This document shows positions 1-25,479 of a stretch of 25,479 nt of DNA, piece by piece. Under the pieces are notes generated by a model, which was not told where the DNA came from, made no database searches, and was given only the letters and a program-made list of their open reading frames with translations. Positions within the stretch are counted from its first letter, which is position 1. The number at the start of each line of letters is the position of its first letter. This stretch comes from an archaeon (GTDB lineage: Archaea; SpSt-1190; DYHY01), in contig JAZDJS010000047.1 of NCBI GenBank assembly GCA_043803745.1, positions 1 to 25,479 of the forward strand, given 5' to 3'. A program made the translations under genes and the position numbers.

Positions 1-2
1 TT

Positions 3-515
3 CCCGCCGGATTATCAGTTAACGATTTGAAAGGCGTTGATTTGATAGATTTGGAAAAAGCCGTAAAAAAGCTCGTAAAAAAAGCTGATTTCGTTCTTCT
101 TGATGCGGCTGCCGGCCTTGGCAGGGAAGCAATTGTGACAATGAAAGCGTGTGATGAAGCGATTTTCGTTACAATTCCGCAGGCGCCGTCAGCAGTTGAC
201 ATAATGAGATGCCACAAACTCGTACAAAAGTATGGACGAACCGCGCTTGGCGTAGTTGTTAACATGGTCCATAACAAGGCCCATGAATTTTCCTCCCTTG
301 AAATCGAAACCCTTACAGATCTTCCAGTTATTGCTAAAATTCCATTTGACTACAACATACACAAAGCACTTTCAGAACGGAAGGTATTGCTCTATTATCG
401 GCCAAATTCTAAAGCAATGGCAGCATATCGGAAAATAGGTGCTTGGCTTTGCGGGGTTGATTACAAGGAACAGTCGGTTCTGGCGAGAATTTCAAATTGG
501 CTCAAATATAGATAG
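3..515 (+). CDS. minD: MinD/ParA-family ATPase, C-terminal part (5' end outside the window)
   Basis: The frame is open from the window edge (PAGLSVNDLKGVD...). It has a MinD-type Walker B/switch region DFVLLDAAAGLGREA, the motifs LGVVVN and LPVIAKIPFD, and a C-terminal amphipathic helix (SVLARISNWLKYR) like a MinD membrane-targeting sequence. Confidence 0.85.
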   Translation, partial: PAGLSVNDLKGVDLIDLEKAVKKLVKKADFVLLDAAAGLGREAIVTMKACDEAIFVTIPQAPSAVDIMRCHKLVQKYGRTALGVVVNMVHNKAHEFSSLEIETLTDLPVIAKIPFDYNIHKALSERKVLLYYRPNSKAMAAYRKIGAWLCGVDYKEQSVLARISNWLKYR

Positions 516-588
516 GATTAGAGTAAGCCGAGCGCCAGCGAACGGTTGACACGCCCTCGGCAATCCGTCGAAAAGACACGGATTCCCT

Positions 589-1754
589 TTCCGACACATC
601 AACTTAACCTGTCGAAGGGCACTTCAGATGGCTTCCTAGCAGCCAATTCAGTTGACGATTCTCCAGCCACCTGTCGGAACTGTCCATCCTGTCGAGGGAC
701 TTTCCAGCAGGTCGACTGTACAATTCTGTCGTGCCCGTTCCAGAGAGGCTGATTTTTTGTAAAACAGTTCTATACCTTTAACCCTCCTTATTGGTTCTTC
801 CAATAGTTGGAACTTTCAGAGTTTTTCCATTTGAGGTTTTCGGCGCAGAAAGCGATTCTCGAAAGCACTCAGTTCGCTTCGTTCCCTCGTCACAATCGGA
901 AGTTTCCGGGTCAGTAGGACTTGTCCCAATTTCAATCAAGTCAAGCGACCGGTTGGTTGAGAATGTGTCGAAAAAATCACTTTTCCAGGCCAAAATACCA
1001 ACATTTAGTCGTAACATAAGGATAAATAATTGAGCTTTTCAATAGTCCTAGGAGTTCCAGGAGCCAAATACCGCAATGTCAGAAACTCAAAGCTTTCTTA
1101 GAAAAGTTGCTGGATTTGACGACCTTCAGAGGGAACTGACGGAACACAAGACTGCCGTTTTGGCACGTTTCGATGAACTTGACCGACAGGTAAAACGGGT
1201 CGGGGACTCTGTCGCTTATGCAAATCAGCAGCTTCTTGAGCTGAGGGAAAAGCTTGAAAACGTCGAGATTTTGATGAAACGGCTTGAGCCGAAAGAAACG
1301 AAGGAACACAGAGCAAGGAAGGAGCACAATTTCAACGAGGTTGAGGAGAAGATTCTTGAGGTAGTAAGGAAAGGAAGCCAAGTTAGCGCTTCGGAAGCCT
1401 CTTTATTATCTGGCCTTTCCCGCACAAGAGCAAGCGAAATCCTCAACGAACTTGCAAGGAAATCGATAATCCGGAAGGAAAAGAAGGGAAAAATCAGCTT
1501 TTTCATACTCAACTCCGATGTGTCGGAGAGGGCTTCAGGAGGACCGAAGGAGACTAAATGACGCCGTTTCAGAGAAACCCACCCAAATCCCCAGACCTGA
1601 CGGAACTAAAGAAAGTCGTTTCTTCGGAAATACCCCAAACCAAACCCCCCCAACTGAAGAAACCTCCCGAAGAACTAGCTGAATTTGTCCTGAGACGAGA
1701 CAAAATAGAGGCCAAATCTCTGCTGCCTGAAAAAGGTCCCGACACATCGGAGTT
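589..1754. repeat. Cluster of TGTCG(G/A) boxes, including two copies of a 16-bp palindromic-core site
   Basis: CCTGTCGR at 608, 670, 688 and 1183 (reverse). ATGTGTCGR at 591-599 (reverse), 963, 1518 and 1739-1747 (reverse). AACTCCGATGTGTCGG (1511-1526) recurs exactly as its reverse complement at 1739-1754, with a CCGA-N4-TCGG core. Confidence 0.65.
1076..1561 (+). CDS. Coiled-coil plus winged helix-turn-helix DNA-binding protein
   Basis: N-terminal heptad-rich helix (LDRQVKRV...LLELREKLENVE). C-terminal EEKILEVVRKGSQVSASEASLLSGLSRTRASEILNELARKSIIRKEKKGKISFF is a typical wHTH. Confidence 0.8.
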   Translation: MSETQSFLRKVAGFDDLQRELTEHKTAVLARFDELDRQVKRVGDSVAYANQQLLELREKLENVEILMKRLEPKETKEHRARKEHNFNEVEEKILEVVRKGSQVSASEASLLSGLSRTRASEILNELARKSIIRKEKKGKISFFILNSDVSERASGGPKETK

Positions 1755-2178
1755 TTCTGCAAAGGTAATTTTGCTTGGAAATCTTGTCCAGGAAATTTCC
1801 CTTGATTCTCAGATGAAAAGGAAGGATGAGCTTGAAAACGCTCTTTTTGTTCTTGAGAAGGAACACCTTAACGGGCTTGCTTCGGATAGCAGTTACTTTG
1901 ATATCAAGGCAAGGATAATAAAAGAGCTGAAAAAACTTGATGAGAAGTTAGCCTTAATTTCGGCATATTCAGAAAAGAACAAGAATTTCAAATCAACTGT
2001 TGCTGAGATTGAGGAACTTGTTGAACCGCTTGTCCAAGCTGCCAAGAAAACCGAGGAAACCGACAAAGTCGAAGGGACCCTTTCCGAAATTACCAAGAAA
2101 TATTTGGCAGGGGAACTTGGAGAGGAAAATTATTACGATTTGAAGGCCAAACTGGCAGTCAAGCTCAGCTCGGTCTAA
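1558..2178 (+). CDS. Helical/coiled-coil protein with two SHOCT-like repeats
   Basis: The start overlaps the stop of the wHTH gene (ATGA). Repeats LEKEHLNGLASDSSYFDIKARI and ITKKYLAGELGEENYYDLKAKL fit the SHOCT pattern L..G.i.eeeY...K..l. Confidence 0.65.
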   Translation: MTPFQRNPPKSPDLTELKKVVSSEIPQTKPPQLKKPPEELAEFVLRRDKIEAKSLLPEKGPDTSEFSAKVILLGNLVQEISLDSQMKRKDELENALFVLEKEHLNGLASDSSYFDIKARIIKELKKLDEKLALISAYSEKNKNFKSTVAEIEELVEPLVQAAKKTEETDKVEGTLSEITKKYLAGELGEENYYDLKAKLAVKLSSV

Positions 2179-2281
2179 GCGCCTCTTGTTGACCCTCGCG
2201 CCTTCAGGCGCGGGAGGAAACGGCGCTTGACATGAACTACCGCCTATATTGACCCTCGCCCATTCATGGGCAGGTAGTTCA
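2177..2281 (-). mobile_element. Twin-hairpin element resembling a non-autonomous IS200/IS605-type (PATE/REP-like) element
   Basis: Two units 60 bp apart share TTGACCCTCGC and a 5-bp hairpin with a TTCA loop (GCGCC/GGCGC and GCCCA/TGGGC). Each is enclosed by its own stem (AAGCGCC/GGCGCTT and TGAACTACC/GGTAGTTCA). The minus strand reads AACTACC-hairpin...TTCCTCCC-hairpin, like IS200/IS605 left and right ends. Confidence 0.55.
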
Positions 2282-2353
2282 GTTTTCTGAGTTTTTTGGT
2301 GCGACCATTCAGAGACGAATTGCATTAATATCAAGTCCGCACAGTTTAGAAAC

Positions 2354-3412
2354 ATGCTGTTCTCCCCAACAACCTTTGCAATTGGCGCAATACTGAAAAT
2401 TTTCGTCCTTCTTGCCCCGCTTGCAGCAAGCGTCCTGCTTTCCTGGCGGTATGATTCGGTTTCCGAGAAAAAAAAGGGCCGCATCCTTTTCTTCGGTTTC
2501 TCCATATTTCTCGTTCTTCACTTGATTTTCCTTGATGCGGTTATGTTCCGCGAAATTGACTCGCCAATGCCCGCAGAATTCAAAAGCCCGATTGAGCTGA
2601 TTTTCTCCTATCTTTTCCTCCTTGCGGCAGTTGCCGCCCTATATTTCTGGTCCTCGACGCTTGAAAACCGGCTTTTCGGACAGCCCCTTTTCAACAGGCA
2701 TTTTCTCGTGCTTATCCTCGCTTCCGGAGCGGGCGCCCTTGTTTTCGCAAGCCAGTTCGGGAGCTTACCGATTGAAACGGTCTCGAGCTCCGCCCTCTAT
2801 ACAGTTTCCTGGATTCTTGTCCCAGCGATTTACGTTTCCCTTTACAACATATATTCAAAGTTCAAGACGAAATTCTCCAAGCTCGTCCTGCTTGGCGCCC
2901 TTGTGAGCGTTTCAAACCCGGTAATTTTCACATTCGCCGTCAAGTCCTGTTTCCAGGCGGGCGCCCTTTCATTTGACACTTTCTATTCCCTTCGGGGAGT
3001 CGCAATGGCGGTTTCAGTTGTCGGGGCCGCCCTTGCAAGCGTCCCCGCGTTTTCTTTCCTCAAAGACCTTCTTATGCAAATTGAAGACCTCCGCATCCAG
3101 CAGAAATCGGTTTTCTCGAGATTTGTCCACGAATTCGTTTTCAGATATTCCAGGATAATCGGAAAGGTGAGCTGGACGATTTACGAAAGCGCTCTTGCGG
3201 ATTTCGGGAAAGCCCCCGATTGGGAACTGGATTCCCTCCCGGAAGCAAAGAAGCGCGATTTCCTGGGCGCCGCATTTTCCAAATACCTTTCCCTGACCGG
3301 GCTCATTTCCAAAAGAATCTGCTGGGATGCATTCTCCTCCTCAGCGGAATTCAGGAAAAATCGGCCTGTCAACGCAGCCGTCCTTGCGTTCACTGAGCGG
3401 AAATATCAGTAA
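2354..3412 (+). CDS. Seven-transmembrane membrane protein with a C-terminal cytoplasmic helical domain (putative sensor)
   Basis: Seven hydrophobic segments in about aa 8-236. The soluble ~110-aa tail contains YSRIIGKVSWTI and YLSLTGLISKRI, similar to the 4988..5338 protein. Confidence 0.75.
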   Translation: MLFSPTTFAIGAILKIFVLLAPLAASVLLSWRYDSVSEKKKGRILFFGFSIFLVLHLIFLDAVMFREIDSPMPAEFKSPIELIFSYLFLLAAVAALYFWSSTLENRLFGQPLFNRHFLVLILASGAGALVFASQFGSLPIETVSSSALYTVSWILVPAIYVSLYNIYSKFKTKFSKLVLLGALVSVSNPVIFTFAVKSCFQAGALSFDTFYSLRGVAMAVSVVGAALASVPAFSFLKDLLMQIEDLRIQQKSVFSRFVHEFVFRYSRIIGKVSWTIYESALADFGKAPDWELDSLPEAKKRDFLGAAFSKYLSLTGLISKRICWDAFSSSAEFRKNRPVNAAVLAFTERKYQ

Positions 3413-4775
3413 TTTCCATCCCTGGCTTGTGCTTGTCAAGCACCGCCTGCCGCTCTTCCGGGGAATACTGCCTTAGGTCAAGCTTAAGCTCGAACGCAGT
3501 CACCTCGCCCCCGCCAATTTGCAGGAACGCATTAACCGGGGCGTTCTCAGGAATCCCGTATCTGTCGCTTCCGGCTGTCGAGTATTCTACGAACCGCCTG
3601 TAGATTCCGGTCCGCTCCTCCGGAGAAAGCTCCCGGGTTGTCTCAAGGGTTGCGCTTATTGCGCGCGGCACGCCCCCTTCAGTTTCATGGCGCGCAGTCC
3701 CTAGTCCCGTCAGAATGTCCGGGAAATCCGAGGCAAGGGCCGCTTTCACATCCTGGAAGAATTTTGCGGGGTAGTGTTTTATCGGTTCGTCAGCTTTCCT
3801 GCCGACAATCTCGATTCTTGGGGAAACGCGTTCCCCGCACGGGCAGGAATAGTCAAAAGTCCCAACATCCCCGGTTTCGCAATTGAGAGCTGCATATTCC
3901 GCAGGCTTCAGATGGCTCATAACAATTTCGCCGGTTCCTTCGTCAAGGAAAGCCCGCTTTATCGTGCTCAGATGGTTGTGCCCGAGGGTGCAAGGAGTCG
4001 TCCAGATTCCGTGCTCAATCGAGTTTATCGCGTTAATAACTGGAATCCCGAGTTCTTCCTCCAGGAATTCCTTGTCAGCCGCAGGCAGCGCGCTTCCACC
4101 CATGTAAATTCCCCGGAGCTTACTCCCGCCCCCGGCAATGAGCTTGCGCGCGTCAGGATGCCTGAGGAAAGCGGGTCCGACCATTGTGTAAGTGAAAATG
4201 AATTCAGCTTCCGGAAGGATTCGCATGAAAGCGCCGAAATCGTAAGTGTCAAGCCAGCTTGCGTCGGCAAGCCCATAGAGCTTGCAAAGCATCGGGATCA
4301 GCCCCTTCAAGGAGCTTTTTTCCGGGACAAGGACAGTCATCTTGTCCTTGCGGCCGATTCCCAGGGCGTCAAAATAGACGTCCATTGCCCTTGCTTCGCT
4401 CCCAAGGTTGAGAATTGAGAACGGCCTCTCCTTTTGGGTTCCCGTTGTCCCGCTTGTGTGCGCGGATTTCAAGAGGAATTTCGGTATGTTTTTCCTGGTC
4501 AGGCCGGGCATCCGTTCCCGCAAGTCATCCTCAGTTACCCTGAATCCGGACGAATCAAGCTCGGCAAAGGAACTTATCTGCCGCGGGTCGGTTACTCCTA
4601 GCGCCCGGAGTTTTTCCGGAACGAGGTCGGTTGTTCGCCAGTAGAGCGGGAGCACATTTCTCAAAGCAGCATCCTGCGCAGCTTCCAGTTCCTCAGCGGT
4701 TCCGTACGGGAATCGCGGCGCTGAAAATGCGAATCCCTTTTCCAATTTTTCCGGCTTTGAATCTCTTTTCACCAT
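3390..4775 (-). CDS. Phenylacetate-CoA ligase / coenzyme F390 synthetase-like adenylate-forming enzyme
   Basis: ANL-family motifs: HTSGTTG P-loop, YMGGSAL, and ETGDVG...CPCG...IEIVGRKAD hinge. It overlaps the 7TM gene convergently by 23 bp. Confidence 0.8.
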   Translation of the reverse strand: MVKRDSKPEKLEKGFAFSAPRFPYGTAEELEAAQDAALRNVLPLYWRTTDLVPEKLRALGVTDPRQISSFAELDSSGFRVTEDDLRERMPGLTRKNIPKFLLKSAHTSGTTGTQKERPFSILNLGSEARAMDVYFDALGIGRKDKMTVLVPEKSSLKGLIPMLCKLYGLADASWLDTYDFGAFMRILPEAEFIFTYTMVGPAFLRHPDARKLIAGGGSKLRGIYMGGSALPAADKEFLEEELGIPVINAINSIEHGIWTTPCTLGHNHLSTIKRAFLDEGTGEIVMSHLKPAEYAALNCETGDVGTFDYSCPCGERVSPRIEIVGRKADEPIKHYPAKFFQDVKAALASDFPDILTGLGTARHETEGGVPRAISATLETTRELSPEERTGIYRRFVEYSTAGSDRYGIPENAPVNAFLQIGGGEVTAFELKLDLRQYSPEERQAVLDKHKPGMEITDISAQ

Positions 4776-4945
4776 TTCGCCTCAAAAACCCCTTTGTTTC
4801 CGGAAGAAAATTCCAAGAATATAAATATTTCCGACAAAAAATCAGTAATTTTTACGAAATCTGAGTGGGAAACTTAGCTCCCTCCGAAGGAATTGCGAAA
4901 GCCCGGTAAAAAAAAGGAAAGTTCTAGCGGGAACTGAAGGCAAAT

Positions 4946-4963
4946 AGAAAGAAACTTTAAATA
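4946..4963 (+). promoter_or_regulatory. BRE/TATA promoter of the Roadblock-GTPase-KaiC operon
   Basis: Purine run followed by TTTAAATA (4956-4963), about 25 nt before the ATG at 4988, consistent with a leaderless transcript. Confidence 0.55.
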
Positions 4964-4987
4964 CACTGGAGAAAGTAACTGGAACTG

Positions 4988-5338
4988 ATGGCAGTTTCCC
5001 CTGAGGGCAGGAAAGCGTTCTATGATTCGGTCTGCGCCGAAATTGTCAAGGAAGTCGCGAGGATGATAGGCACCACTGCGAACACGCTTGCGGGAACGGT
5101 CCAAGGGATAATACTCAAGAAGGAATCGTTATCGACGTCCGACGCCTTCGGCCCGAAGAACCTTGAGGAACTGGTCAACGTTTACGTCAAGATAATAGGG
5201 CCGGTTGCCAAGACGCTTGCGGGCCGGGCTGTCGTGCGCGTCAAGGAAGTTGGCGAGGATGAGGAACGTGCGGAGCTCCTCCCGAACTGGCTTGCCGAAA
5301 GCGTCAAGGCCCTTTCCGGGTCTGAAGGAGCGCATTGA
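4988..5338 (+). CDS. Small alpha-helical protein (possibly NitrOD5-like signalling domain)
   Basis: First gene of a tightly packed operon. It has an internal repeat, VARMIGTTANTLA / YVKIIGPVAKTLA. The family assignment is from memory and unverified. Confidence 0.65.
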   Translation: MAVSPEGRKAFYDSVCAEIVKEVARMIGTTANTLAGTVQGIILKKESLSTSDAFGPKNLEELVNVYVKIIGPVAKTLAGRAVVRVKEVGEDEERAELLPNWLAESVKALSGSEGAH

Positions 5339-5341
5339 ACG

Positions 5342-5752
5342 ATGGCGGAAGAACCCGGCGGGAACAACTCCCCGGAAAGCATCGAGGGGAAACTCGAACA
5401 TCTCCTTTCCTTCCTTGAAACTCTTCCGGAAATACATGCAACAGCCGTAGTGAGGCGAGACGGTTTGATGATAGCGTCCTCACTGCCGAAGACGGTCGAT
5501 TCCCGAACTTTCGCGGCAATGTCCGCGGCAATTGTCGGGACCGCTGAAACCTCCGCCACCGAATTGCAGCTCGGGCGCTTCCTCCAAGTGATTGTCGAGG
5601 CTGAGAAGGGGAAAATGATTGCAACGGGAGCCGGAAGCGTCGCGATTCTCATCTGTCTTGTCACTGAACGGGCCAACCTCGGGCTGGTCCTCCTTGAAAT
5701 GGGTAGGGTTGCCCGCCAGGTTGCCGATACCCTGGAGGGCTCCGCGGAATGA
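5342..5752 (+). CDS. Roadblock/LC7 (MglB-like) protein 1
   Basis: Motifs AVVRRDGLMIASSLP, AAMSAAIVGTAE, QVIVEAEKGKMI and NLGLVLLEM are typical of Roadblock proteins. Confidence 0.92.
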   Translation: MAEEPGGNNSPESIEGKLEHLLSFLETLPEIHATAVVRRDGLMIASSLPKTVDSRTFAAMSAAIVGTAETSATELQLGRFLQVIVEAEKGKMIATGAGSVAILICLVTERANLGLVLLEMGRVARQVADTLEGSAE

Positions 5753-6894
5753 GCCCCGCCCTGAAAACGGGAATCCCGAAGCTTGACGAACTCCTTCTCG
5801 GGGGAATTCCGGAAGGCGCAGCAGTGCTGATAACCGGGCTCCTCGGCGCGGACATCGAGACATTCGGGCAGCAGATTGCGTCGAAAACCTGCGAAAGCGC
5901 GCAGTGCCTTTATTTCGTTTCTGACAAGATGCCCTCCCTCGTCAGGGAAAGAATGGGCGCCCTCAAGTTCCCCTCGACCGACAAGCTCCATTTCGTTGAC
6001 GGATATTCCGCTTCAATCGGCATGTCGACAATTGAAGAATTCCATACAAAGAAATCCGGCGAGATCGAAGGGGTAATTTCCGAGGCGGCGAAGAAAGTCT
6101 TCCCGAAGCTCCTTGTATTCGACTCGCTTTCATCCAGCAATTTTGCGAACGGAAAGTCCTTTTGCGAAAGGGTAACCGACCTGAGCAGGCTTGCAAAATC
6201 TTTCGGGGCTGTGGCGGTTTTCCTCTTCCCGCGGCTTGGCGAGGAGGACGAGGCCTTTGCGAAGGAGCTTTCGAAATCTTTCGAGGAAACGATTTCCATC
6301 GATTCCGTCGCAGAGAACTTCATTGAGCGGAGCTTCTACACCGTTTCGACAAAGGGAGAAATCCATGTCCCGTTCAAGGTCACCGCAAGCGGAATCTCCC
6401 TTTACGTCCCGAAGATAATCGTCACCGGTCCATACCATTCCGGAAAATCGACGTTCATACACAAGATTTCGACAAAGGCGATTTCAGTCGACCGCCTCGG
6501 GACAACGGTCGCTCTCGACCATGGCTGCGTTGAATACAAGGGCTTCTCAGTCGACCTTTTCGGGACCCCCGGTCAGGAGGCGTTCAATTTCATCCTTCCG
6601 ATAATCTCGAGGGACACCTTCGGAGTGATACTGATAGTTGATTCGAGCGACAGGAACTCGTTTCCCCGCGCAAGGGAGATGATCGACCTCGTCTCCGGCG
6701 GACGGATTCCCTTCGTCGTTGCCGCGAACAAGAGCGACCTTCCCGGGGTCCTCGTTCCCGATGAGATACGGGCGCTGCTCACGCTCGGGACGAACGTTCC
6801 AATAATCAAGACGGTTTCGACAACAGGGGAAGGGATTTTCGAGACCCTTGTCGCGCTTTTCGACATAATAACGGGATTCCGGAGGTGGAACTGA
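5749..6894 (+). CDS. KaiC/RAD55-like domain (degenerate Walker A) fused to an MglA/CvnD-like small GTPase
   Basis: N-terminal KTGIPKLDELLLGGIPEG and LVFDSLS, with Walker A read as GLLGADIE. C-terminal G1 GPYHSGKST, G2 TTVALD, G3 FGTPGQ and G4 NKSD. Confidence 0.9.
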   Translation: MSPALKTGIPKLDELLLGGIPEGAAVLITGLLGADIETFGQQIASKTCESAQCLYFVSDKMPSLVRERMGALKFPSTDKLHFVDGYSASIGMSTIEEFHTKKSGEIEGVISEAAKKVFPKLLVFDSLSSSNFANGKSFCERVTDLSRLAKSFGAVAVFLFPRLGEEDEAFAKELSKSFEETISIDSVAENFIERSFYTVSTKGEIHVPFKVTASGISLYVPKIIVTGPYHSGKSTFIHKISTKAISVDRLGTTVALDHGCVEYKGFSVDLFGTPGQEAFNFILPIISRDTFGVILIVDSSDRNSFPRAREMIDLVSGGRIPFVVAANKSDLPGVLVPDEIRALLTLGTNVPIIKTVSTTGEGIFETLVALFDIITGFRRWN

Positions 6895-7274
6895 AGAACA
6901 TGGGACTGGATGAAAAACAATCCGAACTTGAGACAATACTTGCCCGGCTCGCCGAGTTCCCTGACATTTTGGGGTCGGCAATAGTGAGGAAGGACGGGCT
7001 GATGATAACTTCCTCCCTTTCCGGGAAGCTTGATTCGCGCGCAATTGCCGCAATGGCTGCCGCGATAGTCGGGACCGCGGAAACCTCGGCATCCGAGCTC
7101 GGGCTCGGGAAATTCCCGCAGGTGATTGTCGAGGCTGAGAAGGGGAAGCTGATCGCAACCGGAGCAGGAACCCAAGCGCTCCTTGTCTGCATGGTGCGGG
7201 CAACGGGAAACCTCGGGCTAGTCCTCCTTGAGATGGGGCGCGCTTCGGAAAAGATTTCAAACAAGCTGGAGTGA
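6885..7274 (+). CDS. Roadblock/LC7 (MglB-like) protein 2 (start may be the ATG at 6900)
   Basis: Motifs AIVRKDGLMITSSL, AAMAAAIVGTAE and NLGLVLLEM. It is a close paralog of 5342..5752. Confidence 0.92.
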   Translation: MELKNMGLDEKQSELETILARLAEFPDILGSAIVRKDGLMITSSLSGKLDSRAIAAMAAAIVGTAETSASELGLGKFPQVIVEAEKGKLIATGAGTQALLVCMVRATGNLGLVLLEMGRASEKISNKLE

Positions 7275-7283
7275 GGGACCAAA

Positions 7284-7970
7284 GTGCCGCTGAAAACGCT
7301 GATGACGAAGATTGACGAGCTTCTCGGAGGCGGACTTCCGGAAAAAAGCACCTTCCTCCTCAAGGGACCCCCCGCTTCAAAGAAGGAGTCGATACTCTTC
7401 CAGTTCCTTCACGCCGGAAAGAAATCCGGAAATCCGATAGCATTTGTTGCAACCGACTCATCTCCCGCCGAAATCGAGAAGCGCGCCATTTCCCTCGGGC
7501 TCGACCTCTCCTCGACGAAGTTCGTCGACTGCTATTCCTGGGCGCTCCAGCAGAGGAGTTCAAGCAGGCCCGGAGACATAATTGTCCCCGGACCCTCTTC
7601 CCTCAACGAGCTTTCAATTGCAATCTCAAGGGCCCTTTCCGAAATCAACAAGCCGGGGGTCCCCTCACGGGTTTCCTTCCAGTCCCTTTCAACCCTCGTC
7701 CTCTACAACAATCCCGACATAGTCTTCCGGTTCATCCAGATAATGGGGGCCCGCCTCAAGGCTTCCGGGGCAACGACCCTCTTCTCAATTGAAGAGGGGA
7801 TGCACGAGGAGCGGGTTTTCACAACGCTCGAGCATATTACCGACGGGACAATCGAGTTCAAGTCCGAGAACGGGGCGGACTTTTTGAGGATCCCCCGGCT
7901 TCCGGCAGGCAAGCCGATTTCCAACTGGATCCAGTTCGAGGCAACCCCTTACGGAATCGAGATAAAATAG
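7284..7970 (+). CDS. Single-domain KaiC/RAD55-like protein, probably catalytically inactive
   Basis: Motifs IDELLGGGLPEK, FVDCYS, SLNELSIAI and EGMHEE...LEHITDGTIEF. Walker A is GPPASKKE and Walker B is VSFQSLS (D to Q). Confidence 0.88.
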   Translation: MPLKTLMTKIDELLGGGLPEKSTFLLKGPPASKKESILFQFLHAGKKSGNPIAFVATDSSPAEIEKRAISLGLDLSSTKFVDCYSWALQQRSSSRPGDIIVPGPSSLNELSIAISRALSEINKPGVPSRVSFQSLSTLVLYNNPDIVFRFIQIMGARLKASGATTLFSIEEGMHEERVFTTLEHITDGTIEFKSENGADFLRIPRLPAGKPISNWIQFEATPYGIEIK

Positions 7971-8081
7971 GGCTTCAGGCTTCGCTTTACAACTCATCGG
8001 CTTTCGGCACAGAAATGAAATGACCTCTTTTTCGGAGTTAAACCTGGCAAAGGATATAAACCGCTGCCAACTCCGGAAGGA

Positions 8082-8921
8082 ATGGCAGGGCAAATTCTCC
8101 CAGAGGTTGCGAGAGAGCTCCATGAAACGCTTGGAAAGATATACAGCCGGATTTTCGGCGGGCCTTCTCTAGGCGATGTTCTCAGGCGAGACGCTTATCT
8201 TGGGGACTTTTTGGGAAGGCCCGACGAGGCAATCAACTTTGCCCGCGGAAGCCTTGCCACGACAACTTTAGCCCATTCAGCCGATTACAAGGAGGGGATT
8301 GTAAGGTTTCCCTGGCTGCCCGGGGACGGAGGTGTCGGAGAGGATTTGCTCCGAAGGGAGATTCTCGCAGCCCAGGATTCGCCGGACGGAAATTACACCG
8401 TTGTCCTTGAAGTCGCAGCAGAGCTGCCGGAGAGCCGGCTTGAAAAAGGGGATGCCCGAAACGGGTTCAATCAGAGAATTTTTCCAGCTGCACGCAAATA
8501 TGGCGATGCCTTTGAGAAACTCGGCTACAGGCCGGTTGCGCTCTATTTCATTGCAGATGAAATGGATACGATGGATTTTTCAACGGTCTATGACCGGGCT
8601 TTCTTCGGGCTCCTTGGTGCCACAAGCAGCGCCGTAAAGGTTGACGACCATACGCTCCGCGGCGAAGCAATTCCAAGGAAGCTAAAAGCCACCGCTGGAA
8701 TCAGCACGGGAGTTTTCGGAAGCGATGGCAAGAGCTCCGGATGGTTCAACCGCTTCGAAGGGAGGCCGTATGCCAAGTTCGACATAACCGACTTGGCAGG
8801 ACCTGAGACAACCCAAAGAAGGGTTCTTGACGCTTTTCTAAAAGCCGCTTACTTGGGAACGACAACTACTCCGGCTCGCGGCCAAAGCTGCGGCTTGGGC
8901 GATTGCGGCATTGAAGGCTGA
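8082..8921 (+). CDS. Hypothetical protein
   Basis: 279-aa ORF with a TATA-like GATATAAA at about 8053-8060. No motif recognised. Confidence 0.6.
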   Translation: MAGQILPEVARELHETLGKIYSRIFGGPSLGDVLRRDAYLGDFLGRPDEAINFARGSLATTTLAHSADYKEGIVRFPWLPGDGGVGEDLLRREILAAQDSPDGNYTVVLEVAAELPESRLEKGDARNGFNQRIFPAARKYGDAFEKLGYRPVALYFIADEMDTMDFSTVYDRAFFGLLGATSSAVKVDDHTLRGEAIPRKLKATAGISTGVFGSDGKSSGWFNRFEGRPYAKFDITDLAGPETTQRRVLDAFLKAAYLGTTTTPARGQSCGLGDCGIEG

Positions 8922-8939
8922 GTTGCAGAGGCAGTCTCC

Positions 8940-9230
8940 ATAAACCAAGTCTTCTCCGGCCGAATCCGGCTGAGCTAGGCCGAGGTTTAGGCGAGGCTCG
9001 GCATCTCCGAGCACGACGCAAAGTCGATATTCGGCGAAATGATTCCAGTTCCCGCCGAATATCGGAAAGCCGCTCCCTCCGCTCGGTTATATGCCGGCAG
9101 GAGAGAAGGTTATAGTTCATCCCGGGCGGCTAGGGGAGAAAAATGGCTGGCAATCCCGGTCAAGTATCCCCCCGCCAAATACCCGGTCTCCGGATCCTGT
9201 CCGGGAACCTTTTTCCCAAGGGGTTCCGCC
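8940..9230. ncRNA. Candidate structured non-coding RNA or element
   Basis: Perfect 12-bp stem CGATATTCGGCG/CGCCGAATATCG (9025-9036/9053-9064) and hairpin GCTCGG/CCGAGC (8996-9012). Possible long closing helix 8940-8960 with 9093-9113, and further stems at 9121-9227. No convincing ORF. Confidence 0.4.
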
Positions 9231-9334
9231 AATCAACCCGATTTCCACCAATTTTGGACCTTTTTCGGTCAGTCTCAAACTCTTTCCGGAGCCACAGTTG
9301 AAAAATTAAAAACCCCAAGTTCCCGTTTCCCAAC

Positions 9335-10600
9335 ATGGCGAAAACCGCCCAAATCATCCAAAAAATTCTCTCCAAGATAAACCCCTCCCCGAAGGAACGG
9401 AAAGCGGTTGGCGCGATTGTCGAGGAGGCAATGAAAATCTGCAGGAAAACCGCGAAGAATTCGGAGATAGTCCTCTGCGGCTCCTTTGCAAAGGACACCT
9501 ATCTTTCGGGGATACGGGACGTCGACATTTTCCTCGTTGCCCGGGAGGGGAGGACCGCAGAAACGGACTGTCTTGCCGATGCGGAAGCCTGCGCCAAGGC
9601 ACTTTCCCCGAAAGGCTATGAACGGAAGTTCTCATCCCACAAATATTTCACTGCCGACTTCAAGGGATACAAGTTCGACCTTGTGCCGGCATACCCCTTC
9701 AAGCCTGGGGAAGCCCTCCGCTCGTCGGTTGACCGGACCCCTCTCCATGCCGAATACATCAACGGAAACCTTTCCGACAAGGCGGTCGCCAGGCTGATGA
9801 AAGCGTTCTGCAGGGGAGTCGGGGTTTACGGGGCTGATGCGAAAAACCAGGGCTTTTCAGGATATTTGTGCGAGCTTATCGCCGCAAAAGAGGGGACCTT
9901 CGAGCAGATTCTCAAAAGCTCGGCAGGAATGAAGCATCCCCTTGAAATCCCCGACCCGGTCGACTCGGAAAGGAACGTTGCCTCGGCGGTTTCCGAGGAT
10001 TCCCTGGAGAGGTTCAAGCGCTCCGCAAAAGCGTTCCTTTCGAAACCCTCGGAGCTTTTTTTCTTCCAGGGAAAGGTCCCGGCGAAGGTCCCCGCCCTTA
10101 ATTCGAAAAAGCAGATTTCCCTGATTTACAAGGAAACATTCGAAGCCGAGGACGCCCTCTACTCAAAGGCTCGCAGCAACCTTGCCCAAATTGTCAAGGA
10201 TGTTTCCGACATTGGCTTCTCGGTGAAGCGCTCGGGCTTTGCAGCAAGCCCCGCAAGCGGGGAGGTTCTCTTCATCCTTGAATTCGACAAGATGTTTCTC
10301 CCGAGAACGCGGATTGTCGAGGGTCCCCCGCTGAGCGTCCGGCGCGACTACATTGACGCATTCGTTTCAAAGCACGGAAAGGAAAAGGTCTACCAGAAGA
10401 AGGGCCGGCTTTATGCAAAGGAGGACCGGAAGATTTTCGAGGCAAGGCAGGCGGTTCTTGCAATGGGAAGGACCTTCCTCCCGACCTTTGCCCTTGTCGA
10501 GAGCCAAAAGGCGCTTTCCGCAATTTTCAGGGAGCTTCCCGACGGGGAAAAACGGAGACTTTGCTCGTTCCTCCTGAAGCGGGAAGTCTGGCAGGTCTGA
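9335..10600 (+). CDS. cca: CCA tRNA nucleotidyltransferase (archaeal class I)
   Basis: Motifs GSFAKDTYLSGIRDVDIF, VDRTPLH, GVYGAD...GFSGYLCEL and DPVDSERNVASAVS. Confidence 0.95.
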   Translation: MAKTAQIIQKILSKINPSPKERKAVGAIVEEAMKICRKTAKNSEIVLCGSFAKDTYLSGIRDVDIFLVAREGRTAETDCLADAEACAKALSPKGYERKFSSHKYFTADFKGYKFDLVPAYPFKPGEALRSSVDRTPLHAEYINGNLSDKAVARLMKAFCRGVGVYGADAKNQGFSGYLCELIAAKEGTFEQILKSSAGMKHPLEIPDPVDSERNVASAVSEDSLERFKRSAKAFLSKPSELFFFQGKVPAKVPALNSKKQISLIYKETFEAEDALYSKARSNLAQIVKDVSDIGFSVKRSGFAASPASGEVLFILEFDKMFLPRTRIVEGPPLSVRRDYIDAFVSKHGKEKVYQKKGRLYAKEDRKIFEARQAVLAMGRTFLPTFALVESQKALSAIFRELPDGEKRRLCSFLLKREVWQV

Positions 10601-10607
10601 TTTCCAA

Positions 10608-11495
10608 ATGGCCGGAAAAATAACGTTGACATTTCTCGGGACCGGCTCGACGATCCCTTCTCCCAAGCGGGCTCACCCGGCAATTGTCCTTTCCACACTC
10701 GGGGAGAACCTCCTTTTCGACTGCGGCGAGGGAACGCAGGTCAAGCTCCAGGAAGCCGGGATAAATCCGATGAGGATATCGCGGATTTTCATAACCCATT
10801 TCCATCCGGACCATTTTCTCGGGTTGCCCGGGCTCGTTTCCTCCCTTGAGCTTTGCGGACGGACCGAGCCCCTTGAAATTTTCTCGCCGAAGGGCGCGGC
10901 GGGGAAGCTGAGTGCGCTTGTCAAGCTCTGCAACGGCGGACGGCTCCCTAAATACCTGATAGACTTCCGGAAAGTCCCCCTCAGCAGCAAGCCAATTGAG
11001 ATTTCCAGGGGAGACCGGCAGTCCATCTTCTCCTGCAAGACAAGCCACCACATCCCGGCGGTCGGATATTCCTTCGTCGAGAGGGATAGCTTCCACCTAA
11101 TTCCGGAGAAACTTCCGGAGAAGCTCAAGAAGCCGAAAGCCCTTCCAAAAATAAAGCCCGAGAAAAACCCGGAATATTTCTCCGTTGAAAAAGGGCGGAA
11201 GATAACTTACAGCGGGGACACCCGCTTTTCGGAGGGAATTGTCCGGCTTGCGGAAGGCTCCGACATCCTGATACACGAGGCGACGTTCCCCTGCGACAAG
11301 TCGGAGAAGGCGAAGGAATACTGCCACTCGACCCCCGAAACGGCCGCCCAGGTTGCGCTCAAGGCCCGGGCGAAAAAGCTGATCCTCACCCATTTCAGCA
11401 GGCGGATTTCCGACATCAAGGAGCAGGAAGCTGCAGCGAGAAAGCTCTTCCCGGAAACCTTCTGCGCAGAGGACCTTCAGGTTTTCGAGCTCTGA
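10608..11495 (+). CDS. rnz: Ribonuclease Z
   Basis: Motifs FLGTGSTIP, LFDCGEGTQ, THFHPDH, YSGDT, LIHEAT, HST and LTHFSRR. Confidence 0.95.
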   Translation: MAGKITLTFLGTGSTIPSPKRAHPAIVLSTLGENLLFDCGEGTQVKLQEAGINPMRISRIFITHFHPDHFLGLPGLVSSLELCGRTEPLEIFSPKGAAGKLSALVKLCNGGRLPKYLIDFRKVPLSSKPIEISRGDRQSIFSCKTSHHIPAVGYSFVERDSFHLIPEKLPEKLKKPKALPKIKPEKNPEYFSVEKGRKITYSGDTRFSEGIVRLAEGSDILIHEATFPCDKSEKAKEYCHSTPETAAQVALKARAKKLILTHFSRRISDIKEQEAAARKLFPETFCAEDLQVFEL

Positions 11496-12115
11496 CTAGA
11501 GATTTCCCGATTGAATTCGGCAACAATCCGCTTTATCCGTTCGACCGAAGCCGGAAGCGTTTCAGGCACTTTCAGGCAGGGGTATTTGACTTCAAGGACG
11601 AGGCCCTCTTCAGAGGCCATTGCGACAAGGTCGTATATTGTGCCCGCCTCCTCGAGAATCGGAACCGACGCGCCTTTTTCAAGTCCCAGGGAGATGTTTC
11701 CCGAGTCGTTCACTTGCCGGAGCCCAAGGTTTGCGCGCTCGGCCAGAGAACCGGTTTTCCTATATGCCGCGTCATAGAAAACCCAATCTTCGGGAGATTC
11801 CCCAAACGACTTTTCGCCCCGTCCAACAGGCCATGCGTTGTAAATGTGGACTGTCCAGGGCGCGCATATGCTGGCAACAGCAACTCCCCCGAATTTTGTC
11901 TCAAGGAGATAAGCAAGCTCGCTGCACATGCCCTGCCTCCCGTGCAGGAAGTCCTCCTGGAGCATCCCGTTTCCGCCGAGGAAAAACGAGGGAATATTTA
12001 TTTTCCTGCCCTCCCTTGAGCCATATATCCGGTCATATCTCGAGAAATAGCTTGCGGCAAACCTCAGGTCCTCTTCCCGGACGTATTGGTCGACCTCGCG
12101 GATTATTTTCCGCAT
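11477..12115 (-). CDS. Cys-His-Asp triad (transglutaminase/NAT-like) protein, paralog 3 of a tandem array
   Basis: Motifs ASYFS, GRQGMCSEL, VHIYN and PEDWVFYDA are shared with the two upstream genes. Confidence 0.7.
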   Translation of the reverse strand: MRKIIREVDQYVREEDLRFAASYFSRYDRIYGSREGRKINIPSFFLGGNGMLQEDFLHGRQGMCSELAYLLETKFGGVAVASICAPWTVHIYNAWPVGRGEKSFGESPEDWVFYDAAYRKTGSLAERANLGLRQVNDSGNISLGLEKGASVPILEEAGTIYDLVAMASEEGLVLEVKYPCLKVPETLPASVERIKRIVAEFNREISSQSSKT

Positions 12116-12154
12116 GCCAACCGCCGCGTCCTTCTTGAGCCGAACAGGTTCAAG

Positions 12155-12856
12155 TCATTCAAGCCCCCATGCGCTCAGTGCGCTTTTAGGCGCAAAAGCC
12201 CGCCAGGATTTTTTGACCGCTTCCTCGATTCTTGCAGCCTCCTTGTCGAACGGGAGCCATATCGGGCGCTTGTCAATTGTCGGATAAACATCGTCAGCAA
12301 GGTCGGAAGAAAGAAAATAAACCGAATGGCTGTCGCGCCAAACTGGCGAGACATCCTCGAAAAGCAAGAATTCCTTCTCAACCCGCAGCCCTTCCGGAGG
12401 GTCGGAAAAGTCGACAAGCCCGAAAACCCGGTATCCGCATTCGGAAAGCGGGCCGCCCTTCCTGAAGCAGGCATCGTAATAATTCCAGTCCTCCGGATGT
12501 TCCTCAGGAGCCCTCGGACTTTCGCAAGCGGGCGCGACGTTTACAAAATGCGAATCCAGCCGTTTGTTTCCAACCCTTGCTATTTTCGCGCCAGTTAGAA
12601 ACTCAAAATAGCTTGAAAGTTCGGCGCATTCTCCCCGGATTCCCCGCCTGAATTCACCGGCTTCAACCGCCTTCCGGAAATCCCGCCCGAACAAAAAATA
12701 TTCAGGGATTACGGGGCCCCAACCAAGCGAGTCATAATTCATCCAGCGGACATCATCATTCCGGGAGAAGTAGCTCGCGCCGTATCTGATGTCGCGGTCG
12801 TGGACAAGCTTTTCAATCTCAGCCAGCTGATGTGAATGCGAAATTGGGTTAGGCAC
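12155..12856 (-). CDS. Cys-His-Asp triad protein, paralog 2 (GTG start at 12856 preferred over 12883)
   Basis: Motifs ASYFS, GIRGECAEL, SHFVN and PEDWNYYDA. A GGAGG lies upstream and the start overlaps the end of paralog 1. Confidence 0.7.
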   Translation of the reverse strand: MPNPISHSHQLAEIEKLVHDRDIRYGASYFSRNDDVRWMNYDSLGWGPVIPEYFLFGRDFRKAVEAGEFRRGIRGECAELSSYFEFLTGAKIARVGNKRLDSHFVNVAPACESPRAPEEHPEDWNYYDACFRKGGPLSECGYRVFGLVDFSDPPEGLRVEKEFLLFEDVSPVWRDSHSVYFLSSDLADDVYPTIDKRPIWLPFDKEAARIEEAVKKSWRAFAPKSALSAWGLE

Positions 12857-13526
12857 GGAGAGTCTCCCCTCCGAACGTCTCAATCCAGTCCCTACGGACT
12901 ATTCCATCTATTCTCAAAGCCTCTGCAGGGCTTTCCGGAGAAAGTGGGTTGCCGTCCAGACCTACGGCAGGTCTTAAACGATTACAGCAATAGCTCAACG
13001 TATAGGTTTTTCCAGCTTCATTCCAAACTGGAGGGTCGAGGAAATAAACATAGTGATGAACGTCTTCGTGTTCTGCCTTTTCAGTCGGGAATTTTTTGAA
13101 TTTGTATTTCCCATCGGACAAAGCGCCCTTTCTATTGTAGCATGCGTCGTAGTAAAGCCAGTCCTCCGGATGCTCCTTCGGGTCCCTTTGCGAATCCCCG
13201 GAAGCCTCCAAATTTATCAGGTGGTTGCCCCATTCTTCGCTTTTCACGTTAGCTGCCGGAACCCCGCAGACGTGCCAGAGATATTTCGCGGTTTCCCCGC
13301 AACTTCCCCGGACACCGTGCCGGAAATTCCCGCTTTCCAGCTCTCTTTCGAACGCTGCTGCGCCAAGCGAAAAATTCGGTATGATTATGCTTGCAGTTGA
13401 ACCGTCAATTGCGAAATTAGCGGAATCGTTGATTGAGAAATAGCTCGCACCATACTGGATGCCGAGGTCGGTTACGAGCCTTTCTGCCAGGTCAAGCCGG
13501 CGCCCCGTTCCGGTGAGGATTTGCAC
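12849..13526 (-). CDS. Cys-His-Asp triad protein, paralog 1 (start re-called to the GTG at 13526)
   Basis: Motifs ASYFS, GVRGSCGET, NHLIN and PEDWLYYDA. TATAAA lies at 13553-13548 on the minus strand. The longer ORF-track start lies antisense inside taw1. Confidence 0.68.
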   Translation of the reverse strand: MQILTGTGRRLDLAERLVTDLGIQYGASYFSINDSANFAIDGSTASIIIPNFSLGAAAFERELESGNFRHGVRGSCGETAKYLWHVCGVPAANVKSEEWGNHLINLEASGDSQRDPKEHPEDWLYYDACYNRKGALSDGKYKFKKFPTEKAEHEDVHHYVYFLDPPVWNEAGKTYTLSYCCNRLRPAVGLDGNPLSPESPAEALRIDGIVRRDWIETFGGETLRA

Positions 13527-13627
13527 ATAACTGAAATGCCGCAGGTGTTTATAGATTTTACCCCTTGGAAATGGCACGAACTCCAAATCCAGCACAGAAT
13601 TAAAAACCTCCGGAGCAACCGGCGGAA

Positions 13628-14587
13628 ATGCCCGAGAATTTCCCGCTTGAAACCGAAGCTCGTCTTGAGCGCGCGGGCTACCGGATTGTCGGGGGGAACC
13701 GGCGCGCCGGAGTGAAAATCTGCTCATATACCAAAAGGGCGCTCCTTGGGACGGGCGGCTGCTACAAGCAGAAATTCTACGGGATTGCAAGCCACCGCTG
13801 CCTCCAGATGGCGCCGGATATTTTCTCCTGCAACCACAGGTGCGTTTTCTGCTGGCGGGACACAAGGGCGATGGGACGAGGGCGCGCCCCAAAAGAGAGG
13901 ATTCCCGAACTTGTCAGGGGGACAATTGAAGCCCAAAGAAAGCTCCTCATTGGCTACAAGGGAAATCCGGGAGTTCCGCCAGAGCTTTTCTCCCAGTCGG
14001 AGAATCCTAACCAGGTTGCGATTTCACTTGCCGGAGAACCAACTATTTTCCCGCAGCTTGGCGCGCTGATCTCCGCGTACAAAAAATCCGGCTGCACGAC
14101 CTTCCTTGTAACCAACGGAACAAGGCCGGAAGCGCTCGCGAAGCTGAAGCCGCTCCCGACCCAGCTTTACGTGACGCTTCCCGCGCCGGACGAGAAAAGC
14201 TACAGGAGGACCTGCGCTCCCGTCGAAAAGGGCCTCTGGAAGAAACTGCTCAAAACTCTTTCGATTCTCCCAAAGCTGAGAACAAGAAAGGTCCTCCGGC
14301 TCACCCTTGTCAGGGGGCTCAATTTCAACTCACCGGAAAAATATGCGGAACTTATCAGGCTTGCCAGACCGCATTACGTCGAGGTCAAGAGCTACGTCAA
14401 TGTCGGATATTCGACCCGCCGGCTTTCCAGGGCGCGGATGCTTGCCCACGAGGAAATCCGGGAGTTCGCGGGAAAAATCGCGCAAGCTTCTGACTATCTT
14501 GTCACCGACGAGTTTCCGGACTCGCGGGTCGTCCTTCTCTGCCGGGACGCGAAAGCCCGGGACGAAAGGATAATAAGGTCGCGCTGA
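13628..14587 (+). CDS. taw1: 4-demethylwyosine synthase (Taw1/TYW1), radical SAM
   Basis: Motifs CYKQKFYGIASHRCLQM, CNHRCVFCWR, AISLAGEPT, TFLVTNGT and YVEVKSY. Confidence 0.96.
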   Translation: MPENFPLETEARLERAGYRIVGGNRRAGVKICSYTKRALLGTGGCYKQKFYGIASHRCLQMAPDIFSCNHRCVFCWRDTRAMGRGRAPKERIPELVRGTIEAQRKLLIGYKGNPGVPPELFSQSENPNQVAISLAGEPTIFPQLGALISAYKKSGCTTFLVTNGTRPEALAKLKPLPTQLYVTLPAPDEKSYRRTCAPVEKGLWKKLLKTLSILPKLRTRKVLRLTLVRGLNFNSPEKYAELIRLARPHYVEVKSYVNVGYSTRRLSRARMLAHEEIREFAGKIAQASDYLVTDEFPDSRVVLLCRDAKARDERIIRSR

Positions 14588-14600
14588 GGAGGCGGATTGG

Positions 14601-15689
14601 ATGGAAATCGGAAAACTCCAAAAGCTCATGCGGGCTGCCGGGCTCGGCTGCTGGCTCACGGTTTCGGCTGAATGCTCCGACAAAAACTCGGAAATCCTCC
14701 TTGGGCGGAAAGTATCAGGGCTCCATTTCCTCTGCATTCCTGCGAAAGGAAAGTCATTCGTACTGGTAGGCAGGATGGAAGCTGACGCTGTCCGCGCGCC
14801 CTTTTCAAAAATAATTTTCGAAAAAAGGGCTGAAGCCGAAAAACTCCTGAGGAAGAAAATCCCCGCCCGCGCGAAAATCGCCCTGAATTTCTCCAAGCGC
14901 GCAAGTTGCGACTATCTGACGCTCTCGCAGTTCCGTTTCCTGAAAAAGGCGCTCCCCGGAAGGAGATTCATTTCCTCGGAAAAGCTCCAGGAACTCCGCG
15001 CCATCAGAACCTCTGCGGAGGTTCAGAACCACAGAAAAGCAATCCAGATAACCGGCCGCGCCCTTGAACTTGAGAAGAAAAAGGGATTCGCCGGAAGAAC
15101 GGAGGGGGAAATCGCATTCTCAATAAAAAAGACCTTCCTTGAACTAGGGGCTGACGAGGCTTTCGAAACAATCGTTGCTTCCGGAAAAAACTCGGCGGAC
15201 CCGCACCACAAACCCGGCAAGCGCAAGGTCCGGGCAAACGAGCCCCTGCTAATCGATTTCGGGGCAAAGGTCGGCGGAAGCTGCGCCGACATCACAAGGA
15301 CCTTCTGGGTCGGGAAAAAACCGACAGAACTTTTCAAAAAGGCCTATTCTTCCGTTCTCCGAGCCCAGGAAAAATCGATTGAGCTTGTCCAAGCTGGCGC
15401 AAAAGGCAGGGAAATAAACGATTTCTCAGTCAAGCTCCTGAAAAAGAATTTCCCGGAAAAGGCGGTCCTCCATTCCCTCGGGCATTCCCTCGGCGCCCTT
15501 GTCCATGAGGCGGGGCCGGGACTTTTTTCAAAAGAAAAGCGGGCTCTCCTGGAAAACCAAATAGTGACAGTCGAGCCGGGGCTATATTTTCCCGGGAAAT
15601 TCGGCGTCAGGATAGAGGACGACATTTTGGTTGGAAAAAGGCCGCTCAACCTGAGCGGGGGAATTAGGAAAGAAAAACTCAGTCAATAA
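14601..15689 (+). CDS. pepQ: Xaa-Pro aminopeptidase / prolidase (M24B)
   Basis: Motifs SADPHH, IDFGA...CADITRT, HSLGHSLGALVHE, TVEPGLY and GVRIEDD. Confidence 0.92.
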   Translation: MEIGKLQKLMRAAGLGCWLTVSAECSDKNSEILLGRKVSGLHFLCIPAKGKSFVLVGRMEADAVRAPFSKIIFEKRAEAEKLLRKKIPARAKIALNFSKRASCDYLTLSQFRFLKKALPGRRFISSEKLQELRAIRTSAEVQNHRKAIQITGRALELEKKKGFAGRTEGEIAFSIKKTFLELGADEAFETIVASGKNSADPHHKPGKRKVRANEPLLIDFGAKVGGSCADITRTFWVGKKPTELFKKAYSSVLRAQEKSIELVQAGAKGREINDFSVKLLKKNFPEKAVLHSLGHSLGALVHEAGPGLFSKEKRALLENQIVTVEPGLYFPGKFGVRIEDDILVGKRPLNLSGGIRKEKLSQ

Positions 15690-15831
15690 TTTCCTTCTGC
15701 TGCCGCGACCATTTCTTGTTGGGGGCGGATTTCAGCCATTCCGCGTGCTTGTCAACGAACTCAAGCCGTTCTTTCCTGTTGCGCTCCATTTCGGCCTTGA
15801 GCTTCTTCAAGTTGATTTTCGGGAGCCTCAT
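15679..15831 (-). CDS. 50-aa helical protein translationally coupled to the nucleotidyltransferase (missed by the ORF track)
   Basis: Own translation: MRLPKINLKKLKAEMERNRKERLEFVDKHAEWLKSAPNKKWSRQQKEIID*. It has an ATGA overlap with the upstream stop and fills the gap exactly. Confidence 0.75.
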   Translation of the reverse strand: MRLPKINLKKLKAEMERNRKERLEFVDKHAEWLKSAPNKKWSRQQKEIID

Positions 15832-16427
15832 TCCAGCAACTCGAGCCTCCGTTCGATTTTAAGCCTTTTGGCAAAACCCCCCAACAATTCTTTGTCTAGA
15901 CGCTCCCCAAATATTTTGTTAAGGTGTCTTGCATCTTCGATATCCTTCTCGCTACCGAGCTTCAGCTTGAACGGAATTTGAAGCTCAATCGGGGATATCT
16001 TCAGCACCTTTTTGTTCACCAACACCGTCTTGCGGTTTGCAAGAGCCCAAGCGCCAAGCTCGGCAGCCTCGGCTTGCTTGACTTCCATGTTCGGGACGAA
16101 CTGCCCCTTTCTAGCAAAACGAATCGAGACGCCTTCCGAAAAATAATTAGCATACCCGTCTTCCGGATTGGCTGTATTGACGCATTCGAACCCCTTCGAC
16201 AGTGCCTTCCAAAGCGACAGGAACTTGTTTTTCCCCATCTTCTCAATGAAGATGTCAACGTCTTCAGAGCTCCTGCTCCGGCCAAAGAGGATTGCGACAT
16301 AGCCTGAGACAAGCACGTAGCGGACCTGCTTCTTATCGAGAACCTCTATGAAATCAATGGTGAACTTATCCAGGGAATTGAGAACCTTGTCAAATATCAG
16401 TTTCCCTTTTGAGAACTTCAACTCCAT
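15828..16427 (-). CDS. Nucleotidyltransferase-fold protein (DUF6036/AbiEii-like)
   Basis: N-terminal YVLVSGYVAILFGRSRSSEDVDIFI and C-terminal KLKLGSEKDIEDA. Confidence 0.8.
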   Translation of the reverse strand: MELKFSKGKLIFDKVLNSLDKFTIDFIEVLDKKQVRYVLVSGYVAILFGRSRSSEDVDIFIEKMGKNKFLSLWKALSKGFECVNTANPEDGYANYFSEGVSIRFARKGQFVPNMEVKQAEAAELGAWALANRKTVLVNKKVLKISPIELQIPFKLKLGSEKDIEDARHLNKIFGERLDKELLGGFAKRLKIERRLELLE

Positions 16428-16475
16428 GAGCGATTAGTTAGCCAGATGTTTATAATGCTGGAGGCAGACGTTCCG

Positions 16476-17303
16476 CTATTCGTTTATTTTCCCAATTATT
16501 CTCCGCGCAAGTTCGGTAGTTGCGGCAACGATAATCGGCAGAAACTCTTTCTGCCCGAAGGAGAAGTATTTTCTTCCGCCAAGTTCTTTCCCATCAAGGG
16601 AAACCGTGACGCCGCCGGCCTCCCTAATCACGCCGTACATCCCGGCAATCTCGAGGTTGCTTTTCCTCGTGCACTGGAGGAACGCGTCAGCTTTCCCGGA
16701 GGCAACGTCGATGTAACTCGCTTGGGTCGGCCTCAGGCCGGAAAGTTTGAGCGTTCGAAGAGGCTTGATGAACGTTCGCTCTATCACTGGAGAGAAATCG
16801 TATTTTCCCGAACCGTCAACCAAAAGGCGGTTCCTTAGCGGGACTGTCTCCCCCGAGCAGAAAACCCGTTTCCCGTTCAGGAAAGCTCCCTTCCCTTTTT
16901 CAGCGAAGAGCAGCCTAGGGACTGGGGAATGCTCGAAAGTTCCTCCGCAAAGCCAGTCAGAATACTTCGGGTCGGCTCCCCCGAAAACCGAGAAAATCGT
17001 GCCATATCGTTTCTTCCCGAATCCCTTGATGTAATTGCTTGAGCCGTCAATCCCGTCAAGTATGCCTAGATATTTCGGGTTTTTCGCGAGCCTGACTATT
17101 CCATGCTCCTCGGAAACGATTGTCACTGGAAGTTTATGCTTTCGACAGGTTTCAATCACAGCTTCCTCGCATTCGAAATCCCCTCTAACTGCAAGGTCGC
17201 CGAATCGGTTTTGCTTCGTTTTCTTTATTCCCGAGCGTCCCAGGGAATCGTGCGTCCTGTTCGCCTCAATGAAAGCGAGCCTGACAATCCCGGAAACATC
17301 CAT
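16476..17303 (-). CDS. Inositol monophosphatase / FBPase family protein
   Basis: Motifs GD...D..CE, VSEEHG, ILDGIDGSSNY, AEKGKGAFLNG, VASGKADAF and IREAGG. Confidence 0.9.
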   Translation of the reverse strand: MDVSGIVRLAFIEANRTHDSLGRSGIKKTKQNRFGDLAVRGDFECEEAVIETCRKHKLPVTIVSEEHGIVRLAKNPKYLGILDGIDGSSNYIKGFGKKRYGTIFSVFGGADPKYSDWLCGGTFEHSPVPRLLFAEKGKGAFLNGKRVFCSGETVPLRNRLLVDGSGKYDFSPVIERTFIKPLRTLKLSGLRPTQASYIDVASGKADAFLQCTRKSNLEIAGMYGVIREAGGVTVSLDGKELGGRKYFSFGQKEFLPIIVAATTELARRIIGKINE

Positions 17304-17357
17304 TTGAAATGCCCAAAAACACCTCCGCAGGCTTTAAAACCGCCTAAATCCAAACCC

Positions 17358-17392
17358 TTATATATCGGCTTTTCAGCCACCCAATCAGGTGA
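17358..17392 (+). promoter_or_regulatory. TATA box and ribosome-binding site of the histone gene
   Basis: TTATATAT at 17358-17365 and GGTGA at 17388-17392, 10 nt before the ATG. Confidence 0.6.
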
Positions 17393-17402
17393 CAAAAGAA
17401 AA

Positions 17403-17573
17403 ATGGCATTGGTAGTAAAGTCGGCTGTTGCGGAAGTAGTAAGGAAGAAGGACATGCGGATGTCCGCTGATACCTACGACGCAATCGACAAGAAAATCGA
17501 GGAACTGCTTGTAGGCGCGCTCAAGAGGGCGGATGCGAATGGCAGAAAGACAGTAATGCCGCAGGACCTGTAA
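17403..17573 (+). CDS. Short archaeal histone-fold protein (56 aa)
   Basis: MALVVKSAVAEVVRKKDMRMSADTYDAIDKKIEELLVGALKRADANGRKTVMPQDL carries the histone-fold R-x-S and RKTV...DL motifs. The true start lies inside the ORF-track call 17103..17573. Confidence 0.92.
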   Translation: MALVVKSAVAEVVRKKDMRMSADTYDAIDKKIEELLVGALKRADANGRKTVMPQDL

Positions 17574-17627
17574 ATTTTTTTTGAAAAACCGGGGGGCCCT
17601 AAAAACCCCCCCAACTCTTTCTTTTTG
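17574..17627 (+). terminator. Oligo-T terminator with a G/C hairpin
   Basis: A T8 run right after the stop codon, then GGGGG...CCCCC, then further T runs. Confidence 0.5.
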
Positions 17628-17674
17628 CCAAAAACACAAAATTCTTAAAAGCGGGGAGAGTCTAGCCAGGGAAA

Positions 17675-17890
17675 ATGAACTTTAGGAACGTCTTCTACTG
17701 GATATTCGGCTCCCTTTGCATACTTGCGGGCGTGCTGGTCGCGTCAGGGATTGCGGCGGGCGGATTCTCGGCTTTCTCGAGCCTGGATTCGGTTCTGGCG
17801 CTCGTGGTCGCCCTGCTCCTCTTGATGTTCGGCGGGCTTTTGTGGATAGGGGTTGCGGTAATAACAATCTCGAAGAAAGGGCAAGTTTGA
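17675..17890 (+). CDS. Small two-TM membrane protein
   Basis: 71 aa with two long hydrophobic segments. Confidence 0.7.
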   Translation: MNFRNVFYWIFGSLCILAGVLVASGIAAGGFSAFSSLDSVLALVVALLLLMFGGLLWIGVAVITISKKGQV

Positions 17891-17896
17891 GCTGCA

Positions 17897-18454
17897 ATGG
17901 CCGGGCGCGCGCTTTCCCTTGAAGGCGCCGAGAAGGTTCTTGCGGAATTCCTCCAGTCGGAGGGCGCAATTGCATATTACATATTCGTTGACAGCGGGGA
18001 AAGGCGGAACCTGATCAAGCTCGCCTGCCTGTTGATTCTGTCGGTTTCCTTGACGGGTCTTTTTTTCCTCAAGGGAATCGTCTTTTCGGCAGTTTTCATC
18101 ATCATTTCCCTGGCTTCCGTTTCAATCCTCATCCTCACCTACCGGAAGCTTTTCCTTGCCGCGAAGGAGAATTTCCCGAAGGAGAAACTTTTCCTCACCG
18201 AGAAGAACGTGATTGTCCAGCATTCCCTCCAGAGGCTGAAAGTGAAGTATGTGCCGATTGACAGGTACAAGAGGCTGGAAAGGATGAAAACCCCCTTTGG
18301 CGAGTTCGCAACCCTCGTCTATCTTGACGGGGAGGGACTTTCCGAGCTCAGGGAGAAACTGTATTTCCCGGAAAAGCCGGAGCAGCTTGCGGAGTCGCTA
18401 AATGCGCAATTCGAGCGGGTCCAAAAAGCGGCAGCAGAAAAGAAGAAGGAGTAA
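17897..18454 (+). CDS. Two-TM membrane protein with a soluble, possibly PH-like, C-terminal domain
   Basis: TM hairpin at about aa 40-81, followed by LFLTEKNVIV...VPIDRYKRLE. Confidence 0.65.
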   Translation: MAGRALSLEGAEKVLAEFLQSEGAIAYYIFVDSGERRNLIKLACLLILSVSLTGLFFLKGIVFSAVFIIISLASVSILILTYRKLFLAAKENFPKEKLFLTEKNVIVQHSLQRLKVKYVPIDRYKRLERMKTPFGEFATLVYLDGEGLSELREKLYFPEKPEQLAESLNAQFERVQKAAAEKKKE

Positions 18455-18470
18455 GGACCGAGTCCCGTTG

Positions 18471-19841
18471 CTAAGCAGTTATCCCCTGATGGACTTCGGC
18501 AATGTTGTGCAAACGCCTTGCGGTCGCTTCCGGCCCGAAACGCGATTCAATATGCGCCCTCTGCGCCCCGACCACTTTATCATACTCGGGTTGCGGCATT
18601 TTCAGATATCCCTCAAGCTCAGCCGCAAGCCGGTCGGCGGCTTTACTTGACAGGCCTCCCTTTGTCGAGAGAATTCCGGGCGGATTGCATCGCAGACCGT
18701 CTGAGAGATAGACCAGGCTTTCCAGCCTTTCGGGTGGAAGCTGCTCAGTTGTGCCGTCGCTGACGTAACTTTCTTTCCGTCCACAAATTGCTTCAAATAC
18801 CCAGGAAATCGTCGTGACAGGCATTGTCAGGCCCATCTGGGTTATCGAGCTGTCAAGGGGGTTGGCCCCCTTTCTCAGGTGGATTGCGGCAACCCTGGAT
18901 TCTCCAGACAGGAGTCCGACCGGGAAGGGCCAAATAACTAACTTATCCTCGCAAGCTCTCTGCACATTCTGCCTTCCAAACTGGGGCCTGTAGAGCCGCG
19001 CCTCGCTATCCACTCCATTTAATTCGCCAATGCAACGCTCTCTTTCGTTCTTCATCCTTGAATCGTCTATCTGGGTGGTGTCAAGAGCGGTAACAACCGA
19101 AGCCCCTCTGTCGCGCAAGTTTTTTATTGTTATGTGGTCCGGTGCCGGACCAAAGAAAAGGAAGTTGTAATCACCAACATTCATTCGTTCGAAGACCCCG
19201 TCAATGCAATATCCCTTTGGATCGACAGCGTCTCTGTTCAACCTTCCGTGATGCACTATTGTGGGTCTTCCCGGGTCAAGACCCAGGAGCTCAAGCAAAA
19301 GGGGCTTTCTTCCACTGTACCGGTCTTCCAGTTTTTCCATTTTTTTGACAAGCCAAGGCGCGCAGGGAGTTGAGCCGTAGATGGCGGAATCAATAAGGTT
19401 GTAGAGGGTTCCTTTCGGGAGTGCTAATGCTTTAGAAAAAGAACGCTTAAAGCGACCATATATGCCTGCTGCGTGCGAAACTGAGAGAGGTTCGTCAGAC
19501 CCCATGTTTCCCTGCCAGCTTATCCCCGCGCAATCCGCCGTTTTTGTGATTGCCGTTTTTTCAGTTCCCGCGCAATCCACATAAACGGGGATTTCCCAGC
19601 CGCACTCTCTTGAAAGTGCTCTGCGAAGGGAGAGTATGCTAAGGTCCTCTCCGAGCATTTTTCCATCAAATTGACTGGTCCCAACAACGAAGGCAATCCC
19701 CGGGCGCTCTCTCCTTGCAGGCTCCCGCGTGTCCGGCCAGTCAAAGCCGTATTTTCTGACCAGCTCGGGTTTTGCATCCCATTGTTTGTAACTGTCCGCC
19801 ACGGAAAGGACGGCTCTGTAAGACTTTATAATTTTTACCAC
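18471..19841 (-). CDS. Divergent GT-B (GT4-like) glycosyltransferase paralog A
   Basis: LLGLDPGRPTIVHHGRL...PKGY and RLAAELEGYL...RAHIESRFGPEATARRL resemble the GT4 C-terminal domain. It is homologous to the two downstream genes. Confidence 0.6.
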   Translation of the reverse strand: MVKIIKSYRAVLSVADSYKQWDAKPELVRKYGFDWPDTREPARRERPGIAFVVGTSQFDGKMLGEDLSILSLRRALSRECGWEIPVYVDCAGTEKTAITKTADCAGISWQGNMGSDEPLSVSHAAGIYGRFKRSFSKALALPKGTLYNLIDSAIYGSTPCAPWLVKKMEKLEDRYSGRKPLLLELLGLDPGRPTIVHHGRLNRDAVDPKGYCIDGVFERMNVGDYNFLFFGPAPDHITIKNLRDRGASVVTALDTTQIDDSRMKNERERCIGELNGVDSEARLYRPQFGRQNVQRACEDKLVIWPFPVGLLSGESRVAAIHLRKGANPLDSSITQMGLTMPVTTISWVFEAICGRKESYVSDGTTEQLPPERLESLVYLSDGLRCNPPGILSTKGGLSSKAADRLAAELEGYLKMPQPEYDKVVGAQRAHIESRFGPEATARRLHNIAEVHQGITA

Positions 19842-19885
19842 TGTAGAAACGTATATAAATTCCCCAGACCGAAACTGGCCGGAAA

Positions 19886-20197
19886 ATGCCTAATCCCTCC
19901 TGCGTCGATTCTCAAACAAGAAACCTTGTCTTCCAGGAAATGGGGACTGCGGCAATAATGAGCTATAACGACAACGGACCCGCCCGATCCTGGGACGGTT
20001 TCCTCCTCGGCGTTGAAACAACCCGAGAAGGAGAATTGGTTCTGAAATATGTTTCCCAAGACAACCCGGGCGGGTTCTTCAGCTTCCTTGATGAAACGAG
20101 AACCGACACATTCACAAAAGTCGATTTCCTGCAAATGGTTGCCCTTGCATATGGGCCCGTTCTTTCAGCAGGAATCCCTTCGGAAGGAAGCGACTGA
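19886..20197 (+). CDS. Hypothetical protein (103 aa)
   Basis: TATATAAA at about 19852-19859 lies ~26 nt upstream. The ORF ends 3 nt before the next gene. Confidence 0.5.
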   Translation: MPNPSCVDSQTRNLVFQEMGTAAIMSYNDNGPARSWDGFLLGVETTREGELVLKYVSQDNPGGFFSFLDETRTDTFTKVDFLQMVALAYGPVLSAGIPSEGSD

Positions 20198-20200
20198 AAC

Positions 20201-21493
20201 GTGGCAGCCGGAAAACTTCTCAAGAACCTTCCGGAATGGGATTCCCTTCCAGGGCTTGCCGAAATTGCGAACACAACTTTGCTTGACGGGCCCGGATCTT
20301 TGGGAGATGGACGCCTCGAATTCCCCGCTCCGGGCGGCGTTGGCGGATGCATCTATGGCGAGGCACTTGCGGAGCTCCTTGCGATACGGGCTGCCGAGAA
20401 AAACGGAATCCCGGTTTTTTTCTGCCCCGAACCAACGGGCGGATTGAAAATATTCCTTTCCCAATCTGCTACCTGGGGCGCGAATTTCGAGAGCTCGAAC
20501 GACTACGTGCCATTTGCAGTATCTGACGCCCTCGCAACCGCAATCTCCTTCGAGAACGGAAAGCGGCCCGTTCTTGCCCTTCCGAACGTTATCGCAACCG
20601 ACATCTACTCAACAGAGCCGACTGAGGAGGGCGTTCTTCTCCATCAGGACGCTCTCGGAAAAAGCGGAATAGGTTCCTTTCGGGAGCTCTTCGGCCTGCG
20701 GGATAACTCGAAGGTCGTCATAACGCACGGGAGAATGACTTCCGGGTTCCGGAAAACGTACGGTTTTGGGGACGTAATCCTCAAATATCCGGAACTCGGG
20801 GCTGTCGGCGACCTTGATTTCCTATTCTTCGGAAGCAGGCCTGACGAGACAATTGTGTACGTCCTCAGGCAATGCGGATGCCGGGTTGTGAAGCTTCTTG
20901 ACACTGCAAAGCTGACCCTTCCCGAGGCAAACGGGAAAAATAGATTTCTAATTGAGAACAGTTCAGACCCGCGATTCATTGCGGGAGAATACACACCCCT
21001 TCCCGAAAACCACGGACCGATTGTCGCCTGCCCGTTTTCCCTCGGGACAATTGCAAACGAGCTCGGGGCGGTCGGCTATTTTCTTAGGCCGGACCCGGGC
21101 GCTTTCGAGCTTTCCTACGGCGAGATGCTGAGCTCAGGAATTCCCGTTGTCACGAGAATCCACGCGGTCGAGATGGCCGGAAACGGAAAAGAGAAAATCT
21201 CGATTACAGACGGCCAAATGTCCCTGATTCCCCCAGCCGAACGAGGAAGAGCGAAGGTGCTTGAGCAAATGGATGAGAAAACCGCTCGGGAGCTTGCGGG
21301 GGAAATTTACACTTCATTGAACCTTCCAGCTTCCGAACGGGCTTTGCTTGCCGGGCGGCAGGCTTCCTGGATTTCGGAGAACTTCGGCTATGATTCATTC
21401 GCAAGGCGGGCGCGGCGCCTGTTTTACCTTGTGGATTCCGGGGACGTTTCAATCCCCAAACCAACTGGGAACTGTGCGTGCATTACTTATTAG
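20201..21493 (+). CDS. Divergent GT-B (GT4-like) glycosyltransferase paralog B
   Basis: Motifs FRELFGLRDNSKVVITHGRM, PGAFELSYGEMLSSGIPVVT and ELAGEI...WISENFGYDSFARR. Confidence 0.7.
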   Translation: MAAGKLLKNLPEWDSLPGLAEIANTTLLDGPGSLGDGRLEFPAPGGVGGCIYGEALAELLAIRAAEKNGIPVFFCPEPTGGLKIFLSQSATWGANFESSNDYVPFAVSDALATAISFENGKRPVLALPNVIATDIYSTEPTEEGVLLHQDALGKSGIGSFRELFGLRDNSKVVITHGRMTSGFRKTYGFGDVILKYPELGAVGDLDFLFFGSRPDETIVYVLRQCGCRVVKLLDTAKLTLPEANGKNRFLIENSSDPRFIAGEYTPLPENHGPIVACPFSLGTIANELGAVGYFLRPDPGAFELSYGEMLSSGIPVVTRIHAVEMAGNGKEKISITDGQMSLIPPAERGRAKVLEQMDEKTARELAGEIYTSLNLPASERALLAGRQASWISENFGYDSFARRARRLFYLVDSGDVSIPKPTGNCACITY

Positions 21494-21539
21494 TGAGTGG
21501 TTAAAAAAGAAAAGAATATAAATCACTCCGGCATTCCCC

Positions 21540-22964
21540 TTGCAAGATGCCGAAAAAATCCACCGGAGGTTTCGCCAGGTGGTAACCGGCCGTCGGCTTG
21601 AAAACCTCCCTTCCTGGGACGAACTGCCCGGCCTTGTCGAAAGGTTCGGAGTTGACGAGCTCGACCTTCCCGGTGAAATCTACAACGGAGTTTTGAAATG
21701 CGGATTTCCCTCAGAAGGGATTGATGATTGTATTTATGGGGAAAACATTGCGGAACTCCTTGCAATAAGGGCTGCCGCGAAAGGAGGGTTCCAGAACGTA
21801 GAAAGCCGAGAACGCAAGGGAGTTCGGCTCTCCCAAGAGGTTAACTGGGCTGCGAATTTCTTTCCCACCCCCGCATATTTGCCTCTTGCGGTTTCCGACG
21901 GGCTGGCAGTTTCGATTTCACTTGCGAACCCTGGAAAAAGGGTTTTGACCCTTCCGAACGTTATCGCAACCGACATCTATTCCCGCACGCCGGAAGAGCC
22001 GGGCGTTTTGCGGCACCACCAGTCATTTGAGGAGATCGCTACAAAACGGGGACTTTCAGCGCCCTCCTTCAGGGAACTTTTCGGCCTGCGGGATAACTCG
22101 CAGGTCGTCATAACGCACGGGAGGATGGAGGGCAGCTTCCCGAAAACTCACGGGCTTGCCAAAGTAATCGATGCGTATGAGGAACTTGGCGAAGATGCGG
22201 GAAACCTAGATTATCTCTGTTTCGGGACAAGGCCGAACATGGAGACTGCGGAAAGGCTGAGGGCCCGCGGCTCGAGGGTCGTTTTCCTTCTTGACACCGC
22301 AAAGCTCACCCTTCCGGAAACGAAGAGAACTAACGAGAGGATGATACGGGCCAATTCCCGGGCGCGCATTTTGGAGGGAGATTACTCCCCGATAGAACCC
22401 AATCAGAACGAAATTTTCTCTTTTCCCTTCGGGCTCGGAAAGGTTGCGGAGGGACTCGGGGCTGTCGGCTATTTCCTGAGGCCAACTCCAGGAGCTTTTG
22501 AGCTTTCTTACGGGGAAATGTCCTCCGGCTTCCCAGTCGTTACCGCCGTCAACGCGACGAGCGGAAAGGACGGAAGCGGCGAAAAATACTATTTCACTGA
22601 CGGCCAGATGGGCTTGGTATTCCCGGAGGAAAGGCTGAACACGCCAGTCACATATTGCCTTGAACCGGGGGAATGGAAAGCCGGGGTTCCCGAGAGTCCC
22701 GGATTTTTCACACGGGACGCGCTTGCAATTTCCCCCGAACTCGCAAAAGCCCTCGCCCTGCAGATGAAGCGCTTCTTTGAAATGTCCCCTGCCGAAAGGG
22801 ATGCGCACGTCAGGTCAAGTGCGGAATGGATTGGAAGCGAGTTCGGCTATGAGGCCTTTTCCGGAAGGCTGGGCCGCCTGATGCACCTGAATTATTCGGG
22901 TGAGCTCAACACGAACCACACCGCTCCGCCGGTAACTCCTGAGACAATCCAGCTTTATGGCTAG
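21540..22964 (+). CDS. Divergent GT-B (GT4-like) glycosyltransferase paralog C
   Basis: Motifs FRELFGLRDNSQVVITHGRM, PGAFELSYGEMSSGFPVVT and WIGSEFGYEAFSGRL. TATAAA lies at about 21517-21522. Confidence 0.7.
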   Translation: MQDAEKIHRRFRQVVTGRRLENLPSWDELPGLVERFGVDELDLPGEIYNGVLKCGFPSEGIDDCIYGENIAELLAIRAAAKGGFQNVESRERKGVRLSQEVNWAANFFPTPAYLPLAVSDGLAVSISLANPGKRVLTLPNVIATDIYSRTPEEPGVLRHHQSFEEIATKRGLSAPSFRELFGLRDNSQVVITHGRMEGSFPKTHGLAKVIDAYEELGEDAGNLDYLCFGTRPNMETAERLRARGSRVVFLLDTAKLTLPETKRTNERMIRANSRARILEGDYSPIEPNQNEIFSFPFGLGKVAEGLGAVGYFLRPTPGAFELSYGEMSSGFPVVTAVNATSGKDGSGEKYYFTDGQMGLVFPEERLNTPVTYCLEPGEWKAGVPESPGFFTRDALAISPELAKALALQMKRFFEMSPAERDAHVRSSAEWIGSEFGYEAFSGRLGRLMHLNYSGELNTNHTAPPVTPETIQLYG

Positions 22965-22969
22965 CCCGT

Positions 22970-23257
22970 TCATTTCTTATTGGAAATTTCCCCAATCACA
23001 GAAATCCTGATGAAGAAAGCAGCAAGGAAAACGGCTGAGGAAACCATCAAAAATTCCTCGACAAAAGTCCCAAGGGCGTTCGTTGCCCCGGAAGATTCGA
23101 GGAAAACCGCCGACAACCGGCTGAAAGTTGCGGCAAAAAGGAAAACGCTCCGGGCAAACTGCAATGCAACGCCAATTGCGGCAAGCCTGACCGCGGAGCC
23201 GACAACACTCCCGAGCGCCCTTGCCTTCTTCAGCCCGAAAACGGCTGAGGCAAGCAT
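22970..23257 (-). CDS. Small membrane protein, possibly frameshifted near 23287 (true start 23313 or 23328)
   Basis: Three hydrophobic segments. The first TM continues upstream in frame (LPLRLFATGL), but the nearby ATGs are in another frame. Confidence 0.55.
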   Translation of the reverse strand: MLASAVFGLKKARALGSVVGSAVRLAAIGVALQFARSVFLFAATFSRLSAVFLESSGATNALGTFVEEFLMVSSAVFLAAFFIRISVIGEISNKK

Positions 23258-23342
23258 CAGGCCGGTCGCAAACAGCCGGAGCGGCAGGCGTCGGTTAGGC
23301 TGAACTCAACCATTCGGATATTTTCCATTCAGATGAGAGGAT

Positions 23343-24188
23343 TCAAGCGTCAGTTTCTTCCGATTCGTCCTTGGGCTCTTTTTCCTCTTCTTCCCCTTCG
23401 TCGTCTTCCGAATCAGAATCGGACTCTTCATCGTCTTCAGACTCTTCTTCCCCGCTGTCCACCTTATCTTCATCTTCCACTTTCGTCTTCTTCCCTCCGC
23501 GTTTTTTTGCCTTCTTTTCCGAAGGTTCTTCCTCTCCCGTTGCTTGAGCTGCGGCTTCTTCGGCCGGAGCAGCAGGCGCTTCCGGTTTAGGCTTGGGCCT
23601 TCCGATTGACACCGGCGGGTTGATTATCTGGATTCTCCTGATTTCAACGTTCCTGACCGGGTAAATCTTCTTTATCTCCTCGCGGAGAATGCTCTGGATT
23701 TTCTCGTCAAGGGTCTCGAGGAGGAATTCCTCGAAAGTCTTGGATTTGGCAAGCTCGAAGGTCGCCTTCATTATCGCGCGCCTGATTTTCCCCTTCTGGC
23801 TCGAGCGGCACTTGCTTGCGGTGATAACGAGCGGCTTAATCCTCAGCTTTGTTCCATCCCTTGCCTCGACGGAAACGACAGCCTCTATCTTCGTGATTCT
23901 CCGCCTAACAAGGCTTCTTACGTATGCGCGGACAAGTTCGAATTCCCTGATTTTGGTGTGTGCCTTCTTGCCTTCAAGGTGAGTTACCTCAAGCAGCAGC
24001 TTCATGTGCGCCTTCTTCGGGTCGTTCGTGACGTCGTAAACGGTCGTGTCAATCCGTTTTCCCGGGAGTGTCTTTGCCTCGGTCGCGAGAATCTTTCCAA
24101 TCTCAACGTTGTGGAAAACGTCCGGGGAAAGGACGGTATACCAATCCTTTCTCTTCCATCTGTCCTGAGCAGTTCCTTTTGTTGCCAT
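23343..24188 (-). CDS. rps3ae: 30S ribosomal protein S3Ae (eS1) with an acidic C-terminal tail
   Basis: Motifs DRWKRKDWYTVLSP, YVRSLVRRRITKI and KKIYPVRNVEIRR. Confidence 0.96.
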   Translation of the reverse strand: MATKGTAQDRWKRKDWYTVLSPDVFHNVEIGKILATEAKTLPGKRIDTTVYDVTNDPKKAHMKLLLEVTHLEGKKAHTKIREFELVRAYVRSLVRRRITKIEAVVSVEARDGTKLRIKPLVITASKCRSSQKGKIRRAIMKATFELAKSKTFEEFLLETLDEKIQSILREEIKKIYPVRNVEIRRIQIINPPVSIGRPKPKPEAPAAPAEEAAAQATGEEEPSEKKAKKRGGKKTKVEDEDKVDSGEEESEDDEESDSDSEDDEGEEEEKEPKDESEETDA

Positions 24189-24204
24189 TTGTCTTTATCA
24201 CTCC

Positions 24205-24666
24205 TTATCTCCCTGATACTATTATCGCCGCAGTCTCCGGATTGTATTGCCAGTCGGCGGCAAGACGCCCTTCTCTCCGGTAGTATTTGACAAGGCGGAG
24301 AATCTTCATCTCCGTGTTCTTCAGCCCGCGCCTCGAATGCTTGTCAGCTGTTGCGCCGGTAAGATGCTTCCGTATCTTGACCGCCCGCGTCATGAGGTTC
24401 AGCAAATCTTCCGGATATTCCGGGAAAAGCTTCGCTTCCTTGAGAACCTGGGTTATCGTTTTCCCCGTTGCAAGCTTGACCGATGGGATTCCCCACTGGT
24501 CGCGGAGGAGCATCCCTATTTCCGAGGTCTGCTTCCCCTCCTTGCCGAGGCGGGTTATTATCTTCATTATTTCCTCCGGGGTGAATCTTACCCAGGAAGG
24601 GCTGCTCATCCTTACGGGCCTGGTGCTCCCGCTCTTCCCCTTTTTGTGCGCGTATATTCGTGCCAT
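24205..24666 (-). CDS. rps15: 30S ribosomal protein S15 (uS15)
   Basis: Motifs MARIYAHKKGKSGSTRP, IGMLLRDQWGIP, PEDLLNL and DKHSRRGL. A GAGGAG RBS precedes the ATG at 24666. Confidence 0.97.
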   Translation of the reverse strand: MARIYAHKKGKSGSTRPVRMSSPSWVRFTPEEIMKIITRLGKEGKQTSEIGMLLRDQWGIPSVKLATGKTITQVLKEAKLFPEYPEDLLNLMTRAVKIRKHLTGATADKHSRRGLKNTEMKILRLVKYYRREGRLAADWQYNPETAAIIVSGR

Positions 24667-24691
24667 GTGTATTCTCCTCAATTTGTTATTT

Positions 24692-24795
24692 CTTCGCAGT
24701 CCAGTCTCGCCGTGAGCAAGGCAGTTCTGCTTGGAAAGCCGAATACTCTACCGGTTCTGCCGCGGCTTTGCCAATTCCAGCAGACCTGGAAGAAG
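24692..24795 (-). promoter_or_regulatory. Structured 5' leader of rps15 (candidate r-leader)
   Basis: Outer stem TCCAGGTC/GACTGGA, a long hairpin (TCTGC/GCAGA, TTGG/CCAA, AAAGCCG/CGGCTTT) and a short GCC/GGC hairpin. TTTAAA lies at about 24809-24814. Confidence 0.5.
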
Positions 24796-24821
24796 CGCGC
24801 GAAAGGGGTTTAAAAGGTTTT

Positions 24822-25478
24822 TCAGTTCTGCCCCGAAAGGGAATACTGCCTGCTAAGGACGAGGAATTTCGAGCCCAGCTCCCGGTTGTATTTGATTATT
24901 CCTTCGGCGCCAAAATTGTAGCTAATCAGTTCCGGAACTCCCTGAATTTCCTTAAGCACTTCAAATGGCTCAAGAAGGTCGTCTTGGTGACCTTCCCTTC
25001 TTTCCGTAAAGCCTGAACGCTCGTACAAAACCGCGATTGTGACCTTTGCGCCAAGGCCCTTTTCCCGAGGGTCGAGGAGAGCGGGGGGTTCCCATCCAAG
25101 CACTTTTGCAAGGGGATATTCCGCCAATGGATATGCAAAGGGCGGAAGAGCGGGCGCTTCTTTCAGTTGCTCCGCAATCTGGATATTCGGCAAAGGCCTC
25201 GCGCCATCTCCATCCGCAAGGGAAGTCTCCGAAAGGAGGAAGAGGTCAATGTTGCCATGATAATCTTCCTTATCAATGCTCGACCCCGCGACAATCACTG
25301 CCATTTTCCGAGTATCAATTATGTTCTGCTCCCCAATATCGAATCTAGTTCCATTAATCGCTTCAAGAGTCTGATAGACCCGCTCCTGCTCGACCGGAAG
25401 GAGCCGGGAATACCATTTTTCAGCCTGTGTAAATTCCTCTGGCGTCAGGTTCAGGAAAACTTTGGAAAGTTCATTGAC
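24822..25478 (-). CDS. Hypothetical protein with a possible degenerate Pol-beta nucleotidyltransferase motif (5' end outside the window)
   Basis: The frame is open to the window edge (VNELSKVFLNLTPEEF...RKMAVIV). The candidate motif is VIVAGSSIDKEDYHGNIDLFLL. Confidence 0.55.
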   Translation of the reverse strand, partial: VNELSKVFLNLTPEEFTQAEKWYSRLLPVEQERVYQTLEAINGTRFDIGEQNIIDTRKMAVIVAGSSIDKEDYHGNIDLFLLSETSLADGDGARPLPNIQIAEQLKEAPALPPFAYPLAEYPLAKVLGWEPPALLDPREKGLGAKVTIAVLYERSGFTERREGHQDDLLEPFEVLKEIQGVPELISYNFGAEGIIKYNRELGSKFLVLSRQYSLSGQN

Positions 25479-25479
25479 C

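Follow-up and report, generated by a model that had tools for sequence, protein, structure and literature searches.

A short stretch of an archaeal contig (positions 516-1754 of JAZDJS010000047.1, assembly GCA_043803745.1) carries repeated TGTCGR boxes and an exact 16-bp inverted repeat next to a minD gene and a gene for a winged-helix protein, which raises the question of whether these elements form a centromere-like partition system, as originally predicted, or serve the expression of the neighboring genes. The window, meaning the whole 25,479-nt stretch of DNA analyzed here, was examined together with its 1.23-Mb genome and with related loci. The resulting joint reading, in which the boxes would be operators of the winged-helix protein and the arms of the 16-bp repeat would be a coupling helix in the mRNA, has in our estimate about an even chance of being correct.

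A search for orthologous DNA returned two other genomes and one metagenome contig. The window's own GTDB family, f1, is represented by G000, G001, and G003, and the arrangement is present a fourth time on the metagenome contig L025. The sister family, f3, provided the confident loci G005, G007, G010, and G011.

The winged-helix gene and the boxes upstream of it

The gene at 1076..1561 (+) encodes a coiled-coil and winged-helix protein of 161 aa. Its AlphaFold model contained a helix at residues 3-70, a three-helix bundle at 88-136, and a tail (143-161) with a pLDDT below 50. The quality of the model was moderate (pLDDT 68, pTM 0.29), and a Foldseek search of the PDB with it returned nothing at E<=0.001. 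A profile search of the PDB gave weak matches to Lrp, DP-2, BlaI, and MarR (E 0.018-0.15). Against PF01978 (TrmB), the window's own protein scored 21.8 bits, below the cut-off of 25.6, and the profile matched all eight members of the protein family at E<=0.01, with a best value of 9.5e-8; PF01022 matched two of the eight (6.1e-9). The recognition-helix motif SRTR(A/S)SE.LN was invariant across the family. The coiled-coil winged-helix protein of the original prediction was thus recovered in both the fold and the family profiles, and a product combining a coiled coil with a winged helix of the TrmB/MarR/ArsR kind is supported, the curated profile match being obtained through the family.

Upstream of this gene lies a noncoding spacer (516..1075), whose orthologues in the three other loci measure 523, 523, and 364 bp. 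Its GC content is 0.47 in the window and 0.34-0.35 in G001 and L025. No conserved ORF was found in the spacer, and the small-ORF reading was dropped because the orthologues in the three other loci have stop codons in all six frames. No match was returned by an Rfam scan of positions 1-3000 (E<=1), no tRNA by a scan of the window, and no repeat by Tandem Repeats Finder on positions 400-2400, and a blastn-short search of the spacer against its own genome gave only chance matches of 13-24 nt and no further copy. The most conserved block of the four-locus alignment (742..832) includes AACAGTT at 763-769 and has TGTACA just upstream at 717-722. RNAalifold gave no meaningful consensus fold for this central block on either strand (-0.94 and -0.84 kcal/mol), and the words ACAGTT and TGTACA were likewise enriched upstream of distant members of the winged-helix family. 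Close to the gene, the TATA-like element GATAAATAA at 1021..1029 (+) was invariant in the four loci and is likely the TATA box of the winged-helix gene.

All eight of the predicted TGTCGR boxes were located in 516-1754, in both orientations, at 591 (-), 610, 672, 690, 966, 1183 (-), 1521, and 1739 (-), and the gene-free 560-bp spacer contains five of them. The first belongs to an extended box A, GATGTGTCGGAAAGGG on the reverse strand (585..600), which is identical to the region 1517-1532 at 15 of 16 positions and has a relative, ATGTGTCGGAAAG, in the spacer of G003. It is followed on the forward strand by TGTCGA at 610..615, TGTCGG at 672..677, TGTCGA at 690..695, and TGTCG(T) at 727..731. The boxes at 672, 690, and 727, together with GGTCGA at 709, form a series spaced 18-19 bp apart. 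Two boxes were invariant in the four-locus spacer alignment, which also contains the one at 690: that at 672, of which TGTC was invariant, and box D (TGTCGA, 966..971, +), of which TGTCG was invariant in all four loci and which precedes the TATA-like element by about 50 bp. A box directly abuts the invariant GATAAATAA in G001, L025, and G003. At 290-430 bp upstream of the TATA-like element, the cluster at 591-731 is farther away than is usual for a simple operator.

The background frequency of the motif was determined in the whole genome. The density of TGTCGR was 1.80/kb genome-wide versus 2.28/kb in the window, and at least five copies per 560 bp occurred in 559 of 60,152 sliding windows of the genome (0.93%), several of which had 6-7. 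Therefore, the bare motif is enriched at the spacer, yet not unique to it. The extended form YGTGTCGR reached four copies in 1240 bp nowhere in the genome except in the 516-1754 region, and the two places with three copies were a coding tandem repeat and the interior of a gene. Likewise, the 10-mer CCGACACATC had four genomic copies, three of which are those at 591, 1517, and 1739. The palindrome CCGA-N4-TCGG was not enriched, with two copies in the window and at least two in 26 of 100 shuffles. The enrichment suggested by the original prediction consequently held for the extended motif, whose cluster is unique, while bare TGTCGR ranked only within the top 0.93% and CCGA-N4-TCGG stayed at the level of shuffled sequence.

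The boxes were also found upstream of homologous genes. In the four orthologous spacers, TGTCG occurred at 11.7/kb (23 in 1970 bp), compared with 2.99/kb in the rest of those loci. Five distant loci had 20 TGTCG in 750 bp upstream of the homologous gene versus 1.85/kb elsewhere, and the boxes recurred at about -120, -90, and -50. An unbiased k-mer count was made in 31 regions upstream of distant homologues of the winged-helix gene from two DPANN phyla, with the f1 loci excluded. The most enriched 5-mer was TGTCG (68 seen, 11.3 expected), and the most enriched 6-mer was TGTCGA (48 seen, 6.6 expected). This recurrence across relatives supports the TGTCGR boxes as genuine conserved cis-elements.

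In our reading, the boxes, in an extended form of about ATGTGTCGRAA, would be operators of the coiled-coil winged-helix protein, which we take as the binding protein by inference. Since they cluster at and upstream of the promoter of 1076..1561, the protein would regulate the operon to which it belongs. That promoter would, in most relatives, drive minD as well, which there is located directly downstream of the regulator gene. The f1 family differs, as both of its minD genes lie upstream of the spacer. The box motif is common to regulator genes in two DPANN phyla and may thus represent a widespread, undescribed regulatory code in reduced genomes.

The 16-bp inverted repeat and the gene junction

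The second element is the 16-mer AACTCCGATGTGTCGG at 1511-1526 (arm B), the exact reverse complement of which lies at 1739-1754 (arm C). As predicted, the two copies matched exactly, and they were the only ones in the 1.23-Mb genome. Perfect inverted repeats of at least 15 nt with a gap of 20-500 nt occurred twice in the whole genome, the B/C pair being one of them. Arm B (1511..1526, +) includes the TGTCGG box at 1521-1526 and encodes NSDVSE in the disordered tail of the winged-helix protein, and arm C (1739..1754, +) encodes PDTSEF in the variable N-terminal region of the protein encoded at 1558..2178. Both arms lie in weakly constrained protein regions.

The gene at 1558..2178 (+) encodes a protein of 206 aa whose N-terminus is variable and which has two conserved helical motifs, and it was confined to f1 (3 of 17 genomes of the phylum). 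It belonged to no Pfam or NCBIfam family. The suggestion that it resembles SHOCT proteins was not sustained, as PF09851 gave no match at E<=5 in three orthologues. Its two motifs resembled the tail of the long MinD (BLASTP E 0.022 and 0.061), and an Atlas lead scored 0.79, which is the chance level.

The pairing of the two arms was compared among the four f1-type loci. The best duplex partner of arm B in each whole locus was arm C in all four cases (z -4.7, -4.4, -7.0, and -5.5). The pairing was perfect in G000 (16/16) and G003 (17/17), L025 had 19 bp of which one was a G.U pair, and G001 reached 16/19. No perfect inverted repeat of at least 12 nt other than B/C was present in the loci of G003 and L025. 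When the codons of arm B were aligned, pairing was found in 68 of 72 helix cells, a count fitted to the structure because complementarity itself had served to locate arm C in each locus. Compensatory changes were present in 8 of 18 helix columns, including a synonymous GAT>GAC matched by ACA>ACG, among only three independent lineages, since G001 and L025 are near-identical. A MAFFT alignment of the whole B..C segment misplaced the register of arm C, and the pair table was scripted instead; it covers the four loci, with four further family proteins (P0004-P0007) outside it. The predicted pair probabilities were about 1.0 in G000, L025, and G003. The G001 helix contains three imperfections and was not part of the lowest-energy fold of the longer context, at a cost of 3.4 kcal/mol.

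The original prediction had taken the CCGA-N4-TCGG core of the repeat as a palindrome suited to a dimeric winged-helix protein. In arm B, this dyad was missing in G001 as well as L025 and was partial in G003, and it was the pairing between the arms that was conserved instead. In G001 and L025, arm C even lacks the TGTCG core, yet still pairs through its flank positions. The maintenance of mutual pairing by compensatory changes points to a nucleic-acid helix and not to a protein palindrome. Judged from the four loci compared, the conserved property of the 16-mer is arm-arm complementarity despite differing sequences (4/4), not a palindromic protein site. Two other explanations of the 244-bp B..C segment were considered. 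The reading as a MITE or insertion was discarded because the 16-mer has no other copy and the arms covary, and no recombinase gene, as DNA inversion would suggest, was found among the neighbors inspected. Five distant loci without the second gene had no consistent pairing partner at the gene junction.

The sequence between the arms contains the junction of the two genes. Their stop and start codons overlap by 4 nt as ATGA (1558..1561, +), and this overlap was present in all four loci. The Shine-Dalgarno region of the downstream gene (1544..1555, +; GGAG at 1549-1552) was predicted to pair with 1614..1627 (+), a putative anti-Shine-Dalgarno segment at about codons 19-23. In the predicted lowest-energy folds of all four loci, this region was paired with the homologous downstream segment, and its predicted probability of being unpaired was mostly 0-0.2.

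In the proposed mechanism, arms B and C would pair over a long range within the bicistronic mRNA and thereby form a helix, arm B being provided by the final codons of the regulator gene and arm C lying 180 nt into the next gene. Pairing as RNA and not as DNA is our inference. The helix would close a domain holding the ATGA overlap and the hairpin over the Shine-Dalgarno sequence that serves the second gene. On completing the regulator gene, a ribosome would melt arm B and the hairpin, so that the second protein would be made only upon translation of the first. In the modeled folds, the arms bracketing ATGA and the hairpin over the ribosome-binding site thus look like translational coupling by mRNA structure.

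The same complementarity could also arise at the level of DNA. The arms would then be two inverted high-affinity sites for a dimeric or tetrameric winged-helix protein, flanking the start of the second gene and forming a loop or a roadblock, and they would evolve in concert since both must fit the same protein. Arm B has TGTCG in all four loci and arm C has it in G000 and G003, so that the pair may have a role at the DNA level, and box A in G000 equals arm B at 15/16 positions as a DNA site. Furthermore, wobble pairs cannot separate RNA from DNA pairing here, because the sense strand has four G.U cells versus three C.A cells, making wobble pairs no commoner than C.A mismatches to any useful degree. 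Nevertheless, we regard this explanation as unlikely, since arm C in G001 and L025 reads TGCTGG or TGCCGG, which is not a box, and still matches arm B at 9-13 flank positions absent from other boxes. In addition, the side of the core to which the identical stretch extends differs between G000 and G003, and these extensions are not found in the spacer boxes of the same genome.

If the mRNA helix is real, selection at the nucleotide level shapes two proteins at once, and amino-acid changes in the tail of one are mirrored in the N-terminus of the other. Conserved coding repeats like B/C are also easily misread as protein-binding palindromes.

The MinD genes and a possible role in DNA positioning

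The window begins with the 3′ part of a short minD gene (3..515, +; 170 codons), the 5′ part of which ends contig C33. The end of C33 (...SGMKVIP) and the start of C47 (PAGLSVNDLKG) both match ...SGMSVIPAGLSVNDLKG of G001. The fragment in the window scored 116.6 bits against TIGR01969 (minD_arch) over model positions 82-238, and the full-length short and long MinD of G001 scored 218.1 and 213.5 bits, exceeding the cut-off of 201.75, in agreement with the MinD-like ATPase of the original prediction. The 5′ part on C33 contains the deviant Walker A motif ISGKGGVGKTT (signature-lysine pattern xKGGxGK[ST]), and the tail ...QSVLARISNWLKYR has hydrophobic residues at i, i+3/4, as judged by eye, and may form a C-terminal amphipathic membrane-targeting helix. 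ParA_partition (NF041546) reached 52.6 bits against a cut-off of 180, the best family being MinD. An assignment of the ATPase to archaeal MinD, and not to the ParA type, is therefore supported by the profile scores.

The possibility that the boxes are a centromere-like site, with the winged-helix protein as an adaptor to membrane-bound MinD in a positioning or segregation module, draws on this neighborhood; like plasmid par loci, such a module would be autoregulatory as well. The winged-helix gene adjoined an archaeal minD in all seven confident Micrarchaeota loci (three of f1, four of f3), and in f3 and G044 its stop codon overlaps the minD start or lies within about 110 bp of it. In the second phylum, the eight best-scoring loci all had minD directly downstream. 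The f1 spacers are long (364-560 bp), with 4-8 boxes each in both orientations, including a cluster distant from the promoter. Moreover, no MinE or MinC partner is known for archaeal MinDs, and ParA and MinD usually need an activating partner (10.1101/2020.04.03.021790).

We nonetheless consider a centromere rather improbable. The conserved linkage expected from the original prediction held throughout the confident Micrarchaeota loci, but of the 30 best loci in the second phylum, only 12 had minD adjoining the winged-helix gene, and the other 18 had no minD within 1.5 kb at equal box density. There, 34 boxes lay upstream in the 18 regions without minD versus 24 in the 12 minD-linked regions, and 5/18 unlinked and 4/12 linked loci had no box in the 150 bp upstream. 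Since these boxes track the winged-helix gene with minD either adjacent or absent, a MinD-specific centromere fits less well than autoregulation. No second cluster of the extended motif was found in the genome, the ATPase is of the MinD and not the ParA type, and in f1 a spacer with a separate promoter divides minD from the winged-helix gene, placing the regulator outside the minD operon. A complex prediction for the short MinD of G001 with the winged-helix protein gave a score of 0.00 (mark 0.32).

To our knowledge, DPANN archaea have no recognized chromosome segregation machine. Speculatively, and at quite long odds, a membrane-bound MinD and a winged-helix adaptor gripping TGTCGR clusters could provide MinD-based DNA positioning in these archaea, with the adaptor as the partner of MinD and, in f1, a fixed ratio to a second coiled-coil protein set by the coding-embedded mRNA helix. 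For archaeal MinDs, no partner comparable to MinE or ParB is known, and the winged-helix neighbor with its recognition motif offers a concrete candidate pair together with a DNA probe.

A replication origin, an alternative raised by the original prediction, would suit a long, noncoding, A+T-richer spacer with repeated short motifs, but is very improbable, as the two orc1/cdc6 genes are found away from this contig, on C15 and C21, the window has no skew inflection, no repeated ORB-like element or second copy of the spacer sequence was found in the genome, and the boxes track the regulator gene across phyla.

Comparison with known systems

Among the papers listed in literature searches, none described a module of an archaeal MinD and a winged-helix/coiled-coil protein in its title or in the opening of its abstract. 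Autoregulated loci combining a Walker ATPase with a small DNA binder include parC/ParR of plasmid R1, type Ib par, and AspA-ParB-ParA of pNOB8. SegAB of Sulfolobus is a partition locus of the same kind (PMC8682754, PMC12139799). Like these, the present locus sets a gene for a Walker-type ATPase beside one for a putative site-specific binder and has a cluster of short repeated sites at the promoter of the binder, which could act as operator, centromere, or both. Unlike ParA and SegA, the ATPase is an archaeal MinD (TIGR01969), and unlike ParB, ParR, SegB, and AspA, the binder is a coiled coil with a TrmB/MarR-type winged helix that has no sequence link to them. The boxes, known here from sequence, are also irregularly spaced and of mixed orientation, and the f1 binder gene lies outside the ATPase operon.

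The MinD4 and MinD2 proteins of Haloferax volcanii position the motility and chemotaxis machinery (10.1101/2020.04.03.021790; PMC11588486). As far as these accounts describe them, they share with the present MinD the ATPase family and the lack of a known MinC or MinE partner, and they may further have in common a C-terminal amphipathic membrane-targeting helix. The parts of these sources consulted mention no DNA-binding partner gene for the haloarchaeal MinDs, whereas the winged-helix gene is a constant neighbor here.

Coupling by mRNA structure is established for the coat-replicase pair of phage MS2 and for the IF3-L35-L20 and L11-L1 operons of E. coli (PMC9894550). As outlined in that source, a sequence in the upstream ORF pairs at a distance, downstream initiation is folded away, and ribosomes on the upstream ORF open the structure, which is the arrangement proposed here. 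Compared with these established cases, the structure at the present junction is predicted and supported by covariation, and it differs from them in that the 3′ arm belongs to the downstream gene itself and a 4-nt stop/start overlap would be bracketed by the helix, in cellular genes of an archaeon.

Gene order and encoded proteins

The archaeal genome (G000) of 1.23 Mb, from a lineage placed in the DPANN phylum Micrarchaeota, is divided into 51 contigs, among which C47 is entirely covered by the window. The contig opens with the 3′-terminal portion of a minD gene (3..515), followed by a spacer of 560 bp (516-1075), the winged-helix gene (1076..1561, 161 aa), and the 206-aa gene (1558..2178), the first third of which falls within the region under study. 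The short minD gene was split by the assembly, with the end of contig C33 (19168-19417) reading ...SGMKVIP and window positions 1-515 opening with PAGLSVNDLKG. Since these are parts of one gene, C33 and C47 are neighbors. A long minD paralogue (open frame of 457 aa) is located on C33 at 17871-18584, just upstream of the short minD. Consequently, the gene order is long minD, short minD, spacer, winged-helix gene, and 206-aa gene, and it is identical in G001 of the same genus, in the metagenome contig L025, which is near-identical to G001, and in G003 of the same family. Downstream, positions 2354-7970 encode a multi-pass membrane protein, an adenylating enzyme, a 116-aa protein, a Roadblock/LC7 protein, and a KaiC-small GTPase fusion. 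The last three genes directly follow the 206-aa homologue in G001, which lacks the membrane protein and the adenylating enzyme.

Both ATPases were identified as archaeal MinD, in line with the MinD-like ATPase of the original prediction, with orthologues scoring 218.1 and 213.5 bits on TIGR01969 (cut-off 201.75). In the structure model of the 161-aa protein, residues 3-70 form one long N-terminal helix, residues 88-136 a three-helix bundle, and residues 143-161 a disordered tail. The TrmB winged-helix profile was matched by all eight family members tested (best E 9.5e-8), with the window's own protein falling below the Pfam cut-off. The model and these matches bear out the prediction of a coiled-coil winged-helix protein. 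Its close relatives are rare, comprising seven proteins in 5.8 billion clusters and two representatives at E of at most 1e-10 in 1.84 billion.

The 206-aa protein, previously labeled SHOCT-like, had no family match in Pfam and NCBIfam profile searches, so that this label was dropped. The protein is restricted to the three winged-helix-carrying genomes of the window's family (3 of 17 genomes of the phylum), and its two conserved motifs bear only a weak resemblance to the long MinD tail. Proteins of about 630 aa, one per genome, share its C-terminal helical motif with E values from 1e-6 to 6e-4 (G000, C33:1821-1982; G001, C5:89961-90125; G003, C29:1584-1865). Given its additional likeness to the long MinD tail, this motif may act as a shared docking motif.

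TGTCGR boxes and the promoter of the winged-helix gene

All coordinates in the original prediction were correct when rechecked on the sequence, and the box enrichment over the genome background that it had proposed to check was borne out in part. TGTCGR occurs genome-wide at 1.80 per kb, and five copies in 560 bp are attained by 0.93% of sliding windows across the whole genome, with other windows containing six or seven. The bare hexamer is therefore common, and its number by itself carries little weight. The extended word YGTGTCGR forms its sole four-copy cluster of the genome at this locus, and CCGACACATC, present four times in the genome, is found here three times, at 591, 1517, and 1739. 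The CCGA-N4-TCGG pattern, for which an enrichment scan had also been suggested, was not enriched.

The spacer is noncoding in all four orthologous loci. It had no Rfam match and no second copy in the genome, and its most conserved block yielded no consensus RNA fold. TGTCG occurs 23 times in the 1970 bp of the four spacers, compared with 2.99 per kb in the remainder of those loci. The boxes at 672 and 966 are invariant in the four-locus alignment, as is GATAAATAA at 1021-1029, which is taken to be the TATA box and is directly adjoined by a box in G001, L025, and G003.

A family profile recovered five weaker homologues with 24-33% identity, four from genomes of a different Micrarchaeota family and one from a genome of another phylum. 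Upstream of these five distant genes, TGTCG is present 20 times in 750 bp, compared with 1.85 per kb around them, and recurs near −120, −90, and −50. Among 121 genomes sampled from the second phylum, 57 carried a family member at E of at most 1e-8. An unbiased k-mer count was based on 31 upstream regions, namely 27 of the 30 best second-phylum loci (three with uncertain start codons were left out) and four Micrarchaeota loci, none of them from the window's family. TGTCG was the top enriched 5-mer (68 seen vs. 11.3 expected) and TGTCGA the top enriched 6-mer (48 vs. 6.6), above the TATA words. This enrichment and the spacer conservation confirm the boxes as cis-elements. The putative recognition helix SRTR[A/S]SE.LN is invariant throughout the winged-helix family. 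Since a conserved promoter word combined with a conserved recognition helix is the pattern predicted by autoregulation, we infer that the winged-helix protein binds the TGTCGR boxes and controls its own promoter.

The box cluster at 591-731 is far from the promoter, and a further block at 742-832 is conserved. The short dyad-like words TGTACA (717-722) and AACAGTT (763-769, often GAACAGTTC) are conserved in the spacer and rank among the top enriched k-mers upstream of distant family members (L026, L032, and others). These words may belong to a composite operator or be bound by a second factor. A hairpin at 559-587, with 10-nt arms GGCAATCCGT and ACGGATTCCC and a 9-nt loop, lies 44 bp past the minD stop and may be the minD terminator; the segment is absent from the other three loci.

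Pairing of arms B and C and a proposed translational coupling

The exact 16-nt inverted repeat formed by 1511-1526 (arm B) and 1739-1754 (arm C) had been interpreted as a palindromic protein site. At the homologous site, the CCGA-N4-TCGG dyad is absent in G001 and L025 and partial in G003. What is kept instead is the complementarity of arm B, at the end of the regulator gene, to arm C, in the N-terminal coding part of the gene that follows, with perfect pairing in the window (16/16), perfect pairing of a different sequence in G003 (17/17), 19 bp with one G.U pair in L025, and 16/19 in G001. On this comparison of sequences, the 16-bp repeat is a matter of pairing and not a palindromic site. In the genome, it is one of only two perfect inverted repeats of at least 15 nt with a gap of 20-500 nt, the other being a 17-nt repeat with a gap of about 80 nt on contig C48 (57736-57848). 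Arm C was the top duplex partner of arm B among all 40-nt windows over 6.5-14 kb in each locus (z −4.4 to −7.0), and in the G003 and L025 loci the two arms form the only perfect inverted repeat of at least 12 nt.

With arm B codon-aligned, 68 of 72 helix cells pair across 18 columns, a count biased towards structure because arm C was found through complementarity. Eight columns have changes in both arms, four vary in one arm only, and the remaining six are invariant, with this covariation drawn from just three independent lineages. Some compensating changes are synonymous (for example, GAT>GAC in B and ACA>ACG in C), and others alter both proteins (SDVS>SGMS in the one and PDTSEF>GIPEF in its partner); both arms are in weakly constrained protein regions. 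The covariation ruled out chance or coding constraint as the source of the pair, in agreement with the earlier view that coding does not explain the 16-mer. All four loci have a box in arm B itself. Arm C in G001 and L025 lacks the TGTCG core and still matches arm B at flank positions shared by no other box; a nucleic-acid helix is therefore preferred over two protein sites. The G001 helix has three imperfections and, when folded in a longer context, misses the energy minimum by 3.4 kcal/mol. On the sense strand, four G.U cells vs. three C.A cells do not discriminate between RNA and DNA. In the window locus alone, 1517-1532 has a further possible pairing partner in box A (585-600).

Since an ATGA overlap joins the winged-helix and 206-aa genes in each of the four loci, they are very probably carried on one transcript. 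Folding gave a B/C pair probability near 1.0 in G000, L025, and G003, and in the lowest-energy fold of all four loci the GGAG-containing stretch before the second start finds its pairing partner in a homologous segment some 55-70 nt downstream. The B/C helix would thus close a domain holding the hairpin over the GGAG stretch. A ribosome completing the first gene would melt arm B and then the hairpin, thereby exposing the overlapping second start and coupling translation through mRNA structure. Such coupling is established, according to PMC9894550, for phage MS2 coat-replicase and some E. coli ribosomal-protein operons. Five distant loci without the 206-aa gene had no consistent partner across the regulator/minD junction, which indicates that the helix is a feature of the two-gene operon of the window's family. 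Directly after the 206-aa stop, two copies of a G+C-rich hairpin (2188-2221 and 2249-2274; 81% alike, 60 bp apart) consist of TTGACCCTCGC, a TTCA loop, and GCG/GGG, followed by T-runs. The 11-mer TTGACCCTCGC has no further occurrence in the genome. Based on their position and the T-runs, the hairpins are probably an operon terminator or 3′ stabilizer.

Linkage to minD and comparison with partition systems

Each of the seven confident Micrarchaeota loci showed the conserved linkage to minD that had been predicted. The window's family has minD upstream of the winged-helix gene with the spacer in between, and in the other Micrarchaeota family the regulator gene comes first. There, the regulator stop overlaps the minD start in G005, as it does in G044 of the second phylum, and in G010, G011, and G007 the gap to the following minD is at most about 55 bp. 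Three weak family matches (E about 1e-7) had no minD nearby. In the second phylum, the linkage held for the eight best-scoring loci, with minD directly downstream in each, yet for only 12 of the 30 best. The 18 loci without minD contained 34 boxes and the 12 with minD contained 24, which amounts to the same density; thus, the boxes track the regulator gene and not minD. This pattern fits an autoregulated regulator that would be co-expressed with MinD in one subfamily.

The winged-helix protein of this subfamily may also act with MinD as a DNA adaptor, along the lines of the positioning module in the original prediction. A replication origin in the spacer is unlikely, since both orc1/cdc6 genes are on other contigs, a search of the spacer against the genome found no ORB-like repeat, and there is no skew inflection within the window. 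A search of the literature on archaeal MinD with winged helix or coiled coil and on Micrarchaeota turned up neither a coiled-coil winged-helix protein linked to MinD nor the TGTCGR motif. In layout, the locus resembles autoregulated partition loci and SegAB, with its Walker ATPase next to a small protein for site-specific DNA binding and a site cluster at the promoter. It differs from them in that the ATPase is of the MinD type and the binder is unrelated in sequence.

Follow-up and report, generated by a model that had tools for sequence, protein, structure and literature searches.

A putative archaeal GTPase signalling module of KaiC-like, Roadblock and small helical proteins

The window, by which we mean the whole 25,479 nt stretch of archaeal DNA analysed, holds between positions 2,354 and 7,970 seven genes, all found as open frames where the earlier note had placed them. 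A gene for a seven-transmembrane (7TM) membrane protein of 352 aa (2354-3412, + strand) meets, tail to tail and with an overlap of 23 nt (3390-3412), the gene of a PaaK-like adenylate-forming (ANL) enzyme of 461 aa (3390-4775, - strand). Divergent from the latter is a five-gene operon at 4988-7970, all on the + strand, encoding in this order a helical protein of 116 aa (HEL, 4988-5338), a Roadblock/LC7 protein of 136 aa (RB1, 5342-5752), a KaiC-GTPase fusion protein of 381 aa (5749-6894), a second Roadblock/LC7 protein of 129 aa counted from a GTG (RB2, 6885-7274) and a stand-alone KaiC-like protein of 228 aa (KCL, 7284-7970). HEL and RB1 are 3 nt apart, RB1 and the fusion gene overlap by 4 nt, and RB2 and KCL are 9 nt apart; the fusion/RB2 junction is a 10-nt overlap with the GTG start and a 5-nt gap with an ATG at 6900. 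The previous description, with no gap above 9 nt, thus holds. The ATG at 6900 agrees with the start of the orthologue at locus L001 and is likely the true RB2 start. In the divergent spacer between ANL and HEL (4776-4987, 212 nt), as read from sequence, a TTTAAATA box lies at 4957-4964, about 25 nt 5' of the HEL start codon, and an A/T-rich box lies near 4819-4830 on the ANL side; judged by the consensus, both are candidate archaeal TATA boxes. In the window's lineage, genes for a CCA-adding enzyme and RNase Z lie 3' of the module.

The proposed domain assignments all hold (two Robl_LC7 proteins, KaiC plus GTPase, KaiC/DUF7504, seven hydrophobic segments, and ANL by the Atlas). In the fusion protein, residues 5-217 (nt 5761-6399) match Pfam KaiC (PF06745) and residues 222-371 (nt 6412-6861) match Arf/Ras small GTPase models, the GTPase part scoring 52.7 bits against TIGR00231 (cut-off 42.5). 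Homologues of the same length number 524. In 19 aligned homologues the P-loop G227..G232 K233, R249, T252, T253, G272-Q276 and N327 K328 D330 are invariant, with G1, G3 and G4 intact, and GK[ST] is absent from the KaiC Walker A position in all 19. Motif comparison thereby shows the fusion to be a predicted inactivated KaiC/RecA-like domain joined to an MglA/Arf-like small GTPase. The degenerate KaiC domain inside the fusion is a point absent from the earlier note.

KCL matches Pfam KaiC (E 4e-20) and DUF7504 (E 4e-18), and its PDB matches are KaiC and RecA. Its Walker A is degenerate (GPPASKKE) and its Walker B lacks the Asp (FQSLS). The alignment of 71 KCL orthologues has mostly GK followed by E, or EK, at Walker A, a GKT or GKS in a few (L010, L064, L074, L077 and L049), and the Walker B Asp replaced in most. 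In the window, as in most relatives, KCL seems to be catalytically dead; presumably it is a scaffold that partners the KaiC domain of the fusion. As both KaiC-like parts have lost their ATPase motifs, the GTPase appears to be the sole intact NTPase among the KaiC and GTPase parts.

Both Roadblock proteins match Pfam Robl_LC7 (RB1 E 3.3e-14, RB2 E 6.2e-15) and share 58% identity. RB1 groups with its orthologues at L001 and L002 in one clade, and RB2 groups with its L001 orthologue in another. The PDB sequence matches of RB1 include the Roadblock chains 7f8m, 9jue and 7yh1, CvnB5 (3leq, E 2e-8) and MglB (E about 0.02); 7yh1 appears among the accession codes in an extract of the Asgard paper. We presume RB1 to be an MglB/CvnB-type regulator of a GTPase.

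A relative of the fusion is encoded in 484 of 540 candidate genome stretches. Among the best 80 of these 484 loci, profile searches found within 3 kb of the fusion a Roadblock gene in 67, a KCL gene in 72 and both in 63; by tblastn the counts were 69/80 for Roadblock and 78/80 for KCL. The fusion lineages include Micrarchaeota, Methanoperedens/ANME-2, Methanocellales and Hydrothermarchaeota, along with Altiarchaeota, Aenigmatarchaeota, Undinarchaeota and Woesearchaeota. Tight linkage of the triad genes is hence shown in several archaeal phyla, and the operon at 4988-7970 appears to be the local form of a conserved archaeal triad of a KaiC-like protein, a KaiC~small-GTPase fusion and a Roadblock protein. 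Conservation of the neighbourhood across archaea was thereby confirmed for the triad, but not for the 7TM and ANL genes. All four genomes of the window's family (its own counted) carry the fusion, and two of the three family relatives retain the five-gene order. At related loci the same genes stand in strings with HAMP, dCache, PAS and FIST sensors.

The first gene of the operon encodes a domain that has no name. Any single Pfam or NCBIfam model matched at most one of the 33 family members scanned, and the AF2 model of HEL (pLDDT 91, pTM 0.82), a beta hairpin with a compact fold, gave no Foldseek match in the PDB at E<=0.001. The protein has two '..IIG(P)VA.TLA..' repeats, and an exhaustive HMMER search found 34 relatives; we treat HEL as founding a new domain family. 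Elsewhere the domain is joined to 7TM, 8TM, HAMP, histidine-kinase and Ser/Thr-kinase proteins, in architectures such as TM-HAMP-HEL, multi-TM-HEL, PAS-HisKA-HATPase-HELx2 and Pkinase with four repeats. An 8TM family lies 3' of HEL in six loci, one of these counts being an 8TM protein fused to HEL itself. The pathway had been described as kinase-free, which is true of the window, where no histidine kinase was found, but not of the HEL family, some of whose members elsewhere are fused to kinases.

HEL-like ORFs adjoin the module in 8 of the 80 genome loci. HEL is not universal: of 41 relatives, 13 carry the fusion and HEL was found in just 3 of those, and Methanoperedens-type loci gave no HEL match. 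A query with HEL only returned 15 metagenome loci. In 11 of these a Roadblock gene ends only a few bases from the start of HEL, and the fusion is present in 9, but the loci belong to one subfamily (34-50% identity) and are therefore kin, not independent samples. The gene strings at these loci include HAMP sensors, FIST and multi-PAS proteins. At L080, from a distant archaeon, a different 7TM-HEL gene lies directly 3' of the fusion gene, and a dCache-HAMP sensor is followed by a Roadblock gene and then HEL. We propose that HEL may act as an adaptor that couples sensors to the Roadblock/GTPase unit. The window's genome also encodes a second stand-alone HEL, distant from any GTPase.

The operon might instead be an internal switch that takes no membrane input here, serving polarity, division, surface structures or ribosome/tRNA housekeeping, with HEL as a RomX- or MglC-like co-regulator and the 7TM and ANL genes unrelated. 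Most loci, those of Methanoperedens type, would fit such a switch, as they hold the triad only (KCL-FUS-RB) followed by housekeeping (ribosomal or tRNA) genes, and no sensor gene was detected at them. The CCA-adding enzyme and RNase Z genes after the module, the isolated second HEL and the weakness of the likeness between the 7TM tail and HEL (see below) point the same way. However, the linkage to S19e/YhbY is seen only at Methanosarcinales-type loci plus one locus labelled Nanoarchaeia, and thus looks like synteny by descent; further, the fusions of HEL to membrane sensors and kinases, and its place in strings with HAMP, FIST and PAS sensors, are difficult to reconcile with an accessory of purely internal function. 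We consider an internal switch unlikely, though it deserves more weight than the two alternatives discussed below.

The 7TM protein matched no Pfam or NCBIfam family. It has seven hydrophobic segments, and its AF2 model, of low confidence (pLDDT 60), has seven long helices before the tail helices. Residues 240-352 (nt 3071-3409), a cytoplasmic tail of about 113 aa, are weakly HEL-like. When the HEL profile was run against 1384 ORFs of the same genome the tail was found at E 1.2e-4, the other matches being only HEL and a 7TM paralogue; with the A3 model E is 0.0076. The reciprocal profile from the tail returned, after itself, HEL proteins only. Aligned by hhalign, tail and HEL gave a probability of 72% (E 3.3e-5, 41 columns). 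The paralogue, also with a HEL-like tail, is on another contig of the window's genome with no adjoining ANL gene; the three 7TM proteins with such tails are homologous to one another. Because of this tail the 7TM protein is plausible as an optional, non-obligate input receptor. The role of sensor assigned to it in the earlier note is thus favoured by a weak but reciprocal likeness and by the 7TM-HEL gene beside the fusion in L080, but not by its occurrence, as the window's 7TM gene was found beside the module in 0/80 loci by tblastn and 1/80 by blastp.

The ANL protein scores 21.9 bits against Pfam AMP-binding, under the cut-off of 29.9; the Atlas gives a feature score of 0.97 and a structural TM of 0.70-0.72 to phenylacetate-CoA ligase clusters. 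A search of 5.8 billion proteins returned no homologue besides itself. It had been suggested that all seven genes form one pathway, with the 7TM protein as dedicated receptor, the GTPase as switch and the PaaK-like enzyme making or activating the ligand. The genes are indeed adjacent, the ANL/7TM pair is divergent to the operon and recurs at the same place in G003/L002, and the 7TM tail is HEL-like. The expected co-occurrence elsewhere largely fails, however: ANL adjoins the module in 1 of the 80 loci, ANL and 7TM genes are each present in 2 of 41 related genomes (the window's own counted), and neither was found in a same-genus genome (G001, 94% complete) that retains the five-gene operon. In G003, the one relative that has them, both genes are interrupted by frame changes: the ANL sequence is spread over two or three frames and includes a TAG, and the pieces of the 7TM gene lie in separate frames. 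The adjacency in L002 is explained by descent, as the whole region is syntenic as far as the tRNA-processing genes. With the 7TM paralogue also lacking an ANL neighbour, a single seven-gene pathway seems very improbable; nothing ties ANL to the module, and we judge it a neighbour kept by descent, outside the module.

The 7TM and ANL genes could also form a separate two-gene unit, for instance one that adenylates or acylates a lipid or surface molecule at the membrane. Their convergent 23-nt overlap would suit such a unit, as would the pair's retention in G003/L002 at about 28% identity (45-60% for the flanking genes), where both genes appear to decay together. Convergent genes cannot share a transcript, however, no further ANL/7TM pair was found, the paralogue stands without ANL, and the HEL-like tail points towards the operon; hence we regard a separate unit as quite unlikely.

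Our verdict is that the operon at 4988-7970 represents a real, uncharacterised GTPase signalling module, as far as can be judged from sequence and predicted structure. As a whole we consider it fairly probable that it is a lineage-specific five-gene archaeal GTPase switch with a KaiC scaffold, Roadblock control and HEL as adaptor, the 7TM protein being a candidate input and ANL lying outside. The signalling reading of the earlier note is retained for the GTPase/Roadblock switch with KaiC-like proteins in a sensor-rich context, but not for the part given to ANL as maker or activator of a ligand. The two KaiC-like parts, KCL and the fusion domain, would pair into a RecA-type oligomer as scaffold, a pairing suggested solely by co-occurrence and the known behaviour of RecA/KaiC-fold proteins. 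The Roadblocks, probably as an RB1/RB2 heterodimer, would set the GTP/GDP state of the GTPase as MglB does on MglA, while HEL would be the docking or adaptor domain by which sensors in the membrane and the cytoplasm connect with the Roadblock/GTPase unit. The candidate inputs in this genome are the 7TM protein encoded 1.6 kb upstream (2354-3412) and its paralogue on the other contig, both of which have a HEL-like tail. The presence of HEL on membrane sensors elsewhere points to a putative receptor-to-G-protein pathway.

The module resembles MglA/MglB of Myxococcus xanthus and Thermus thermophilus in that a small Ras-superfamily GTPase gene adjoins a Roadblock/LC7 gene, the G3 region of the fusion has the form xxPGQ, and its switch I region holds a conserved Arg and Thr. 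PDB profile matches of the fusion GTPase include MglA (3t12, E 7e-15), with Arf1 chains slightly better (E 1e-16). Extracts of three papers describe MglB as acting as a GAP (and GEF) (PMC3199381, PMC6785124, PMC10933270), and an extract from Wuichet and Sogaard-Andersen, who surveyed single-domain GTPases, gives archaeal Group 4 MglA as lacking conserved neighbours. In contrast to MglA/MglB, the window has its GTPase fused to an apparently dead KaiC-like domain, with a second KaiC-like protein near, and adds two distinct Roadblock paralogues and the HEL gene.

The actinobacterial conservon (CvnA-D; Mfp in mycobacteria) combines, according to an extract of PMC4316618, a HAMP membrane sensor, a Roadblock protein, a small protein of unknown function and an MglA-like GTPase that is the proposed output. 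The match of RB1 to CvnB5 is in line with this, and loci related to the window carry HAMP sensor genes immediately 5' of Roadblock genes. The window differs in its archaeal host, the lack of a histidine kinase and KaiC-like proteins with no conservon counterpart, and HEL has no Pfam match that would equate it with CvnC. In the eukaryotic Ragulator-Rag system, as an extract of PMC10933270 puts it, Roadblock heterodimers are held by the small helical LAMTOR1 in a GTPase platform at the membrane. The operon likewise combines a pair of Roadblock paralogues with a GTPase and a small helical protein. This is an analogy only: the predicted HEL fold is compact and includes a beta hairpin, LAMTOR1 is not among its listed structural matches, and the GTPase has no Roadblock domain of its own.

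In 2017 Makarova, Galperin and Koonin reportedly described inactivated KaiC homologues together with adaptor domains of a DEATH-like type. The Foldseek matches listed for the HEL model include no DEATH-fold entry. The term iKaiC and the signalling-hub proposal of these authors are quoted in an extract of PMC5847659, and the window shares with such systems a link between signalling domains and KaiC-family domains that have lost their ATPase motifs.

Every open frame that the earlier note had named between 2354 and 7970 was present in its place, and this observation is confirmed. The gene of a seven-transmembrane (7TM) protein (2354-3412, plus strand; an open frame of 352 aa) overlaps tail to tail by 23 nt with the gene of a PaaK-like adenylate-forming (ANL) enzyme on the minus strand (3390-4775, 461 aa), and a spacer of 212 nt separates the latter from a divergent five-gene operon on the plus strand. 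This operon encodes a helical protein, here called HEL (4988-5338, 116 aa), the Roadblock protein RB1 (5342-5752, 136 aa), a fusion of a KaiC-like N-domain to a small GTPase (5749-6894, 381 aa), a second Roadblock protein, RB2 (6885-7274, 129 aa), and a stand-alone KaiC-like protein, KCL (7284-7970, 228 aa). The four junctions measure +3, -4, -10 and +9 nt; with RB2 starting at the ATG at 6900, the same start as in its orthologue, the third junction becomes +5 nt. The window's genome comprises 1.23 Mb in 51 contigs and is about 90% complete, the fusion is single-copy in it, and RB1 and RB2 are its only Roadblock genes.

An ORF of 279 aa (8082-8921, plus strand) starts 111 nt past the KCL gene; it had no Pfam, NCBIfam or PADLOC match, and no counterpart in two syntenic loci, L001 from the same genus and L002 from the related genome G003. 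Further downstream, two tRNA 3'-end enzymes, the CCA-adding enzyme (9335-10600) and RNase Z (10608-11495), are encoded side by side on the plus strand, and this pair is syntenic downstream of the module in both L001 and L002. Three long ORFs of 430-474 aa (18471-19841, minus strand; 20201-21493 and 21540-22964, plus strand) had no Pfam match at E<=0.001. PADLOC gave no matches for eight window proteins, hence there is no indication of a known defence system.

Pfam and NCBIfam place a KaiC domain at residues 5-217 of the fusion and a small GTPase at residues 222-371. The GTPase part scored 52.7 bits with TIGR00231 (cut-off 42.5), 43.6 with Pfam Arf (cut-off 22.3) and 33.6 with Ras (cut-off 21.6), and its PDB matches were about equal for Arf1 (E 1e-16) and MglA (E 7e-15). 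The G1 P-loop motif is defined as GxxxxGK[ST]; in the fusion it reads GPYHSGKST, and an alignment of 19 diverse fusions shows no variation at G227, G232 or K233. The same alignment showed invariance of R249, T252 and T253 in the switch I region, of F271-Q276 in the G3 motif (FGTPGQ, with glycine at the canonical aspartate position as in MglA-like forms) and of N327, K328 and D330 in the G4 motif (NKSD). R249 and Q276, both invariant in the 19 fusions, are candidate counterparts of the catalytic arginine and glutamine of MglA. The N-domain is recognised by the KaiC model PF06745 (52.5 bits, cut-off 26.6), while GK[ST] at the Walker A position was found in none of the 19 homologues; the P-loop is absent, and the Walker B region still reads FDSLS.

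The second KaiC-like protein, KCL, belongs to KaiC/DUF7504 (PF06745, 72.6 bits, cut-off 26.6). Its Walker A reads GPPASKKE in the window and mostly GPPMSGKE or GPPGxEK in 71 orthologues, a few of which keep GKT or GKS. Walker B is FQSLS, with glutamine at the aspartate position; the residue there is Q, N or H in most orthologues. The acidic pair that comes after strand 2 has also been exchanged (TTD or TTRE versus SLEE in the active-looking relative at locus L049). Among PDB sequences the KaiC parts of the module matched KaiC, PH0186 and PH0284. From these motif states we predict the GTPase to be the sole live NTPase of the module. Its gene is flanked in the window by two Robl_LC7 genes, as RB1 and RB2 both match this Pfam family; they form separate clades within the window's family. 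RB1 matched the Roadblock chains 7f8m, 9jue and 7yh1 in the PDB, along with CvnB5 (E 2e-8) and, weakly, MglB.

Proteins built like the fusion are widespread. A search for fusion-length homologues returned 524 proteins at E<=0.001, and nearly all of the 120 listed carry both the KaiC and the GTPase Pfam domains. Fusions were also found in 13 of 41 related genomes, including all four of the window's family. At one locus (L101, G032:C5, 1408-2630, minus strand) its two parts are read as neighbouring ORFs, one KaiC-like (183 aa) and one GTPase (227 aa), beside a KCL gene; either the gene is naturally split or a frameshift divides it. A Hydrothermarchaeaceae locus (L071) has two fusion genes (8001-9155 and 10797-11954) plus two Roadblock genes.

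A pattern scan with one genome per species gave 540 stretches, 484 of them with a fusion relative. The best 80 loci were examined; they represent Micrarchaeota, Methanoperedens (the majority), ANME-2, Methanocellales, Hydrothermarchaeota, Altiarchaeota, Aenigmatarchaeota, Undinarchaeota and Woesearchaeota. By tblastn with the window's proteins as queries the fusion was detected in all 80, KCL in 78 (some of these matches being only the fusion's own KaiC domain), a Roadblock gene in 69, HEL in three, ANL in one and the 7TM gene in none. Profile searches within 3 kb of the fusion found a Roadblock gene at 67 of the 80 loci, a stand-alone KCL at 72 and both at 63, and several loci missing one or the other sit at contig ends. 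The order is KCL, fusion, Roadblock in Methanoperedens and in one genome of the window's family (G002), and fusion, Roadblock, KCL (sometimes with a further Roadblock) or fusion, KCL, Roadblock in other Micrarchaeota; HEL, Roadblock, fusion, Roadblock, KCL is the order of the window, of the same-genus genome G001 and of G003. No effector conserved across phyla was found at the examined loci.

In Methanoperedens and ANME-2 loci (e.g. L058 9849-10298 and L021 9533-9787) the KCL-fusion-Roadblock set is followed by genes for YhbY/CRM, S19e, dsDNA_bind (PDCD5-like) and CysRS. The S19e gene occurs at 41 of the 80 loci, all of Methanosarcinales type except one titled Nanoarchaeia. We did not accept the downstream translation genes (S19e, YhbY, CysRS) as evidence for the function of the module, because the arrangement is confined to Methanoperedens/ANME-type loci, bar that one.

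The Atlas search assigns the ANL protein firmly to the phenylacetate-CoA-ligase-like enzymes. Its score with Pfam AMP-binding was 21.9 bits, under the cut-off of 29.9; the Atlas feature score was 0.97, with 23 of 30 matches in AMP-binding clusters, and the structural TM to phenylacetate-CoA ligase clusters in the Atlas was 0.70-0.72. It contains TSGTTGTQK, TGD and GRKADEPIK, which we take to be the ANL core motifs. A word-based search of a set of 5.8 billion proteins found only the query itself, and the same result was obtained for the 7TM protein. The window, L001 and L002 share flanking genes on both sides. L001 lacks the 7TM/ANL pair, whereas L002 has it as the window does, with an identity of about 28% versus 45-60% for the flanks. 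Each of the two genes was detected in two of the 41 genomes, the window's own and G003. The G003 copy of ANL spans two or three reading frames and contains one TAG, and that of the 7TM gene lies in separate frames; this could be decay or assembly error. Given the absence from L001 and the two genomes out of 41, the module does not depend on having this pair as a partner. The earlier note had proposed that the 7TM protein senses a signal, that the GTPase switches and that the ANL enzyme makes or activates a ligand. A fixed seven-gene pathway of this kind is not upheld, and nothing supports a role of ANL.

The HEL family was searched exhaustively with HMMER in 1.84 billion representatives, using three HEL orthologues as the query. 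Thirty-four proteins were found, mostly of 87-124 aa. In five of them HEL is part of a larger protein: one with the order TM, sensor, TM, HAMP, HEL, a multi-TM-HEL protein, a PAS-HisKA-HATPase protein that carries HEL twice, a Ser/Thr kinase with four repeats, and a protein of 1560 aa. When 33 members were scanned with Pfam and NCBIfam no model matched more than one of them; the lone Pfam match was a stray DUF6447 (E 0.0078), and weak NCBIfam HtpX matches were judged spurious, because they were seen in one member out of the 33. The HEL profile gave nothing below E 0.19 among PDB sequences. A confident AF2 model built from a 33-row alignment (pLDDT 91, pTM 0.82) consists of helices and one beta hairpin, and Foldseek against the PDB returned no matches at E<=0.001; H-NOX and soluble guanylate cyclase chains (best query TM 0.42-0.47, E>3) were treated as chance. 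A second stand-alone HEL gene occurs in the window's genome (G000:C48:44257-44532; L107 1492-1821; 109 aa, E 8e-15), between an MFS transporter and a 276-aa ORF without a Pfam match, at a great distance from any GTPase gene.

With the HEL profile, HEL-like ORFs were seen beside the module at eight of the 80 genome loci, all DPANN-type and mostly directly after the Roadblock gene. A metagenome scan with HEL alone returned 15 loci. In 11 of them HEL starts a few bases from the end of a Roadblock gene, and the fusion is visible in nine; the four contigs without Roadblock or fusion measure 1.2-1.6 kb. At the longer loci the genes form strings on one strand that run from the fusion through a small 3-TM protein, a Roadblock protein and at least one 2-TM HAMP sensor, each with a Roadblock gene after it, to HEL, then to an 8-TM protein, which in one case is fused to HEL, to a protein with FIST or several PAS domains, and to KCL. 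At L080 a 7TM-HEL gene comes directly after the fusion, and a Roadblock gene and HEL come after a dCache-HAMP sensor. As the metagenome loci are mutually related they amount to few independent observations; the direction of the evidence is clear, and HEL travels with Roadblock and sensor proteins. Complex prediction of RB1, RB2 and the full fusion with HEL as partner scored 0.08 (mark 0.32), which is no evidence either way.

The 8-TM proteins form a conserved family of about 258 aa without a Pfam match, found after HEL at L109, L115, L120, L080 and L123, with one copy fused to an N-terminal HEL domain (L115 4059-5153). Distant homologues lie on contigs C1, C19, C21 and C33 of the window's genome, away from the module. 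Proteins with FIST N and C domains or multiple PAS domains were seen in the strings at L109 (7843-9063), L121 (3597-4850), L111 (6278-7447) and L115 (5153-7180), and the PAS genes end right at the KCL gene start.

A likeness to HEL was also detected in the 7TM protein, whose tail spans residues 240-352. A hydropathy scan gave seven segments, and the AF2 model, poor overall (pLDDT 60), has seven long helices and a tail of two long helices at 74-90 confidence. No Pfam or NCBIfam family matched the protein, and the best Atlas feature score, 0.86, is a lead only. BLASTP of HEL with this protein gave no alignment; the likeness is visible only with profiles. Among the 1384 ORFs of the window's genome the HEL profile matched only HEL, the 7TM protein (E 1.2e-4, residues 248-284 and 308-330) and a 7TM paralogue (E 1.6e-4), and it matched the G003 homologue at E 1.4e-5; with the A3 HEL model the tail had E 0.0076. 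In the reciprocal search of 8553 ORFs with a 7TM-tail profile only HEL proteins ranked after the tail itself (E 0.002-0.05), and hhalign gave a probability of 72% (E 3.3e-5, 41 columns). Homology of the tail to HEL is likely, though not settled. The paralogue (G000:C49:70650-71732; L086 1444-2526, minus strand; 30% identity, E 1e-31), which has a HEL-like tail, is found among DUF4202/HD, tRNA_edit and Peptidase_C39 genes, with no ANL or GTPase gene nearby. The receptor/G-protein reading of the earlier note is partly supported: its signalling module stands, as does a 7TM input as a possibility, but the ANL role and a fixed set of seven genes fall away.

Setting out from the observed domain identities, motif states and gene linkage, we propose the following as the most likely mechanism of the module. 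RecA/KaiC-fold proteins habitually form oligomers, and KCL and the N-domain of the fusion may on this ground build a nucleotide-independent scaffold. By the precedents of MglA/MglB and the conservon, as given in four papers (PMC3199381, PMC6785124, PMC10933270, PMC4316618), the Roadblock proteins would set the state of the GTPase, and HEL domains, free or on sensor tails, would dock sensors to the Roadblock/GTPase unit. Further we speculate, with considerable doubt, that HEL might be a new docking domain that physically links some kinases, and receptors of the 7TM, 8TM and HAMP kinds, to a Roadblock-controlled GTPase on a dead-KaiC ring, an archaeal, kinase-independent counterpart of receptor/G-protein signalling whose parts (helical adaptor, Roadblock dimers, GTPase) might prefigure Ragulator-Rag.

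Little is settled about how archaea perceive their environment, and classical two-component or kinase pathways are few in them. The module is widespread, with 484 genome stretches in several phyla, and is kept even in a reduced genome of 1.2 Mb; to our knowledge, and by our searches, no member of it has been studied at the bench. With only five soluble proteins and a single receptor tail, it could show whether archaeal Roadblock proteins are GAPs, what role inactivated KaiC proteins have and whether a new adaptor domain joins a G protein to membrane sensors. These points matter for the prokaryotic origins of eukaryotic Roadblock/longin-GTPase platforms.

Parts of the module may already be listed in comparative-genomics papers. 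In their survey of single-domain GTPases, Wuichet and Sogaard-Andersen report that archaeal Group 4 MglA has no conserved neighbours, and the iKaiC concept goes back to Makarova et al. 2017, as cited in later work. Full-text searches of main texts gave no description of the fusion, the triad of KCL, fusion and Roadblock, or HEL. The module thus appears to be a variant of the known GTPase-Roadblock systems, not previously described in the literature searched. It comes closest to MglA/MglB and to the actinobacterial conservon, and the GTPase-Roadblock logic is common to all three. Neither HisKA nor HATPase_c, as expected of a CvnA-type histidine kinase, matched any window gene scanned, and none of the 33 HEL family members scanned matched a Pfam model of the small CvnC-type protein, which we take to be DUF742. 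Compared with the conservon, the module does without the kinase and CvnC, and adds two dead KaiC parts and HEL.
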